A stretch of DNA of 39,583 bases, taken from IMG/VR virus record IMGVR_UViG_3300005535_000012, positions 1 through 39,583 of that record; one strand, 5' to 3'. A program made the position numbers and the translations under genes. Positions 1 through 39,583 of the stretch are shown here, piece after piece (within the stretch, counting starts at the first letter, position 1; each line of letters starts with the position of its first letter). The stretch comes from a virus. The notes under the pieces are model-generated. The model searched no databases. It saw only the letters and a list, made by a program, of their open reading frames with translations, and was not told where the DNA came from.

Positions 1-60
1 GCCCCGCTCGAAGGCACGGGCAATGGGGCGGATGAGCGGGCGATGCGCGTAACTGATGGC
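1..60. repeat. Terminal duplication: nt 1-60 identical to nt 39524-39583 (circular closure / assembly overlap)
   Basis: Compared base by base; both copies read gccccgctcgaaggcacgggcaatggggcggatgagcgggcgatgcgcgtaactgatggc. An ORF stays in frame across the join. Confidence 0.95.
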
Positions 61-1314
61 CTCGAAGCCTGCGACTGGTCCGGCGTCTCTATCGGGAACA
101 AAGCCATCATCAAATACGCGGTGGAGTTGCTCCGAAACCGCGTCCTTCGCAATGAGGATGTGGGAACGGTGGCCGCCGATCGGGCGTTCCCGGCGAAGAA
201 CGGCTATTTCGTCTATGACCCAGAAGGCAATGGGTTTGATCTGTATGACACGGATGCAGAACGCGCCAAAGCGCACAACACGGCCATAGAAGAATGTCGG
301 CGGGCAGCAATCGACGACGGCGAATGGCCGCTCGAAGTGGACAGCATCGTATCTGGAGTCGTCACCCACAAAACCGCCGCGACTAACGTAGACGGCGATT
401 CCTGCGAGTATGCTGCCGCTCCCTCCGCAGATGCAGCGGCAGCGCCGGCAGACGAGCGGGCGGCGTTCGAGGTGTACATGCGCGCTCGGCATCCGCACGT
501 CGAATTGTACCGGCGCGACGTGCGCTCATCATCCCGTTTCGGGCAGTACTGCCGCGAGTTCGCTCAGGAAATGTGGGGGCTTTGGCAGGCCCGCGCGGCA
601 GCATCGCAGCCAGCAGCGGAGCCGATCATTCCGGCCGAACTGCATCACGACACCGCAAAGCTCGTGCGCCGGTTCGCTCGTGCGCTCGCCAACAAGCTGC
701 TGTCCGCGCAGCGCAAGTACGGCTACTCGGACAACTGGATGCGCGACGATTGGGCGGACGAGTGCCGCGCCGAGCTGATGCGCCATATCCAGAAGGGTGA
801 CCCGCGTGACGTCGCAGCCTACTGCGCGTTCTTGTGGCATCACAACGAATCGACCGCAGCGGCAGCGGGGCAAGAGGCGGTGGCGTGGGTTCGCAAGCAC
901 CCTGACACGGGCGAGCTTTCGGGAGACTGGCTCTGGAATGACGCCATAGAGCAATGCCGCAAGAATTCCGGCGTTTGGTTCCCGCTGGGCTTTCTCACCG
1001 CCGCGCCCGCGCAGGTCGTCACTCGGCAGGGGCTGACGGACGAGCAGTGGTACGACCTTGCGTCGCGGCATGCCAATGCCGAATGGAACGGCGACGGCTA
1101 TCTGGCTTCGGTCAAAGCGCTCTGCGATGACTATCGCGCCCTTCTCGCCGCTCAGCAGCCGGAGCCGCGCGCCGAGGTGACGGACGACGAGTACTGCCCG
1201 AACTGCAATTGCCAACGCGACGGGCACGCGCCATGTGTATTCGCTCAAGACGAGGCGAAGCGGCGTGCCAAGTTGGCTCCCATTGAAGCCGGCCGCGCAG
1301 GAGACGAAAAGTGA
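1..1314 (+). CDS. 3' part of junction-spanning ORF (5' part at 39134-39583); modular Ea22-like early protein, ~567 aa once the 60-nt duplicate is removed
   Basis: Position 1 is codon-aligned with 39524 (39134+390). No stop until TGA 1312-1314. Ala/Pro-rich linkers separate modules. The central segment KYGYSDNWMRDDWADECRAELMRHIQKGDPRDVAAYCAFLWHH resembles lambdoid Ea22/DUF550-type early proteins (recollection, not searched). Confidence 0.7.
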   Translation, partial: APLEGTGNGADERAMRVTDGLEACDWSGVSIGNKAIIKYAVELLRNRVLRNEDVGTVAADRAFPAKNGYFVYDPEGNGFDLYDTDAERAKAHNTAIEECRRAAIDDGEWPLEVDSIVSGVVTHKTAATNVDGDSCEYAAAPSADAAAAPADERAAFEVYMRARHPHVELYRRDVRSSSRFGQYCREFAQEMWGLWQARAAASQPAAEPIIPAELHHDTAKLVRRFARALANKLLSAQRKYGYSDNWMRDDWADECRAELMRHIQKGDPRDVAAYCAFLWHHNESTAAAAGQEAVAWVRKHPDTGELSGDWLWNDAIEQCRKNSGVWFPLGFLTAAPAQVVTRQGLTDEQWYDLASRHANAEWNGDGYLASVKALCDDYRALLAAQQPEPRAEVTDDEYCPNCNCQRDGHAPCVFAQDEAKRRAKLAPIEAGRAGDEK

Positions 1315-1400
1315 GCAAATACCAGAAACTCGACGCGCTGATCATCGCTGAGATCGAGAGGATCGACCGTGCCGACGCCCGCGCAGGAGAAGGCCAATGA
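1311..1400 (+). CDS. Small coupled ORF, 29 aa (MSKYQKLDALIIAEIERIDRADARAGEGQ)
   Basis: GTG overlaps the upstream stop (GTGA at 1311-1314). Its stop overlaps the next ATG (ATGA at 1397-1400). GGAGA lies upstream. It fills an otherwise empty gap and is below the ORF-track size cutoff. Confidence 0.35.
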   Translation: MSKYQKLDALIIAEIERIDRADARAGEGQ

Positions 1401-1681
1401 CCGAACCGATTCTGACGCGCGACCAGATCCTAGAAGCGCTCACTATCCCCGGCCTGAACGTCGAAGCATCCTTGGAGCCGCGTGAAGTCGAACTGCTTTG
1501 CGTGGTGATCTCCGACTTGCTGGAGAAGGTTTGCGGGGAGCCTATCTATCAGGCGCGCCAACGTTCTGATGAGGACGATAGGTGGGATGACGTATATGAG
1601 GCCACGCATTTCGCTTGCTCAAACGAGCCCAAGTTTTACGAAACGCGCATCGTCTACGCCCTCACCCGGAGCAAGCCATGA
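1397..1681 (+). CDS. Hypothetical early protein, 94 aa
   Basis: ORF with AGGAGA SD; ATGA coupling at both ends. Confidence 0.6.
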   Translation: MTEPILTRDQILEALTIPGLNVEASLEPREVELLCVVISDLLEKVCGEPIYQARQRSDEDDRWDDVYEATHFACSNEPKFYETRIVYALTRSKP

Positions 1682-1932
1682 AGATCACCGATGACATGCT
1701 GACGGAGTGGTTTCCGCCAGAAGTGAAACCGATCCGCCCCGGAATCTATCTCGTTAAGAAGTTCGCCCACGTGGACTGGCTCTATTGGCGCTATTGGGAT
1801 GGAGATTTTTGGAGAACCGGGATTGTCTATGAGTGCTCAGCGCCTGATACGCGTTTCTCAAAGGGCTTAAGCAAGGCATCGATCCAAGATGTTCAATGGC
1901 GCGGCCTAAACAAGGAGCCACAACGTGACTGA
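1678..1932 (+). CDS. Hypothetical early protein, 84 aa, Trp-rich (start moved to ATG 1678)
   Basis: ATG 1678 overlaps the upstream stop (ATGA) and has a GGAG SD. The track ORF 1615-1932 begins inside the upstream gene. Confidence 0.6.
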   Translation: MKITDDMLTEWFPPEVKPIRPGIYLVKKFAHVDWLYWRYWDGDFWRTGIVYECSAPDTRFSKGLSKASIQDVQWRGLNKEPQRD

Positions 1933-2242
1933 GAGAGAACTGGAAAATAAGGTGATCACGTTTCGTGATTTGATCAACAACCTGCTTGGCTCATGCACAA
2001 GTTCCGAGAGGATTGATGCTCGGCGAGAACTTGTCGGAGCATACCGGCAGGTGCTCGATGAACTGCAGGTCGCCCGCCGCACCACGCCAGACAGGGAGTC
2101 GATCATCGAGGAATGCGCGAAGGTGTGCGATGAAGCTGCATCACGCCGCTGGTATGCAGAAGATAAAGCGTACGAGGGCTGCGAATTCTGTGCTGAAGAA
2201 ATACGCGCCCTAAAGACCGCCCCCAATGGAGATGAAAAATGA
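1925..2242 (+). CDS. Hypothetical early protein, 105 aa
   Basis: GTG start with AAGGAG SD; 8-nt overlap with the upstream gene; ends GDEK-stop overlapping the next ATG. Confidence 0.6.
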   Translation: MTERELENKVITFRDLINNLLGSCTSSERIDARRELVGAYRQVLDELQVARRTTPDRESIIEECAKVCDEAASRRWYAEDKAYEGCEFCAEEIRALKTAPNGDEK

Positions 2243-2337
2243 AACGTTTCGCCATTGCATTTGATGAATTTTGCACCGCCTGTCGCTGGCTGTCGCCATT
2301 CGTCATGTGGGCGACCGCCTACGCAATTTTGCACTGA
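2239..2337 (+). CDS. Small hydrophobic ORF, 32 aa (MKRFAIAFDEFCTACRWLSPFVMWATAYAILH)
   Basis: ATGA overlap with the upstream stop; GGAGA SD; fills the gap before 2345. Confidence 0.3.
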   Translation: MKRFAIAFDEFCTACRWLSPFVMWATAYAILH

Positions 2338-2344
2338 GGAAAGC

Positions 2345-2752
2345 ATGATCGACATCTTGAAGATGAAAGCGCTGGCGGCGAAATGCCGGGAGCCGGCCAG
2401 TTCTTGGGATGTTTCGTCCACACTGGGGGACGCCGCCAACGCCATCGAATCCCTCCTATCCGAACTCGAAGCCCGAGAAGCGGATCGGCGAGATGCGCTG
2501 CCGGATGGGCTGTGGGTATCGGGATACAGAATGCCTTCTGGCGTCAAGATCGTACGCACCATGCAGATCAAGGGGCCGGATAAATGGAAGGTCACTGATG
2601 GGTTCTCGTGCCTGAACAAGAATGGAGAATGGGAATACGAACCCATCCCAAGTGCGCGCGATAAGGAATTCTTGGCGCGATGCCGGTTCGATTCGGCACA
2701 AGAGGCCATAGACGCCGCCCTTGCGCAACGACAAGAAGGGGAAGAGAAGTGA
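2345..2752 (+). CDS. Hypothetical early protein, 135 aa (start moved to ATG 2345)
   Basis: GAGGAAAGC precedes ATG 2345; same frame as track ORF 2255-2752. Confidence 0.6.
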   Translation: MIDILKMKALAAKCREPASSWDVSSTLGDAANAIESLLSELEAREADRRDALPDGLWVSGYRMPSGVKIVRTMQIKGPDKWKVTDGFSCLNKNGEWEYEPIPSARDKEFLARCRFDSAQEAIDAALAQRQEGEEK

Positions 2753-2937
2753 GCCAAATCGACGCAAGACAGGTTCGCGTGCTTCTGCTGCAACTGCGCC
2801 AGATGGCAGTCAACGGCTGGAGCGAAGGTATCGACCCGCGTGGGCAATGCGAAAAGATCGTCAGCAGGATAGACGAATTCGCGTTCGCGCATCGCGAGGA
2901 ACTAGGCACTCGTGGTGACGATGGAGATCCGAAGTAA
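2749..2937 (+). CDS. Hypothetical protein, 62 aa; last gene of the plus-strand operon
   Basis: GTG 2749 overlaps the upstream stop (GTGA). Same frame as track ORF 2680-2937. Followed by an AT-rich spacer and a terminator. Confidence 0.5.
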   Translation: MSQIDARQVRVLLLQLRQMAVNGWSEGIDPRGQCEKIVSRIDEFAFAHREELGTRGDDGDPK

Positions 2938-3031
2938 GTGAAATCAGTGTTTCAACGAATCTTAGAGATCACACGCAAGGAATGGGGATTTGATCACATA
3001 AATACTACAAAGGAGGAGTTGTAATTATTTA

Positions 3032-3086
3032 AAAAGTCCTAGGAGTTAGCATTGGATAATGCTTTCTCCTAGGATATATGTTTTTA
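3032..3086. terminator. Bidirectional rho-independent terminator between the convergent operons
   Basis: Nested perfect inverted repeats: tcctaggag (3038-3046) / ctcctagga (3067-3075), with inner agcatt/aatgct. An A-run lies upstream (a T-run for the minus strand) and ttttt lies at 3082-3086. Confidence 0.8.
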
Positions 3087-3087
3087 G

Positions 3088-3879
3088 TCAACGCACACGG
3101 CGCGCTGCAATAAATCCCTGAGCTGTTGCCGTGCTTGTAGCAAAGGCCGCAGTAGCTACTAGATAAATAGTCGTGGTAGTAGAAAGACTAAATCTTTGCT
3201 GAGGAACTGCATGCTGCTGCGTTGTATTGGTCGGAAACGTACCGTTGCTGAAAAAGCTCAATGGGTTTGCTGGTAGACCTGCTGACACAGACGAAATGCC
3301 AGCCTGAATACTTGATGTAGTAGTAGTCGCAGCAGCTGAATAATTGAAGGCACCCCAAACATCCCAATCGCCAGCGGTTAGGGTAATGAAAGAAATGTTA
3401 GCATTAGTTGCAGCCGTTAGACTGACTGACCCCGATGTTGCTGTAACATATTCTCCAATACTTCCTGCATTTACGTTATCGCCTAGAGTGGTTCCAACAA
3501 TGCCAGCCGTAGTAGACGGCGTGATGGCTCCGGTAAAGGTCGCTCCCGTCGTCATCGCATAGCTAGAGCGACACGTAAATCCAGTGCTTGTAGTCCAGTT
3601 CAGCGCGCTACCCGATGCGCTGCAACTCGGCATGGCGAATGCTGTGGGCGACGTCGATGAGCCGGTGGCGTTTGCGAGAACCGTATTGGCAGCAATCGCC
3701 GCGATACCGTTGACGCCAATGCCACCCCACGCCGGCGCACTTGACGATCCTGTCGAGACGATTGCTTGACCAGAACTGGAGCCAGTCGGATTAAGCAGTT
3801 GGACCGGCACTGTTGTGGCCGCCAGCACGACCGATGAAAAGAGCGCAAGGAATGCGCCGAATAGTTTCTTCATTCTCAT
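3088..3879 (-). CDS. Secreted Ser/Thr/Gly/Ala-rich protein, 263 aa; fibre-like composition, function unknown
   Basis: N-terminal Sec-type signal MRMKKLFGAFLALFSSVVLAATT. ATGA overlap with the upstream ORF. It is the terminal gene of the late operon. Confidence 0.65.
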   Translation of the reverse strand: MRMKKLFGAFLALFSSVVLAATTVPVQLLNPTGSSSGQAIVSTGSSSAPAWGGIGVNGIAAIAANTVLANATGSSTSPTAFAMPSCSASGSALNWTTSTGFTCRSSYAMTTGATFTGAITPSTTAGIVGTTLGDNVNAGSIGEYVTATSGSVSLTAATNANISFITLTAGDWDVWGAFNYSAAATTTTSSIQAGISSVSAGLPANPLSFFSNGTFPTNTTQQHAVPQQRFSLSTTTTIYLVATAAFATSTATAQGFIAARRVR

Positions 3880-4115
3880 TCTCCGTCAGGGATAATGGCG
3901 CCGTCGCCAATGGTAGAAGATAGGGCTTTATCGCAGTGGCCAGGATTGATCCAGTTTAAGAACTTGCATAGCACGCAGCCCCACTGTCTGCCGGCATTTC
4001 GCGCCTTCGCCGCGCGTTCGCTGATCGTTTCGTTCGGGGAACCACCGAATAACGTATTCCCGGCCTCATCTAGCAGGACTAGCCAGTTCAGGAAATAGCG
4101 GCCGATCTTGTTCAT
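3876..4115 (-). CDS. Hypothetical protein, 79 aa, in the lysis cassette
   Basis: ATGA coupling at both ends; contains GGSPNETISERAAKA and a CxxC...HC pattern. Confidence 0.6.
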   Translation of the reverse strand: MNKIGRYFLNWLVLLDEAGNTLFGGSPNETISERAAKARNAGRQWGCVLCKFLNWINPGHCDKALSSTIGDGAIIPDGE

Positions 4116-4678
4116 TGCTGCGCTCCCGGAGGCGTCGATTTGGCGAGAAGGTCATTGACCTGCGTGGTGTCACTCGTGCTGCCGAACCAGAAGTGAACGA
4201 CGACTAGCCATACAGTGCCAAGCGTGCCTGTTGCAGAATAAATCAAGGCCTTGGCACCTTCCGGAACCGGGTAGACAAACAGACCGATCAATAAACCGAA
4301 GAAGCCAGCAGTGATGAGAAACGTGAGCCATGCCGGCACAATCGATTTATTAGCCGTCTGCATATCGCGAGCGCTGATCGTATCCTGCACCTTCAGCGAC
4401 GCCAGAGTTTCCACATCCTTGAACCCAGCTTGGGCCATCGCCAAGGCATAATCTTGATCTTTTGCCCGCATAGCCGCCAGTTGCTCAGGTGTAGCACCGC
4501 TAATCGCCGCAGCAATAGCATTCTGCCTGTCATCGGTCGAGGCATCCGATTTCGGTGTCAGGCCAAATACCGATTCAAGCGCAGCGAGACCTCCTCCTAC
4601 GAGGGGGCCACCTAGAACGGTTCCAATAGTCGGAGCAAGTTTAACAACGACATTGAGTGCATCTGTCCAACCTGACAT
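4112..4678 (-). CDS. Holin-like membrane protein, 188 aa (3TM, GTA-holin-like)
   Basis: Start moved to ATG 4678, 7 nt after AAGGAG. It has a Gly-rich hydrophobic N-terminus and two strong C-terminal TM segments (IVPAWLTFLITAGFFGLLIGLFVY, LIYSATGTLGTVWLVVVHFWFG), and sits directly downstream of the endolysin. Confidence 0.5.
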   Translation of the reverse strand: MSGWTDALNVVVKLAPTIGTVLGGPLVGGGLAALESVFGLTPKSDASTDDRQNAIAAAISGATPEQLAAMRAKDQDYALAMAQAGFKDVETLASLKVQDTISARDMQTANKSIVPAWLTFLITAGFFGLLIGLFVYPVPEGAKALIYSATGTLGTVWLVVVHFWFGSTSDTTQVNDLLAKSTPPGAQQ

Positions 4679-4711
4679 GATCATGCTCCTTTCACGGTAG
4701 ACCAATCCATA

Positions 4712-5155
4712 TCAGCTCCCCAACAAAAACAAGGCGCGTTCCGCATCGCGGCGTTTTACAAGACCCGGAAGCGTTACGCCTGCGGCATGGATCCATTTTC
4801 CGAACTCGCTGGACGCAGCCTGAGCATCGCCAGAATTAAAAAGACGGAGAAGCGTAGAATTCGAAAGCGCGGTCAGTCCGAGGTTGTAGGAAAAATCCGC
4901 CAACGCGCCCTTCTGTTCATCAGTCATCGGTACCTTAACGATCATATCGAGTTGGCCACCGATAGTGCGCATCCGATTGGTGAGATCCGAGTCAGCCTGA
5001 TCCTGCGTCCATACCGTGTCGCGGTTGATGCCATAACCGGTAGCACCGTAGCCAATCGTCGGAACGAGCCACCCTTTAGCCGGATCAGGATAGGCTTTCA
5101 GCTCACATCCCTCGAATTGCTTGGCAAGACCTATTGCCATATCGAGCCAGTTCAT
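4712..5155 (-). CDS. Endolysin, GH24 T4-lysozyme-type muramidase, 147 aa
   Basis: Catalytic signature AKQFEGCELKAYPDP...VPTIGYGATG, plus the C-terminal LPGLVKRRDAERALF typical of phage lysozymes. Confidence 0.9.
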   Translation of the reverse strand: MNWLDMAIGLAKQFEGCELKAYPDPAKGWLVPTIGYGATGYGINRDTVWTQDQADSDLTNRMRTIGGQLDMIVKVPMTDEQKGALADFSYNLGLTALSNSTLLRLFNSGDAQAASSEFGKWIHAAGVTLPGLVKRRDAERALFLLGS

Positions 5156-5595
5156 TGATTTTCACCTCCAGTGAGAACTTTCAGGATCCGCTCGTCGCCT
5201 TCTTTCAAGGCTTGTAGTAGAGCGCGATGGTCAAGCAACATGTCTCGCTGGGCTTCGGCAATCAGAAGAACGCCCTTGAGCGTCTTGTCTTGAGCCTCGG
5301 AGAGTTCTAGCAGCATCCCCAAGATTCGCTGCTGCATTTCAGCCATCGCAAGCAGATTTTTCACTCCATCCCATATCAGCCTGAGCAAGCGAAGTGTTTC
5401 TTCTGCGGCAACTGTAATCACAGCGCTAGCAATAGAAGCTTCGCTAGACAAACTTAAGTTCGTCCCGCCCCAATCCGGATCATATCCCCACGCATAGTGA
5501 AGAAATAGCGAACTGGCGATGAACGTAGATAGTGCTATCAAAAATATCTTCGGTGAGCGAAACCGTAGATAAATTCGATACAAGACCTTACCCAT
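5152..5595 (-). CDS. Membrane protein, 147 aa: two N-terminal TM segments plus a long helical C-terminus (DUF1003-like by eye)
   Basis: IFLIALSTFIASSLFLHYAWGYDPDWGGTNLSLSSEASIASAVITVAA followed by a Leu/Glu/Gln-rich helix. AT-richer than the genome core. The start is uncertain (ATG 5595 vs upstream GTG 5631). Confidence 0.55.
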   Translation of the reverse strand: MGKVLYRIYLRFRSPKIFLIALSTFIASSLFLHYAWGYDPDWGGTNLSLSSEASIASAVITVAAEETLRLLRLIWDGVKNLLAMAEMQQRILGMLLELSEAQDKTLKGVLLIAEAQRDMLLDHRALLQALKEGDERILKVLTGGENQ

Positions 5596-5983
5596 GCCGA
5601 AGTCCCAAGTATCCGATGACGATTTCACCAATGAACAGAATGACCATAGCCCAACTCATGCGTCGGTTAAAGCGAACTTCCTTGGATGCAACCATCGCTG
5701 AGCGCTCAGTTTCAAGATCAACAACACGCTGACCATAATGGTCAAGTCGTTCATTCAGGAACTCGTCTCTGTCGAGGCGTTCGCGTATATCGCCCCGCAA
5801 TGCAGCGATATCCTCTTTGGTGGCGATCGATTCACGCAGTTCGCTCATGAATTCATTGAGACGCTCAATATTTTCTTCAGCTTTATCAAGGCGTTGTGCG
5901 TCGTGGGCGCGCTGTCGCCGGATATCTTCGATCTCGGCTGCAAGTTTTTTATCGGCAGCATGAAGTTCTTCAAAGGTAAACAT
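5588..5983 (-). CDS. Tail-anchored coiled-coil membrane protein, 131 aa (XhlA-like architecture)
   Basis: ~100-aa charged heptad-like region, then a single C-terminal TM (MSWAMVILFIGEIVIGYLGL). GGGGA SD. AT-richer region. Confidence 0.6.
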   Translation of the reverse strand: MFTFEELHAADKKLAAEIEDIRRQRAHDAQRLDKAEENIERLNEFMSELRESIATKEDIAALRGDIRERLDRDEFLNERLDHYGQRVVDLETERSAMVASKEVRFNRRMSWAMVILFIGEIVIGYLGLRHG

Positions 5984-6014
5984 GAAATCCCCGTTATCCG
6001 TGTTTTATATGAAA

Positions 6015-8042
6015 TTAAGCGCCGGCAGTATTGACCGACCATCCAAACCCAAGATTCGATGTTGCTGAAGCATTGGAAGAGATGGTAAAAGTGGTTGCCG
6101 TGACAGCACTCACCCAGAAGTTTGAGATCCCGGCTGCGCCAGGACTTCCGGTCGCCGTCAACTGGATTTCATATCCTTGAGGCTGAACATCAAGTCCGTG
6201 AGAAACCACAATGGACGAGTTCCCGGAAAGAAGGGTTGCGCTGCCAGAGTTCGATGTTTTGTAGCCGACATTGTGGTGGATGTACTTGCCAGGGCTTGAC
6301 GAACTTCCGTCAAAAATATTTCCGGCATTTCCACGAATATCACAGTCAGCAATAACGAAATTCGTCGATGAACCTGAATCAATCGTGATTCCATGACCGC
6401 TATTTCCTGTTCCACCACCAAAGTTTCCAAGCGACGCACCGATAATCGACCAATCACTTTGATTTGCGCCTACATGAACTCCATTGGAGTTTTGCTCAAA
6501 AACACCACCTAGGATTCGGAAGTCATCACCTTTGGTAAGCAAGATCCCATCACCCATATTGCTGACGCATTGAGGATCGATGAAATGAATACTCGAACAC
6601 GAACCAGTACCGGAATTATTAATTTCGCACCCATGAGAACCATTATTACCAAACCAGCAATTACTGAAACGTACATTACTTACACTTCCAGTAGATGATG
6701 GAATAATGAAAACTCCACGCTGGACATTACTATCAAAAAATGTATTATCTGACCACACTGCATAAGCGAGTTGAGAAGCGCCAGGGGAAATAATCATGCC
6801 AGTCCCTTGGTGCTGGATCTCGCATTGTACAATTCTTAGATCATTAGTTTGATTAACAACAATACCAAAAGAAGGCTGACTTCCAGAGGGCGCATCCATA
6901 ACAATATTCATGACCAACTGGTCGAACCCTGACGAATTAGCGCCGATAACGATAGAGCGCCCAACTGTGGCTACAGTATTGCGAATCTGTCCATCTCGTA
7001 TAACAGCAATAGTCGAGCTAAAACTTATTGCTGTATATGCTCCAAAGACAGAGAAATCTCTAAGTGTATGGGTAGCACCCGAGGTAAAGTTAAACGTCGT
7101 TCCGCCCGTCCTAGTGACGCTATGAACAATATTCAATCCGGCTATTTCAATATCAGAAGCAGAGATATCGAACAAATCATCAGTCGGAGAATTGCATGTT
7201 AACGTAGTGCCATATTCAAAATCACCAAGAAGCTTGAAATTATTAACAGAAATATTGATAGTTCCGGCGATTAGATAATTTCCGGCAGGAACGTATAGAC
7301 AATGGCCTGACATATTAGCGATTGCATTGTTGAAAGCCGAAGTATCATCGGTAACGCCATCTCCTTTCGCCCCAAAATCTTTTACAGTAACAAAATCCTG
7401 AAGCCTAGATTTAACGGTTCTGGTTACCGCATTTGAACTGCCCTGGTTATATGATAATTTGCTTGACTGAATACCTGCATTTAGAGCAACGCTTGCGTCA
7501 GTAACACTTCCCGACCCCGGGGTTCCTATAGCAATCGTATTTCCTACTTTAATATTTACTTCATTTACACCAATTGGAATCGCCGAATTAAATGTCACGA
7601 CAGTTCCTGAAACAGACCATGTATCAGGAGTCTGGTAGACACCATCAAAAAAGACCCACAGATTTGCCGGGGATCCTGGGGAAGATGAAATCGTGAGAGT
7701 CGTCGTAGTGCCCGGAGTGAAACCAGTCCCAGACAAATAGGCGTTGTCGGTCATGTTCCCGATTAGACCGCTGCTCGTATCTTCCGTGATTTGGTCCCAG
7801 ATCAAGTTGTTAAACTGATCATAGACGACCTGCCGATAAGTACCCGCCCCCCAGATCAATGCTTGCCCGTTCGCATCTAGAACAATAGGATTTGTGTTAA
7901 GGATGGTTTGGGCTGGGTCCTGCCACGTATTCTTGAACGTAGAAGTGTTGGGGATGTAGAAATAGACCGATCCACCAGCGAGCGGCTTCCCGTTCGAATC
8001 GATGAACTGACTTTTTGCATTCGGCAGGATGGTAGCCGCCAT
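6015..8042 (-). CDS. Tailspike / depolymerase, right-handed beta-helix (pectate-lyase-3-like), 675 aa
   Basis: VKDFGAKGDGVTDDTSAFNNAI motif followed by long Asn/Gly/Ser-rich beta-helix-like sequence. The N-terminal head-binding-type region and the gene position match P22 gene 9. Confidence 0.75.
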   Translation of the reverse strand: MAATILPNAKSQFIDSNGKPLAGGSVYFYIPNTSTFKNTWQDPAQTILNTNPIVLDANGQALIWGAGTYRQVVYDQFNNLIWDQITEDTSSGLIGNMTDNAYLSGTGFTPGTTTTLTISSSPGSPANLWVFFDGVYQTPDTWSVSGTVVTFNSAIPIGVNEVNIKVGNTIAIGTPGSGSVTDASVALNAGIQSSKLSYNQGSSNAVTRTVKSRLQDFVTVKDFGAKGDGVTDDTSAFNNAIANMSGHCLYVPAGNYLIAGTINISVNNFKLLGDFEYGTTLTCNSPTDDLFDISASDIEIAGLNIVHSVTRTGGTTFNFTSGATHTLRDFSVFGAYTAISFSSTIAVIRDGQIRNTVATVGRSIVIGANSSGFDQLVMNIVMDAPSGSQPSFGIVVNQTNDLRIVQCEIQHQGTGMIISPGASQLAYAVWSDNTFFDSNVQRGVFIIPSSTGSVSNVRFSNCWFGNNGSHGCEINNSGTGSCSSIHFIDPQCVSNMGDGILLTKGDDFRILGGVFEQNSNGVHVGANQSDWSIIGASLGNFGGGTGNSGHGITIDSGSSTNFVIADCDIRGNAGNIFDGSSSSPGKYIHHNVGYKTSNSGSATLLSGNSSIVVSHGLDVQPQGYEIQLTATGSPGAAGISNFWVSAVTATTFTISSNASATSNLGFGWSVNTAGA

Positions 8043-8051
8043 TTCGATGTA

Positions 8052-8110
8052 TCCTAAGGAAAGTGGAACATGCAGCCGCTCTAGCGTGCTGCGTGTCTCT
8101 GCCCTTAGGA
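8052..8110 (-). promoter_or_regulatory. Stem-loop in the tailspike 5' leader that includes the SD-like AGGA
   Basis: 8-bp inverted repeat tcctaagg (8052-8059) / ccttagga (8103-8110) enclosing an inner hairpin gcagc.cgc..gcg.gctgc (8072-8092). The 3' arm on the mRNA lies ~10 nt upstream of ATG 8042. Confidence 0.3.
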
Positions 8111-8277
8111 GACTCTTTACGGGCGACTACCGCCGATAGGTTGGCTAGACCATGACCCACGAACTTCTGGCGATATTAGACAGTATCGCGAAAGAACATT
8201 CCGCTCAGCTTGGCTTCATCGCCATTTCTTGCGTGATAGGCTTCTGCGGCGCCTTCAAAAAAGCATTTCTTGCTTCG

Positions 8278-10713
8278 CTACGGCCTTCCGTTGCTCCCTC
8301 CGAGAGACCTGACACCCCCGGTGGTAATGGCTGGATACAGGAGCCTCTGGAGTCCGATGTTGCTCGCGACTGGAGCCGCAATACCGGCTGCACGATTGAG
8401 CGCAGGCGCAGCTAATTGCGGATTCAGCAGCATATTAGCAAGATTTGCTTGGATCTGTTCATTGCTTGCGTTCGCAAGTCCGCCAAGCGTACGCCCAGCG
8501 AATGAACCCGCGGCGCTCCCAAGCGTTGCCCCAATGGGACCACCCAACAAATACCCCATCCCCCCTCCGATAGTCCCTCCTACTGTGCCAGCCGGTAGTT
8601 TGCCAACAAGCGCCCCTAGTTTCCCAGGAAGTGCAGCTTGAAGCATATTCTGCGTTGCCAAATTTTGCGCAGTCGAACTTCCGGCTGATCTGCCAAGACC
8701 AGTGCTCGAGGCACGCAGCAAATCATCTCGAATCGCTGTAAGCGCATCGATTTGAGATTGATTTACTGATTTCGCAAGATTAACCCCGGGTTTTTGCTGG
8801 GATTTCTGAATATTAGCTAAGGCATTCTGTACTTTGGAGAGTGTAATGTTTCCTTGCGCATCCGTGAGATTCATACCTTGCAAATACTGCATTGCATCAA
8901 TCGGCCGAGATGCAGCAGCATAAGATCCTCGCGCTTCAGCGTAACCAGGGATCTCCCGGTCCATCAATGACAGCAATTGGTCTTTGACTCCAAGCAAATT
9001 TGAAGCTTTGCTTTTTTCTCCAGCCTGAGCAGCTGAATTGATCTGATCATCGAGAGCCTGCTTTATCCAATGCAGCCCCGTTCCAGAAACGTATGTCTGC
9101 GGGGAACCAAGCGCGCCACCCATGTTGGCATTAGCTTGATTTTGAACGGTAGTCTCAATTGATGGCGACCCTGCATTCTTTGCCATAGTCTGAGCCTGCT
9201 TAAAGGCTGACTGGAATGCAGGAGTCTGCTTAAGAGCAGAATATTCGGTGCTCGATGTTGGGATACCAACGTGCGTCGACAAATAATCTTGGACGGCAGA
9301 TGTGTCTCTGCCGGCTCTAGCGGCAACTAAATCATCCGCAGTTCCTGTAATCCTTTCTAGGGCTCCAAGGCGAGCGGCAGCATTTTGCTGCTCCTGAGCA
9401 ATGAATGGATTCGGACTGATATCTCGAATCGTGCGCTGAAGAGTTGCGATCCCAGGATTTGCCGTAGCTTCAGCCAATGTCGGAGAAGAGCCCGCCACGA
9501 GTTGCGACAGATTAGGAACCGATGGTCCGCCTTGCGCAGCTCTCGCAAGAATATTTTCGGCAATAGCTTGCTGACCAGAATTAGTGAAGGGTTGAAGAGC
9601 CGAACCGATGACATTGCCAGCATATCGCCCTGCACCCACCGCACCCGAAACCAGCGCCGGAGTAGCCGCACCCAGGAGTGCGCCGACTCCCATTTGACGC
9701 AACTTATCCGATCCGTAATTTTGACTGTCCGGAGAAACGGGCGATACTGCGCCCATGGCAGCGCCACTTACAGCCCCGCGTCCAGCAAGACCCAGCAATC
9801 CAGTCCCTACTGGCGCCCCGATAACGAGTGGAGCGGTAGCAGCCATTGCGCCGCCGATGTTGCCAGCGCCAGTTGCAATGGGGTGCGCTTGTTGGTACGG
9901 CGCGACTTCCTGCGCGCCAGCCTGCAATCCTTGGTTCGCATTGTTGACGAGCCAATCACCAGCGCGACCAATTGCTCCGACAAGGCTTTGACCTTGCGGA
10001 GTCATGCCTTGGCCAGTCGTGCCAAGAGATTGCAGGCCATGCCCAAGCAATTGCTGTGCGCCGAGTGCGGTCTCTTGGACACCACGGCCCAAGCCTGCCA
10101 AAAACGATGTGCCTGTTCCCGGCTGCGGCCCGGTTGGCTGCTGCGGAGATGCTTGTGGAGATACTGCCGCCGAATTTGGCGCAGCACTCTTCGTCATCGC
10201 CGCAAAAATCGCATCGTCGGATTGTGGCCCTTGCTGCTGTTGTGCCGGCGCGCCTCCCTTGCTAAACGCAGAGAAGATCGCATCATCACTTTGGGTGCCG
10301 CTAGGTGCAGCAGTCGGGATTCCGGGGAGTACTTGAGGCTGCGTCGGTTGTGATTGCTTTGGCAGATTCGAAAGCACTTTCCCGGGATATGCCTGCGTCA
10401 AAGGCCCCCAATTCTTCTGATCCGTGCCGCCGTGGTATGCGCGTAAAGCATCCTGAACGTTGCCATAGCGGTTCAGGTTTTCATTCAGCAGATTAGCAAT
10501 CGCCGGAATCGCTTGATTCGGGTCAGTTGGATCTTTGACGCCAAGAGCTTGCGCAGTGGCCGGCATAAGCTGTCCAAGACCGACTGCACCAACGGATGAT
10601 TTGGCGTTCGGGTTGCCGCTAGATTCAACCTGGATGACGGCGCGAATCAGCGAAGGATCAATATTGTATTGCTTCGCAGCAGATTGAATGATACTCGAGT
10701 AATCGGCCATCAT
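8278..10713 (-). CDS. Ejection/internal virion protein with N-terminal soluble lytic transglycosylase domain, 811 aa
   Basis: SLT signature IRAVIQVESSGNPNAKSSVGAVGLGQLMPATA; long Gly/Ala/Gln-rich remainder; position equivalent to P22 gp16 / T7 gp16. Confidence 0.85.
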   Translation of the reverse strand: MMADYSSIIQSAAKQYNIDPSLIRAVIQVESSGNPNAKSSVGAVGLGQLMPATAQALGVKDPTDPNQAIPAIANLLNENLNRYGNVQDALRAYHGGTDQKNWGPLTQAYPGKVLSNLPKQSQPTQPQVLPGIPTAAPSGTQSDDAIFSAFSKGGAPAQQQQGPQSDDAIFAAMTKSAAPNSAAVSPQASPQQPTGPQPGTGTSFLAGLGRGVQETALGAQQLLGHGLQSLGTTGQGMTPQGQSLVGAIGRAGDWLVNNANQGLQAGAQEVAPYQQAHPIATGAGNIGGAMAATAPLVIGAPVGTGLLGLAGRGAVSGAAMGAVSPVSPDSQNYGSDKLRQMGVGALLGAATPALVSGAVGAGRYAGNVIGSALQPFTNSGQQAIAENILARAAQGGPSVPNLSQLVAGSSPTLAEATANPGIATLQRTIRDISPNPFIAQEQQNAAARLGALERITGTADDLVAARAGRDTSAVQDYLSTHVGIPTSSTEYSALKQTPAFQSAFKQAQTMAKNAGSPSIETTVQNQANANMGGALGSPQTYVSGTGLHWIKQALDDQINSAAQAGEKSKASNLLGVKDQLLSLMDREIPGYAEARGSYAAASRPIDAMQYLQGMNLTDAQGNITLSKVQNALANIQKSQQKPGVNLAKSVNQSQIDALTAIRDDLLRASSTGLGRSAGSSTAQNLATQNMLQAALPGKLGALVGKLPAGTVGGTIGGGMGYLLGGPIGATLGSAAGSFAGRTLGGLANASNEQIQANLANMLLNPQLAAPALNRAAGIAAPVASNIGLQRLLYPAITTGGVRSLGGSNGRP

Positions 10714-12227
10714 TGCCCTCCACCGGGAATTTGAATCACCCCGCTGCGCACGAGATTCCCGAGGTCAGCCTTGAACTTTGCCAATTGTTGCGGGGATTGA
10801 CGCGCGATAAACTTCTGTTGCTGCTGTGGATTCATCGATGTGAAAACAAAGGCGTCAGGATTAACAGCTTTGTTCCACTGAGACTGCCATTGGTTGAACT
10901 TGTCAGTCGTCAGGCCCGAATTCTGGAATGCATAGTCCTGCGCAGCTCGCATCTTCTCGCCAGCGATCGTCTTAGCGAGGATATCTTCGTTCGCCAACTT
11001 CGAAATGCTAGGGTTCGCGTTCCCCGTCACAGCCGCATTCAGGCGAGCATCCGTGCCAGTACCAAGAGAACCGGAGACCGACGAAGCATAGTTCGTCAAG
11101 ATTTTCTTGAACTCGTCATAATTCTGCACATCCCCGGTCCAGCCGATCTGCTTGGCAGTTTCCGGGGCCAGTGCATTGAAAAAGGATTTCGCCTGATTCC
11201 GCCAGTCAGTTCCGGGACCGGTATTGATGCCAGAAAGCGCATCGCGCGCCTGTTCAAGCAAATTGACGCGCATCGGTACATCAGCCGCCGAGTCATGCAG
11301 TTGCTGGGCGGCGGTGTTCGAGGTCGCACCTTGCGCCGTCAATGCGGCTTGCTGGGCTGGCGAAAGCGAAGTTTGGATGCCAGGTGCGCCGCCTTGACCG
11401 CCCTGATCGTAGCGGCCTGTATAGCCACCGCCAGAACCTCCGGCCGGAGCATTCGGGACACCTCCTCCGCCTTGCATCTGAAGCCATTGCGCCGTCGTGA
11501 TTTGACGCTGCTCACCATTCGGTCCAATTATCATCTTGGGAGCAGCCAGTTCCGACGGAGACAGAGCATTTTGCACAGTCGTGCCAACCGTCGATTCTCC
11601 GGTGAGAGGATTACGATTGAGAAGAACGGTTGCGGCACCAGTCTGAACTGGAACGTTCTGCGGCATCAAAGCTTGAATCTTCGCTTCGCCCGATAGCGAG
11701 TTGATCAGATGATTTTGAATCCATTGCGCCTGAGAACGAGGATCGCCGGGAATCGACTGGATCTCACGAATCCCCTGATCGAGAGGCAAAAGGCCGGACT
11801 GCACTGCATCGGAAATCTGTCCGGCAATCTTCGTGGACATATCAGTCTTACCCACTTCCGGATCGACTGCCAGAGAACCAATCATGCCTCGAATACCCTG
11901 CTGCTGCTTCAACGCAAGATCGAGTTTCCCCGTGTCATACTGGAGCTGCGAATTCCGTTGCTGGGCGATTTGCCCCATGAACTGCGGCAAAAACGCTCCT
12001 GCGCCATTCTGCGCGGCGAGAGATTGCAGCTTGTTGAAATCTACCGTTCCATCAGGGTTGACAGATTGCTGATACGCTTGCGAGATAGCTTGATTTGCAC
12101 CAAGCTGCATCTGATTCTGACGCAGGGCGAGCAGACCCGAAGCCGTCTGAATCGGCTGTTGAAGGGCCTGCATCGGGTTTTGCGGCAATTGCCCTTGGAG
12201 GGGTATTGTTGCGTCGATCGGGGGCAT
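10710..12227 (-). CDS. Ejection/internal virion protein, 505 aa, Gln/Gly-rich
   Basis: Low-complexity Q/G/A-rich composition; ATGA overlap with the SLT protein gene; synteny with P22 gp20. Confidence 0.6.
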   Translation of the reverse strand: MPPIDATIPLQGQLPQNPMQALQQPIQTASGLLALRQNQMQLGANQAISQAYQQSVNPDGTVDFNKLQSLAAQNGAGAFLPQFMGQIAQQRNSQLQYDTGKLDLALKQQQGIRGMIGSLAVDPEVGKTDMSTKIAGQISDAVQSGLLPLDQGIREIQSIPGDPRSQAQWIQNHLINSLSGEAKIQALMPQNVPVQTGAATVLLNRNPLTGESTVGTTVQNALSPSELAAPKMIIGPNGEQRQITTAQWLQMQGGGGVPNAPAGGSGGGYTGRYDQGGQGGAPGIQTSLSPAQQAALTAQGATSNTAAQQLHDSAADVPMRVNLLEQARDALSGINTGPGTDWRNQAKSFFNALAPETAKQIGWTGDVQNYDEFKKILTNYASSVSGSLGTGTDARLNAAVTGNANPSISKLANEDILAKTIAGEKMRAAQDYAFQNSGLTTDKFNQWQSQWNKAVNPDAFVFTSMNPQQQQKFIARQSPQQLAKFKADLGNLVRSGVIQIPGGGQ

Positions 12228-12234
12228 ATCTTCC

Positions 12235-12810
12235 TCACAGCAAATAGCCGCGCGATTGCATAAAATCGATCGGATGCTTCGCTTTCTTACTTAGATTACA
12301 CGAAGGGCAAAGAATCTGAAGATTAGTCTTTTCATTTGACCCTCCGAGCTTTATCGGAATTATATGATCAATATGGTACAGAACATTTATTTCAGTCATG
12401 CAACAAGCGCATTTCCCGCTCTGAAGTTTAATCAGATCAATAGCAAACTTATAATTAATGCGTCCGCCATTTGAGCGCCGCCGTGCATTTGACATGCGAA
12501 CATAGAGTTGCACCTTACTGCGATTCTTTTCTACCCATGCATTAGCCGTAGCGCGAGCCGCTTCGCGATTGTTATCGTACCACCTTTTCTTCATGGCAGA
12601 ATGTTTACCAGGGTTATTAGCCTTATATCTACGATCAGCTTCGGCCTGCCTCTTGGCATGAAGTTCAGGATTCAATGCTTTACGAGACCTATAATCGGCA
12701 GACTTGCAGGATTTACACGATGGATAATACCCATCCTTCATCCACTTGGCCTTCGTAAAAAGGTCAAGTTCTTTAACCTCTCCACACTTCGTGCAAGCCT
12801 TTGTCGGCAT
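12235..12810 (-). CDS. Free-standing HNH homing endonuclease, 191 aa
   Basis: Canonical motif YHIDHIIPIKLGGSNEKTNLQILCPSCNLSKKAK plus an N-terminal CxxC...CxxC. Clearly AT-richer than both flanking ejection-protein genes, and it occupies an intergenic slot. Confidence 0.85.
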   Translation of the reverse strand: MPTKACTKCGEVKELDLFTKAKWMKDGYYPSCKSCKSADYRSRKALNPELHAKRQAEADRRYKANNPGKHSAMKKRWYDNNREAARATANAWVEKNRSKVQLYVRMSNARRRSNGGRINYKFAIDLIKLQSGKCACCMTEINVLYHIDHIIPIKLGGSNEKTNLQILCPSCNLSKKAKHPIDFMQSRGYLL

Positions 12811-12818
12811 CTTGCCCT

Positions 12819-13574
12819 CTACTGGAAGAAAATCGGATTGCCTGCTGCTGTCGTGCCATAGATATTGTTGGCCGCGCCAGCGCCAGCACCTCCATTGCCA
12901 AGCAGCGAATACAGCAAACCGCCTTGCCCAATCGAGCCAAGACCGGAATTGATAGCATTCGCCATCCCGATCTTACCTGCTGCTTGAGCATTGGCTCCAG
13001 ATGTCAGGAAATTTCCCGCTTGGTTAGCGGTTTGCAATCCAGCATTGCCAACACCCGCAGCAGCGTTCTGACCTAGACTAACAAGACCAGCTTGACGATT
13101 GTACTGATCGGACTGGATGCCATAGTTGGTCATGAAGTTTTGCAGCGCATTCTGGTATTGCTGTTGGAAAGTTTGATCAGCGAGACCGGTCGTATATTGC
13201 CCGATCCCTTTCGCCTGCGCACCGGACAGGTTCAAGCCTTTCGCGGCCAAAGAGTTATCAACCCCCTTCAAACCTTGCTGAAGGGTAAATTGGTAACCTG
13301 GGGTTTGTTCAAGTTGTGCTTGAGTAGGATTGAACGAAAAATTCATGCCGCCCAATCTACCAAGTTGCCCCTGAAGACCTTGTATGGAACTTGTCCCAAG
13401 ATCCATATAGGGTTGCAGATTTTTCTGCATCTGCTGGAACTGCTGCCACTGGAGATTGGCAGCGTTATTTGCTGCATCCGCCTGAGTCTGAGCAGCGTCT
13501 GATGCGGCACCGGCCGACATGGCAGAGCCCGCCAGACCGGCTGCTGCGCTTACACCAATTGCTGCTGCGACCAT
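12819..13574 (-). CDS. Ejection/internal virion protein, 251 aa, Gly/Ala/Gln/Asn-rich
   Basis: Composition and position equivalent to P22 gp7. Hydrophobic Ala/Gly N-terminus. Confidence 0.55.
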   Translation of the reverse strand: MVAAAIGVSAAAGLAGSAMSAGAASDAAQTQADAANNAANLQWQQFQQMQKNLQPYMDLGTSSIQGLQGQLGRLGGMNFSFNPTQAQLEQTPGYQFTLQQGLKGVDNSLAAKGLNLSGAQAKGIGQYTTGLADQTFQQQYQNALQNFMTNYGIQSDQYNRQAGLVSLGQNAAAGVGNAGLQTANQAGNFLTSGANAQAAGKIGMANAINSGLGSIGQGGLLYSLLGNGGAGAGAANNIYGTTAAGNPIFFQ

Positions 13575-13575
13575 A

Positions 13576-14034
13576 TCAATCTCCCAACCATTTCTCGTAG
13601 GTCGTTTCCACTTGCTCGAATCCTAGGAAACGGAACAATGCCGATGCGTCGTGTTGAATCTTGCTGCCAACTGCCCATCGCTGGACGCCACGTCGACGCA
13701 ATTCTTTCTCAACAAAGCGAAACATTCTCGCCCCTGCCAAACCTGTACGCCTATCCTCTCGAACGAAGAAAATATCAGGCGAGCACGTAAGGCAAGTTCG
13801 GTAATGCAGACCGGGCGCGATGAAACAGACAAAATACGCCACAATCTCACCGGCTTCTCGGCCAATCGTCATCATCAGAGAACCGTCTTGCTCACGCGCG
13901 CGGTAGACTTCGACCATCGGCTCAAGCGGGACATCATGATCTTTGTGTGTCGAGATCTCGCCGTAGTGCTGCTCAAGCAGCGGAAGCAGCTCGGCATAGA
14001 CCTGCGAGAATGGCTCGATCGCAAAAGTAATCAT
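13576..14034 (-). CDS. GNAT-family N-acetyltransferase-like protein, 152 aa
   Basis: Motif-A-like FVREDRRTGLAGARMFRFVEKELRRRGV (R-x-x-G-x-A); size typical of a single GNAT domain; ATGA overlap with the upstream gene. Confidence 0.6.
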   Translation of the reverse strand: MITFAIEPFSQVYAELLPLLEQHYGEISTHKDHDVPLEPMVEVYRAREQDGSLMMTIGREAGEIVAYFVCFIAPGLHYRTCLTCSPDIFFVREDRRTGLAGARMFRFVEKELRRRGVQRWAVGSKIQHDASALFRFLGFEQVETTYEKWLGD

Positions 14035-14612
14035 CGTGAAGTCCTGATGTCCACTACCATGCTGATCCGATCAGAGGAACTGTTATTGACAACCTCATGA
14101 ACCTGACTGTTATCGAACCAGAAACAGTCGCCCGTCGTCATGCTGATTTGCTCATCACCTGCCGTCAGGATCGCGCCTGGCAGGCCCTGCAACACCACAT
14201 GGAAACGGGTGTAGTAACACGTCTGTTCCGGCGTATCAGCATGCGCGAAGATACGGCCGCCTGGCACGATCTTGTTAATCATCACGCGCCCAAGACGTTC
14301 GCCAGCAACACGAGCCATCAGGTTCATCACGATAGGACGAGCTTCATGGAGGACCTTGTACGGCGGGTAATCAACTGCTTCGTACTGATCGTAGCCCGCA
14401 AGCTGGTTCTGCTTATAAAGCTCGATCTGCTCTTCGGTGAGGCCTTCCACTTTCTCCGGGAATCGAAGCATGATTGTCTCCGTCTCGCCAAACGGGCCCT
14501 GCGGATAGTGGCGAAGGAACGTATCCTCCTGCCACAATTCAGGGCGACGTTTGATGGCGAGAACAAGCGGATTAACATCTACACCGCTTGCCAAGAGATG
14601 GAAATTACGCAT
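14031..14612 (-). CDS. Aspartyl/asparaginyl beta-hydroxylase-family Fe(II)/2-oxoglutarate dioxygenase-like cupin, 193 aa
   Basis: Metal-triad pattern GRIFAHADTPE ... FDNSQVHEVVNNSSSDRISMVVD, matching the HxD...H layout of this family. Confidence 0.65.
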   Translation of the reverse strand: MRNFHLLASGVDVNPLVLAIKRRPELWQEDTFLRHYPQGPFGETETIMLRFPEKVEGLTEEQIELYKQNQLAGYDQYEAVDYPPYKVLHEARPIVMNLMARVAGERLGRVMINKIVPGGRIFAHADTPEQTCYYTRFHVVLQGLPGAILTAGDEQISMTTGDCFWFDNSQVHEVVNNSSSDRISMVVDIRTSR

Positions 14613-14950
14613 TAGGCCATTCCGCCAATAATGTATTGTTCGCTAGCCGGAGTGATCGCACCAGCAGTAGTATTCACATACTGGATCTGAAGCGTATTCG
14701 CCGCTGACACGAATACATTCCCGATAGACAGACCTGCTTGATGCGAAGGCTTATTCACGTCAATGCTGTCACCTACCGCAAGGCCATTGACAGTGAAGGT
14801 CTGAACAGCAGTCGTATTCGCCGCAACCGAGGCCGGTGTCAACGTCTGCTTGATATTGTACATGCGAGTAATCGTCGTCGCGCCAGCCGATTGCATCTTG
14901 ATGGACGCGGGGGCCAGGATATCAGTTGCAACACCAAGATAATTTGCCAT
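14612..14950 (-). CDS. Small beta-rich virion-module protein, 112 aa (start moved to ATG 14950)
   Basis: AAGGAG 7 nt upstream of ATG 14950; Thr/Ala/Val/Asn-rich composition; stop overlaps the next start (TAATG). Confidence 0.55.
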   Translation of the reverse strand: MANYLGVATDILAPASIKMQSAGATTITRMYNIKQTLTPASVAANTTAVQTFTVNGLAVGDSIDVNKPSHQAGLSIGNVFVSAANTLQIQYVNTTAGAITPASEQYIIGGMA

Positions 14951-14963
14951 TTCACAACTCCTT

Positions 14964-15308
14964 TTAAGCGCTACCGCTAGTTTCGTAGACACCACCGGCA
15001 ATCGTTACCGATGTATTGGCGGATGCCAAAGCCTGCAAAGTCATGCCTGCCTCAAGTTGCAATCCAATTGCCTGGGGCGGGACATAAGTCTGCCCAGACG
15101 CCAGAGAAAAGGACGACATGATCGTATTCGTTACTCCGGGCGATCCAGCCGATGGAACTCTGTAGAGAGTCACCGTCACAGGGCTGCCTGAAGTATTCGT
15201 GAGCGACAGATTGTTGATAGTGGATGTCGTTCCAGTCGGCGCTGAATAATACGTAGCGGTAGCATTCGTCAACTGTGCCGAAACAATCGCTTTCGGAATT
15301 CGCTGCAT
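14964..15308 (-). CDS. Small beta-rich virion-module protein, 114 aa
   Basis: ORF tightly packed between tail genes; Ser/Thr/Gly-rich. Confidence 0.55.
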   Translation of the reverse strand: MQRIPKAIVSAQLTNATATYYSAPTGTTSTINNLSLTNTSGSPVTVTLYRVPSAGSPGVTNTIMSSFSLASGQTYVPPQAIGLQLEAGMTLQALASANTSVTIAGGVYETSGSA

Positions 15309-15844
15309 TATCCTAGCCCTTTTACATAAACCTTACTAACTCCAACAGGAATAGCTGAAGTAAAAGTCAGCGTCACTCCGCTCAGAGAATACTGATCATC
15401 CCCTTGGAATATGCCATCGAAATATACCCAAAGCTGGGAGCCATTTGAAAACGAATGACTCAGAATCAGAGATGTTGTAGTGCCAGGAGTAAAATCTGTG
15501 CCACTCGAAAAAGTCTGATCTGATATTGTCCCGGTGGACGCGGTGCCAGTTCCAATCGGAGCAAAGATCATCTCAAGTATTGAATCTTTTTGCCCTGGCA
15601 TGCCGAAAGTTGTCTCTCCAGACAATGCATCCGCACCAAGAATTGGAGAAAGAGGAGAAAAAGTTTCTTCCAGCGCCAATACATCAGCAATCGTCAACGT
15701 ATCGGGAGGAGCACCTCCGCCTCCACCAGTCCGACGCCAAAGTTGGATCAGGAAAATAAACCACGCTTCCGTAACGTTCCCCGTCTGCGGATCTACAAAT
15801 GGGACATTGACGAGCGGGACATCGGTTTGGATAGCGGAAGCCAT
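15308..15844 (-). CDS. Tail protein in the needle (P22 gp26) position, 178 aa; its C-terminal domain is paralogous to a tailspike domain
   Basis: Start at ATG 15844, 2 nt after the upstream stop. N-terminal VPFVDPQTGNVTEAWFIFLIQLWRRTGG. The C-terminal ~74 aa align at roughly half identity (by eye) with tailspike residues ~95-170. Confidence 0.55.
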   Translation of the reverse strand: MASAIQTDVPLVNVPFVDPQTGNVTEAWFIFLIQLWRRTGGGGGAPPDTLTIADVLALEETFSPLSPILGADALSGETTFGMPGQKDSILEMIFAPIGTGTASTGTISDQTFSSGTDFTPGTTTSLILSHSFSNGSQLWVYFDGIFQGDDQYSLSGVTLTFTSAIPVGVSKVYVKGLG

Positions 15845-15846
15845 GA

Positions 15847-17262
15847 TCACTCGTTGTTCGATTCGGCCTGAACCCAAGCTCCAAGAAGCGAAGTTTCGAC
15901 CGGAGCTGACCATGAAAGCTCGAATACGCGGTCACGCGCCATCCCGAGCCGCTTGAACTGCAACGACGTCAGATATTCCCCTTCCTTGCCAAGACTGATG
16001 CTAATGGCGTTTCCCCATGACTTACCGCGAGTATCGCTCCAACGAAGGAAGACAGGAACAGGTCCATAGTTATTCCCGTTCCCGACTTCCATGTTCGCAA
16101 TGAACTCGCGGTAGTGGATCCGGCTAGAATTCCCATCTACACCGTGGGCAAAAGAACGAATCCTAGGAATGGGGTTTCCGTTGTCAGTGAAGTTATTCAC
16201 ATCCCACAGATACAAATTCCCGTTCTCCCAATCGCCAACGATGGGCATGCCATATGCCGATGCATAGCAGTTGGCACGATGACGGTTCAATCCGCCATTC
16301 TGGTCAACCCAATTAAGTTCGTTCCACTGCTGAGTTGACAAATCGTACTGCCACGTTTTATTGGCAGTCGGAAAGGTCAAGACATAGAAGAAATGACCTT
16401 CTATCTGGTATGTGAATCCAATCGCATCATCAACACGAGAATAAGTAGCGATCTCGTTATCGAGAGCAAATGTCGAAATCTGAGAAGCGTTGAATTGCTG
16501 GCTGCGGTTCACATAGCATGTGCCCTGCTCTGACTTTGCCAGCCAATATACCTCGCCATCCATCTGAGCAATAGAGCCGACTGCTGCGCAACCATGTTGC
16601 ATGAAGACGCCCGGCAGACGCTCGAACGGGAACGTAGTATCCCCTGCGTTAAACCATACTTCTGTCGTCACTTCACCCAAAAGATAAATATATCTCTTTG
16701 TAACGCCGATGCCGATCAGATTGTCTGAAAACGCTGACTTTGATGCGAAATCTGTAGCGTCAAAGACGATTTCATCGTTAAGTGAAATGTACCATTGGCG
16801 CGTGCCGGGTACATTCAGAACCAGAAATCCATCCACAAAACGCACGATATTGCCTCCAGCGAAAGAGGCATCTGTGATCGATGAAAACGTATCATCTTTC
16901 AGCTTTATCGTATATCCGTTAGCCGTCCCATCGACCATCACCACATACGTTGCATTGTCGATCATCGATACGGGGCCAGAATTCGTTCCGATCGAACCGA
17001 GCAATTTCAGCGTGAAATCTGAATTGATACGGTAGACAGACGAACCGCACACGCCATAAAGGATGCCATTAGACGCCGAATAAAGGCCGCGCCAACCTGA
17101 GTCAGTAGCCGTGGCCTTCAGGGTGAGACCGGGGCTAAGATAGTAGGTATAAGGGAAAGATGCATCCTGGGGATTTTTCTCCCCATAGAGATTGATGCAG
17201 CGCTGAGCCTCCACAACGAGACTCTTCGCCATGTAGGCGCCAGTTGTGAGTGGCACTTTCAC
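15847..17262 (-). CDS. P22 gp10-like tail hub / packaged-DNA stabilisation protein, 471 aa
   Basis: Length matches P22 gp10 (472 aa). Motif layout is similar (..ILYGVCGSSVY..GPVSM.. near the N-terminus, ..FKRLGMARDRVFEL.. near the C-terminus). GTGA coupling to the adaptor gene. Confidence 0.6.
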   Translation of the reverse strand: MKVPLTTGAYMAKSLVVEAQRCINLYGEKNPQDASFPYTYYLSPGLTLKATATDSGWRGLYSASNGILYGVCGSSVYRINSDFTLKLLGSIGTNSGPVSMIDNATYVVMVDGTANGYTIKLKDDTFSSITDASFAGGNIVRFVDGFLVLNVPGTRQWYISLNDEIVFDATDFASKSAFSDNLIGIGVTKRYIYLLGEVTTEVWFNAGDTTFPFERLPGVFMQHGCAAVGSIAQMDGEVYWLAKSEQGTCYVNRSQQFNASQISTFALDNEIATYSRVDDAIGFTYQIEGHFFYVLTFPTANKTWQYDLSTQQWNELNWVDQNGGLNRHRANCYASAYGMPIVGDWENGNLYLWDVNNFTDNGNPIPRIRSFAHGVDGNSSRIHYREFIANMEVGNGNNYGPVPVFLRWSDTRGKSWGNAISISLGKEGEYLTSLQFKRLGMARDRVFELSWSAPVETSLLGAWVQAESNNE

Positions 17263-18005
17263 GGCGAACTCCCGATATAGAAGTCGCCGTAGATATTATA
17301 AGTACCAGTCTGCTGACCTCGAAGCGCCGCAGGCATCTGCAACAGGGGAATTTGTGAATTTACCTGCTCGATGATGCGCATGGAAGCTTCGGCCTTCTTC
17401 TCGACAACCGGGTTCACCGGAAGCCCGTAGAAAGGGTAGAGCTCAAGCGTCAAATTCCACATCATCGCGGCCGAATATTCGGGCGGCAGCGAGATTTGAT
17501 CATTGATCGTGGTGAAATTCTGAAGCTGCTGCATCACTGTGATGTCGATCTCGTACTGATTGCTCGGGATCGGCCATACGAAGAGATTGGCGAGCGGGTA
17601 GCCCGCATCATAGAAGGCATATCGCGGGAACGAGTTCAGATCCTTCAGCGAGATGCGATCATAGTCCTCACGCGCTTTTAGAATCTCAAGCGGATAGCTG
17701 ACGGGAAGCGGCGTGTTGGTATTCTGCCGGAAATAGGCGAACTCCAGCTTGGCGGGGCGCACGATGTTGAAGTCGCCACCAGCCCCAACAGTGTATGAAA
17801 TTGCACCAGTCGCCTGCTTTGAAAGCGTGATGAGCTGGTAGACCATGTAACGCCGGCGCTGCCATTGCGCCAGCATCATGTTCAACAGGTTGAACGCATC
17901 GTTCATGTCCTCCGCAGACGCAACCTGCCCCACGCCAAGGACATTGGCTGTCCTCAGCGAAAGATTGATGATATCGGAAGGCGTCTTCGGGGAAGGGACG
18001 GTCAT
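17259..18005 (-). CDS. Head-to-tail adaptor-like protein, 248 aa
   Basis: Sits immediately upstream of the gp10-like gene. The N-terminal SDIINLSLRTANVLGVGQVASAEDMNDAFNLLNMMLAQWQ pattern is typical of podovirus adaptor/tubular-A proteins. Confidence 0.45.
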   Translation of the reverse strand: MTVPSPKTPSDIINLSLRTANVLGVGQVASAEDMNDAFNLLNMMLAQWQRRRYMVYQLITLSKQATGAISYTVGAGGDFNIVRPAKLEFAYFRQNTNTPLPVSYPLEILKAREDYDRISLKDLNSFPRYAFYDAGYPLANLFVWPIPSNQYEIDITVMQQLQNFTTINDQISLPPEYSAAMMWNLTLELYPFYGLPVNPVVEKKAEASMRIIEQVNSQIPLLQMPAALRGQQTGTYNIYGDFYIGSSP

Positions 18006-18008
18006 GGA

Positions 18009-18731
18009 TTATCCAAGGCGTTCGAGCTTGACATGAATGGCATATTTCATCGCGCCGGCCGTGCCAGAAGCATAGCTACTCGTCTGGTAAGTGATGTTCG
18101 TGCCGCCCTTTGCATACATCACTTGCTGACCTTGGCCGAATGCACCAATTGCATTTGCGGTATTGGTCGACGAAACTGAGCTCGCCAAAAGGGGCGTACT
18201 GGAGTCCAAGTCTGTCCAGCCGATGCCGATACTAGGAAGAGTCGAGGATGCTCCGTCAGCAGTTGTTTCTACCGCATAGCACGATGCCCGATAAAGACCG
18301 CCTTCTGCTGACGGAACTGCATAAAGCGTGGCAGACGAGACGTTTGCAGACTGATTGACAAGATCGATCTTGGCGATGATGGCTGCGAGACCATTACCGA
18401 CCAAGGTATCTCCGTTGTATGAGGTAAGAGACCCTGCTACTTTGGAGACTGTCGGATTAGGATACGTGCCCCCCAAATCACCGCCTGCCGTGCCAGATGG
18501 AGTCGCGCTACCCGAAATATTTACGCCCGGACCAAGTGTCACACCATCGATCGTGCCACCGAGAATATTTACTCCATCCGATCGCTCAGAACTGAGCGAC
18601 TGATAGCTGGGCGGCAACGTCGTCCCAAGATCAATAAACGTCGTCGTGAAATAGTTGACGTTCTGCTTATAGAAGACACCATTCTGGGCGTAGACAATGC
18701 TATACGCTGAACTCGGGTCGAACGTTGCCAT
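18009..18731 (-). CDS. Fibre-like protein, 240 aa (possible head/neck fibre or decoration)
   Basis: Contains GGDLGGTYPNPTVSKVAG, a motif common in phage fibre proteins. Located between the coat and adaptor genes. Confidence 0.4.
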   Translation of the reverse strand: MATFDPSSAYSIVYAQNGVFYKQNVNYFTTTFIDLGTTLPPSYQSLSSERSDGVNILGGTIDGVTLGPGVNISGSATPSGTAGGDLGGTYPNPTVSKVAGSLTSYNGDTLVGNGLAAIIAKIDLVNQSANVSSATLYAVPSAEGGLYRASCYAVETTADGASSTLPSIGIGWTDLDSSTPLLASSVSSTNTANAIGAFGQGQQVMYAKGGTNITYQTSSYASGTAGAMKYAIHVKLERLG

Positions 18732-18733
18732 GA

Positions 18734-19135
18734 TTAATGATTGGTCCAGTTAGTACCGTTGCACATGACTTCGACCACTACCGAGCCACCACCAGTTGCC
18801 GTCGCATTGTAGACCGGCGACGCCGCGCCATCCGTCTCAATCGCGATCAGGCCATTGCTCGACGAGTTGCAGGTCGGAAGCGTTGCATTCGTGAACTTGG
18901 CCGGCTGCATCAGCACACTCGCAGCATTCTGGCTGGACATCGAGCCAGCGCAGAACGGCAGCGACGCGCCGACCGAGACGCCCTGACCGTTGTAATACGT
19001 ACTGCCTTGCAGGAAAAACGTGCCGCACTGGTTGGTAATCGTCTGAAAGCCATTGCTCGGGTTGAACTGAGCATGGGCCGACATGGCGAAACTTGCACCA
19101 GCTACCGCAGCAGCGGCGATGAGAATCTTTTTCAC
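18734..19135 (-). CDS. Secreted 4-Cys protein, 133 aa
   Basis: Sec signal MKKILIAAAAVAGASFAMSAHA/QF (AxA cleavage motif); ATGA-coupled to the upstream ORF. Confidence 0.65.
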   Translation of the reverse strand: MKKILIAAAAVAGASFAMSAHAQFNPSNGFQTITNQCGTFFLQGSTYYNGQGVSVGASLPFCAGSMSSQNAASVLMQPAKFTNATLPTCNSSSNGLIAIETDGAASPVYNATATGGGSVVVEVMCNGTNWTNH

Positions 19136-19395
19136 GATTGATGCTCCTGGATGATTTGCTTCAGCTTTTCGATACCGGTTTTGTGGTGCGGATTCAGCCC
19201 GAGAGCCTTGGCTTCTGCCATCAGGGCATCCCGAAGGCTGTCAACGCTTGCTTCATCGGCAGCTTCATTGCCGACCGCAGCGTCTTCTTCCTCGCGGCTA
19301 TTCACTACAAGTCCCGAGCCGTCAGCCAACGTCACCCATTTCGGATATTCGTGGAAGACGTACGGTGCAGTGAAATTGCGCATGTTCGGATACAT
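19132..19395 (-). CDS. Hypothetical protein, 87 aa, acidic centre, helical C-terminus
   Basis: First ORF after the post-coat terminator. Contains the EYPKWV motif seen in many small phage proteins. Confidence 0.55.
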   Translation of the reverse strand: MYPNMRNFTAPYVFHEYPKWVTLADGSGLVVNSREEEDAAVGNEAADEASVDSLRDALMAEAKALGLNPHHKTGIEKLKQIIQEHQS

Positions 19396-19405
19396 CGACT
19401 GCCCC

Positions 19406-19433
19406 TAAAAAGGGACCGGGACGAACCCGGTCC
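19406..19433 (-). terminator. Rho-independent terminator/attenuator just downstream of the coat gene
   Basis: On the minus strand: ggaccggg-ttcgt-cccggtcc (8-bp GC stem) followed by cttttta. Confidence 0.7.
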
Positions 19434-19456
19434 AAGCACCACTCGGAGGAGACTCT

Positions 19457-20659
19457 TTAAAGAACGTCGGCTACAATCGATGCCCATTCCGGTCTAATAG
19501 CAGCAAACCCATACAGGACATCGAGCCTCGTGACCAAATTGTCCGACATCACGTCGTACGCCGTAATCATTCGCATCGCGACGCCATCGAACTCGGCGCG
19601 AGCCGACTCCACTACGCCTTGGGTGGGCATGACCAGATCGGCGGTTGCCAGCGTGAACGCTTCCGGATAGAAGGCCAGGTTCTGGCGATACGACGAGCCA
19701 GCAGCCATCACGAGCGAGATCGTTGCACCGTTAGCCGGCGATGCCGTAACAGTGTTGAACGCAGCCGGAGCCGGGACAATTGCCGGATAGATCGGGATCG
19801 ACGTAGCACCGCTTGCGACGTTAGCCGTGACCACGAACTGGCGCAGGACGCCTTGCGTAAGACCCGTGAGGCGGTTGATCGCGTTGACGCCGGCAATCGT
19901 GATGATGTCGCCTGCGTTCAGCGTGCCGGTGATGGCGTTGACCGTCAGCGTGTTGCCCGTCTGGTTGGCGCCGTTGACGGTGCCAGCCGTGAATGAACCG
20001 ACCGTATGGATCTGGGTCGTCTGGTCGCTGTACCAATCGAAGCCCAGCGTGTCGGTCGTGATCATGCCGGTTTCATACTGATCAGCAATCTTACGCTGCG
20101 GGTTGAACAGGCCAGCCAGCGACGTGACGGTGCGAGCTTCCGTCTGCATGTCCATGATGACCGTGCGATCCATGCGCGGCGCGAGGTTTTGCGAGAGCTG
20201 GGCCCCAGCATTGAGCCACGTGCCAGCATCCGGCGAGACTAGGTTGCCGGAGCCATCGGTCTTGAACGAGATGTTCGCAGCCGAATTCGAGACGCTGATC
20301 AGATCGCTTGCTACCGAAGCCGCAAGGCGGTTGATCGCAGGAGCCAGAATCCGCTCGCTGTAATCATCCAGCGACATCGTTTTCTCGGCCGTGCCGAACG
20401 AAACCGGGACATTCTTCTGCGTTGCCACAGTCAGCGTCGTGTTTTGCTCGTTCGTGCCTTGCGGAGTGATCGCCGGACCCGAGTTGACAACATAGTCGTT
20501 CGGGAGGCGGATCCGCAGCGTGTTGCCGATCTTGGCACCAGTGCGGGCGAATTGGTCGTCGTATTGACGGTTGACACGGCGAAGGAAGGCATTCGTCTGC
20601 GAGAACAGGCGAACAGCTTCGTTCGTAATTTGATTGATTGTGAGCAGAGAGTTGCTCAT
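19457..20659 (-). CDS. Major capsid (coat) protein, P22-coat-like, 400 aa (start moved to ATG 20659)
   Basis: GGAG 6 nt upstream of ATG 20659. Size, position after the scaffold gene, and sequence pattern resemble P22/BPP-1-type coat proteins. Confidence 0.8.
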   Translation of the reverse strand: MSNSLLTINQITNEAVRLFSQTNAFLRRVNRQYDDQFARTGAKIGNTLRIRLPNDYVVNSGPAITPQGTNEQNTTLTVATQKNVPVSFGTAEKTMSLDDYSERILAPAINRLAASVASDLISVSNSAANISFKTDGSGNLVSPDAGTWLNAGAQLSQNLAPRMDRTVIMDMQTEARTVTSLAGLFNPQRKIADQYETGMITTDTLGFDWYSDQTTQIHTVGSFTAGTVNGANQTGNTLTVNAITGTLNAGDIITIAGVNAINRLTGLTQGVLRQFVVTANVASGATSIPIYPAIVPAPAAFNTVTASPANGATISLVMAAGSSYRQNLAFYPEAFTLATADLVMPTQGVVESARAEFDGVAMRMITAYDVMSDNLVTRLDVLYGFAAIRPEWASIVADVL

Positions 20660-20730
20660 ATTGATCTCCAAAGCAAAAACAAAGAGGCCATTTCTGGCGG
20701 CTTGTCCCTGCCCTGCGGAGACCAACTTGA

Positions 20731-20812
20731 CGGGCTTACCCGACGATTGCGGCTCGTCTCAGCCTGAATACCCGGAAATAAATCCCTTCCGGTAACTGAA
20801 AGGGTAAGCCCG
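20731..20812 (-). promoter_or_regulatory. Structured intergenic leader between the scaffold and coat genes
   Basis: 11-bp inverted repeat cgggcttaccc (20731-20741) / gggtaagcccg (20802-20812) enclosing the hairpin ccggaa...ttccgg (20772-20792). Confidence 0.35.
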
Positions 20813-20825
20813 AAGTAAATAATGT

Positions 20826-21560
20826 CTAGCGCTTGCTCTTGCGATTCTTATTCCGCCACTCTACCCACTTCTTCGTATCGCTCGGATCGGGTTCGGTCGA
20901 ATCGCTCGCGCTGCTGCCACCCCCATCCACTGTCTGCACGGGCGGCGGTGCCTTGCTCACCTGCTTGCTGAGTGCTTTGGCAGCTTTCGGCGCAAGCTTC
21001 ATCATCTCAATACCCATCTGAACCGGATCCAGCGACGAGATGCGCATGGCTTCGTCGATGTTCTCGTTCTTGCCGAGATAGGTGACGAGCTTTTCGGCTC
21101 CATCAATTGAAGTAAGGACTTTCAGGAAGTCAACGCCCCCGACGCCGGCCATGTTCAAGTTCTGAGTGGCTTTTTCGAACTCATCGCCGAATTCTTTCGC
21201 GCCGGCTTCATTGATGCGAGCGATGCCGCTATTCAACGACTCGCTGGCCTTCTCTTCGTTGCGCAGGCGTTGAGCATAGGCGCGAGCGAGTTCTTCGACA
21301 TTCTGATTGGGCGATTGATGAGTTTGCTGAACTTCGCCGCCTGACTGCTGCGCCGCACGAAGACGATTCAGTTCAGCCTCCAGCTCAGCAGCACGCGCTT
21401 CCGCTGCCCGACGCGCCGCGGTGATCTCACTGATGCGCTTGGGCACCCATGAGGTATCAGGCCGTTCCTGCGTCTCAGTATGTTGCTGCTCAACCTGCTG
21501 AGTTTCTGTTTGCTGCTGCTCGGTCGATTCGGTCTGCTGTTCGCTCTGAACATCGCTCAT
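20826..21560 (-). CDS. Scaffolding protein, 244 aa
   Basis: Lies between the portal and coat genes. Glu/Gln/Ala-rich helical sequence with a basic C-terminus. Confidence 0.7.
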   Translation of the reverse strand: MSDVQSEQQTESTEQQQTETQQVEQQHTETQERPDTSWVPKRISEITAARRAAEARAAELEAELNRLRAAQQSGGEVQQTHQSPNQNVEELARAYAQRLRNEEKASESLNSGIARINEAGAKEFGDEFEKATQNLNMAGVGGVDFLKVLTSIDGAEKLVTYLGKNENIDEAMRISSLDPVQMGIEMMKLAPKAAKALSKQVSKAPPPVQTVDGGGSSASDSTEPDPSDTKKWVEWRNKNRKSKR

Positions 21561-21575
21561 TTTTCTCTCCGGTGG

Positions 21576-23759
21576 TTATTGCTGGGGCTGCTGAGTTGTT
21601 TGAGGTTCTTGAACTGGTGCCAAGACATTTTGAATGCCAGCGGCGTATAGATTAGCAGGATCCGTCATATCAGGCAGCACGCCAGCATCAGGATTGGATG
21701 CTCGCAGAATTTCTGCCAATGTCTTCCGAATAATAGGCTCAATAGCCCCTTCACCCATAGCGGGAACCAGCGCCTTGAGCCGGTCAGTCTCGGCCTTAAA
21801 TGCATCCAGAATGGCCTTGTTGTCATTCTCCATGCGCAGAGCGAGATGGTTAAGCGCATCCATGTCAACGCGCTTCTCTTCAAGCTGATGCTGCACATTT
21901 TTATCGTTCAATGCCTGGTGCAATTGATTGATGATCTGCGTGGCCTGCTGCAACTGCCCTTGAAGCTGCTGCACCTGAGGATCAACGCCTCCGAATACGG
22001 ACGGATTCGTAGCTTTAATCCAATTACGCATGCGCTCCGCGAGCTTATCAGCGTTAGGGAAATCCGCGTTGCTCATGTAGATATCGCCAATCACCTGAGC
22101 CATGGCCGGCTGAGCCGCCAATAGTTGCGTCTGGGCATCAAAAGCCTGCTCGCGACGCGTCTCAAAGCTCGGGCCGCTTTGGGCGATGACATTGTATCGA
22201 CCCACCTTCGGGTTGAAGATCGCTTTGATCTTTGCTTCGCCTTCGTCCTCCGACATTTGGAGCGATTGCTTTTGTTCTGGATCGATCTGGACTTGGCTTT
22301 CCTCGCCCGATTCCTCATCAGTGATAAGTAATGTGCGCCGCGTATCGTAATACTTCGGAATCAGGTCGATCAACTGGACGCCAGTGAAGCGGATCGCATC
22401 TGCCATGGCATCCTGATAGTTGAAAGTGACGCGCTGGCCTTGTTTCTGGCGCTGCTCGATCGCCACGCCGGCAACTTCGTTTCCTTGTTCGCTGAAAGTG
22501 GCTTCATATTGGCCCGACGCCATCATCATCTGATGTTCGGCAGCCTGCATTCCTTCAAGATAGACAGGAGCGCTAGTCGGCGGCTGCTGACGTTTAGGCT
22601 CAGGGATGGGATTGCCATTCTCGTCAGCATGGTTGTATGGCAAATAGGCGTGATTCTGGGTATTCGCTGTGGACCAATAGTTCTCAAGCCCTTCGACGGC
22701 CTCAACAGGAGCGGTATAAGGCGATTTCGACTGCAATGCGCCATATTCCAACGCGGCAGAAGCGTTGTAGTTGTAAGCCCGCTGCGAATCTTTGAGATAT
22801 CGCGTCAAGCCCTTTCGATCGAGGCGCCCTTCGATGACGATTTCCTCGCCAGGCACGCGAATGATCGGGATGTACTTCCCAAGCCATACCGAGGTCTCGA
22901 CAATCTCGTCGCCAACGATCAGATACCAATTGACATGCCATTTCGGGACGCGGCGCCGCTGGGCTTTGCCATCCTCCATAGCCTGAGTCAGGATATCGCG
23001 AGCCTCGACAGGGATGGTTGACTCTCGAACGAGCGTCGTGCCGCCGTCATCCTGATCAATCGCATACAGCCATTCGCTGCCTTCTTCGCGCTCGTAATAT
23101 TCGGCCACACGGATCGAATCCTTACGCGTCCATGCTAGCTCCCCTTCGCCCATCACGGCCTTGGCGGATGCCTTCGGATACTTCTTCTCAGCCTTCTCGC
23201 GCGGCATGTCATCAAACACGAACGCATAATTGGCGTCAGATCCATCCGTCTTCTTGATGTGCGGATCCATGTAGATCGATAGCGGATCTTGCACTTCCCG
23301 GATGAACAGGTCTTGGTCGAAGCTGTCGTCATCGACGTAATCCGAGACGATGCGCCAGTATCCAATCCCCGCGCCCACCTGAAACTCCATCGCCTTCTTA
23401 TAGGCTGCCTTGGCGTTCGAGATGTATTCGATGCGACGCACAATTTGCTGGAAGATCTGGGCGCTCTCATATGTCGATTCATTGCCAGTCGCGCTGATGC
23501 GGACAGACGGCTGATTCTCTTTGCCAAAGTTGACGACATGCAGCCAGTGCGTGTGCGTCTTGTTGATCGTCACCATCGGCTGACCGGCGAGCTGGCGCTG
23601 TGCCCGCACTGCGGCATTCCACTGATCCTGGTTGTCAGGGTCAGCAAATAGGAACCGAACGTCGTCTTTGAAGCGCGAGCGAGCCGCCTGCTCCCATTCC
23701 ACGCAGGCTGAAAAGCGCTCGTGCGCTCGCTTGATGATGTCTTTCTTGCGCTCAGCCAT
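21576..23759 (-). CDS. Portal protein, P22-type with long C-terminal coiled-coil barrel, 727 aa
   Basis: Length close to P22 gp1 (725 aa); position after TerL; C-terminal ~120 aa are Gln/Leu-rich coiled coil. Confidence 0.85.
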   Translation of the reverse strand: MAERKKDIIKRAHERFSACVEWEQAARSRFKDDVRFLFADPDNQDQWNAAVRAQRQLAGQPMVTINKTHTHWLHVVNFGKENQPSVRISATGNESTYESAQIFQQIVRRIEYISNAKAAYKKAMEFQVGAGIGYWRIVSDYVDDDSFDQDLFIREVQDPLSIYMDPHIKKTDGSDANYAFVFDDMPREKAEKKYPKASAKAVMGEGELAWTRKDSIRVAEYYEREEGSEWLYAIDQDDGGTTLVRESTIPVEARDILTQAMEDGKAQRRRVPKWHVNWYLIVGDEIVETSVWLGKYIPIIRVPGEEIVIEGRLDRKGLTRYLKDSQRAYNYNASAALEYGALQSKSPYTAPVEAVEGLENYWSTANTQNHAYLPYNHADENGNPIPEPKRQQPPTSAPVYLEGMQAAEHQMMMASGQYEATFSEQGNEVAGVAIEQRQKQGQRVTFNYQDAMADAIRFTGVQLIDLIPKYYDTRRTLLITDEESGEESQVQIDPEQKQSLQMSEDEGEAKIKAIFNPKVGRYNVIAQSGPSFETRREQAFDAQTQLLAAQPAMAQVIGDIYMSNADFPNADKLAERMRNWIKATNPSVFGGVDPQVQQLQGQLQQATQIINQLHQALNDKNVQHQLEEKRVDMDALNHLALRMENDNKAILDAFKAETDRLKALVPAMGEGAIEPIIRKTLAEILRASNPDAGVLPDMTDPANLYAAGIQNVLAPVQEPQTTQQPQQ

Positions 23760-23762
23760 GTT

Positions 23763-25103
23763 TTAGCCCATCCAATAGCCAGGCGTCACCCGGCCATGAT
23801 TGACGACCCCTGTCGGGCGTGTTTTGTGTTCTTTGCGCGGAGCCTTGGGCTCACGGAGTGCCACAGCCATATATCCAAATGCATCTGCCGCGTGAGAAGC
23901 CCAGTCGTGAAGCGGCTCATTGCTGAACTGCTTCGTCTCTTCGTCCACGTTGTAGCGGTAATTGTTCAGCGCGTCCAAGCCAATCGAACATTTCTCTTGG
24001 TCGAAATAGATCATCGGGAAGATGGTGCGAGCGGCTTCGATGCGCGTGTCGATCGATGTCTTCGGCACAGTCCGCACCTTAAAACCAGCATCGCGGAGCT
24101 GCTGAGCAACTGTACGCTTGGACGCCAACAGCTCGTTGTTAGCGTCATGAGGAAGCCAGCAGTCGCCATACACATAGCGCTTGCCTTGTAGCTCGATAGC
24201 ATATTCGCTGATGTGCTTGCCAGTTCCTTCGAGATAATCGATCACGCGGTACTCGAACGGCCCAAGCTGGGCGAACCAGATCGTAGTCTTGTCTGCACGT
24301 CCCAAATCCCAGAAGAGATGCACCGGCTTACTCGGATCGTATGGCACCCGCATGATGCGCGAAGCAGCCTCCCGAATCTCGCGAGCGTAGACAGCACCCA
24401 AGATCGGTGCCTCAAACGAGCACATGAACTCTTGGTCGAACAGAGCATTGCCCATGGCCTCGCCGAAGTCTCGTACATATTCGGCGCGGAGTTTGGCTAG
24501 CTTCTCGGCATCATACTGGCCGGTATCTACCGCCGTGAGGATTTGCGCAAACGCATCAGGGTCACTCTGAGCACCTTGATATGTGGTGTAGGCATGGTTC
24601 TTTCCTCGAGGCGTCGTGATGAATATCTGCCAGCCATTGTTCTCGGCAATGATCGGCCGTAGATATGCCTTCGCCGCAGGATTCGAAAGCGCCCATTCAG
24701 AATAGACAATACCTACCGGCGGCGCACCCACCATAGCATTATAGTTGTCCGATCCAAGAACCTGCCATGTCGAGCCGTTGATGAACTCGATATACATCTC
24801 TTGGTCATTCTTCTTGCGCCGGATGGCCTCGGGGAATGCCTCATCGATACGCTTCTTCCCAGAGCGCGGATTCACTGCATTCCAGATAGCCTTGCGAGCC
24901 TGAGCCGCCATCGGGAGCATATGCCAGTAGCAGCCGATGCGCTCAAAGGCTGCTACCGCAGTTCGATGGAGAGCAACCTCATCCTTACCACTCCGGCGCG
25001 CCCAGATCAGCTCAGCATGCTTGCCGCCGCGCTCTAGGTAGTTCCATGCTTCGCGCTGATATCCTCGCGGCACCCAATTATTCGGCAGCTGGATCGTCGT
25101 CAC
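23763..25103 (-). CDS. terL: Terminase large subunit, 446 aa
   Basis: Walker-A-like WARRSGKDEV near the N-terminus; acidic nuclease-type C-terminal half; immediately upstream of the portal gene. Confidence 0.85.
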   Translation of the reverse strand: MTTIQLPNNWVPRGYQREAWNYLERGGKHAELIWARRSGKDEVALHRTAVAAFERIGCYWHMLPMAAQARKAIWNAVNPRSGKKRIDEAFPEAIRRKKNDQEMYIEFINGSTWQVLGSDNYNAMVGAPPVGIVYSEWALSNPAAKAYLRPIIAENNGWQIFITTPRGKNHAYTTYQGAQSDPDAFAQILTAVDTGQYDAEKLAKLRAEYVRDFGEAMGNALFDQEFMCSFEAPILGAVYAREIREAASRIMRVPYDPSKPVHLFWDLGRADKTTIWFAQLGPFEYRVIDYLEGTGKHISEYAIELQGKRYVYGDCWLPHDANNELLASKRTVAQQLRDAGFKVRTVPKTSIDTRIEAARTIFPMIYFDQEKCSIGLDALNNYRYNVDEETKQFSNEPLHDWASHAADAFGYMAVALREPKAPRKEHKTRPTGVVNHGRVTPGYWMG

Positions 25104-25371
25104 CTTTCGCTCCGAATCGAATGATCTGAATGCTGAATGGCTCCCCTTCGGGCCCGCTTACCTCAACGGCTTGGGCAGCCTTGCCATAGGCGCGGTCCAT
25201 GATCTCTTTGGAAGCGGCAATACGCGCAGTGTCGTTCTCACTATCGCGCATGATATTGACGAGCGTATCAATGGCTTCCGGCCCATATTGCTGAGCCAAC
25301 GACTTGACCTCGGCAGTGCTCTTGTTTGGCGTGCCTTTCTGGCGTCCTCCGGTTTTTATTCCCTTGGCCAT
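25078..25371 (-). CDS. Candidate terminase small subunit, 97 aa
   Basis: Position directly upstream of, and overlapping, terL. Basic N-terminus KTGGRQKGTPNKST, typical of small DNA-binding packaging proteins. Confidence 0.4.
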   Translation of the reverse strand: MAKGIKTGGRQKGTPNKSTAEVKSLAQQYGPEAIDTLVNIMRDSENDTARIAASKEIMDRAYGKAAQAVEVSGPEGEPFSIQIIRFGAKGDDDPAAE

Positions 25372-25388
25372 AGATTTTCTATATAGCT

Positions 25389-25580
25389 CTACTTCAGACC
25401 ATAAATTTTTCCCGCACTTACCCGGTTCGTCAGCACATGCCAGTAGATTGCATTAGCTGCCATCCGAGCGGCCGATTGACGTGCTTCTTGCTCAAGTACA
25501 TCCTCAAGAGTTGCGCCCATGAATTCAGTGAGTTCCGAGCGGCGACGAATTCGATGTTCGAGATTGTTCTTTTTCATCAT
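25389..25580 (-). CDS. Hypothetical protein, 63 aa
   Basis: ORF coupled to the upstream gene (TGATG). Confidence 0.5.
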   Translation of the reverse strand: MMKKNNLEHRIRRRSELTEFMGATLEDVLEQEARQSAARMAANAIYWHVLTNRVSAGKIYGLK

Positions 25581-26041
25581 CAGTTCCCGATCGGTACATT
25601 CGATAGGCCGTAATGAACAGAGACGCGTACGGAAGCAGCGGTGAGGGCAACGCTCAATGATACGGAGATCGTGCTTCCACTCGTGCTGCTGGCCCAGAAA
25701 GCCCCAGGAGAGCTAGTCTGGCGAATTACCGTAGGCTGAGCGGGAGAAGCGGCAGCAGACGGGAAATAGGCGCGCAGCGTGGCGAGCGCTCCGTCCACTG
25801 AATCAGTGACGCTAATCAGATTCATCCCAGCTGCTCCAATCGTCGCAGTCGGATCGATTGTGATCTGAACTGCGGGGATGAACACATATTTGCCTGCCGG
25901 CACAGTGATCAGCGTTTGAGGGCTCGTCCCGCTAGCAGAATTGAGGGTAACGGCGGCGAACTTGGTGGGGATGAATTGCCCCAGAAGTTGGCGCGTATAT
26001 CCTTGCGGGTCGGCGTATTGGATTGTGATGCCTTGGCTCAT
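25580..26041 (-). CDS. Hypothetical beta-rich protein, 153 aa
   Basis: ATGA overlap with the upstream ORF; Ser/Thr/Ala/Val-rich. Confidence 0.55.
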   Translation of the reverse strand: MSQGITIQYADPQGYTRQLLGQFIPTKFAAVTLNSASGTSPQTLITVPAGKYVFIPAVQITIDPTATIGAAGMNLISVTDSVDGALATLRAYFPSAAASPAQPTVIRQTSSPGAFWASSTSGSTISVSLSVALTAASVRVSVHYGLSNVPIGN

Positions 26042-26223
26042 TTCTTTTTCATCCCTTTGAGGGTTTCAGCCAAACGAGCCCGCTGGCCTTCTTTGCCGCC
26101 CTTCTTCGCGGCGGCTGCGAGCTTCTTAGCGGGGATCTTCTTCCCTTCAGGAACCCCAAGTTCCTTGTGCAAGGCACCGGGTTTCTTGATTGCGCCCTTG
26201 ATCCAATTCTTAGCCATTTTCAT
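26038..26223 (-). CDS. Small Lys-rich protein, 61 aa
   Basis: KKPGALHKELGVPEGKKIPAKKL motif, recurrent in small phage/bacterial proteins of unknown function. Confidence 0.5.
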   Translation of the reverse strand: MKMAKNWIKGAIKKPGALHKELGVPEGKKIPAKKLAAAAKKGGKEGQRARLAETLKGMKKK

Positions 26224-26437
26224 GCCCCGGCATTTTTATCTTGATCGTAGTCTTTGATGATTCAACGCCACAGGACTTCCTCAGATCAGAGAGACGATTG
26301 GACATTTCAAAATCCTTGTAATGCCGATCCATATCTTTAAGAAAGAGGAAAAGCCCCCGATTGATCACCTCAGCCGAGAGAAGGGAGTTGATCGGAAAAA
26401 AATCGATCGACCCATCCTTCCGGATTGTCGCACTCAC
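26210..26437 (-). CDS. Hypothetical protein, 75 aa, AT-richer gene
   Basis: GTGA coupling to the upstream ORF; composition visibly AT-richer than its neighbours. Confidence 0.5.
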   Translation of the reverse strand: MSATIRKDGSIDFFPINSLLSAEVINRGLFLFLKDMDRHYKDFEMSNRLSDLRKSCGVESSKTTIKIKMPGHENG

Positions 26438-26622
26438 TTTGACGTCCCGCGTTCTTTCGGCGCGCGGATACCGTTGATTTTGACAGGCTCAGGCTTCGGT
26501 CCTTTCGGGGGCGTGCCCCCATGGAAAGCACCCGCTTTAGCCGTGCGCGACGCGTGCGCGCAATTCGCTGCTGCCTTCATGTTGCTGTCTTTGCCGTCAC
26601 CGCCCTTGTCATATGCCGCCAT
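26434..26622 (-). CDS. Hypothetical Gly/Lys/Ala-rich protein, 62 aa (start moved to ATG 26622); first ORF of the late operon
   Basis: GGAGAG SD upstream of ATG 26622. Confidence 0.5.
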   Translation of the reverse strand: MAAYDKGGDGKDSNMKAAANCAHASRTAKAGAFHGGTPPKGPKPEPVKINGIRAPKERGTSK

Positions 26623-26632
26623 GTCGCTCTCC

Positions 26633-26697
26633 AAAAATGGGAAGACCGCCGACTGGCGGTTACTATGCGATGCTAGGCCTTACGTAAAAATAATCAA
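26633..26697 (-). promoter_or_regulatory. Candidate late-operon promoter with a 5'-proximal hairpin and U-run
   Basis: Minus strand reads TTGATT-16 nt-TAGCAT, then accgcc-agtc-ggcggt (26660-26645), cttccca, ttttt, then the SD. This is the only non-coding gap between the early and late genes. Confidence 0.35.
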
Positions 26698-27005
26698 CGT
26701 TGGTTTAGCCTTGCATAGAGAAAGAGGTCATATTTGAGCTCTCGGAATGGCCCTAGCGGTTCTCGTCTCCCCGCACGGAAATCCTGATACCCCGGAATCA
26801 GTTCATAACGAGCTTCGTTTTTGCGGGACTTCGGGTAATACTTGAAGGCCTTCTCCGAGACTCCGATGCGGAGCATTTCCTCAACTTTGCCTGAGGGCTC
26901 GGCAAATGAAAGACTGAGTTCCTTTAGTGTGTAAGGACGGCTACCCTCCATGAGTAAACAGAGGGTAGCCAAGGAAAGGGGCAGCTTTACCTTTCTGGGG
27001 CGCAT
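26694..27005 (-). CDS. Hypothetical protein, 103 aa (possible DNA-binding regulator)
   Basis: Last ORF before the candidate late promoter; basic. No firm motif. Confidence 0.5.
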   Translation of the reverse strand: MRPRKVKLPLSLATLCLLMEGSRPYTLKELSLSFAEPSGKVEEMLRIGVSEKAFKYYPKSRKNEARYELIPGYQDFRAGRREPLGPFRELKYDLFLYARLNQR

Positions 27006-27181
27006 GCTTCCTCCTTATCCAGACAGTCACGGAACCATTGGAATCCGCAGCGCGAGCATGTCAAAAGAAGCTCCTCATAAGCGCGCTGGGCACGCCGGTC
27101 AGTTTTTGCCGAAGGCTTGTACTCCACCGTCTTCCCCGGATACCCGCACTTCGAGCAGTTCTCGTGTTGGTCGTATTTCAT
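26987..27181 (-). CDS. Zinc-ribbon protein, 64 aa
   Basis: Two CxxC pairs (CSKCGYPG ... CSRCGFQW). Confidence 0.6.
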   Translation of the reverse strand: MKYDQHENCSKCGYPGKTVEYKPSAKTDRRAQRAYEELLLTCSRCGFQWFRDCLDKEEACAPER

Positions 27182-27507
27182 ACCACTTCCTTGTTGCGGT
27201 ATGCCTTTTCGACAGCACTAACAACACGACCGACTTCCGAAGCAGAAACCCAGCCGCCGTATAGGTCTTGACCGACGATTTTAGAAATTTGGCGCATCCC
27301 AATCTCGCAATGATTGCTGGAGGATGCATGTCGAGCGACGAGCTTGGCGATATAGATTGCGGCCCCCAAAAATCCTGCGCCGAAGAGGCCTAGTAGCAAT
27401 TTAGGCAACGCGCCTTCGATGATGAGCCACCATATGAAACCCTCTTTCGCTCCATCTGCTAGACCAGCGAGTGCCTGAATGATGAGTTTTATTTCGTCTA
27501 TTCCCAT
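27178..27507 (-). CDS. Membrane protein, 109 aa (2 TM)
   Basis: FIWWLIIEGALPKLLLGLFGAGFLGAAIYIAKLV hydrophobic core; AAGGAGG SD. Confidence 0.6.
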   Translation of the reverse strand: MGIDEIKLIIQALAGLADGAKEGFIWWLIIEGALPKLLLGLFGAGFLGAAIYIAKLVARHASSSNHCEIGMRQISKIVGQDLYGGWVSASEVGRVVSAVEKAYRNKEVV

Positions 27508-27612
27508 TTACGCCTCCTTATGTTTTCCGAAAATTCCCCACGGCCCAGCCGCCCGATTCAGCGCTTGAACTTCATCCCATATTTTCTCGAGCCTAGACGC
27601 ATCTCGAGTCAT
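27508..27612 (-). CDS. Small ORF, 34 aa (MTRDASRLEKIWDEVQALNRAAGPWGIFGKHKEA)
   Basis: GGCGGAG SD. Its stop abuts the next ATG (TAAATG). It fills the gap and is below the track cutoff. Confidence 0.35.
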   Translation of the reverse strand: MTRDASRLEKIWDEVQALNRAAGPWGIFGKHKEA

Positions 27613-27647
27613 GTCTCCGCCATAAACGCCACACCCACTTACCTTCT

Positions 27648-28229
27648 TCATACTGCCTCCATTTCATCTTGCAGGTGGATGGTCATGTCTTGAGAATAAA
27701 CTCGGCCTGGCGTCGCTTCTTTAGGCTTGACGAAACCAGCGGCCGTAAGGAAGGGATTGACGTTTCCGGCCTTTAATTTCCGACGTTCCCGGTCGCGCCG
27801 ATTGGTTTCAGCCTTCGACAGAGGGGCCGGCTGAGGGGCATCTTCACCTGGGCCGAGCATCCACTTTGGCGATTGAGTGCCGCGGGCGTACACCCGCGCA
27901 TATCCGGAAACATGCCATTTCGTCCCACGCCCTTCGTACATCGTGACTCGGATTCGGTGGTAGGACGCTCCGGTTGCCTGAGCCATTTCAAGCACGGTCA
28001 AAGGGGCACCAGCCGACAGCAGGCGGATGATTGCCTCTTCCACCCACCGATAGTGCGACCGGCCACGACCTCCACGCTTCGGAAGGCCGAGCGATTGAAA
28101 GCGTCCCATGATCGAGAAATGGCTTCGGCCCGGCAGCAAATGGGCTGATTCCTTGGCAGTCTTATCGCTGGCGTGGATTTGCCTTACGATCTCGTCTTCT
28201 TCCGGCTTCCATTTCGGCGCGCCCATCAT
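27648..28229 (-). CDS. SANT/Myb-like DNA-binding protein, 193 aa
   Basis: N-terminal KWKPEEDEIVRQIH...LLPGRSHFSIMGRFQSLG fits the Myb/SANT repeat pattern. ATGA overlap with the XRE gene. Confidence 0.45.
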   Translation of the reverse strand: MMGAPKWKPEEDEIVRQIHASDKTAKESAHLLPGRSHFSIMGRFQSLGLPKRGGRGRSHYRWVEEAIIRLLSAGAPLTVLEMAQATGASYHRIRVTMYEGRGTKWHVSGYARVYARGTQSPKWMLGPGEDAPQPAPLSKAETNRRDRERRKLKAGNVNPFLTAAGFVKPKEATPGRVYSQDMTIHLQDEMEAV

Positions 28230-28450
28230 GCAATCTCCCGACGGTCCGTCAAGCCAGCGAGATAGTCCAGACTGACGCCAAAGAAACGAGCGGTTTCCAG
28301 AAGCGTCCAGTAGCCCGGAACACGGAGATCTCGCTCAAGCATGGATACGTATTCGGACGACAGCCGGCATTCAGCAGCGAAGGCCGATTGGCTGAGATGT
28401 CGCTCTTTGCGCAACTCACGCAGACGATCACAAAACATGGGCTCTTTCAT
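28226..28450 (-). CDS. XRE-family HTH transcriptional regulator, 74 aa
   Basis: LRELRKERHLSQSAFAAECRLSSEYVSMLERDLRVP is a canonical XRE/Cro-CI HTH. Confidence 0.8.
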   Translation of the reverse strand: MKEPMFCDRLRELRKERHLSQSAFAAECRLSSEYVSMLERDLRVPGYWTLLETARFFGVSLDYLAGLTDRREIA

Positions 28451-28482
28451 CTCATGACTCCCTTTTCATCAGCCGAACCGAA

Positions 28483-28914
28483 TCAGAATCCTTCGCCGTC
28501 ATGAAGCTTTTGCTTCAGCAAATACCCCTCTAACGGCCAGATCTTCGCTACGGCGTTCTGTCGCGCGATCTTGCGGCCGATTTCAGCATCAAAGTTTTCG
28601 GGCGAAGCGCATGCGCTCTCACCGGTCACCGTGAAGCCATTGCGCAGGATTAGCACGCAGAAGGTGAGCAGATCGAGCGACACTGGAATGTCCTCCGCAA
28701 TGCTAACGGCTACCCTGTCGCCCGGCTTCTTCCCAGCTGCGTCGCCGATCGCCAATACGCCGACCACGCCATCCGAAGCCGTAAAGTAATGCTCGCTCGC
28801 GATTGCATTCTCGATGTCTGCCGGCGTAATGCGCGGAGCCGTCTTTCCCTTGCGAAGGATCATGTCTTCGAGTTGCTCGTCGTCGCTGCGATTCGTGTTG
28901 ACTGCCATGTTCAT
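28483..28914 (-). CDS. N4 gp49 / Sf6 gp66-family protein, 143 aa, function unknown
   Basis: C-terminal LTFCVLILRNGFTVTGESACASPENFDAEIGRKIARQNAVAKIWPLEGYLLKQKL matches my recollection of this family. Confidence 0.55.
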   Translation of the reverse strand: MNMAVNTNRSDDEQLEDMILRKGKTAPRITPADIENAIASEHYFTASDGVVGVLAIGDAAGKKPGDRVAVSIAEDIPVSLDLLTFCVLILRNGFTVTGESACASPENFDAEIGRKIARQNAVAKIWPLEGYLLKQKLHDGEGF

Positions 28915-28915
28915 C

Positions 28916-29458
28916 TCACTGCTCCTTTTTGAGTCGCCGAACCTCGGCGCGGTAGTAAGTTTTCATCTGCTCGATCTGCGTGAGCGTGAGCTTCAGGGGC
29001 TCATGCTTGCCTTCGAGCCATTCGACCTTTTCGAGCCCGATTTTCTCGATCAGATTGATGCGGTATGCGGTCAGGTTTCCTGACAGGTACAGGTTGCAAG
29101 GTGCGCACTGGAGATGGACGTTCAGCGGCTCGAACCGCAGTTCCGGCGCCGATCCAACCGACCGGTAGTGCCCTGCATGCCACCGTCCCTTGTGCATCCG
29201 GCCGCAGGAAATGCAGGGATGGCCGGCGTCACGCAGCCTCACCCAGGCGTTGAACGCGTCTTGCAGATCGGCCAGATGCTCGCCGCGGCTCTTTGCCTTC
29301 TGCCGCGCCTCACGGACATCACGCGCGGCCTTCTTCGCAGCCAGCCGGCGCGTCCACTCGAGCGCACAAGGCACTGAACACGCTTTCGACATGCTCGAAA
29401 TTGGCGTGAAATCGCGGGCGCAGACCTTGCAGCGCTTGGGCTTAAGCGTGCGGATCAC
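28916..29458 (-). CDS. ninG: NinG/Rap-family recombination endonuclease, 180 aa (start moved to GTG 29458)
   Basis: KRCKVCARDF...CSVPCALEW, then PCISCGRMHKGRWHAGHYRSVGSAPELRFEPLNVHLQCAPCNLYLSGN. GGAGGTGG SD. The N-terminal extension in the track is a different small gene in another frame. Confidence 0.75.
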   Translation of the reverse strand: MIRTLKPKRCKVCARDFTPISSMSKACSVPCALEWTRRLAAKKAARDVREARQKAKSRGEHLADLQDAFNAWVRLRDAGHPCISCGRMHKGRWHAGHYRSVGSAPELRFEPLNVHLQCAPCNLYLSGNLTAYRINLIEKIGLEKVEWLEGKHEPLKLTLTQIEQMKTYYRAEVRRLKKEQ

Positions 29459-29607
29459 TTGTCCACCTCCGTGAAGTGCTTCGGCGCACGCGTCGGTCCC
29501 ACGACGGGTGCCTTGCGCTCCTTCTGCGGCACGCTCAGGATTTTCTTGATCTGCTCCAACTGCTCTGCTGCCGTCTTCGTCGGCTGCCGGCGCTTGTTCT
29601 GGCTCAT
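29455..29607 (-). CDS. Small basic protein, 50 aa (MSQNKRRQPTKTAAEQLEQIKKILSVPQKERKAPVVGPTRAPKHFTEVDK)
   Basis: ATGA overlap with the replisome-organiser stop and GTGA overlap with the NinG start. Confidence 0.5.
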   Translation of the reverse strand: MSQNKRRQPTKTAAEQLEQIKKILSVPQKERKAPVVGPTRAPKHFTEVDK

Positions 29608-30509
29608 GCCGCCTCCGATGCGTTGATGGCCTCGATGATGCGAGCCTTGAACTGGGCTTCCGTCTCTCCCGGGCGAGCATCCGATATCCCAAGTTCACGC
29701 GCCTTCGCGCTCATCGCCTGAGGCGTCAGAGTCCACGATGTCACGGCCTTCGGCCTCTGCTGCGCCCCGCGCACGTCGACAGACGCTGCATCCGCCTTCC
29801 AACCATTCAGCTTTTTCACGATGTACGCAACGGACATGGATTCATTCGGCTTCGCCTTCCGCGCTTCAGCACAACATGCCTCCAGGGTGTCGATATCGAT
29901 CTGTTGCTCAGCAAGGGCGATCACGCTCGGGTGGAACGGCGTTGCATCGATCGAGTGCTTCCGCAGCACCATCGAAACTCGCGCGCTCGCGCTAGGTGTA
30001 TGTGTAGGTTCTTCTCTTCTCTTCTCTTCTCTGTGCGTTACAGTAACGTTATCAGTAACGTTATTTTCGGCCTTGTTTTTCTCCCTGAATCGGGCTTGCC
30101 GTTCCGCGTTTTTCTTCTTGGCAGTGTCCTCAGGATCGACGTTTTGATCCTCGAAGAACCTAGGCAGCACAAGGCCTTCGTCGGTTTCAATCGCCCACCC
30201 CACCGCTACCATTGCAGCCCCGAAACCAGGCAAATCAGCGATGTCATCCAACACTGCGGAGGTGACGCCGCGGTAGATGAGGTCGTCGTTTTCGCGCTTC
30301 CCTCGCAACCGCATAACACCCCACACCGCTACAAGAGCACCTACCGTAACGTTACGCATAACGTTACGCGTAACGGTCATTTGTCGTTGGCAGTGCTGAT
30401 CTACGAACATCGAAAGATCGCTATCAGGTGCCATCAGCAGATCGGCCATTACGCTCACCTTGGGATCTCGATAGAGATCGGTGCGCATCTTGATCCAGTC
30501 ACCGGCCAT
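29604..30509 (-). CDS. Replisome organiser / replication initiator-like protein, 301 aa
   Basis: N-terminal MAGDWIKMRTDLYRDPKV... is typical of the phage replisome-organiser N-terminal domain. The gene contains palindromic iteron-like repeats. Confidence 0.55.
   Translation of the reverse strand: MAGDWIKMRTDLYRDPKVSVMADLLMAPDSDLSMFVDQHCQRQMTVTRNVMRNVTVGALVAVWGVMRLRGKRENDDLIYRGVTSAVLDDIADLPGFGAAMVAVGWAIETDEGLVLPRFFEDQNVDPEDTAKKKNAERQARFREKNKAENNVTDNVTVTHREEKRREEPTHTPSASARVSMVLRKHSIDATPFHPSVIALAEQQIDIDTLEACCAEARKAKPNESMSVAYIVKKLNGWKADAASVDVRGAQQRPKAVTSWTLTPQAMSAKARELGISDARPGETEAQFKARIIEAINASEAA
30009..30063. repeat. Candidate origin elements, cluster 1: (TTCTC)x4 polypyrimidine tract, then two TAACGTTA palindromes 12 bp apart, then a T-rich stretch
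   Basis: ttcttctcttctcttctcttctct at 30009-30032; TAACGTTA at 30044-30051 and 30056-30063; half-site CGTTA at 30036-30040. Confidence 0.45.
30347..30376. repeat. Candidate origin elements, cluster 2: TAACGTTA x2 plus half-site TAACGG at 12-bp spacing
   Basis: TAACGTTA at 30347-30354 and 30359-30366; TAACGG at 30371-30376. Confidence 0.45.
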
Positions 30510-30599
30510 TTAGAACTCGCCCGATCCAATCAAATACGGCAGGCCAACAAACAGCATGCCGAAGAAGCCGCAGAGGAAGCCGTCAGTGAGCCAGTTCAT
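30510..30599 (-). CDS. Micro membrane peptide, 29 aa (MNWLTDGFLCGFFGMLFVGLPYLIGSGEF)
   Basis: ATGA overlap upstream; its stop abuts the replisome-organiser ATG (TAAATG); single TM. Confidence 0.45.
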   Translation of the reverse strand: MNWLTDGFLCGFFGMLFVGLPYLIGSGEF

Positions 30600-30688
30600 G
30601 CGTGGCCTCGAGTCAGCCATCCAAGCAACCCGAGCAGCCCGATAAACAAGGCTCCCCATGCGATACATGCTCCGAGAAGGGGTGTCAT
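30596..30688 (-). CDS. Micro membrane peptide, 30 aa (MTPLLGACIAWGALFIGLLGLLGWLTRGHA)
   Basis: ATGA overlaps at both ends; single TM. Confidence 0.45.
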   Translation of the reverse strand: MTPLLGACIAWGALFIGLLGLLGWLTRGHA

Positions 30689-30945
30689 GCCGTCACCTCA
30701 TCTTTGATGTCGTCGGTGATGGGGAGGCCGGTGATCGGGCGTAGATCGGCATCCGAGGCATTTCCTTCACTGCTCATTTCGCCGTCAGCCGTACGTGCTG
30801 GATGAGCGGCTCGTACATTCCATATGGGCTTCCCTGAAAAATCTGTAACCGCTTGGTTGAAGTTCAGGATCTCGAAAATCCGGCCGATGTTTTCGGGAAT
30901 CCCCGAACTCACCATGATCGCCAAGTCTCCAGGTTTGCAGTTCAT
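30685..30945 (-). CDS. Hypothetical early protein, 86 aa
   Basis: ORF with ATGA coupling at both ends. Confidence 0.6.
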   Translation of the reverse strand: MNCKPGDLAIMVSSGIPENIGRIFEILNFNQAVTDFSGKPIWNVRAAHPARTADGEMSSEGNASDADLRPITGLPITDDIKDEVTA

Positions 30946-31043
30946 GCCGCTGCCTCCAATGCCGCCACCGCCATGAACAAAGCGCCAGAACAGACGCCGA
31001 CCAAGAATCCACCAAAAACGAGCGTCGCAGTCAAAAGAGTCAT
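30942..31043 (-). CDS. Micro membrane peptide, 33 aa (MTLLTATLVFGGFLVGVCSGALFMAVAALEAAA)
   Basis: GGGGA SD 5 nt upstream; its stop overlaps the next ATG (ATGA); single TM. Confidence 0.45.
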   Translation of the reverse strand: MTLLTATLVFGGFLVGVCSGALFMAVAALEAAA

Positions 31044-31103
31044 GGTTATCCCCATCGTTAGGACGTCACATAGTCCTTGTTCGTAACCGATTGCTAACGT
31101 ATG

Positions 31104-31307
31104 CTAGATAACACCTGATGCGAAAAGCTCCATCAGGCGCTTCAGGCGAAGGTATGAGGGGTTCTTGAGTTGGCCCCGGCCGAGCTTGTGGATCCAGGCA
31201 TAGCTGTATCCCGTCACCTTGGCGATTTCCCGATGTTTGCCGCGCCGCTTGACTAGCATCCGCTGGCATTCGTCGATCAGGGACGGCGTTTCAGGGGTGA
31301 TTGGCAT
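31104..31307 (-). CDS. Cro/CII-like HTH regulator, 67 aa (start moved to ATG 31307)
   Basis: GGAGGA 7 nt upstream of ATG 31307. HTH-like HREIAKVTGYSYAWIHKLGRGQ. First gene of the minus-strand operon, divergent from the XRE gene. Confidence 0.6.
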   Translation of the reverse strand: MPITPETPSLIDECQRMLVKRRGKHREIAKVTGYSYAWIHKLGRGQLKNPSYLRLKRLMELFASGVI

Positions 31308-31330
31308 TCTCGCTTCCTCCATTTCATATC

Positions 31331-31362
31331 TACAATCTAGCAGTAATCGGTTAGCAACACAA
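31331..31362. promoter_or_regulatory. Divergent switch region: candidate back-to-back promoters with overlapping -10 hexamers and an operator-like site
   Basis: Minus strand: TTGTGT (31362-31357), 17-nt spacer, TAGATT (31339-31334). Plus strand: TACAAT at 31331-31336 with a weak -35. AATCGGTTAGCAA at 31345-31357 lies in the spacer. Confidence 0.4.
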
Positions 31363-31392
31363 GTTGAATTTGTTTCAGAGGAGAAACATACT

Positions 31393-31689
31393 GTGGAAGC
31401 GATAAAACTGCGTCAGATCATAACGGCCAACGTACATGAAGCCATGGCGAGGATGGATATAGCCTCTATCACCGAGCTGTCGCGGCTCGCGAATATCCCT
31501 CAGACGACGTTGAACGCGTACCTGTCGCCTAACAAGGAGGGCCTTCCGAGCGTACGGCATCTGCTCCAGATCGCTGCCTTCTTCGACCTCGAGCCATGGG
31601 AACTGCTTTGTCCGGTGGGGGAAGCGGAGCGCGCGGTGATAAAAAGCATGGAGGCCTGGATGCGATCAAAAGGAGATCGAGAGGGATAG
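31393..31689 (+). CDS. XRE-family HTH regulator (repressor-like), 98 aa (GTG start)
   Basis: GAGGAG SD. HTH ITELSRLANIPQTTLNAYLS with the flanking helices typical of XRE domains. Confidence 0.7.
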   Translation: MEAIKLRQIITANVHEAMARMDIASITELSRLANIPQTTLNAYLSPNKEGLPSVRHLLQIAAFFDLEPWELLCPVGEAERAVIKSMEAWMRSKGDREG

Positions 31690-31700
31690 CAAAAAACCGC

Positions 31701-31729
31701 TTGCTATGTTCGTAACGGGTTGCTATAGT
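31701..31729 (+). promoter_or_regulatory. Sigma70-type promoter for the plus-strand accessory operon
   Basis: TTGCTA (31701-31706), 17-nt spacer, TATAGT (31724-31729). Overlapped by two copies of the AACNGNTTGCTAT motif. Confidence 0.55.
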
Positions 31730-31779
31730 TGAGTCATGGAAGCACAACGTCACGACAGACGAACAACCGAGGAGCCGAC

Positions 31780-31992
31780 ATGAAATACGCCGCCGCACTA
31801 CTTCTGATCGCCCTTGTGGCGTGTACGTCCCAACCGACACCTTGGGTTGACCACGGTATCGGCGGTAACGGTGGTCATGTCTCTGCTGGTGCCCGCGGCG
31901 GTCGTAACGCTACGGCTGGCGGGATGGGCCATAGCGGTAACGGCGGTCGTGGATCGGTTGGCGCTGCTTCTGGCGGCATGGGCCGGAGGTAA
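31780..31992 (+). CDS. Gly-rich basic lipoprotein, 70 aa
   Basis: Lipobox MKYAAALLLIALVAC/TSQ; GAGGAG SD. The mature part is rich in GG/GN/GR repeats. Confidence 0.7.
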   Translation: MKYAAALLLIALVACTSQPTPWVDHGIGGNGGHVSAGARGGRNATAGGMGHSGNGGRGSVGAASGGMGRR

Positions 31993-31994
31993 TC

Positions 31995-32174
31995 ATGAAA
32001 GCCCTTGCCGGTAAGCGCTGGTTCTACTCATGCGGCCAACGCTCGATGAGCGTCTTCTATATGGGGCCGTGGCCGTCCAAGGATTGGCCGGCGTGGGCTC
32101 GCGCTGCGTACTACGAAGGACGGGAAGACGAGTATCAGGCACGCATGCATCGCGATGCAGCGCTGTCACGCTGA
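31995..32174 (+). CDS. Hypothetical protein, 59 aa, Trp/Tyr-rich
   Basis: GGAGG SD, ATG 31995. Just below the track cutoff. Competing track ORFs here are GC-shadow frames. Confidence 0.45.
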   Translation: MKALAGKRWFYSCGQRSMSVFYMGPWPSKDWPAWARAAYYEGREDEYQARMHRDAALSR

Positions 32175-32192
32175 AATGCTACTGGAGTATTC

Positions 32193-32480
32193 ATGGGCGC
32201 GATCGAAAACTTCCGCACTGGCTTCACGGTCGACCCGCGCGAGCTGGAACGCGAGGTCGCACGGAAGCTGGCTCGTCACGAGCTGTACGACGAGCTGGAT
32301 GCGGACAACAAGGCCGAGACGAAGCTATTCGAGCTTCTGGTCGAGGACGACACGGACGAGAACGCGAAGCGTATCGGGCGGCTTGTGTGGGGAGTTTTCG
32401 CACGGCTGGTGAAGCGCGAAATCGACACGATGAACGAGAAGATCGCGGAGCAGTCGGTGCGCGATCGGATGGAGGTGTGA
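32193..32480 (+). CDS. Hypothetical acidic protein, 95 aa
   Basis: GGAG SD; high GC3. Confidence 0.6.
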   Translation: MGAIENFRTGFTVDPRELEREVARKLARHELYDELDADNKAETKLFELLVEDDTDENAKRIGRLVWGVFARLVKREIDTMNEKIAEQSVRDRMEV

Positions 32481-32481
32481 G

Positions 32482-32706
32482 GTGAGCGAGATTAAAAACA
32501 GCGTTCCTGCGTTCCCGAGAACTGTCCAGCGCTGGAATGATTCGTTGGAGAACGTCGAGGGCATGACGCTCCGCGACTACTTCGCGGCGAAGGCGATGCA
32601 GGGGGCGTTCACAAGCCCGATCGCATCGAGCGCCGACGAAAAAGATTACATCGCGATGCACGCTTACAAGATGGCTGACGCCATGCTCCGCGCACGGGAG
32701 AACTGA
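32482..32706 (+). CDS. Hypothetical protein, 74 aa
   Basis: GTG start after GGAGG. MTLRDYFAAKAMQG motif recurrent in phage early proteins. Confidence 0.6.
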   Translation: MSEIKNSVPAFPRTVQRWNDSLENVEGMTLRDYFAAKAMQGAFTSPIASSADEKDYIAMHAYKMADAMLRAREN

Positions 32707-32707
32707 A

Positions 32708-32914
32708 ATGGACTGGTATCAGGATATTTCCGTAACCAACGGCGTGATGTACGCCGGTTCCCGGTGGATCGGTTCGTTTTCCTCGCACGAGGCAGCGCTG
32801 GAGATCATGAGCATCCGGCGCGAGCAACGGACGGTGTACAGCGCGCGTGAGACGCATTGCTGTACGGAGTCCGATCTCGAGCTTGCCGAAGCCATCAATT
32901 TTGACGAGAGGTAG
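32708..32914 (+). CDS. Hypothetical protein, 68 aa
   Basis: GGGAGA SD; tight packing. Confidence 0.55.
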   Translation: MDWYQDISVTNGVMYAGSRWIGSFSSHEAALEIMSIRREQRTVYSARETHCCTESDLELAEAINFDER

Positions 32915-32917
32915 ATC

Positions 32918-33127
32918 ATGGATCGCGTCAAGGTTCTTTCGTACCACGAGGATTGGCAGGCGCATAGGTGCCTCTTTTCAGACGGCAAAGAAACGTATGT
33001 CGATCTTCTTGTGAGCGGCGATCTCCCCTACGAAAACCCCGACGATCTGATCGGAAAGGATTTTGAGTTTGACTGGAAAAGCACGTTCATTTTCATCGCC
33101 CATCGGGTATCGGAAGTAAAGGACTGA
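32918..33127 (+). CDS. Hypothetical protein, 69 aa
   Basis: GAGAGG SD; tight packing. Confidence 0.55.
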   Translation: MDRVKVLSYHEDWQAHRCLFSDGKETYVDLLVSGDLPYENPDDLIGKDFEFDWKSTFIFIAHRVSEVKD

Positions 33128-33130
33128 ATC

Positions 33131-33277
33131 ATGAACTTCCATCGCCTACACACCGTACTCGTGCTTTTGTCCGGTGGCTATCTTGAAGTCGCCTGCGCAG
33201 ACATGGAACTGCCGGAAATGCAGCGGCATTGGCAGATTCGGCGGACCGTGGATTACGGGCAAGTTTGCTGGTGCTGA
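33131..33277 (+). CDS. Possible small ORF, 48 aa; competes with the overlapping frame 33174-33389
   Basis: AAGGA SD and ATG 33131. The alternative frame carries a CxxCxGxG motif but has no good start. The region may be decayed. Confidence 0.3.
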   Translation: MNFHRLHTVLVLLSGGYLEVACADMELPEMQRHWQIRRTVDYGQVCWC

Positions 33278-33436
33278 CTGTTTTGTAGGGAGAGGAATGC
33301 GCAGGCTGATGCGCCACGGCTACCCCTTGGTTGCTCTTGGGATGAACGTGCAGGGACGTGTAAGTCGCCCGCTAGAACTTGGTCGATAGGTCTAGCAAGC
33401 CGGAGATCAGCACTGGCCCTCTCCCTACAGAGCAGT
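33277..33436 (+). other. Candidate structured RNA element (long closing helix plus three internal hairpins)
   Basis: 19-bp closing helix 33277-33295 / 33418-33436 (12 bp perfect: tgtagggagagg/cctctccctaca). The two non-Watson-Crick positions are U-G only when read on the plus strand. Internal hairpins at 33299-33314, 33371-33396 and 33399-33417. Confidence 0.4.
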
Positions 33437-33457
33437 AAGCATTGCGAAGGAGTTGAT

Positions 33458-33583
33458 ATGCGAGCCCACATTTACATGCGCTTCGGACTTTGGGTAACGA
33501 GGCTGGAAGATGAAACAGCGCTGCCATTCCGGACCTTCGAAGGCGCGGCAGCTTGGGCAAAACGGATTCACGAAGGTAACTAA
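33458..33583 (+). CDS. Small ORF, 41 aa (MRAHIYMRFGLWVTRLEDETALPFRTFEGAAAWAKRIHEGN)
   Basis: Strong AAGGAG SD 6 nt upstream; ends 11 nt before the pentapeptide-repeat gene. Confidence 0.5.
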   Translation: MRAHIYMRFGLWVTRLEDETALPFRTFEGAAAWAKRIHEGN

Positions 33584-33594
33584 CCGAGGAAGAC

Positions 33595-34353
33595 ATGAAG
33601 GTTGAGATCAAACATTGGATTACCGGCGCAGTTCTGTTTGCTCATAGCGCAGATGTGAACGGAATCGGGATCGCTCTGAGGGCTGCTATTGAATCCGGCG
33701 CGGACCTGCGCGACGCGGACCTGCGCGGCGCGAACCTGTACGACGCGAACCTGCGCTGCGCGAACCTGCGCGGCGCGAACCTGTACGACGCGGACCTGCG
33801 CGACGCGAACCTGCGCGGCGCGAACCTGCGCGGCGCGAACCTGCGCGGCGCGAACCTGCGCTGCGCGGACCTGCGCGACGCGGACCTGCGCGACGCGAAC
33901 CTGTACGACGCGAACCTGCGCGGCGCGAACCTGTACGACGCGAACCTGCGCGGCGCGAACCTGCGCGGCGCGAACCTGTACGACGCGAACCTGCGCGGCG
34001 CGAACCTGTACGACGCGAACCTGCGCGACGTTAAAAACCTTGTCTTCCAAATAATTCCTGAGGAAGGCGCATTCATCGGCTGGAAGAAACTCAAAGGCGG
34101 CGTAATCGCGAAACTGGAAATCCCGGCTGACGCGAAACGTAACTCCACACCTATAGGCCGGAAAAATCGCGCGGAATTCGTCCGAGTGCTGGAATTGTTC
34201 GGCGCGGATGAAACAGTAAGTCAGCATGACGGCGAGACGGTCTATCGAGTTGGTGAGATCGTACGTCCGGATTTGTACAACGACGACATTCGCCTCGAAT
34301 GTACGAATGGGATCCATTTCTTTATCACGCGCGCCGAAGCCGAGGCGTACTGA
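33595..34353 (+). CDS. Pentapeptide-repeat protein with a distinct C-terminal globular domain, 252 aa
   Basis: 22 consecutive A(D/N)L(R/Y)(D/G/C) pentapeptides; GAGGAAG SD. The C-terminal ~108 aa are non-repetitive. Confidence 0.85.
   Translation: MKVEIKHWITGAVLFAHSADVNGIGIALRAAIESGADLRDADLRGANLYDANLRCANLRGANLYDADLRDANLRGANLRGANLRGANLRCADLRDADLRDANLYDANLRGANLYDANLRGANLRGANLYDANLRGANLYDANLRDVKNLVFQIIPEEGAFIGWKKLKGGVIAKLEIPADAKRNSTPIGRKNRAEFVRVLELFGADETVSQHDGETVYRVGEIVRPDLYNDDIRLECTNGIHFFITRAEAEAY
33700..34029 (+). repeat. 22 x 15-nt near-identical tandem repeat (coding, in frame)
   Basis: The unit gcgRacctgYRcKRc varies only at positions 4, 10, 11, 13 and 14. All third-codon positions are invariant. 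Confidence 0.95.
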
Positions 34354-34372
34354 CACCACCCAGAGGGACCAC

Positions 34373-34675
34373 ATGAACGAGATCAAGCAGACATCGCTTA
34401 AACCAGTCGCTGTCATCGGCTCGGGCTGGCAACTTTTCTATGTCGGCACAGGGTCAATCGCGTCAATCGTGTATCAACACAGCCTGAAGATCGGCGATGT
34501 ACTGTACGCAGGCGCATTGCCCGCTGCGTCTGCCGACATGGCCGAGATACTCGAAATCATCTCGGCCGATGCAGATGCGGGCGAGATCCTGCTGACCTCC
34601 GGCATCCGCATGGTCCTCGACGCCGCGCTGATCAAGGCAGGGCGTAAGGAAGCGCCGGTTAGGACGGGAGAGTGA
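34373..34675 (+). CDS. Hypothetical protein, 100 aa (start moved to ATG 34373)
   Basis: GAGGGA SD. The upstream part of track ORF 34226-34675 overlaps the pentapeptide gene. Confidence 0.55.
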   Translation: MNEIKQTSLKPVAVIGSGWQLFYVGTGSIASIVYQHSLKIGDVLYAGALPAASADMAEILEIISADADAGEILLTSGIRMVLDAALIKAGRKEAPVRTGE

Positions 34676-34676
34676 G

Positions 34677-34958
34677 ATGAGCGAAGCGGAAAACTGGGCA
34701 CCGAAGCATATCTGGCTGCAACGCGAACAGGGCGAAATGGGCTCGCACACGTGGTGCGAAGACTCGGTCGGCACTGACATGATCGAGGAAGTCGGGTACG
34801 TACGGGCTGACGTGGCGCAAGAACTGCTAGAGGCGCTCCAATCTTTGGAAAGGCGTTTCCAAGTGGGAATTGAACTGGGCCTGTCTGCCGCAGAAGCATA
34901 CGACTCCTTTTATCAGGAGATCATATCGGAAGCTATCGTCAAGGCAACGGAGGCATGA
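34677..34958 (+). CDS. Hypothetical protein, 93 aa
   Basis: GGGAGAG SD. IWLQ...TWCED motif seen in other phage early proteins. Confidence 0.6.
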   Translation: MSEAENWAPKHIWLQREQGEMGSHTWCEDSVGTDMIEEVGYVRADVAQELLEALQSLERRFQVGIELGLSAAEAYDSFYQEIISEAIVKATEA

Positions 34959-35113
34959 TGCGCGCCCCACTCCAAAGCATCCGCAAGGTAGACGACAACG
35001 AATTACTGCGCGCCTGTGGTCGCGCTTACGCAGGTCTTGTCGCGATCTGCTGCGTGTTGATCGTGGTGTCTCTCACGGTTCAGTTTGGTGACGTTATTGC
35101 GAGGTCGGTATGA
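34955..35113 (+). CDS. Small membrane protein, 52 aa
   Basis: ATGA coupling at both ends; TM segment YAGLVAICCVLIVVSLTV. Confidence 0.45.
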   Translation: MMRAPLQSIRKVDDNELLRACGRAYAGLVAICCVLIVVSLTVQFGDVIARSV

Positions 35114-35403
35114 GCGAAGCGAAATTTACGCCGGGTCCGTGGAAATGGGACGACACGGTTTGGAATTACGATCCAGAACAACAATCACCGTGGTTAGTGG
35201 ACGAAAACGATGATTGGGTTCTGCGTGGCGGAATAAAGTGCAACGAAGCTAACGCTCGCCTGATCGCTGCCGCGCCGGAACTTCTCGAAGCATGCAAGGC
35301 ATTCGCTGACTATATCAGCGGCCCGACCTCATGGACGCAAGACCAAGAGGATGCATTGGTTACGAGCGTCCATTCCGCCATAGCCAAGGCAACGGGAGCC
35401 TGA
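35110..35403 (+). CDS. Hypothetical protein, 97 aa
   Basis: TPGPW...ANARLIAAAPELLEA motif common in phage hypothetical proteins. Confidence 0.6.
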   Translation: MSEAKFTPGPWKWDDTVWNYDPEQQSPWLVDENDDWVLRGGIKCNEANARLIAAAPELLEACKAFADYISGPTSWTQDQEDALVTSVHSAIAKATGA

Positions 35404-35404
35404 C

Positions 35405-35533
35405 ATGAAACGCATCCTCACCCACGACCTCACAAAGGTCTTCGCCGGCTGGATTGTGCTGTTCGTGTTCTGGCTGGTTCTGCCCGCTGACCCTCCGTAT
35501 GTAGACCAGGCGGTGCATCGGAGTCCGACATGA
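35405..35533 (+). CDS. Small membrane protein, 42 aa
   Basis: ATG 1 nt after the upstream stop; TM FAGWIVLFVFWLVL; its stop overlaps the next ATG (ATGA). Confidence 0.4.
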   Translation: MKRILTHDLTKVFAGWIVLFVFWLVLPADPPYVDQAVHRSPT

Positions 35534-35721
35534 AAGACGACGGGCCCGATTACTGGATGGCACAACAGGCGCAAGAAGAACTGGAATGGCATGAAGAGCG
35601 GAGAAAGAATCATGAGCGAGAAGAAAACCGGATTGCAAAGGCTGCGGGAGCCCTTCCCGGAACATCAGATCAGCCTCCTTCCCAAGCCCTACAAGCGGGA
35701 TTCCCCGAAGGGGAATTGTGA
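35530..35721 (+). CDS. Possible 63-aa ORF overlapping the annealase start by ~110 nt (uncertain)
   Basis: ATGA-coupled to the upstream ORF, but it has no stop before 35721. Only the first ~27 codons are non-overlapping. Confidence 0.3.
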   Translation: MKDDGPDYWMAQQAQEELEWHEERRKNHEREENRIAKAAGALPGTSDQPPSQALQAGFPEGEL

Positions 35722-36286
35722 TGTGTGTGGTGGCTGGCATGGTCTTCCTGCCCTCCATTTGAGCTATGTCGGCCATGCAGCACTTACCGACCGGTTGCTT
35801 GAATGCGATGAGAACTGGACTTGGGAGCCGCTGGCACTTGGCCCCGATGGATTGCCATTGCTGGATCGTGACGGCGGCATGTGGATTCGCCTGACGGTCT
35901 GCGGAGTGACTCGTCTGGGGTATGGCGATGCGCAAGGAAAGACTGGGCCCGACGCCACGAAAGAACGGATCGGCGATGCACTGCGCAACGCAGCTATGCG
36001 CTTCGGTGCCGCGCTTGATCTGTGGCACAAGGGTGATCTTCACGGTCCTGAAGAAGGCGACGGCGAGGAAAATACTAAGGCAGAAACACCTCACCAAGGA
36101 TTGGCAGCTTCTTCCTTGAAAACCCATGTCGAGGCCATCAAGAAAGCTCCCGATATGAATTCCCTCAAGTCTCTTCACGCAAGCGCATACAAAGCGGCGC
36201 ATGCGGTTCGCGACACGGTCGCAGAAGAGATCATAAATGAAGCGAAAGACGCCCGAAAACTTGAACTGGAAGAGGTTACATCATGA
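35612..36286 (+). CDS. Rad52-superfamily single-strand annealing protein-like, 224 aa
   Basis: LQRLREPFPEHQISLLPK...LSYVGHAALTDRLLECDENWTWEP...KERIGDALRNAAMRFGAALDLW fits the Rad52/Sak-type annealase pattern. GGAGA SD before ATG 35612. Confidence 0.55.
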   Translation: MSEKKTGLQRLREPFPEHQISLLPKPYKRDSPKGNCDVCGGWHGLPALHLSYVGHAALTDRLLECDENWTWEPLALGPDGLPLLDRDGGMWIRLTVCGVTRLGYGDAQGKTGPDATKERIGDALRNAAMRFGAALDLWHKGDLHGPEEGDGEENTKAETPHQGLAASSLKTHVEAIKKAPDMNSLKSLHASAYKAAHAVRDTVAEEIINEAKDARKLELEEVTS

Positions 36287-36786
36287 ACGCTATCACTCTC
36301 TACGCTCTGGCTGGCGAATACAAGGACGCCGCCGACAAGCTGGCAGAAATGGAGTTGGACGATCAGACAATTTCCGATACGTTGGAATCGCTTTCCGGCG
36401 ATCTCGAAGCCAAAGCAACGAACACGATCATGCTGGTTCGCAACCTCGAAGCGACTGCCGAGCAGATCAAAGCGGCCGAGAAAGCCATGGCCGAACGCCG
36501 CAAGGCATACGAGGCGCGAGCCACCCGAATCAAGCAGTACGTCATGGACAGCATGATCTTCGCCGGCATTACCAAGATCGAATGCCCGCTGTTCAAGATC
36601 GCGATACGCGACAACCCGCCGTCAGTCGTGATCGATGACGAGAAGCAGATTCCGCAATCTTATCTGACCGATCCGCTTCCGCCGCCTCCTGCTCCCGACA
36701 AGAAGCTGATCGCGCAGGCTATCAAGGACGGCTGTGAAGTGCCGGGAGCGCACTTGGAGCGTGGCCAGCGCTTGGAGGTTAAGTGA
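36283..36786 (+). CDS. Siphovirus Gp157-family protein, 167 aa
   Basis: Coiled-coil N-terminal half, then ...ITKIECPLFKIAIRDNPPSVVIDDEKQIPQSYL, as in Gp157-like proteins that accompany phage annealases. Confidence 0.55.
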   Translation: MNAITLYALAGEYKDAADKLAEMELDDQTISDTLESLSGDLEAKATNTIMLVRNLEATAEQIKAAEKAMAERRKAYEARATRIKQYVMDSMIFAGITKIECPLFKIAIRDNPPSVVIDDEKQIPQSYLTDPLPPPPAPDKKLIAQAIKDGCEVPGAHLERGQRLEVK

Positions 36787-37127
36787 GCGACGAAGCAGAA
36801 ATCAACATCTTCAAGGCGCTCGATTTCATTCGGGACAATGCATCGGAATACGCCAAAGCCAAGGCGACGCGCGTTTATCTCGAAGAGTTCCGAAAGAGCA
36901 AGAAGGCTTTGCTGATGAAAGATGCCGAGCGTGCTGGTCACAACGCAGTCAGCGCTCAGGAGCGCGAGGCATATGCAGACGAGGGTTATCAGGATCATCT
37001 GAAATCCCTGCAAGCCGCCGTCGAATCAGAGGAAAAGCTGCGCTGGCTGATGGTCGCCGCGCAGGCAAAGATTGCCGTCTTCCAAACGTTAGAAGCAACT
37101 CGGCGACTTGAGGCAAAGGTCTTATGA
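36783..37127 (+). CDS. Hypothetical helical protein, 114 aa; its last 13 codons are supplied by the HNH-like insertion
   Basis: GTG start after GGAGG. The C-terminus TLEATRRLEAKVL is duplicated in diverged form at 37559-37597. Confidence 0.6.
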   Translation: MSDEAEINIFKALDFIRDNASEYAKAKATRVYLEEFRKSKKALLMKDAERAGHNAVSAQEREAYADEGYQDHLKSLQAAVESEEKLRWLMVAAQAKIAVFQTLEATRRLEAKVL

Positions 37128-37558
37128 AAACTCATGGGATGCGGAAAACGCAGGAATACAAGGCTTGGTCTGAGGCAAAGCAGCGATGCCATAACCCGAA
37201 AAACGCCAAATACAAGTGGTATGGCGCCAGGGGAATTTCGGTATGTGACGAATGGAAAAATGATTTCGAGGCATTTTTCTCTCATATAGGACCAAAGCCA
37301 AGCGAAAAGCACGAGCTTGACCGTATCGATAACGACAAGGGATATGAGCCCGGTAACGTCCACTGGGTGACAAAGCAAGACAACGTGAGGAATCGCAGAA
37401 ATACAGTTAAGGTTGTTGTTGGCGGGAAAGAAATGACCCTTGACGATTACGCTAAGGCTGCTGGAATTCCATATGCGACAGCGTGGGCGAGGCTAAAGAA
37501 GCACCCCCATCTGATTAATGGAGAGCCAAAGCGCAGTGGCGGAAGAAAGAGCAGTCGC
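37086..37558 (+). mobile_element. 473-nt insertion cassette: recoded 13-codon gene end plus stop plus HNH-like ORF
   Basis: Bounded by the two homologous 39-nt segments (37086-37124 and 37559-37597). AT-richer than the flanks. Its length is not a multiple of 3. Confidence 0.5.
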
Positions 37559-37600
37559 ACCTTGGAGTCCACCAGGCGCGTCGAGGCAAAGACGATTTGA
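37124..37600 (+). CDS. HNH_3-like (degenerate) endonuclease/DNA-binding protein, 158 aa
   Basis: EYKAWSEAKQRCHNPKNAKYKWYGARGISVCDEW...LDRIDNDKGYEPGNVHWVTKQDNVRNRR matches a widespread phage HNH-type family. Its C-terminal 13 aa derive from the displaced end of the upstream gene. Confidence 0.55.
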   Translation: MKTHGMRKTQEYKAWSEAKQRCHNPKNAKYKWYGARGISVCDEWKNDFEAFFSHIGPKPSEKHELDRIDNDKGYEPGNVHWVTKQDNVRNRRNTVKVVVGGKEMTLDDYAKAAGIPYATAWARLKKHPHLINGEPKRSGGRKSSRTLESTRRVEAKTI

Positions 37601-37622
37601 CTTCATGGCAGCCCCCTTGGAA

Positions 37623-37649
37623 GGGCCGCAGTACCGGGCCCGACTTTTT
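37623..37649 (+). terminator. Candidate rho-independent terminator/attenuator
   Basis: gggcc-gcagtaccg-ggccc stem-loop followed by gacttttt. Confidence 0.35.
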
Positions 37650-37677
37650 GAGGCTGTACTACTGATTGAGGATGACG

Positions 37678-38309
37678 ATGAGCGTACCGACAGCCGTTTT
37701 CCTGTTCGACAAGACGGGCAACATGGCGAAGCCTTGGGCCGAAGCCGGCTACCGATGCATCTGCTACGACATCCAGCATGTCGGGCGCACCGTGCGCGAT
37801 GGGATCGTATTCCAGCAATGGGACGCACTGATCGGGCCGCCTGCGCTGCCGCCGGATTCTCTGGTTGTGTTCGGTTTCGCCTTTCCGCCTTGCACGCACC
37901 TAGCCGTCAGTGGCGCCCGCTGGTTCCAGGGTAAGGGTCTGCGCGCGCTGTCGCAGTCGATCGAGATGTTCGCCGCGGCGGCCGAATTCCTCGAGTCGCT
38001 CGGCGCGCCATACGGTATCGAGAACCCGGTGAGCGTGATTTCGTCGCACTGGCGCAAGCCAGACCACACGTTCCACCCGCACGACTATACCGCCTTCGAG
38101 CTGGCCGATCACTACACGAAGAAGACGTGCCTGTGGGTCGGCGGCGGATTCGAAATGCCCGCTCCGAATCGCGCGGAAGGTCTTGGCGCACCCGACAACC
38201 GGATCCACGCTGCCCCCCTTCCGACGACCGCGGCGACATCCGCTCGGCTACGCCGATGGGGTTCGCACGCGCCGTGTTCGAAGCAAACGCGAAGCAACTG
38301 ACCACCTGA
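37678..38309 (+). pseudogene. C5-cytosine-methyltransferase-like gene lacking a target-recognition domain; reading frame broken at a C6 run
   Basis: Motif I-like FLFDKTGNMAKPWAEAGY, motif IV-like FPPCTHLAVSG, motif VI-like IENPV. After cccccc (38213-38218) the plausible C-terminus PPSDDRGDIRSATPMGFARAVFEANAKQLTT continues in the -1 frame to 38309. Confidence 0.55.
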
Positions 38310-38373
38310 GGACCACACATGACCACCACCGACAATAGCCGCGCTGATGCGCTGACGGACCTGGAGGCGAACC

Positions 38374-39141
38374 GTGACTGAGCGAATCGTCTGTTGGTTT
38401 TCGGCCGGGGCTGCGTCCGCTGTCGCGACGAAATTGGCGATCGCCGAGAACGTGAGGGGCAAAAACCTGCCGTTGATCGTCGCCCAGTGTGGCATCGATG
38501 AAGAGCACCCGGACAACGTCCGTTTCGCCGCCGATTGTGAGCGCTGGTTTGGCGTTCCTATAACGCGGCTGACCAGCGAAAAGTTCGGGTCGTCAATCTA
38601 TGCCGTTTTCGAGAGAGAGAAATACATCGCCGGCGTGCGTGGTGCAGCTTGCACGCGTGCCTTGAAGAAGCACGTCCGAGAGGCATTCCAGCGCCATGGG
38701 GACATGCACGTGTTCGGATACTCAGCCGAGGAACAAGGCCGAGTCGACCAGTTCATCGACGGAAACAATGACGTTCTGATTTGGCCGATTCTGGTCGAAA
38801 AAGGCATAACGCACGCAGACTGTCTTGCGCTCATCGACCGAGCCGGAATCGAGATTCCGACGATGTACAAGCTCGGCTATACGCACAACAACTGCATCGG
38901 TTGCGTCAAAGGGGGCGCCGGCTACTGGAACAAAGTTCGCGTCGACTTCCCGCCTCAATTTGACCGCATGGCCAAGCTTAGTCGACGCATGGGCGTGAAG
39001 CTTGTGAAGGTCGGGGAGGAACGAGTGTTCCTCGACGAATTGCTGCCAGACGTCGGGGACTATCAAAACGAGCTGTCTATCCAGTGCGGAATCTTCTGCG
39101 AACTGGCTGAGAAAGACCTTGAAGGAGCGAATCATGGATAA
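38374..39141 (+). CDS. PP-loop ATP-pyrophosphatase, PAPS-reductase/DndC-like, 255 aa
   Basis: N-terminal PP-loop-like VCWFSAGAASAVA; C-terminal Cys pair HNNCIGCVKGGAGYW; GGAGG SD before GTG 38374. Confidence 0.6.
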   Translation: MTERIVCWFSAGAASAVATKLAIAENVRGKNLPLIVAQCGIDEEHPDNVRFAADCERWFGVPITRLTSEKFGSSIYAVFEREKYIAGVRGAACTRALKKHVREAFQRHGDMHVFGYSAEEQGRVDQFIDGNNDVLIWPILVEKGITHADCLALIDRAGIEIPTMYKLGYTHNNCIGCVKGGAGYWNKVRVDFPPQFDRMAKLSRRMGVKLVKVGEERVFLDELLPDVGDYQNELSIQCGIFCELAEKDLEGANHG

Positions 39142-39583
39142 CGCCGCATCCCCTGTCGAGCAGCACGAAGCAGCGCCGGCCGAGGGTTGTACGCCCGAAG
39201 ATGCACGGATGCTGCGGGCAGCGAATCACTCGCTTGCAGTGGAGAATGAAGCGCTTCGCCGAGCGTTGCGCCCGTTCGCTCGAATCGTATCCACCGACCG
39301 CCTTTCTTGGGCAATCGTCGAGTATTGCATTGATGGCGACCCAGAGAAGCAGACGTTTCAACGGCCGCAGATGCAGCGCGCATTCAATCGAGTGGCTGAT
39401 CTCCTTCGCGAGAACGTACCGAACGGCATTCCGTCCGACATCAATCCAGACGATCTGCCGGATTGGGTCAAGAACGGGAAACCTCCCGCACAGCCCGAAT
39501 CGCCGACGCAACCCGCACCGTCCGCCCCGCTCGAAGGCACGGGCAATGGGGCGGATGAGCGGGCGATGCGCGTAACTGATGGC
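39134..39583 (+). CDS. 5' part of the junction-spanning ORF (continues at nt 61 of the window after circularisation)
   Basis: AAGGAG SD, ATG 39134, 8-nt overlap with the upstream gene. It is open to the window end and absent from the ORF track because it has no stop. Confidence 0.7.
   Translation, partial: MDNAASPVEQHEAAPAEGCTPEDARMLRAANHSLAVENEALRRALRPFARIVSTDRLSWAIVEYCIDGDPEKQTFQRPQMQRAFNRVADLLRENVPNGIPSDINPDDLPDWVKNGKPPAQPESPTQPAPSAPLEGTGNGADERAMRVTDG
39524..39583. repeat. Second copy of the 60-nt terminal duplication
   Basis: Identical to nt 1-60. Confidence 0.95.

Follow-up and report, generated by a model that had tools for sequence, protein, structure and literature searches.

An intact AspH-family oxygenase gene adjoins the IVP-A gene of a P22-like ejection-protein operon in a 39,583-nucleotide stretch of viral DNA (IMG/VR record IMGVR_UViG_3300005535_000012, hereafter the window). 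The oxygenase gene is a genuine extra gene of the locus, beyond the known IVP-A slot. We propose that the oxygenase and IVP-A mature ejection proteins, probably via hydroxylation of one of them, with the oxygenase acting as the partner of IVP-A; we judge this reading to have about an even chance of being correct.

The ejection-protein operon and its two enzyme-fold genes

The block running from 18005 to 8278 is colinear with P22 genes 4-10-26-14-7-20-16 (Table 1), and comparison with P22 and T7 gave the order Ad–Hc3–small genes–[AspH]–GNAT–gp7-like–gp20 slot–gp16 slot. The Hc3 gene matched phrog_578 at 5.5e-107 and the adaptor gene matched phrog_637 (Ad3) at 1e-10. P22 gp7 is itself assigned to phrog_598 (2e-95), the same PHROG as the 251-aa protein, and the 811-aa protein also matched phrog_342, 'internal virion protein with endolysin domain' (8e-31). 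Pfam and PHROG profile searches gave no family match for the 505-aa protein, which is kept in relatives at 25–77% identity in the synteny comparison. Over 91 aa, the C terminus of the 201-aa protein and the N-terminal part of the tailspike share 45% identity.

Table 1. Features of the ejection-protein block in the window
Feature	Coordinates	Strand	Size and basis
P22 gp10-type head-closure (Hc3) gene and gp4-type adaptor gene	15847..18005	-	phrog_578, phrog_637
Three small genes, P22 gp26 slot, upstream in the same operon	14612..15913	-	129, 114 and 201 aa; ORFs and synteny
AspH-family Fe(II)/2-oxoglutarate oxygenase, predicted soluble	14031..14612	-	193 aa; PF05118; absent from P22 and T7
GNAT-fold protein, IVP-A slot	13576..14034	-	152 aa; PF00583, phrog_1249, fold model, slot and size as P22 gp14
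IVP-B, P22 gp7-type DNA-ejection protein	12819..13574	-	251 aa; phrog_598 'DNA ejection', 1.5e-32
HNH (endonuclease VII-like) homing-endonuclease insertion, outside the system	12235..12810	-	PF01844, 3e-10; low GC
Ejection protein, P22 gp20 / IVP-C slot	10710..12227	-	505 aa; position and size
Ejection protein with N-terminal SLT lytic transglycosylase domain, gp16 / IVP-D slot	8278..10713	-	811 aa; PF01464, 4.7e-24

A preliminary description of this DNA had correctly delimited the two minus-strand ORFs of 193 and 152 aa, and the three motifs that it quoted (RIFAHADTPE, SQVHEVVNNS and RRTGLAGARMF) were all found. The translational coupling that it reported can be read directly from the sequence: the s129/AspH junction is TAATG, the AspH and GNAT genes overlap by ATGA, and a 1-nt gap (TGA-T-ATG) separates the GNAT gene from the 251-aa gene. 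As also described, the two genes (GC 0.53–0.54) resemble the adjacent structural genes in composition, unlike the HNH ORF (GC 0.445–0.46). The HNH gene was missing from all related loci compared and is a foreign insertion. Scanning the minus strand from 12800 to 15350 revealed no promoter- or terminator-like sites, counts in the scanned region being not above those in shuffles, and no Rfam families were found within 12000–16000. When the 4-kb block was compared at the nucleotide level with 50,697 phage records, no matches were obtained.

The AspH ORF matched PF05118 at E=3.6e-14 (53.3 bits vs a cutoff of 22.6), and distant homologues in the same slot scored 28–40 bits. Its AF2 model (pLDDT 89) has a double-stranded beta-helix (cupin) fold that Foldseek placed among 2-oxoglutarate (2OG) hydroxylases in the PDB, bearing out the earlier family call: L-proline cis-4-hydroxylase (4p7w) matched at E=8e-11 and human AspH at about 1e-7, proline 3-hydroxylase was matched too, and 4p7w, 5jqy and 1e5r spanned E values from 8e-11 to 4e-7. 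The Fe/2OG residues H124, D126, H172 and R182 were invariant across 62 AspH homologues. In the set at 30–58% identity H124 was invariant and D126, H172 and R182 were each at least 90% conserved; the metal ligands are missing from one homologue, P0335. No transmembrane segment was detected in the AspH protein (KD19 maximum 0.96). Judging from family, model and catalytic residues, the 193-aa protein is a soluble Fe(II)/2-oxoglutarate oxygenase of the AspH/proline-hydroxylase family, predicted to be active.

The lipid A hydroxylase LpxO belongs to this Pfam family, and the preliminary description had listed late changes to envelope lipid or LPS among the possible roles. In a reading of this kind, lipid A, LPS or a further envelope lipid would be the target, and the LpxO model does match the protein weakly and locally. 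That match reached 15.8 bits against the NF033391 equivalog cutoff of 500, the protein has neither a hydrophobic segment nor a membrane anchor, and it falls about 100 aa short of the 297 positions of the LpxO model. The gene is also found fused to IVP-A and lies with ejection genes, and the LpxO-like reading is close to refuted; we give it hardly any weight.

The GNAT call, marginal in Pfam (PF00583, 20.8 bits vs a cutoff of 20.7), was backed by phrog_1249 'acetyltransferase' (4e-12), by a profile match to solved GNATs in the PDB (E=1e-5) and by a fold model; homologues scored 24–32 bits on the Pfam GNAT model. The structural model (pLDDT 94) has a mixed alpha/beta architecture and a confident GNAT fold, with 117 matches in BFVD at E<=1e-3, N-acetyltransferases first. 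These matches included VpV262 and roseophage GNATs and small Autographiviridae proteins of 125–137 aa (E ~1e-5; Foldseek TM-scores 0.51–0.63 by query/target length). Within motif A (Q/R-x-x-G-x-G/A), R96 is invariant and aligns to the arginine of RGQGIG in 1z4e; another residue takes the place of the central Gly, which is not conserved, and G101 is mostly retained.

The preliminary description held that the corresponding P22 position contains only structural genes. The P22 slot between genes 26 and 7 is in fact occupied by the nonstructural gene 14 (151 aa, DUF2824), the counterpart of T7 gene 13 ('IVP-A'). IVP-A is a small cytoplasmic protein with an acetyltransferase fold, on which podoviruses depend for building functional ejection proteins (internal virion proteins, IVPs). 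Neither P22 gp14 nor T7 gp13 was detected with the GNAT HMM with filters off, and hhalign of the GNAT against the two gave a probability of about 0.5%, with shallow as well as with diversified alignments. The sole PDB matches of the P22 gp14 family profile were artefacts from repeat proteins (Cake/Scone) and, below significance, the GNAT PseH (E=0.09); in Pfam, at E<=10, it matched DUF2824 alone. We take the Pfam acetyltransferase clan to include both DUF2824 and Phage_T7_Gp13; homology of gp14 to GNATs at the sequence level draws on this clan membership and on a published HHpred statement. In that work, T7 IVP-A is described as matching acetyltransferases by HHpred, as nonstructural and needed for morphogenesis, and as an IVP assembly protein, and its slot as holding a nonstructural IVP assembly gene of the acetyltransferase family that is conserved among podoviruses (Hardies 2016, PMC4819975). 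P22 and epsilon15 have IVP-A homologues directly before IVP-B, and other phages fill the slot with an unrelated protein (PMC4819975). The cobavirus paper ties the SIO1 GNAT to gp13 (PMC6775973). By position, fold and published HHpred evidence, the 152-aa GNAT is the IVP-A of this phage, the counterpart of T7 gp13 and P22 gp14, and is presumed to be a nonstructural ejection-protein assembly factor. Since it occupies a slot already described in these terms (PMC4819975), the GNAT half of the pair is not new. For the gp13/gp14 class, our literature search found no biochemical function beyond the HHpred match to acetyltransferases.

Conservation, lone oxygenases and fusions

AspH and GNAT genes adjoined each other in 47 of the 49 IMG/VR loci retrieved via AspH and in all 68 retrieved via GNAT; the oxygenase gene borders the GNAT gene in every close relative examined. 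The adjacency also occurs in the cultured Pseudomonas phage PfAn1, with AspH 56% and GNAT 48% identical, and in Limnohabitans phage DC33, where the pair lies between terminase and portal and not before a recognisable IVP-B. Median amino acid identity to the window was 85% for AspH and 81% for GNAT, compared with 35–60% for eight adjacent virion genes. Synonymous sites were saturated (pS ~0.74 for all genes of the block), which makes dN/dS unreliable, and we therefore used dN alongside amino acid identity. Median dN was 0.105 for AspH and 0.151 for GNAT, vs 0.28–0.71 for adjacent virion genes; both enzymes thus evolve 3–6 times slower than the flanking virion genes and are under strong purifying selection. 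Their presence in every close relative, the saturated synonymous sites and their standing as the most conserved genes of the block show that they are long-resident operon members, as proposed, and not a recent moron.

Slow evolution also bears on whether the enzymes need to be enzymes. Both folds could serve as a chaperone or scaffold that holds ejection proteins for loading, with the oxygenase domain only binding. This would suit an IVP-A known only genetically, as an assembly factor, with an unrelated protein in its slot elsewhere (PMC4819975), as well as the partly degenerate GNAT motif A and the homologue P0335 without metal ligands. The His-x-Asp...His triad and the 2OG-binding Arg are nonetheless conserved to a degree not expected of a pure binding module, invariantly in the 62 homologues and at or above 90% even in the divergent set, and dN is very low. 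Non-catalytic use is in our view unlikely. The conserved partnership of the slot with an intact oxygenase, sometimes fused, argues that it encodes chemistry and not chaperoning alone.

The two genes are separable. In four loci of distant podophages (L003, L051, L052 and L055) AspH lay directly upstream of the 'DNA ejection' gene, of gp7/gp14 type, and no GNAT was detected, even by HMM with filters off; AspH stood by itself in the IVP-A slot in L003, L052 and L055, and with a small cupin in L051. GNATs were found in the same slot in Zobellviridae Vibrio phages and in a Manatee Spring phage. AspH->GNAT fusions numbered 14 among the best 150 family representatives (50% identity) and were interleaved with unfused relatives. 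One fusion, P0333, occurred in three independent contigs, where the very next gene is an ejection gene of phrog_598, followed by two further genes of 489 and 428 aa; with P0333 as the query, no related loci were found in IMG/VR.

Fusions are typical of consecutive metabolic steps, and the pair might form a two-step small-molecule pathway in which the oxygenase hydroxylates a free amino acid or metabolite and the GNAT either N-acetylates the product or provides an N-acyl substrate. Instead of modifying proteins, the pathway would yield a compound used in host takeover, in signalling or in virion chemistry. A small-molecule substrate is possible given that the closest PDB matches of AspH in fold and sequence are free L-proline hydroxylases (cis-4- and 3-) and a nucleoside-antibiotic hydroxylase; a fusion protein also gave a weak TIGR04531 'nonproteinogenic amino acid hydroxylase' match. 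However, the late-operon location right before IVP-B recurs in very different phages, the GNAT slot is that of IVP-A, whose known phenotype is in virion morphogenesis (PMC4819975), and the existence of AspH without GNAT indicates that a fixed two-step pathway is not required. We consider this pathway improbable.

The choice of fusion partners bears on a further proposal, that the enzymes enter the particle together with the ejection proteins and are injected, so as to modify targets in the host as infection begins. Podovirus IVPs do carry enzyme cargo, examples being the N4 virion RNA polymerase and lysozyme domains (Hardies 2016). The SLT domain of the 811-aa protein is a further case, and the two genes sit inside the ejection operon. 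The enzymes were nevertheless fused to each other or to cupins and never to IVP-B, C or D, and we regard packaging and injection as unlikely.

A candidate role in ejection-protein maturation

Modification of an ejection protein is the best reading of these data, and it is strengthened by the natural fusions and by the lone AspH genes beside IVP-B genes. We envisage the oxygenase as an obligate partner of IVP-A, co-translated with it, fused to it in some lineages and, in others, standing alone directly upstream of the IVP-B gene. Late in infection, it would act in the cytoplasm on a freshly synthesised ejection protein, the prime candidate being IVP-B (gp7-like), and hydroxylate one of its side chains, in concert with an IVP-A action that may be acyl transfer or the holding of a client. 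The modified protein would then be loaded into the procapsid, and neither enzyme would be expected in the virion. That the oxygenase gene is welded to the IVP-A gene hints at such chemical modification of ejection proteins before packing. When IVP-B proteins of AspH-bearing phages, which are low-complexity sequences, were aligned with P22 gp7, no uniquely conserved Asp, Asn or Pro was found.

More broadly, a large group of podophages may have its ejection proteins enzymatically modified before packaging, by O2-dependent AspH hydroxylation together with a truly catalytic IVP-A acyltransferase; we think this possible but doubtful. If this broader reading is true, the gp13/gp14 class, enigmatic for so long, would gain its first biochemical function, and the infectivity of progeny would hinge on oxygen and 2-oxoglutarate in the cell that makes them. 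Where carriers have a named host, it is Achromobacter, Paraburkholderia, Pseudomonas fluorescens or Limnohabitans, all of them aerobes. Were hydroxylation essential, phage produced under anoxia or iron limitation would be predicted to be less infectious, which would be ecologically relevant for these phages. Marks of +16 Da and +42 Da on ejection proteins offer a testable handle. A literature search for links between a hydroxylase and internal virion or ejection proteins gave a single mention, as an 'AMG'; the present assignment corrects the recurring annotation of GNAT and hydroxylase genes at this position as 'auxiliary metabolic genes'.

Comparison with known systems

The nearest counterparts of the GNAT are T7 gp13 (PF11090) and P22 gp14 (DUF2824, PF11039), described as nonstructural and required for ejection-protein assembly (PMC4819975). 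Like it, they are encoded by a small gene (138–152 aa) in the late operon, downstream of tail-tube or needle genes and immediately upstream of IVP-B (T7 gp14 or P22 gp7), and have an acetyltransferase fold. The window protein differs in being a recognisable Pfam GNAT with no detectable sequence similarity to either. T7 and P22 also have no oxygenase partner, whereas the GNAT type of the window is always accompanied by one. Homologous GNATs (26–36% identity) occupy the same slot in VpV262, SIO1, cobaviruses, Zobellviridae Vibrio phages and HTVC010P-type pelagiphages, but there the GNAT is alone and often annotated as an auxiliary metabolic gene.

With human AspH and the bacterial proline 3- and cis-4-hydroxylases, the oxygenase shares the family HMM (PF05118), the double-stranded beta-helix and a 2OG-binding Arg ten residues past the distal His, at only 15–20% identity. 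The phage protein is minimal, at 193 aa, without TPR, membrane or other domains, and in the alignment it has the HxD of a full HxD...H triad where human AspH has HTG. A viral 2OG oxygenase that hydroxylates proteins is known in the collagen prolyl 4-hydroxylase of PBCV-1, a structural match at rank 23 (5c5t, E=3e-6); it differs in belonging to another 2OG subfamily, in its eukaryotic host and in having no link to genome-delivery proteins. The phiRIO-1 gp39 family sets a precedent for unrelated nonstructural proteins in the slot before IVP-B (PMC4819975). That family has no recognised enzyme fold, whereas the locus described here contributes an oxygenase with intact catalytic residues.

Setting of the enzyme pair in a P22-like operon

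The genes around the AspH-family oxygenase and GNAT acetyltransferase genes were colinear with the P22 late operon, and both enzyme genes lay on the minus strand where the preliminary description had placed them (see table). The translational coupling that it had proposed could be read from the sequence at every junction: TAATG joins the upstream 129-aa gene to the oxygenase gene, the two enzyme genes overlap by ATGA, and 1 nt (TGA-T-ATG) separates the GNAT gene from the 251-aa gene that follows. GC content over both enzyme genes was 0.53–0.54, similar, as had also been noted, to that of the flanking virion genes and unlike the 0.445–0.46 of an HNH ORF in the same block. A consensus scan of 12800–15350 revealed no minus-strand promoter-like or terminator-like sites, nothing exceeding shuffled expectation, and no Rfam family matched within 12000–16000.

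Features of the late operon around the enzyme pair, in P22-colinear order
Feature	Position	Strand	Place	Assignment
gp4-type adaptor and gp10-type head closure			first in colinear order	
Three small genes, including the next two rows			between head closure and the enzyme genes	
201-aa protein	15308..15913	-		
129-aa protein	14612..15001	-	upstream of the oxygenase	
AspH-family oxygenase, 193 aa	14031..14612	-		PF05118
GNAT, 152 aa	13576..14034	-		phrog_1249
gp7-type ejection protein, 251 aa			directly after the enzyme genes	phrog_598, 1.5e-32; P22 gp7 in same PHROG
HNH/endonuclease VII-like ORF	12235..12810	-	between gp7-like and gp20-slot genes	PF01844, 3e-10; phrog_1035, 1.5e-32; GC ~0.45
505-aa protein			gp20 slot	
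811-aa protein			gp16 slot	SLT domain
Pectate-lyase-type tailspike, 675 aa	6015..8042	-	after the gp16-slot gene	

The HNH ORF looks like a homing-endonuclease insertion within the ejection operon; no related locus has it, and in those loci just ~15–230 nt separate the gp7-like gene from the gp20-slot gene. A homing endonuclease is marked on the Pf-WMP3 IVP gene map (Hardies et al. 2016, Fig. 7 legend, PMC4819975). The mechanical start of the 129-aa gene is a TTG that overlaps its upstream gene by 38 nt, and an internal ATG (MANYLGV...) ~50 nt downstream is more plausible. Over its C-terminal 91 aa, the 201-aa protein was 45% identical (E = 3e-11) to residues 75–165 of the tailspike, a sequence likeness suggesting a common particle-attachment or adaptor module that was duplicated or exchanged between the genes.

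Families and folds of the two enzymes

The 193-aa protein cleared the Pfam AspH threshold (53 bits versus 22.6, E = 3.6e-14). The top structural matches of its AlphaFold model (pLDDT 89) were L-proline cis-4-hydroxylase (4p7w, E = 8e-11), a nucleoside-antibiotic hydroxylase, human AspH (~1e-7) and proline 3-hydroxylase; the last two were also the best hits of a PDB sequence search. The HxD...H triad (H124, D126 and H172) and R182, which lies ten residues past the distal His at the spacing of the 2OG-binding Arg, were invariant among 62 homologues. At 30–58% identity, H124 remained invariant and D126, H172 and R182 were at least 90% conserved. The AspH-family call made from sequence alone is therefore borne out by score, fold and active site. 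No hydrophobic segment was found in the protein; the oxygenase is soluble and keeps its Fe/2OG residues intact. The lone exception to this conservation, database protein P0335, no longer has the HxD or the distal His motif and is apparently a decayed or non-catalytic copy.

These results bear on several accounts of the pair. That both folds are used non-catalytically, as chaperones, fits poorly with the conserved active site. A reading in which the oxygenase hydroxylates, and the GNAT acetylates, a small molecule draws support from the closest solved structures, which act on free proline. The earlier suggestion of an LpxO-like role on envelope lipid fared worst: the oxygenase scored 15.8 bits against the 500-bit LpxO equivalog cutoff, so it is not LpxO, and lipid A modification is essentially excluded.

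The 152-aa protein, whose model was very confident (pLDDT 94), passed the Pfam GNAT threshold marginally (20.8 bits versus 20.7) and was a clear phage acetyltransferase by PHROG (4e-12). A profile of its diverse homologues matched solved GNATs (E = 1e-5), with invariant R96 aligning with the motif A arginine, in agreement with the family first assigned to it. Motif A varies at its central glycine, which leaves cofactor binding plausible but unproven.

Its position is that of IVP-A, the T7 gp13/P22 gp14 class of nonstructural ejection-protein assembly factors, which precedes the gene for the ejection protein IVP-B (T7 gp14/P22 gp7 type). P22 gene 14 directly precedes gene 7 and encodes 151 aa, close to the size of the window GNAT, annotated only as DUF2824/'head morphogenesis'; T7 gene 13 (138 aa) precedes gp14. 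In Zobellviridae Vibrio phages, as in a spring-water phage, this slot is taken by a homologue 26–36% identical to the window GNAT. Foldseek against viral models returned VpV262 and roseophage GNATs and, at E ~1e-5, small Autographiviridae proteins, one annotated 'host specificity protein A'. This name is also used for gp13 in T7-like phages, and the hit is a candidate gp13 homologue. T7 IVP-A matches acetyltransferases by HHpred, and in phiRIO-1-like phages the IVP-A position is occupied by a gene of the acetyltransferase family (Hardies et al. 2016, PMC4819975); the SIO1 GNAT has been tied to gp13 as well (PMC6775973). The slot, supposed in the preliminary description to hold only structural genes, thus already has acetyltransferase-family nonstructural occupants. 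At the sequence level, our own profile comparisons gave no link between the window GNAT and either gp14 or gp13, so its assignment to IVP-A rests here on where it lies, its size and its fold rather than on demonstrated homology.

Conservation, fusions and alternative slot occupants

Relatives of the oxygenase were present in only three of 50,697 phage records (Pseudomonas phage PfAn1, 56% identity; Limnohabitans phage DC33; and one Manatee Spring genome) and were common in metagenomes and prophages, with 1,023 clusters at 90% identity and 3,453 family representatives at E ≤ 1e-3, 153 of them at E ≤ 1e-30. Named hosts were Achromobacter and Paraburkholderia for the oxygenase, and Paraburkholderia, Cupriavidus, Ralstonia and Burkholderia for the GNAT. 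The order AspH–GNAT–gp7-like was kept in 47/49 IMG/VR loci retrieved via the oxygenase, and the oxygenase adjoined the GNAT in all 68 loci retrieved via the GNAT, which partly share contigs with the first set. Median identity to the window was 85% for AspH and 81% for GNAT versus 35–60% for eight neighbouring virion genes, and median dN was 0.105 and 0.151 versus 0.28–0.71; synonymous differences were saturated in all genes (pS ~0.74). By these values the two genes have long resided together under strong purifying selection and were not acquired recently, as had been argued from composition and coupling. In DC33 (7422–12100), an exception to the synteny, the pair lies between large terminase and portal genes, and next comes a 107-aa protein whose N-terminus (MGVTAAVAAVVG...) is like that of IVP-B proteins; the record gives its taxonomy as Inoviridae, plainly an error given a 39-kb genome that encodes terminase and portal.

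In tblastn, four distant podophage loci (L003, L051, L052 and L055) showed an oxygenase with 29–34% identity to that of the window; the gene that it directly precedes is a 'DNA ejection' gene, either of P22 gp7 type or with a T7 gp14-like N-terminus (MPWAAAA... versus T7 MCWAAAIP...), and no GNAT was detectable anywhere in them, even by unfiltered HMM. Fourteen of the 150 best 50%-identity representatives were single polypeptides with N-terminal AspH and C-terminal, IVP-A-type GNAT domains (GNAT E-values 8e-07 to 1e-46, 12/14 at ≤1e-30), the domain order matching the window gene order. Fusions were interleaved with unfused relatives, and the nearest relative was unfused for nine of the 14 fusions. 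Three independent contigs, drawn from different samples, carry one of the fusions, P0333; a phrog_598 ejection gene follows it immediately, then two more genes (489 and 428 aa), and on one of these contigs a P22 gp10-type gene lies upstream. In other fusions the partner of the oxygenase was a small cupin or another copy of the oxygenase itself. Together, the GNAT-less loci, fusions and cupin cases indicate that the slot before IVP-B can hold GNAT alone (T7, P22, Vibrio and marine phages), oxygenase plus GNAT (the window), a fused oxygenase–GNAT, oxygenase alone, or oxygenase plus cupin.

The small Cupin_2 protein is a second recurrent partner of the oxygenase: it lies between the oxygenase and IVP-B genes in L051 (8557–8865) and is fused to the oxygenase in several lineages (P0347, P0370, P0416, P0440 and P0461), once in reverse order. 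Tandem pairs of AspH-type domains were found in proteins of 378–965 aa (P0375, P0377, P0425, P0472, P0429, P0407 and P0410), some of them extended by a large C-terminal region; these proteins may be cellular rather than phage. Just upstream of the L052 oxygenase, a 167-aa ORF (7489–7992) opens with a sulfotransferase-like PRSGTTW loop (weak match to PF13469, E = 0.017) and could represent a further modifying enzyme of this slot. Fusion-bearing contigs (L132 120–2942 and 8670–10778; L133; L134) also encode a PfkB-family kinase, a CTP_transf_like nucleotidyltransferase, a small cupin and an NT5C-like protein, a set reminiscent of HldE-type nucleotide-sugar (ADP-heptose) synthesis.

Proposed role and relation to known systems

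The oxygenase is co-translated with IVP-A, fused to it in some lineages, constant in position beside the first ejection-protein gene and under strong protein-sequence constraint. It is probably coupled functionally to IVP-A and the ejection module. More tentatively, and with somewhat less than even confidence, we propose that it hydroxylates an ejection protein. It would act in the cytoplasm, late in infection, with IVP-B as the prime candidate substrate, and side-chain hydroxylation would form part of an IVP-A-dependent maturation or loading step; IVP-B alignments scanned for a candidate modified residue were uninformative. A less likely rival reading is that the enzymes would be packaged and injected as effectors; T7 IVP-A is absent from virions.

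The preliminary description had known of no characterised phage system of this kind. That stands for the oxygenase, which nothing in the literature searched ties to internal virion proteins, 'aspartyl hydroxylase' appearing only within an AMG list; it does not stand for the GNAT, which is of an already known kind, similar phage GNATs having been tied to gp13 (PMC6775973, PMC4819975) or elsewhere listed as auxiliary metabolic genes. The new element is an added, sometimes fused, Fe/2OG oxygenase in a known IVP-A/IVP operon. Through this partnership the function of the gp13/gp14 class becomes accessible to biochemistry, and the genome-delivery apparatus is predicted to mature in a way that depends on oxygen and iron. 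The slot was described as tolerating alternative nonstructural occupants (Hardies et al. 2016, PMC4819975), and the oxygenase-containing versions extend that range.

Follow-up and report, generated by a model that had tools for sequence, protein, structure and literature searches.

Concerted evolution of a pentapeptide-repeat array in an early-operon phage gene with a C-terminal DUF5758 domain

We analysed the complete genome of a P22-like temperate Burkholderia phage, taken as a single stretch of 39,583 nucleotides (hereafter the window), and describe an early gene in which a highly uniform pentapeptide-repeat array is joined to a DUF5758 domain. The array very probably evolves by concerted evolution, with units being gained, lost and shuffled, and it is the fastest-changing site of this phage genome. 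The explanation that best accounts for our observations overall, and which we consider probable, combines this concerted-evolving array with a DUF5758 core and a conflict-related role; that the protein has a conflict-related binding function is, taken as a separate claim, a tentative proposal.

The gene is a complete coding sequence in the ORF list (33595..34353, plus strand; 252 aa), and reading the sequence upstream of it reveals a Shine-Dalgarno-like GAGGA (33586..33590, plus strand) 4 nt 5' of the ATG. The start codon lies 11 nt past the stop of the upstream ORF, which ends at 33583, a tight, operon-like spacing. The product is a three-part, cytoplasmic-type protein. Its N-terminal cap (33595..33699, plus strand; aa 1-35) is modelled by AlphaFold2 as a beta-hairpin (strands at residues 2-7 and 13-18) and a helix (residues 24-33) capping the beta-helix, with pLDDT 86-93, and a signal peptide is unlikely because homologues bear charged residues in this stretch. 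The array follows (33700..34029, plus strand; aa 36-145), homogenised and variable in copy number, with 22 units of 15 nt that encode A(D/N)L(R/Y)(D/G/C). The remaining 107 residues (34030..34350, plus strand; aa 146-252) form an all-beta DUF5758 domain with a C-terminal helix, as delimited from Pfam, alignment and AlphaFold2. A first-pass annotation made from the sequence had described this ORF as a cap, 22 units and a C-terminal non-repeat part, and the ORF list, Tandem Repeats Finder and an in-frame cut of the array bear this layout out; the part it called a non-repeat domain is the catalogued DUF5758. A protein identical to the gene product (P0001) is present on 8 contigs. Three further ORFs over the array (278 aa and 168 aa on the minus strand, 121 aa in the +2 frame) were rejected as repeat shadows, not genes.

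Tandem Repeats Finder returns a single array (33699-34030) of period 15, with 22.1 copies and zero indels, and cutting 33700-34029 in frame yields exactly 22 units of six types: ANLRG (8 copies), ANLYD (6), ADLRD (4), ANLRC (2), ADLRG (1) and ANLRD (1). Variation is confined to positions 4 (A/G), 10-11 (CG/TA) and 13-14 (GA/GG/TG) of the 15-nt unit; third codon positions are all invariant, and each difference alters residue 2, 4 or 5 of A(D/N)LXX, as had been noted at first reading. Given the phage's own codon usage, the use of one codon per amino acid across 110 codons has P ~1e-44, which excludes chance; outside the array the gene draws on several codons for one amino acid (for alanine, GCA 3 times, GCT 5, GCG 5 and GCC 2). 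From the window array alone the exclusively non-synonymous character of the variation is a weak signal (five variable sites, p ~0.1 by rough estimate); the excess is strong only across independent lineages, where within-array variants of homogenised lineages number 3 synonymous versus 105 non-synonymous.

Across the family, 115 loci fall on 61 codon backbones, the same-codon fraction is 1.000 at 34 loci, and unit number ranges from 1 to 33. The 19 independent homogenised lineages retain 4-19 unit types each, differing almost only at outward-facing residues. Codon selection alone was ruled out as the cause of this uniformity, different lineages being fixed for different codons. Where the first-pass annotation had left a choice between very recent amplification and concerted evolution, the 61 backbones and the non-synonymous excess support concerted evolution that is ongoing, family-wide and lineage-specific, and speak against a one-off recent amplification. 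Out-of-register recombination or replication slippage between the 15-nt units very probably duplicates, deletes and recombines them time and again; each lineage is thereby homogenised on its own codon backbone, and unit number and order turn over far faster than flanking DNA. Members of the Burkholderia clade have an identical codon backbone despite flanks that differ at 41-51% of synonymous codons, a pattern that simple neutral concerted evolution does not predict.

Copy number differs between genomes that are otherwise nearly or wholly identical. Three alleles represent this phage, with 22, 19 and 17 units; the DNA coding for the N- and C-terminal parts is identical in all of them, and all come from short-read metagenome assemblies, some of which are perhaps re-assemblies of related samples. 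Written as unit strings, the 22-unit allele reads abycgyagggcaaygyggygyd and the 19-unit allele abycgyagggcaaygygyd; the latter is without one copy of a tandem 45-nt duplication (ANLRG-ANLYD-ANLRG, twice; units 15-20; 33910..33999, plus strand), and a single SNP separates its genome from the window over about 20.5 kb of flank (10,105 + 5,554 + 4,830 nt). The 17-unit allele, located on a 2.6-kb contig, is recreated by removing 75 nt between the two copies of the longest internal exact direct repeat (59 nt; 33894..33952 and 33969..34027, plus strand). Two B. multivorans isolates show 0 mismatches over the 423 nt of the gene's unique parts, yet carry 21 and 14 units; at unit level their arrays are 17 edits apart, and neighbouring genes are 92-98.6% identical. 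Among cultured Salmonella P22-like phages, orf-232 spans of 699, 684, 594, 864, 789 and 519 nt all differ in 15-nt steps, as do spans of 566 and 641 nt versus 611 nt over a shared partial query range; two other listed spans (566 and 518 nt), from partial-coverage alignments, do not. In Caulobacter phage GB2A, a pentapeptide-repeat gene has lost 375 bp (25 x 15) relative to near-identical isolates. Copy-number polymorphism in unit multiples between near-identical genomes, of the kind that marks a contingency-like in-frame VNTR, is thus present (for this phage's own alleles, in short-read metagenome assemblies). The in-frame 15-nt expansion and contraction that had been anticipated from the sequence is therefore seen between otherwise identical genomes (22, 19 and 17 units; 21 versus 14), and both unit number and unit order vary among relatives.

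Mis-assembly of a short-period repeat might in principle create either the near-identity of the units or the copy-number differences, and contigs do break here, 33 of the 36 intragenic contig ends in homologous genes falling within the array. The same reading could draw on the 17-unit allele, a deletion between 59-nt direct repeats on a short contig, and on the short-read origin of all three alleles of this phage. We find it hardly credible nonetheless. The 22-unit DNA is base-identical in the window and four other assemblies (ENA and JGI, two pipelines); its longest internal exact repeat, at 59 nt, is shorter than the k = 141 given in contig names and, we assume, than the reads; the same behaviour is found in isolate genomes and individually sequenced cultured phages, including Sanger-era records; and collapse is unable to produce lineage-specific backbones.

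Limitation of the variation to a few codon positions, those for surface residues, would also suit targeted hypermutation by a diversity-generating retroelement (DGR) or similar system. This mechanism is effectively refuted, and we allow it next to no probability: all 20 unit matches lie inside the array, leaving no template repeat; neither the Pfam annotations of the called genes (~20 kb) nor a Pfam scan of ten of the large window ORFs includes a reverse transcriptase; the variable sites are not adenine-specific; and whole units are gained and lost.

Pfam recognises both main parts of the protein, PF00805 (Pentapeptide) with 159 bits (cut-off 20.2; E 1.7e-47) and PF19062 (DUF5758) with 81.7-85 bits (cut-off 26.9; 4e-24) at aa 154-249. 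The AlphaFold2 model (pLDDT 89.4) contains one strand residue per 5 aa in the array, and its Foldseek matches are pentapeptide beta-helices only (rmsd 0.8-1.6 A over 97-120 columns, with 2g0y and 3n90 at 0.8 A); the array is predicted to form a right-handed quadrilateral beta-helix with four units per turn and about 5.5 turns. Sixteen aspartates balance 16 arginines, giving the array a net charge of 0 in keeping with the neutrality counted at first reading, and every modelled face is near-neutral (-1 to +1; whole-protein pI 6.13), while array charge across the family runs from -16 to +7. With respect to the beta-helix faces, unit order is random (lag-4 z = 0.0), with no period-4 pattern and a bump at lag 6 as the only exception, and unit number is uniform modulo 4. 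Face-specific surface patterning is ruled out by this unit-order analysis. Neutral faces, no modulo-4 preference and no period-4 order make a shaped DNA mimic unlikely, in agreement with the caveat against a polyanionic mimic that accompanied the first-pass annotation. An acidic DNA-mimic anti-restriction protein of the Ocr or ArdA type was likewise rejected on the pI, the neutral array and the lack of any relation in Pfam and PHROG scans.

The same evidence bears on a gyrase or topoisomerase modulator, that is, a DNA-shaped mimic like Qnr, MfpA, AlbG or McbG, with which the protein would share its beta-helix fold; gyrase inhibitors of phage origin are known (reviewed in PMC10886550). The MfpA/Qnr analogy drawn at first reading fails as a statement of family membership, the NCBIfam models scoring 48.5 bits against a cut-off of 360 (MfpA, NF000349) and 45.8 against 240 (Qnr, NF033086). 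Among solved sequences, designed consensus and cyanobacterial pentapeptide proteins come nearest (1e-29 to 1e-38), and Qnr/MfpA reach only ~1e-9. The neutral array does not present a predominantly electronegative, DNA-like surface, length and face register are not conserved, and the C-terminus is a 107-aa beta domain where Qnr and MfpA have a short dimerisation helix. We regard gyrase modulation as very unlikely.

The constant part of the family is DUF5758, which is probably its functional core. The domain is modelled with confidence by AlphaFold2 (pLDDT 90.8, pTM 0.83), and Foldseek and profile searches against the PDB gave no meaningful match. Residues invariant in the family alignment include K, R, Y and G, plus the C and H of E-C-x-x-G-I-H-F-F; the window protein has the motifs WKK, IP..AKR, Y.VG and EC..GIHFF, and the near-invariant Cys of RKCR is replaced by Asn (RKNR), as in the whole Burkholderia clade. 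In phages and giant viruses the fold is joined to HEAT, MORN, pentapeptide or RING modules, and across 7,344 clusters at 50% identity it is nearly always C-terminal; in most of the best 150 profile matches no more than a few residues follow it. Arrays of 4-31 units accompany it in 124 of the top 148 representatives; among the rest are proteins with 1-3 units or with repeats of another kind, and one that is without any N-terminal part. All PHROG matches of the repeat protein are labelled 'unknown function', and an NCBIfam scan of the C-terminal domain gave no match. Membership of NCBIfam 'Alr5209' was discounted, its cut-off being reached only through summing repeated stretches. A literature search on DUF5758 returned no papers, and one on anti-defence, DNA-mimic or mycobacteriophage pentapeptide proteins found no functional study of this family. 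The Pentapeptide + DUF5758 architecture is already catalogued, with thousands of members; its repeat turnover is barely described.

The early-operon placement proposed at first reading is supported by the neighbouring genes. Upstream lie a repressor-like HTH gene on the leftward arm of the immunity switch (31104..31322, minus strand; PHROG 6223 transcriptional repressor, 9e-7) and a Cro/repressor-like HTH gene (31393..31689, plus strand; PHROG 4583, 7e-8; weak Pfam HTH_26 match), the first of the rightward operon that holds the repeat gene. Downstream in the same operon are a single-strand annealing protein (35612..36286, plus strand; PHROG 3290, 1.6e-54) and a Gam-like / Sipho_Gp157 end-protection protein (36283..36786, plus strand; PHROG 253, 2.8e-50; PF05565). 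The repeat gene thus sits between the repressor/Cro switch and recombination genes, and Burkholderia prophages keep this position, past the CI-type repressor and ahead of ERF/Gp157. The sole rightward promoter-like site is at 31701-31729; promoter-like sites were no more numerous than expected by chance, nor did promoter and terminator scans overall rise above it. Megablast of the repeat-gene region against GenBank phages gave no match, and the first 25 kb of the window have only small patches in common with Burkholderia phages. The junction just 3' of the array had no match in an exact-pattern scan of metagenome contigs, a collection evidently without this phage's samples, and a scan of species-representative genomes returned distant relatives only, none of them Burkholderia.

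Proximity to the immunity region raises the alternative that the protein is a prophage defence or superinfection-exclusion factor protecting the lysogen, as opposed to a counter-defence protein. The analogous gene of ST64T, between ral and gene 17, adjoins an annotated superinfection exclusion protein (the product of gene 17), and at least one defence system, Hailong (PMC13586616), includes pentapeptide domains. Against this, neither the full protein nor its C-terminal domain matched any PADLOC-DB family, and the gene has no promoter-like site immediately upstream and is packed as in an operon. It is also present in Synechococcus phages B3 and B23, which we take to be lytic. We consider protection of the lysogen quite improbable.

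In the explanation we prefer, DUF5758 would act as the functional core, an effector or docking module, and the pentapeptide rod would be a replaceable, rapidly evolving accessory surface on which selection retains a small alphabet of variants. The most plausible reason for retaining such an alphabet would be that, early in infection, the protein meets a partner from the host or a rival phage that itself evolves fast, and engagement of such a partner would imply a host-takeover, counter-defence or exclusion function; a decoy or anti-defence role is possible. The protein may act via composition and avidity, with no precisely shaped interface. Random unit order and counts uniform modulo 4 are as compatible with a neutral, tolerant spacer as with an adaptive surface. 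On a neutral account, the array would be a slippage-prone linker or rod whose variation in number and order is a by-product and whose surface differences are tolerated. Such an account sits well with unit order that is random save for the lag-6 bump, with the absent period-4 signal and with counts that range from 5 to 33 (1-3 in some DUF5758 proteins). The stable, degenerate arrays of mycobacteriophage orthologues also favour it: the protein works there without homogenised repeats, so hypervariability is not needed for the family's function. Drift and homogenisation should, however, purge synonymous and non-synonymous variants alike, unlike the 3 versus 105 counted across 19 lineages, and the same unit types last between phages whose flanks are ~20% diverged. 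We judge purely neutral instability unlikely, and retain a selected surface on a DUF5758 core as the preferred explanation.

A far broader proposition, which we think improbable, is that DUF5758 proteins make up a class of modular viral conflict proteins, very large and so far unrecognised, in which a conserved effector or docking domain is aimed by interchangeable repeat scaffolds and the pentapeptide scaffold serves as a recombination-driven diversification cassette in many phage lineages. If true, unit shuffling would continually supply beta-helices of altered surface and length that keep pace with fast-evolving proteins of host defence or of rival phages. The process, based on recombination, would be analogous to DGR or variable-lymphocyte-receptor diversification and would act on an early cytoplasmic protein. 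Independently of function, the gene offers a clean natural example of concerted evolution inside a protein-coding solenoid, and its lineage-specific backbones, unhomogenised orthologues and clade-frozen backbone allow tests of homogenisation, surface-residue selection and inter-phage exchange. Similar sites, which occur in many other phages, are useful for telling strains apart and call for caution in assembly and annotation: contigs break inside such arrays, which also spawn shadow ORFs. The natural arrays are also near-perfect consensus pentapeptide solenoids of freely variable length, and as such relevant to protein design. DUF5758 itself, catalogued yet unstudied, stays constant while the repeat scaffolds joined to it are interchanged, in viruses of bacteria and of amoebae alike; this, and its presence in early operons beside anti-restriction and recombination genes, make it a sensible target for anti-defence and host-takeover screens.

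A close parallel in phage type and position is orf232 (Orf-232) of the Salmonella P22-like phages L, ST64T and ST104, which occupies the same early-operon slot, between ral and gene 17 in the early left operon. Its pentapeptide array is also homogenised (15 units in ST64T, same-codon fraction 1.0), and as here its copy number differs by 15-nt in-frame steps among near-identical isolates. The difference between L and ST64T has been published in passing. The orf232 backbone, GCC-GAC-CTG-CGC-GGT, is other than that of the window gene, and its N-terminal region is longer; remote kinship between DUF5758 and the ST64T Orf-232 C-terminus was ruled out (hhalign probability 0.9%). The mycobacteriophage Cjw1 gp59-type protein (Kostyavirus, ~152 records) shares the Pentapeptide + DUF5758 architecture at ~44% identity and the position just downstream of a divergent repressor. 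Unlike the window array, Cjw1-type arrays are degenerate and interrupted; no two units are alike, the same-codon fraction is 0.49-0.63, and the three isolates examined all have a gene of 846 nt (281 aa).

Qnr, MfpA, AlbG and McbG have in common with the window protein a right-handed quadrilateral beta-helix of A(D/N)LXX units. Qnr and MfpA carry a C-terminal dimerisation helix, to which Qnr adds characteristic loops, and have degenerate repeat regions of fixed length; the window protein instead has DUF5758, a variable-length array and a neutral surface. A similar overall plan is seen in NleL/SopA (HECT ligases) and in PipB/PipB2, found among both sequence and structure matches, in which a pentapeptide-type beta-helix scaffold likewise precedes a distinct C-terminal functional domain; these are secreted bacterial type III effectors with known C-terminal activities, non-homogenised repeats and no DUF5758. 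DotG/IcmE of Legionella and Coxiella, another sequence match, has a pentapeptide region whose length varies greatly between species beside a conserved C-terminal domain (PMC6761968); it is an inner-membrane component of type IVB secretion, and its variation, unlike that of the window gene, is described between species. The best PDB sequence matches of all are designed consensus solenoids (beta1 series; 4yc5 and 4yfo; 7e-38; rmsd 1.6 A over 120 columns), which are synthetic and have neither a biological role nor a C-terminal domain; the natural array of the window is essentially a consensus design.

The 252-aa protein is encoded by an ORF at 33595-34353 (+) that starts 11 nt past the preceding stop codon, with GAGGA 4 nt upstream. 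Tandem Repeats Finder reports one period-15 array in this gene (22.1 copies, zero indels) and, read in frame, positions 33700-34029 divide without remainder into 22 units, six types in all. Variation within the 15-nt unit is limited to nucleotides 4, 10, 11, 13 and 14, with all third codon positions fixed, so the first-pass annotation described the array accurately, and its count of the array as charge-neutral also stands (16 Asp and 16 Arg). The use of one codon per amino acid over the array's 110 codons has P ~1e-44 under the phage's own codon usage, unlike the non-repeat part of the gene, where codons are mixed; G+C content is 74% in the array versus 54.5% in the genome. Three further ORFs span the array in other frames (278 aa, 33580-34416 (-); 168 aa, 33642-34148 (-); 121 aa, 33689-34054 (+)). 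We rejected these as genes: they are shadows cast by the G+C-rich array, and their translations are low-complexity repeats (e.g. VQVRAAQVR and TRTCAARTC).

That such uniformity reflects homogenisation, as had been proposed from the window, is upheld by our survey of 115 loci with the Pentapeptide + DUF5758 architecture, 34 of which show zero synonymous difference between units. These loci use 61 backbones (codon sets for the unit), each lineage having its own (e.g. GCG-AAC-CTG, GCC-AAT-CTG, GCT-AAC-CTT and GCA-AAT-CTC). Uniformity was therefore made within arrays, and a universal codon preference is ruled out as its cause. Across 19 homogenised backbones, within-array variants number 3 synonymous versus 105 non-synonymous, which suggests that selection keeps surface heterogeneity while all else is swept. 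The mycobacteriophage orthologues provide a counter-example, their arrays being degenerate, interrupted and constant in length. The array of orf-232, the analogous gene of Salmonella P22-like phages, which in ST64T lies at 11086-11784 (-) and overlaps the end of ral, is fully homogenised.

Comparison of the window's array (33700-34029) with Burkholderia-clade loci (L001, L003, L006, L120 and L123) reveals an identical backbone, with third positions G, C, G, C, C, and several shared exact 15-nt unit types, despite differences at 41-51% of same-amino-acid codons in the C-terminal domains of the same relatives. Either the backbone is therefore frozen or phages have exchanged it, an outcome not predicted by neutral concerted evolution. 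Host-optimal GC3 codons, GC-biased conversion or gene exchange between co-resident prophages could each be the cause; we favour exchange, because gene termini are identical in otherwise diverged B. multivorans prophages.

Variable repeat number, the main prediction of the first-pass annotation, is found both in near-identical metagenomic DNA and in isolates. The closest homologues measure 252, 237, 277, 227, 212, 267, 217, 257 and 207 aa, differences that are all multiples of 5 aa, and two of them (P0002, 19 units; P0004, 17 units) have termini identical to those of the window protein. The 19-unit genome (L075) differs from the window by one copy fewer of a 45-nt tandem duplication and by one SNP over ~20.5 kb of flank (G/T at 29352, in a NinG-like gene, the sole point difference over the stretch compared), and the 17-unit allele corresponds to what a deletion between the two copies of a 59-nt direct repeat would leave. 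Assembly artefact could be suspected behind these alleles, as both lie on metagenome contigs assembled from short reads, that of the 17-unit allele is itself short, and, of 36 contig ends within homologous genes, 33 lie inside the array (e.g. L006, L015, L124, L132, L060), metagenome assemblies breaking there systematically whether through repeat ambiguity or mixed alleles per sample. However, four further assemblies contain exactly the same 22-unit array, none of its internal repeats reaches the length k = 141, and length variation is also seen in better data. In two B. multivorans isolates the unique parts of the gene show 0 mismatches over 423 nt, yet one has 21 units and the other 14, differently ordered; only two sites distinguish phage L from ST64T, one being a 15-bp repeat deletion in orf232; the span of that gene changes by -105, -15, +165, +90, -180, -45 and +30 nt among cultured Salmonella phages; and 375 bp (25 units) are missing from a pentapeptide gene of one Caulobacter phage isolate. 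Array size among cultured Salmonella P22-like phages runs from ~3 to ~26 units, and several related phages carry an annotated HNH endonuclease in the stretch aligned to the orf-232 termini (query coverage 18%).

The window begins and ends with an identical 60-nt sequence (1-60 and 39524-39583), so it is a circular or complete assembly of ~39,523 bp, and a related contig of 39,610 bp is circularly permuted relative to it. Its P22 coat, P22 portal, SLT ejection protein and pectate-lyase-like tailspike identify a P22-like podovirus, which has small patches in common with Burkholderia phages. The repeat gene lies within a rightward operon that begins at a divergent repressor-like gene pair and, after numerous small uncharacterised ORFs, reaches genes for an SSAP, a Gam-like protein and an HNH nuclease. 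B. multivorans prophages carry a homologous gene in the same slot, downstream of a CI/S24 repressor and upstream of ERF/Gp157, and mycobacteriophage Cjw1 has its orthologue in the corresponding slot; the early-operon placement suggested previously is thus supported by synteny. Promoter and terminator scans gave no informative signal. Directly past the Cro-like gene, a 70-aa ORF (31780-31992 (+)) with a lipobox-like start, MKYAAALLLIALVACTSQ, and a Gly-rich tail may encode a small lipoprotein that might act in exclusion or at the envelope. Short tandem repeats at 30010-30064 and 30347-30375 (TCTTC x4.6, CGTTATCAGTAA x2.5 and TAACGTTACGCA x2.4) fall inside a 301-aa ORF (29604-30509 (-)); they look iteron-like and may mark a replication origin within a replication gene.

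The repeat gene belongs to a known, uncharacterised family. Its protein matches Pfam Pentapeptide (159 bits) and DUF5758 (81.7 bits, aa 154-249), an architecture already catalogued, and both domains occur in nearly all of at least 7,838 homologues at E <= 1e-10. GenBank phage records matching the full protein number 436 and those matching the C-terminal DUF5758 domain 160, of which ~152 are Cjw1-like mycobacteriophages, mostly labelled 'pentapeptide repeat protein'. An exhaustive profile search returned 7,344 DUF5758 clusters at 50% identity, and for most of the matches listed the domain runs to within a few residues of the protein's end. Arrays of 4-31 pentapeptide units occur in 124 of the 148 top representatives; most of the remainder have 1-3 units, a few carry BspA-like LRRs or repeats of other kinds, and in one the N-terminal part is missing altogether. 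Fusions among representatives P0191, P0229, P0249, P0261 and P0137 include BspA-like leucine-rich repeats, GLRGDIS heptads and other solenoid-like repeats, and Acidovorax phage ACP17 has at least 4 DUF5758 paralogues. Modelled by itself, DUF5758 reaches a pLDDT of 90.8; it has no PDB relative by fold or by profile search, and its fold in the viral structure library BFVD (TM 0.65-0.81) occurs in phage and giant-virus proteins, terminal to HEAT, MORN, pentapeptide or RING partners as well as in stand-alone forms, with MORN, HEAT and RING being the fusion modules in giant viruses. The near-invariant Cys of its RKCR motif, present in 90% of a diverse alignment, is Asn in the window protein (RKNR, aa 191, 34165-34167) and throughout the Burkholderia clade, where E-C-x-x-G-I-H-F-F retains its invariant Cys and His.

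In pentapeptide helices such as those of MfpA and Qnr, four units form one turn with a rise of ~4.8 A, so each extra unit turns the C-terminal domain 90 degrees relative to the cap. Unit counts modulo 4 (38, 34, 25 and 23) show no preference, unit order has zero period-4 signal (z = 0.0), and array charge ranges from -16 to +7 over the family, being 0 in the window with each face within one charge. A shaped DNA mimic or rigid specific interface is disfavoured on these grounds; we favour an array that would either offer a surface acting through composition or avidity or be a tolerant spacer, DUF5758 being the core. Unit-type matches at lag 6 exceed those in shuffled arrays (z = 3.7) with lag 4 silent (76 unique arrays, L001-L202), probably owing to a few arrays with six-unit higher-order duplications. 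The repeat protein has no PADLOC match. Nor was any DGR apparatus found: all 20 matches to the unit fall inside the array, and neither the Pfam annotations of genes called over ~20 kb nor a Pfam scan of ten large ORFs includes a reverse transcriptase.

The function of the protein is one that we infer. The family-wide pattern combines lineage-specific homogenisation, an excess of surface variation, hypervariable length and a constant DUF5758 module that giant viruses also carry. The searchable literature holds no description of this family-wide pattern, offering isolated remarks only (the Caulobacter phage deletion and the comparison of L with ST64T). The analogy with gyrase protectors and DNA mimics drawn in the first-pass annotation is not upheld, since Qnr and MfpA are remote from the array by sequence and their NCBIfam cut-offs are missed by a wide margin, in addition to the neutral charge and the lack of period-4 order. 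The full AlphaFold2 model (pLDDT 89.4) has a cap made of a hairpin and a helix, followed by a regular beta-helix and a distinct C-terminal domain; its sole Foldseek matches are pentapeptide beta-helices, and the sequences nearest to the array are designed consensus solenoids and cyanobacterial Np275/276.

Follow-up and report, generated by a model that had tools for sequence, protein, structure and literature searches.

The window (the whole stretch of DNA analysed, 39,583 bp) is a complete viral record with terminal repeats. It contains a gene for a conserved phage protein of 114 amino acids, here called g114, with the C-terminal end ...TLEATRRLEAKVL-TGA, and an HNH-like open reading frame (ORF) of 158 amino acids that starts in an ATGA overlap with the stop of g114 and has the C-terminal end ...TLESTRRVEAKTI-TGA (longer form, ...SSRTLESTRRVEAKTI-TGA). 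The original prediction had drawn attention to the likeness of these two ends, and its coordinates all agreed with the ORF list and with the letters of the sequence. The two 42-nt segments that it compared (37086-37127 and 37559-37600) are indeed identical at 27/42 nucleotides and 9/13 amino acids, with mismatches mostly at third codon positions (9/15 third, 5/15 first, 1/15 second), and over both strands of the window 27/42 is the top ungapped score for the 42-mer, all others being below 24. The peptide likeness of the two ends is by itself thin support, because an unrelated 8/13 peptide match is also present (at 29365, minus strand); comparative data decide.

Empty sites and the limits of the cassette

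The closest g114 proteins (P0001-P0004, 87-92% identical) have one gene end, ...EVWRTLESTRRVEAKTI, which is that of the downstream copy. Relatives without the HNH-like ORF (L007/P0001, L002/P0004, P0002 and P0003) carry this single downstream-type end, as had been foreseen, and the upstream type was not found in the nearest of them. In the gene maps of L002 and L007, which have no HNH gene, a methylase-like gene comes directly after g114. The final 14 residues of the HNH-like ORF (the relic tail in Table 1) agree with the C-termini of P0001, P0002 and P0004 at 14/14 positions, and the corresponding DNA is identical to that of L002 at 40/45 nucleotides and to that of L007 at 38/45. This identity upholds the proposal that the resident gene end had become fused in frame to the endonuclease ORF: alignment with these relatives shows resident codons 101-114 and their stop displaced 473 nt downstream, where the endonuclease ORF takes them in, in frame, as its final 14 residues.

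Blastn aligned positions 36185-37074 of the window with L007 1843-2732 (86%) and positions 37556-38372 with L007 2741-3551 (87%); the only L007 sequence between these blocks is 2733-2740, and window positions 37075-37555 are unmatched. A MAFFT alignment agrees with the blastn junctions. By comparison with the closest HNH-less relatives, 481 nt have come in and 8 nt have gone out, a net gain of 473 nt (Table 1). The 473-nt cassette originally proposed thus stands as a net figure, and its insertion point, placed 13 codons before the stop, gives way to junctions 17 codons (left) and 14 codons (right) before the stop. Likewise, duplication of the gene end holds, with the downstream homology beginning one codon earlier than the 13 codons described, at Arg101 (37556), and the replaced upstream segment, also described as 13 codons, is in fact 17 codons long, from 37075.

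Table 1. Features of the g114 locus
Feature	Position	Strand	Basis or remark
Hybrid g114, 114 aa, conserved phage protein	36783..37127	+	ORF, homologues, AF2
Resident (backbone) part of g114, codons 1-97 and first base of codon 98	36783..37074	+	End of blastn block
Inserted cassette, 481 nt, in place of 8 nt (AAGTATGG)	37075..37555	+	Blastn, MAFFT
Cassette-borne substitute gene end, codons 98-114 (AVFQTLEATRRLEAKVL) and stop	37075..37127	+	Alignments
HNH-like ORF, 158 aa	37124..37600	+	Residues 1-144 from cassette, residues 145-158 from resident g114 tail in frame
Relic tail, resident codons 101-114 (RTLESTRRVEAKTI) and original stop	37556..37600	+	Protein and nucleotide identity, blastn
Resident intergenic region 3' of g114	37601..37665	+	Continuous with HNH-less relatives (MAFFT alignment)

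Residues 1-97 of g114 are 99% identical to P0001 (1 difference), and the last 17 residues have 7 differences. The imported, divergent C-terminal segment continues g114 in frame to a stop and the ORF stays at 114 aa; g114 is still full length because the cassette's own allele now supplies its end. The left junction falls within codon 98, where resident GAA and donor-type TCC would yield the observed GCC (Ala), and such a hybrid codon may be the reason for Ala here versus Ser in related cassettes. For the HNH-like ORF the substitute end holds an SD-like AAGG as well as the ATGA in which stop and start overlap, and it belongs to the '[WF]QT' type of gene end, which in other loci goes with an HNH gene.

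The description of the cassette as AT-richer holds weakly: its GC content is 48.9%, where the genome has 54.5%, the left flank 55.8% and the right flank 60.5%, a modest contrast. Of all 481-nt windows, 12% are as AT-rich or more so, and at this 12th percentile GC content was set aside as a weak sign of foreign origin. A promoter/terminator scan made no calls on the plus strand. Just past the relic tail, at 37623-37649, there is a sequence of terminator-like appearance (GGGCC-N9-GGCCC, then GAC and TTTTT) that is kept in HNH-less L007; the scan missed it because its loop is longer than 8 nt.

The HNH-like protein and its target gene

The HNH-like protein matches PHROG 3377 ('HNH endonuclease', E=1.6e-49) over residues 1-127 only, and a fold search of BFVD matched it to phage proteins that bear the name HNH or homing endonuclease (lowest E 1e-13). 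The threshold of Pfam family HNH_3 was not reached (13.6 bits versus a cut-off of 24.8, E=0.054, residues 52-89). Neither a sequence profile search of the PDB up to E=1 nor a PDB fold search (E <1) found a match to the protein, and NCBIfam returned nothing meaningful for it. Examined for the beta-beta-alpha-metal fold of HNH nucleases, the AF2 model has strands at residues 63-67 and 79-83 and a helix at residues 84-91. In HNH nucleases the general base is a catalytic His that comes after a conserved Asp where the first strand ends. Asp66-Arg67 of the window protein, invariant in 24/24 aligned relatives, presumably corresponds to Asp-His of the HNH_3 motif, a mapping that depends in part on the Pfam alignment below threshold; the place where the catalytic His is usually found thus seems to be taken by an invariant Arg. 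A nuclease activity is therefore suggested by family labels and genetic behaviour, not by an intact textbook motif.

The window protein is without a C-terminal HTH-like module of approximately 45 aa that is found in its nearest relatives (190-270 aa). By hhalign the module aligns (probability 85%) with the C-terminal domain that a canonical HNH_3 endonuclease has in Ralstonia phage Heva; in the comparison with Heva gp63, a bona fide HNH_3 protein, only the HTH-like module aligned and the active site did not. Judging by these alignments, phage homing endonucleases appear to have this HTH-like DNA-binding module in common, and its loss may have crippled the window copy, although the short form is present in at least two backbones. 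In the full-length relatives among P0123-P0136, which were aligned with the canonical HNH_3 endonuclease at L250:2546-3091, the module spans approximately 50 aa, with the pattern ...KLTD.Q..EIR.S.E.TK.L...YGVS..LIQGIR.G....

The target gene has 2535 homologues, and nearly all of the best 120 of these 2535 are 113-116 aa long; no Pfam or PHROG family matched g114. It is located in a recombination module, after genes for a single-strand annealing protein (SSAP; PHROG 3290) and a Gp157/Gam-like protein, and in relatives it adjoins ERF or SSB genes. AF2 predicts a two-helix hairpin (pLDDT 92.5; helices 9-50 and 56-113), of which the replaced end forms the last turns of helix 2. The top PDB fold matches of g114 are all chains of the T4 recombination mediator UvsY (TM 0.64), at a level that is not significant (E=0.067). 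Since these matches coincide with SSAP/ERF, Gp157 or SSB neighbours, a mediator-like role of g114 in recombination is a lead.

Related cassettes and the fate of the displaced tail

In many phages and prophages of Burkholderiales the same g114 site is held by one of two related lineages of HNH-like genes, and each lineage has its own recoded gene end. Lineage A has no N-terminal extension, and its g114 ends in S/A-V-W/F-Q-T (E98S, R101Q); lineage B has a Cys-rich N-terminal extension, and its g114 ends in W-R-T-I-S-A-N-Q-R (E104S, R107Q). The starting points of the fused resident tail in the two lineages differ by no more than one codon (R101/T102). Lineage B is found at L236:2160-3127, L242:933-1900 and L030:2501-3474 (Burkholderia prophages and metagenomes), with the resident tail joined after ...HLIDC. 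Each lineage swaps a Glu, and an Arg three residues on, for Ser and Gln, the pairs being six codons apart (98/101, at 37074-37085 in the window, and 104/107); the changes look like a paired, charge-neutral swap on one face of a helix.

All HNH relatives of at least 59% identity for which the locus was read lie directly after a g114 homologue; the g114/HNH junction is an ATGA overlap in 8/9 loci compared, and an abutting stop and start (TGATGA) in the other (L009). Among 115 distinct loci, which are not phylogenetically independent, so that kinship inflates the contingency table, an HNH gene is adjacent to 1/91 ordinary 'WRT.E' ends and to 11/21 recoded ends of the [WF]QT or WRxISANQR kind (A-type 8/13, B-type 3/8). 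The other 10/21 recoded ends have neither HNH gene nor second tail (for example L200, L247, L243, L013, L015 and L033). Such ends may be scars of past residence, and resistant, or they may be natural variants or source alleles. No HNH protein of at least 60% identity, and no cassette, was found among the cultured phages of INPHARED; the gene end is of the ordinary kind in Ralstonia phages Heva and Eline, where the neighbouring 'HNH' genes are from other families.

The arrangement of the window recurs in L003, L004 and L006, of which the g114 protein (P0005) is 82% identical to that of the window. The cassette is closer between the window and L003 than its adjoining flanks are, and closer relatives of the flanks lack it (Table 2). 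An L003-like cassette within L007-like flanks is the pattern expected of lateral transfer, and the patchy distribution is in keeping with it. The Gp157 gene further upstream is, however, nearly as close to that of L003 as the cassette is, and is conserved across all comparisons; the region is therefore mosaic, and the cassette could have been carried here by ordinary recombination.

Table 2. Nucleotide identity of the window to a locus with the cassette (L003) and one without it (L007)
Segment	Window vs L003	Window vs L007
Gp157 gene	92%	88%
g114 body	73%	90%
Cassette	93.1% (448/481)	Absent
Tail	87%	84% (38/45)
Downstream	68%	84% (37601-37700)

The reading that best accommodates these observations, and one that is considered very probable, is that the 3' end of g114 has received a mobile cassette consisting of the recoded last 17 codons and an HNH-like homing-endonuclease gene in an ATGA overlap. 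The main competing explanation is that ordinary mosaic recombination, illegitimate or by short homology, brought in the g114 end together with the neighbouring gene, without homing, and that the protein is not a site-specific nuclease and could be a DNA-binding or regulatory protein. The HNH_3 score below its cut-off, the invariant Arg seemingly at the position of the catalytic His, the lack of a PDB match, the mosaic nature of the region (the Gp157 gene and g114 body differing as in Table 2 between the window and L003), and the existence of tail-less relatives that are ordinary ATGA-bounded modules before three different genes would all fit such an event. Against it, the gene is bound to one precise intragenic site in every close relative examined, it is polymorphic for presence and absence, a recoded target segment travels along with it in two lineages, and its relatives by fold and in PHROG bear homing-endonuclease annotations. 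Site fidelity, presence/absence, a co-travelling recoded segment and homing-endonuclease relatives are hallmarks of a homing element and not of random mosaicism, and mosaic recombination without homing is regarded as unlikely.

The original prediction had allowed that the C-terminal similarity might be a conserved feature of the HNH-like family, independent of context. A tree of HNH cores mixes tailed with tail-less proteins, and its well-supported branches force at least four tail/no-tail changes, and the core of tail-less P0127 is nearly identical to that of tailed P0124; HNH relatives of approximately 60% identity or less, which align mostly N-terminally, occur in other gene contexts and have no such tail. 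A conserved family feature is ruled out by the tree and by these relatives: because tailed proteins have tail-less ones among their close relatives, and the reverse, the tail belongs to the context and not to the family. The sequence of the tail tracks the backbone, not the HNH lineage.

Tail-less forms end in ...R[KSR]AA-stop, with a GCATGA overlap to three different downstream genes (L088, L245 and L248), and since they share this terminus and overlap, ...R[KSR]AA-stop is evidently the native end of the HNH ORF. In tailed forms the swap takes in just a few terminal codons (...LR|RTIE...) or a longer stretch (...IDC|TIE...; ...KSS|RTLE... in the window). The 3' end of the HNH gene at L245 (CGG CGC GCC) has GGCGC in the same frame as resident TGG CGC ACC, a microhomology that would give exactly the LR|RTIE junction of P0123 and P0124, both compared as proteins. 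The in-frame fusion may thus be explained by in-frame GGCGC microhomology that guided the junction.

It is considerably less likely still that the in-frame tail has a function in the endonuclease and is kept by selection, say as a helix resembling the C-terminus of g114 that docks on g114 or a partner. All tails seen are in frame across their junctions (KSS|RTLE, RPV|RTIE, LR|RTIE and IDC|TIE), and that of the window retains the family-invariant R108 and E110, but the frame is explicable by the microhomology, tail-less close relatives are interspersed with tailed ones, and the tail follows the backbone and not the HNH lineage. Moreover, tails are decaying in several lineages: that of P0133 has lost 8 residues, that of P0130 has a truncated start, and those of P0128, P0135 and P0142 have substitutions where the sequence is otherwise conserved. 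In the AF2 model of the window protein residues 134-158 have pLDDT <50, by which the tail is predicted to be disordered. As regards the protein, the tail would be a by-product. Least credible of all, and hardly to be entertained, is a local tandem duplication of the gene end around an inserted gene, with the upstream copy diverging in place and no foreign allele: it would suit direct copies 473 nt apart with 27/42 identity, but the upstream copy belongs to the [WF]QT allele class of many other phages in which it lies beside related HNH genes, it is 89% identical to the L003 copy where the adjoining g114 body is only 73% identical, and 7 changes in 17 residues versus 1 in 97 in the body would need extreme local acceleration.

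A proposed homing cycle and its known counterparts

If the cassette is a homing element, the protein or a full-length relative would cut the uninterrupted site near codons 98-102 (...ATT GAA GTN TGG CGN ACC...) in cassette-free phages, and repair from a co-infecting, cassette-bearing genome would copy the cassette in. The donor would be immune, its site being split by the insert and the flanking codons recoded (E98->A/S, W100->F, R101->Q and synonymous changes). The right-hand junction would have arisen at the break or close to it, and in some relatives the shared GGCGC may have guided the joining. Translation of the endonuclease is probably coupled to that of g114 through the ATGA overlap, which may limit endonuclease expression, as proposed for T4 mobE (PMC2988022).

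The tail may also act as a short right-hand homology arm of the element, and could be useful as such because the sequence downstream of g114 varies between phages. A bolder version of this idea, put forward tentatively and with more doubt than confidence, is that the tail is a portable right-hand homology arm with which the cassette homes into any phage that has g114, and that lineages protect themselves by Glu/Arg->Ser/Gln swaps at either 98/101 or 104/107, which would change the DNA target and leave the protein still working. If so, the element would have an intron-like, intragenic lifestyle without an intron, whatever lies downstream.

Free-standing homing endonucleases of T-even phages (SegF, SegG and MobE) are known for 'intronless homing' (PMC2988022; PMC2790892), and translational coupling and co-conversion are known for those of T4 (PMC2988022). 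The HNH-like gene resembles them in being an intronless phage gene that overlaps an upstream stop (UAAUGA for mobE) and in its presence/absence polymorphism among relatives; with the T-even endonucleases, flanking markers are co-converted. Unlike the T4 examples, which lie between genes, the element described here lies inside a coding sequence, for which a substitute gene end compensates. Gene-end duplication is not mentioned in the T4 review (PMC2988022), and a literature search for phages with duplicated gene ends turned up no published example, which is not proof that there is none.

The layout is known from fungal mitochondria, where mORFs create gene hybrids with carboxy-terminal duplication in atp6, atp9, cox2 and nad3 of Glomus sp. 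(Beaudet et al. 2013, PMC3630166); atp6 of Allomyces macrogynus is cited in that paper as another mORF gene hybrid. In both settings a gene body is followed by an imported, divergent C-terminus in frame, an endonuclease ORF and the native C-terminus in its displaced position. Of the two copies it is the native one that matches close relatives, and their divergence from each other is similar (63.5% identity for Glomus atp6, 64% here). The three features of an mORF hybrid, namely an imported C-terminus, a displaced native end and a single native end in relatives, are all found at the g114 locus, which by this analogy is the phage counterpart of the mORF gene hybrids. It differs from them in its bacteriophage host, in an HNH-like rather than a LAGLIDADG or GIY-YIG endonuclease, in a much shorter duplication (14-17 codons), and in an endonuclease that has its own ATGA-coupled start and is not fused to the upstream gene.

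On this reading, the locus would illustrate how a selfish endonuclease gene can live in a phage coding sequence without an intron or intein, by bringing a spare, recoded gene end. The relic tail would explain an odd C-terminal similarity that could mislead annotation and domain analysis, and cassettes of this kind, by importing foreign gene ends, can distort single-gene trees. The comparative set of empty sites, two lineages, tailed and tail-less forms and microhomology yields a concrete predicted target, g114 codons 97-108, for a large phage 'HNH-like' family of which the nuclease activity is putative.

A pair of genes in Ralstonia phage Heva also deserves mention (NC_054960.1, L250:2139-3094). 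Two adjacent 'HNH endonuclease' genes there end alike (...NLGLAA-stop and ...HLVLAA-stop), the second encoding a canonical HNH_3-type protein, and the pair may represent another short gene-end duplication around an endonuclease insertion.

Follow-up and report, generated by a model that had tools for sequence, protein, structure and literature searches.

Does the adjacency of a short cytosine methylase-like gene and a PP-loop gene in this virus reflect a dedicated two-enzyme DNA-modification pathway, or did two unrelated accessory genes come to lie side by side? The earlier note on this DNA, made from the sequence alone, had proposed that the two products jointly introduce a covalent modification other than plain 5-methylcytosine and thereby counter restriction. 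We analyzed the entire stretch of 39,583 nt from the IMG/VR record IMGVR_UViG_3300005535_000012 (hereafter, the window). The contig is circular because its first and last 60 bases are identical by direct comparison, and the genome is in fact 39,523 bp long once this overlap is counted once. The methylase-like ORF, the PP-loop gene, here denoted PptA-like, and a 567-aa ORF are co-directional (Table 1), with a spacer of 72 nt between the first two and no terminator-like site found between the three on the plus strand, and they are probably co-transcribed. A promoter and terminator scan of the region yielded no signal above the shuffled expectation, and a DNA-level search of phage records retrieved nothing closely related to the whole region. 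In the window, the neighbors of the PptA-like gene are an HNH endonuclease, the methylase-like gene and the mosaic ORF. As judged by sequence comparison, the methylase-like and PptA-like genes appear to be mosaic neighbors rather than a dedicated DNA-modification module, because each belongs to a very large phage family and the pair does not travel together in relatives.

Table 1. Features of the region, in window coordinates
Feature	Coordinates	Strand	Basis or remark
Terminal direct overlap	1..60 = 39524-39583	.	Circular assembly, direct comparison
Methylase-like ORF	37678..38301	+	207 aa from ATG 37678; direct reading, PHROG 757 member
C6 homopolymer, 1-nt deletion site	38213..38218	+	Intact relatives have C7
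-1-frame segment coding the conserved family C-terminus PSDDRGDIRSATPMGFARAVFEANAKQLTT and stop	38217..38309	+	Intact homologs P0001-P0003 with identical tail
PptA-like PP-loop gene, intact, 255 aa	38374..39141	+	PDB 21fy_C and PHROG 424 matches
567-aa ORF, first 150 codons	39134..39583	+	Direct reading
567-aa ORF, remainder (417 aa and stop) across the origin	61..1314	+	Joined translation

The methylase-like ORF, with GAGGA 5 nt upstream of its ATG and alternative starts at TTG 37666 and ATG 37672, carries the motifs described in the earlier note, namely, FLFDKTGNMAKPWAEAGY, FPPCTHLAVSG and IENPV, all confirmed by direct reading. After frame correction (see below), the protein matches phrog_757 (E=6.8e-62, residues 2-210), and the corrected query retrieves 1,585 phage records, 1,456 of which cover at least 80% of it. 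PHROG 757 family homologs amount to 7,273 proteins at E<=1e-10, with lengths of about 200-230 aa, and the length of about 210 aa is normal for this family. Family members annotated as phage "DNA (cytosine) methyltransferases", such as those from Escherichia phage D6, dhillonviruses and phages of Klebsiella and Arthrobacter, are 40-50% identical to the window protein over 93-99% of its length and resemble it in size and in the lack of a separate target-recognition domain; the window copy differs from the rest of the family in that a frameshift takes away the conserved C-terminus. In the literature searched, the activity and specificity of PHROG 757 methylases are given by annotation, with no experiment found, and for short phage methylase genes only their abundance is mentioned.

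In a set of 113 relatives from the family with 35-53% identity to the methylase query, D33 and E117 of the ENP motif never vary, and C74 of the PC motif, N118 and P119 are each retained in 90% or more of the sequences; the motifs thus exceed chance. In the C-terminus of the family, R187, R191, S192, P195, G197, A201 and N206 are invariant, and R191, T194, P195, G197, F198 and A201 are conserved in at least 90% of divergent members. The protein has no match to PF00145, nor to any Pfam family at E<=0.1, and PF00145 is reached, weakly, by 2 of the 113 divergent relatives (best E=0.0039). Searches of PDB sequences with the protein and its profile gave chance-level matches, none of them to a methyltransferase. 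Using hhalign, residues 50-140 were placed on M.HhaI 59-153 (E=0.0068), and PPC74 and IE117NP came into register with the PCQ and ENV of M.HhaI in two alignments (E=0.17 and 0.0068). Thus, the catalytic Pro-Cys of motif IV and the Glu-Asn-Val-type motif VI retain their canonical order and spacing.

The AF2 model (pLDDT 87.5) adopts a Rossmann-type methyltransferase fold and consists of one continuous set of elements, with no second domain and about 20 residues (158-176) between the last strand and the C-terminal helices, so that the target-recognition domain expected between motifs VIII and IX is absent; the suggestion that the ORF is too short for a canonical domain of this kind holds. Foldseek matched the model to generic Rossmann methyltransferases or reductases with low TM, ranking generic SAM methyltransferases (FtsJ) above DNMT3A (TM about 0.3-0.4), which would speak for the fold class only. 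The protein shares with canonical C5 methyltransferases (PF00145, e.g. M.HhaI) the acidic residue after strand 2, the D at motif III, Cys74 and Glu117, in the same order and spacing, and unlike these enzymes, it lacks both the target-recognition domain and the glycine-rich FxGxG loop. The methylase-like designation holds at the level of the fold and of the Cys and Glu motifs, which are conserved in the order seen in M.HhaI, whereas the PF00145 match is missing and the C-terminus is frameshifted.

The frameshift maps to a run of cytosines that counts six in the window and seven in the intact relatives, one nucleotide having been lost. Where an intact relative (locus L056, 84% identical protein) reads GCTGCCCCCCCATCC, the window reads GCTGCCCCCCTTCC. 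As a result, the last 27 residues of the ORF, after about residue 180, and with them the conserved 30 C-terminal residues of the family, are out of frame. The family tail PSDDRGDIRSATPMGFARAVFEANAKQLTT sits in the -1 frame after the C6 run and ends at 38309, where the ORF as read does not reach it; the corrected tail agrees with PHROG 757 through residue 210 and is identical in three intact homologs (P0001-P0003). Sequencing error was ruled out as the cause because the same C6 allele is present in four independent JGI metagenome contigs (L141-L144). This lineage has lost one C of the C7 run, leaving a protein that ends in 27 unrelated residues without the conserved C-terminal helix. The intact C-terminal motif that completes the cofactor pocket is not present in the reading frame, and the window protein is most likely inactive.

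Alternatively, the gene might not be dead, with the C-run acting as a switch that controls the yield of full-length methylase through phase variation or -1 slippage. Two lineages have independently lost a single nucleotide in or beside this C-run: one loss is the C6 allele of the window and the other an allele of a Burkholderia cenocepacia prophage (P0013/L059) that is seen on 37 contigs, and this second loss is a hint that the site may be mutable or switchable and not just decaying. Moreover, no other damage is seen in the ORF before the shift, and beyond it the -1 frame keeps perfect conservation and stays open as far as the normal stop of the family. Low-level full-length methylase could still be produced by -1 slippage on the C-run. 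However, C6 or C7 is short for efficient slipped-strand switching, the site, read directly, does not conform to the canonical slippery heptamer X XXY YYZ, and the four metagenome copies show no length polymorphism. We consider such a switch unlikely.

The PptA-like ORF starts with GTG preceded by GGAGG and contains, as previously described, WFSAGAASAV and NNCIGC. Its product is similar over residues 3-244 to PDB 21fy_C, "PptA" (E=1.1e-70), which is the protein of Vibrio phage vB_VhaP_VH-5 (48.5% identity by tblastn), and to phrog_424, "phosphoadenosine phosphosulfate reductase" (E=1.3e-44). Against Pfam PF01507, it scores 14.5 bits (E=0.036), below the cut-off of 22.5; the PAPS-reductase assignment is thus weak by Pfam and rests on PHROG 424 and the fold. 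The AF2 model (pLDDT 89.6, with a flexible C-terminal tail) displays the PAPS-reductase-type alpha/beta ATP-pyrophosphatase fold, as the earlier note expected, with Foldseek matches to the [4Fe-4S] LarE, APS/PAPS reductases and TtuA; for 2goy, 6vpu, 1sur and 2oq2, the probability is 1.0 at TM 0.43-0.52. The SxGAAS loop (residues 10-15) and C55, C93, C174, C177 (NNCIGC), C238 and C242 are invariant in 52 sequences and kept in the window protein. Homologs of about 250 aa number about 4,300, from many bacterial phyla and phage types, and the window gene is one more intact member of this family, with nothing special beyond that. The window protein and VH-5 PptA are alike in size, in the SxGAxS loop, NNC[IV]GC and the C-terminal Cys motif, and in being encoded by a stand-alone phage gene; VH-5 differs from the window phage in being a T7-like lytic Vibrio phage with pptA located after the phage RNA polymerase. 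No paper describing the activity of PptA was found in the literature searched, so the name carries no function here. Other uses of "PptA" in the literature refer to unrelated proteins or acronyms.

In viromes, the PptA family is usually annotated as a CysH-type auxiliary metabolic gene. APS/PAPS reductases combine Fe-S cysteines with an ECGLH tail. If this annotation were correct, the window gene would encode a PAPS/APS reductase that boosts assimilatory sulfate reduction of the host during infection, and phage PAPS reductase counts as a genuine auxiliary metabolic gene in the virome literature. The category assigned to PHROG 424 is "moron, auxiliary metabolic gene", the Foldseek matches to APS/PAPS reductases given above point the same way, and the window protein resembles CysH and APS reductase in its fold, its CxxC pair and a Cys-Gly motif, QCGIFC, on the flexible C-terminal tail that recalls the reductase cysteines and tail. 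Nevertheless, this role is rather improbable. The protein departs from CysH and APS reductase in its PF01507 score under the gathering threshold and in its phage early-region context, no CysH model of NCBIfam is matched (the one sub-threshold match there is to a model called "hypothetical protein" and is uninformative), and the PptA profile could not be meaningfully aligned by hhalign with E. coli CysH, for which a single sequence served as the template. The caveat that the gene could be an ordinary CysH ortholog is thereby answered in the negative. Furthermore, members of the family lie in early, replication or anti-defense regions, among methylases, Mom, a Tad2-like gene, NinB and recombinases, and the sole genetic evidence on a phage PAPS-reductase domain concerns defense evasion.

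DndC, SspD and BrxP share with the window protein the PAPS-reductase-type PP-loop fold and conserved cysteines, but the window protein differs from them in its much smaller size and in lacking a fused DNA-binding module. PADLOC detected no DndC or BrxP model, and a weak, partial match to SspD (E=1.4e-7, residues 21-204). The PptA-like protein is thus probably not CysH, DndC or BrxP. A phage-encoded domain of the PAPS-reductase fold that is joined to a DNA methylase and has been implicated in evading host defense occurs in p0018 of Vibrio crassostreae phage 44E38.1, a fusion of a PAPS-reductase domain with Dam that belongs to an anti-Dnd determinant (Piel et al., bioRxiv 10.1101/2021.05.05.442762). 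There, the domains are fused rather than encoded by adjacent genes, and the methylase partner is an N6-adenine enzyme; moreover, the anti-Dnd experiments swapped two genes at once and so do not single out the contribution of the PAPS domain (bioRxiv 10.1101/2021.05.05.442762). The fused domain was not among the tblastn matches of the window protein and is either a more distant subfamily or absent from the searched collection. Because this fusion is genetically tied to Dnd escape, a looser functional link may nonetheless exist between the PAPS-reductase fold and base-modifying enzymes. Vibrio phages 236O40-1 and 168E36-1 were considered as carriers of the fusion and rejected, as stand-alone genes of about 290 aa were found in them, and the PptA family is therefore not linked to the anti-Dnd experiment through these phages. 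The anti-Dnd protein JSS1_004 was set aside as a parallel, being a kinase/shutoff protein.

Co-occurrence of the methylase-like and PP-loop genes in other phages, which the earlier note proposed to check and whose absence it had named as grounds for rejecting its own proposal, is rare. Of 135 PptA-family loci, 5 contain a PHROG 757-type methylase no more than 6 kb from the PptA gene, as do 3 of the 55 viral loci. Among the nearest relatives of either gene, the other is missing: tblastn found no PptA gene in the four loci with the closest methylase relatives (L056-L059); at the locus with the 95% identical PptA (L001), the methylase position is occupied by a phrog_887 queuine tRNA-ribosyltransferase (DpdA-like) gene; upstream of the 79% identical PptA (L002), there is neither a methylase nor a DpdA-like gene; and none of the 12 annotated neighbors of the solved ortholog in VH-5 is a methylase. 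In a survey of 110 non-redundant PptA-family loci, for which ORF calling was crude and each set was limited to its first 25 Pfam families, no conserved partner of PptA emerged among the Pfam families listed. Pfam-detectable DNA-modification genes, among the families listed, occupy position -1 in 8 of 100 cases, with six different families represented, and position +1 in at least 1 of 102, and C5 methylases alone account for 4 of 150 at the +/-3 control positions. The DNA-modification genes found beside PptA are of mixed kinds and not clearly more common than at control positions. Roughly one-tenth of PptA loci have a DNA-modifying gene directly upstream, variously a C5, N6/N4 or Dam methylase, a small methylase, Mom or a DpdA-like gene. 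Across the 110 loci, no DndA/D/E, SspA/B/C or type 4 BREX partner recurs among the Pfam families listed, the sole exception being one +1 neighbor with an Aminotran_5 domain, which is probably a host gene.

The explanation we favor, at a probability of about 0.72, is that these are functionally independent accessory genes in a mosaic early region, namely, a frameshifted methylase, an intact stand-alone PptA and a mosaic ORF, brought together by cassette shuffling. Both the methylase-like and the PptA-like genes are ordinary mosaic cargo from known phage families. As judged from fold and conservation, the PptA-like protein would be an adenylating enzyme of the sulfur-transfer type in which cysteines ligate an Fe-S or metal site and the flexible tail also bears Cys, and it would work without a dedicated phage partner, using host factors; by analogy, its role would most likely be to shield phage nucleic acid from host defense. 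The adjacency with the methylase would then reflect shuffling of cassettes in a variable region and not a conserved two-enzyme pathway. In the coupled alternative, the methylase-like protein flips and covalently activates a base, and the PP-loop protein adenylates it and transfers sulfur or another group, conferring anti-restriction. The arrangement of the genes, adjacent and co-directional with a short spacer and no intervening plus-strand terminator-like site, fits such a pathway, as do the occasional positions of PptA genes next to DNA-modifying genes and the connection of the PAPS-domain::Dam fusion with anti-Dnd activity. All the same, this alternative is very improbable given the 5 of 135 loci with the pair, the nearest relatives of either gene that lack the other, the reproducible frameshift in the window methylase and the solved ortholog that stands alone in a T7-like phage. 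In addition, the upstream partners elsewhere are chemically unrelated (N6-adenine, N4/C5-cytosine, Mom, transglycosylase), and a single coupled mechanism cannot explain them. The proposal of a functional pair producing a new DNA modification is accordingly not supported, since the genes do not co-occur, the methylase is frameshifted, and its short length is typical of the family and nothing special.

Candidacy for anti-restriction or DNA modification does remain reasonable for phage PAPS-reductase-like genes, although not as a pair, and it is already in the literature, where PptA-type genes are suspected by others to be anti-defense or DNA-modification enzymes. More specifically, the family might consist of stand-alone enzymes that add a sulfur-containing or adenylation-dependent mark to phage DNA or host nucleic acid and so evade defense, perhaps forming, along with methylases, Mom and DpdA-like genes, a "DNA disguise" cassette in which PptA supplies a second, chemically distinct layer. 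We regard this as a tentative and fairly unlikely extension; if true, the window gene would represent an uncharacterized phage DNA-modification chemistry, independent of the adjacent methylase. The value of the present analysis is that of negative evidence: the pairing is a mosaic accident with one partner broken here, and pursuing it as a hypermodification pathway of two enzymes is not worthwhile. What interest remains attaches to the PptA family, which is very widespread and routinely annotated as an auxiliary gene of sulfur metabolism in viromes, such that knowledge of its role would correct or confirm a very common annotation.

The third gene of the region spans the origin. Its ATG at 39134 overlaps the PptA-like stop by 8 nt (ATGGATAA), in agreement with the overlap noted previously, and the mosaic ORF would be translationally coupled to the PptA-like gene. 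The joined, origin-wrapped translation (39134..39583 plus 61..1314) is exactly 567 aa, as had been stated. The "Ea22-like" label given to this ORF found no confirmation. The residues encoded by 39134..39583 have no Pfam or PHROG match, and the remainder matches only PHROGs of unknown function. Separate pieces alone are held in common with hypothetical phage proteins, residues 188-267 being 56% identical to Bcep781 gp59 and residues 344-481 69% identical to BcepNY3 gp60, so that the ORF appears to be a mosaic of small conserved pieces.

The two genes that the earlier note had joined into an anti-restriction, two-enzyme DNA-modification module are present as described, and its coordinates, motifs, spacing and 567-aa figure for the third ORF are correct by direct reading and by translation across the joined circular sequence. 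The finding holds but is an ordinary one: a pair of unrelated cargo genes, each from a very large phage family and one of them frameshifted, with a mosaic ORF behind them. The first and last 60 bp form an exact repeat (positions 1-60 equal 39524-39583 by direct comparison), which identifies the window as a complete genome, circularly assembled or permuted, that measures 39,523 bp and has a G+C content of 54.5%. The minus strand carries structural genes, and an early block on the plus strand extends from ~31 kb through the origin, so that the 567-aa ORF spans the circular junction. A scan of the plus strand found no terminator-like site between the methylase-like, PP-loop and 567-aa ORFs.

Features of the early block around the methylase-like and PP-loop genes (window coordinates)
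Feature	Position	Strand	Remarks
Pentapeptide-repeat protein, 252 aa	33595-34353	+	early block; PF00805, E = 2e-47; C-terminal DUF5758
Single-strand annealing protein	35591-36286	+	early block
Gp157-family gene	36283-36786	+	early block
HNH endonuclease	37124-37600	+	phrog_3377, E = 1.6e-49
Methylase-like ORF	37678-38301	+	GAGGA 5 nt upstream
Poly-C tract	38213-38218		C6; within methylase-like ORF
Spacer, 72 nt	38302-38373		between methylase-like and PP-loop ORFs
PP-loop ORF, 255 aa	38374-39141	+	GTG start, GGAGG upstream
567-aa ORF	39134-39583 + 61-1314	+	ATG overlaps PP-loop ORF stop by 8 nt; resumes at base 61, stop at 1314, exactly 567 aa

Co-occurrence in relatives had been named beforehand as a check on the module, and the two genes do not co-occur. 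Among 135 fetched loci with relatives of the PP-loop gene (55 viral and 80 genomic), only five (L033, L034, L052, L064 and L078) carry a PHROG 757 methylase, the short phage family of the methylase-like gene, within 6 kb of the PptA gene, as the PP-loop gene is called below. The closest relatives of each gene lack the other. In the closest PptA relative (L001, IMG/VR UViG_2912464834_000002; 95% identity), where the spacer and the start of the downstream ORF are unchanged, the methylase position (5182-5937) holds a DpdA-like gene of 251 aa, phrog_887 “queuine tRNA-ribosyltransferase” (E = 2.8e-73), a cassette swap in which one PptA gene is preceded by either of two kinds of DNA-modifying gene; another relative (L002, PptA 79% identical) has neither. 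No PptA gene was found by tblastn in the four loci with the closest methylase relatives; such loci include a 39.6-kb Logan contig and B. gladioli and B. cenocepacia prophages, with N6/N4 methylase, canonical C5 methylase or YqaJ-type genes as neighbours.

Neighbour clustering of the 55 viral loci and the window likewise yielded no conserved PptA partner, the largest cluster being a DnaB-like helicase (8 loci). In a rough census of 110 non-redundant PptA loci, based on a Pfam scan and simple ORF calling, the families listed at position −1 (100 genes) included C5 methylase (2), Methyltransf_11-type (2), and N6_N4, Dam, Mom and Methyltransf_24 (1 each); the first 25 families listed at +1 (102 genes) included one N6_N4, and those listed at the control positions ±3 (150 genes) included four C5 methylases. 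Modification genes of many unrelated chemistries are scattered through these variable early regions, and PptA is tied specifically to none. The two-enzyme module is therefore not supported, and independent functions for the methylase-like and PptA-like genes are the best-supported reading. Directly downstream of PptA, single loci carry a cysteine-desulfurase-type (Aminotran_5) gene, an MnmA-type tRNA 2-thiouridylase gene or a Tad2-like anti-Thoeris gene, of which the first two may be host genes at prophage borders.

The methylase-like protein is unrecognised by Pfam and NCBIfam, and its ORF as read ends in an unnatural-looking …AAPLPTTAATSARLRRWGSHAPCSKQTRSN, while the −1 frame there encodes PSDDRGDIRSATPMGFARAVFEANAKQLTT. 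When both frames are joined at the poly-C tract, the resulting 212-aa protein matches PHROG 757 “DNA methyltransferase” over residues 2-210 (E = 6.8e-62), aligns over its full length with proteins annotated as methylases in 1,585 phage records, and has more than 7,000 homologues of 200-230 aa (2,781 clusters at 50% identity); the tail of the intact relatives P0001-P0003 (82-86% identity) is exactly the frame-corrected one. At the DNA level, the window has C6 where the intact relative L056 (84% identical) has C7. A sequencing slip was ruled out as the cause, since four independent JGI metagenome contigs carrying the identical PP-loop gene share the C6 allele, which is thus a real allele of this lineage. 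The out-of-frame segment holds R191, T194, P195, G197, F198 and A201, positions at which the family varies little or not at all, and the protein as encoded is probably inactive. A prophage allele of B. cenocepacia (P0013, 37 contigs; around 5530-5545 in locus L059) has independently lost 1 nt immediately after its C7 run, and the tract, with independent losses in two lineages, could be a hot spot for mutation or work as an on/off switch.

The C5-methylase likeness of this short family is partly shown. Across 113 members that share only 35-53% identity with the query, D33 and E117 never vary, and conservation reaches at least 90% at C74 (of the Pro-Cys pair), N118 and P119. In a profile-sequence alignment to an approximate M.HhaI sequence, residues 50-140 fall on M.HhaI 59-153 (E = 0.0068), with D on motif III, PC on PCQ and ENP on ENV; a shallower profile gave E = 0.17 against this sequence, and PF00145 matched weakly in two of the 113 relatives. 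In the confident AF2 model (pLDDT 87.5) the Rossmann-type elements form a single uninterrupted set, and the loop that directly follows the PC motif is disordered; Foldseek retrieved generic SAM methyltransferases only (FtsJ, E = 6e-4; DNMT3A ranked 15th), with TM ~0.3-0.4. A canonical target-recognition domain would, as proposed, not fit into the protein, but nor would it anywhere else in the family, so that the short length is no peculiarity of this phage. Some members (P0266, P0284 and others) have a fused D12-class N6-adenine methylase domain or are broken up by elements of the intein, HNH or LAGLIDADG type.

The PP-loop protein is not an ordinary CysH: Pfam PAPS_reduct is sub-threshold (14.5 against 22.5 bits) and NCBIfam gave no CysH match. 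In PADLOC the match to SspD is weak (E = 1.4e-7), and neither DndC nor BrxP was matched; BrxP/SspD-type enzymes, unlike this protein, have extra DNA-binding or ferredoxin-like modules. It belongs instead with the stand-alone PAPS-reductase-like phage family PHROG 424 (E = 1.3e-44), and residues 3-244 match PDB chain 21fy_C, “PptA” (E = 1.1e-70). This entry, absent from a Foldseek library ending April 2026, is presumably recent, and no paper describing it was found in the literature searched. Its chain and a hypothetical protein of the T7-like Vibrio phage vB_VhaP_VH-5 have the same sequence (100% identity); in this phage the PptA gene follows the RNA polymerase gene and no methylase is annotated among the neighbours.

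The family has ~4,300 detectable members of ~250 aa in prophage-like contexts in Proteobacteria, Bacteroidota, Verrucomicrobiota, Bacillota, Planctomycetota, candidate phyla and archaeal MAGs, with invariant W8-F-S-x-G-A-A-S15, E44-H-x-D-N48 and cysteines 55, 93, 174, 177, 238 and 242. The best Foldseek matches of the AF2 model (pLDDT 89.6; low-confidence tail from residue 240) are [4Fe-4S] LarE, APS and PAPS reductases, TtuA and NcsA. The protein is inferred to be an ATP-pyrophosphatase that adenylates a substrate oxygen, with sulfur transfer via a Cys-ligated cluster and the Cys-bearing mobile tail, and a stand-alone PP-loop enzyme of the sulfur-transfer type is the best-supported reading.

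An anti-restriction or DNA-modification role for phage PAPS-reductase-like genes is not a new idea: a two-gene cassette that includes a PAPS-reductase-domain::Dam fusion lets Vibrio phages escape a host Dnd system (Le Roux group, bioRxiv 10.1101/2021.05.05.442762), and phage PAPS reductases are among the candidate anti-defence genes named in a 2026 survey of anti-CRISPR-associated operons. The same annotation is treated as a sulfur-metabolism auxiliary gene in virome studies. The PAPS-reductase domain of the Vibrio fusion is absent from the tblastn matches of the window's protein. The role of PptA would probably be defence evasion.

The 567-aa ORF is a patchwork, with residues 344-481 69% identical to Burkholderia phage BcepNY3 gp60 and residues 188-267 56% identical to Bcep781 gp59; the ~70-aa module at residues 344-415 is met again in hypothetical proteins (Klebsiella, Erwinia, cyanophage), and none of the annotations seen names Ea22. 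The HNH endonuclease gene directly before the methylase-like gene is possibly a mobile element that contributed to local cassette shuffling. The pentapeptide-repeat protein of the same early block is a possible anti-defence candidate, because such proteins can mimic DNA.
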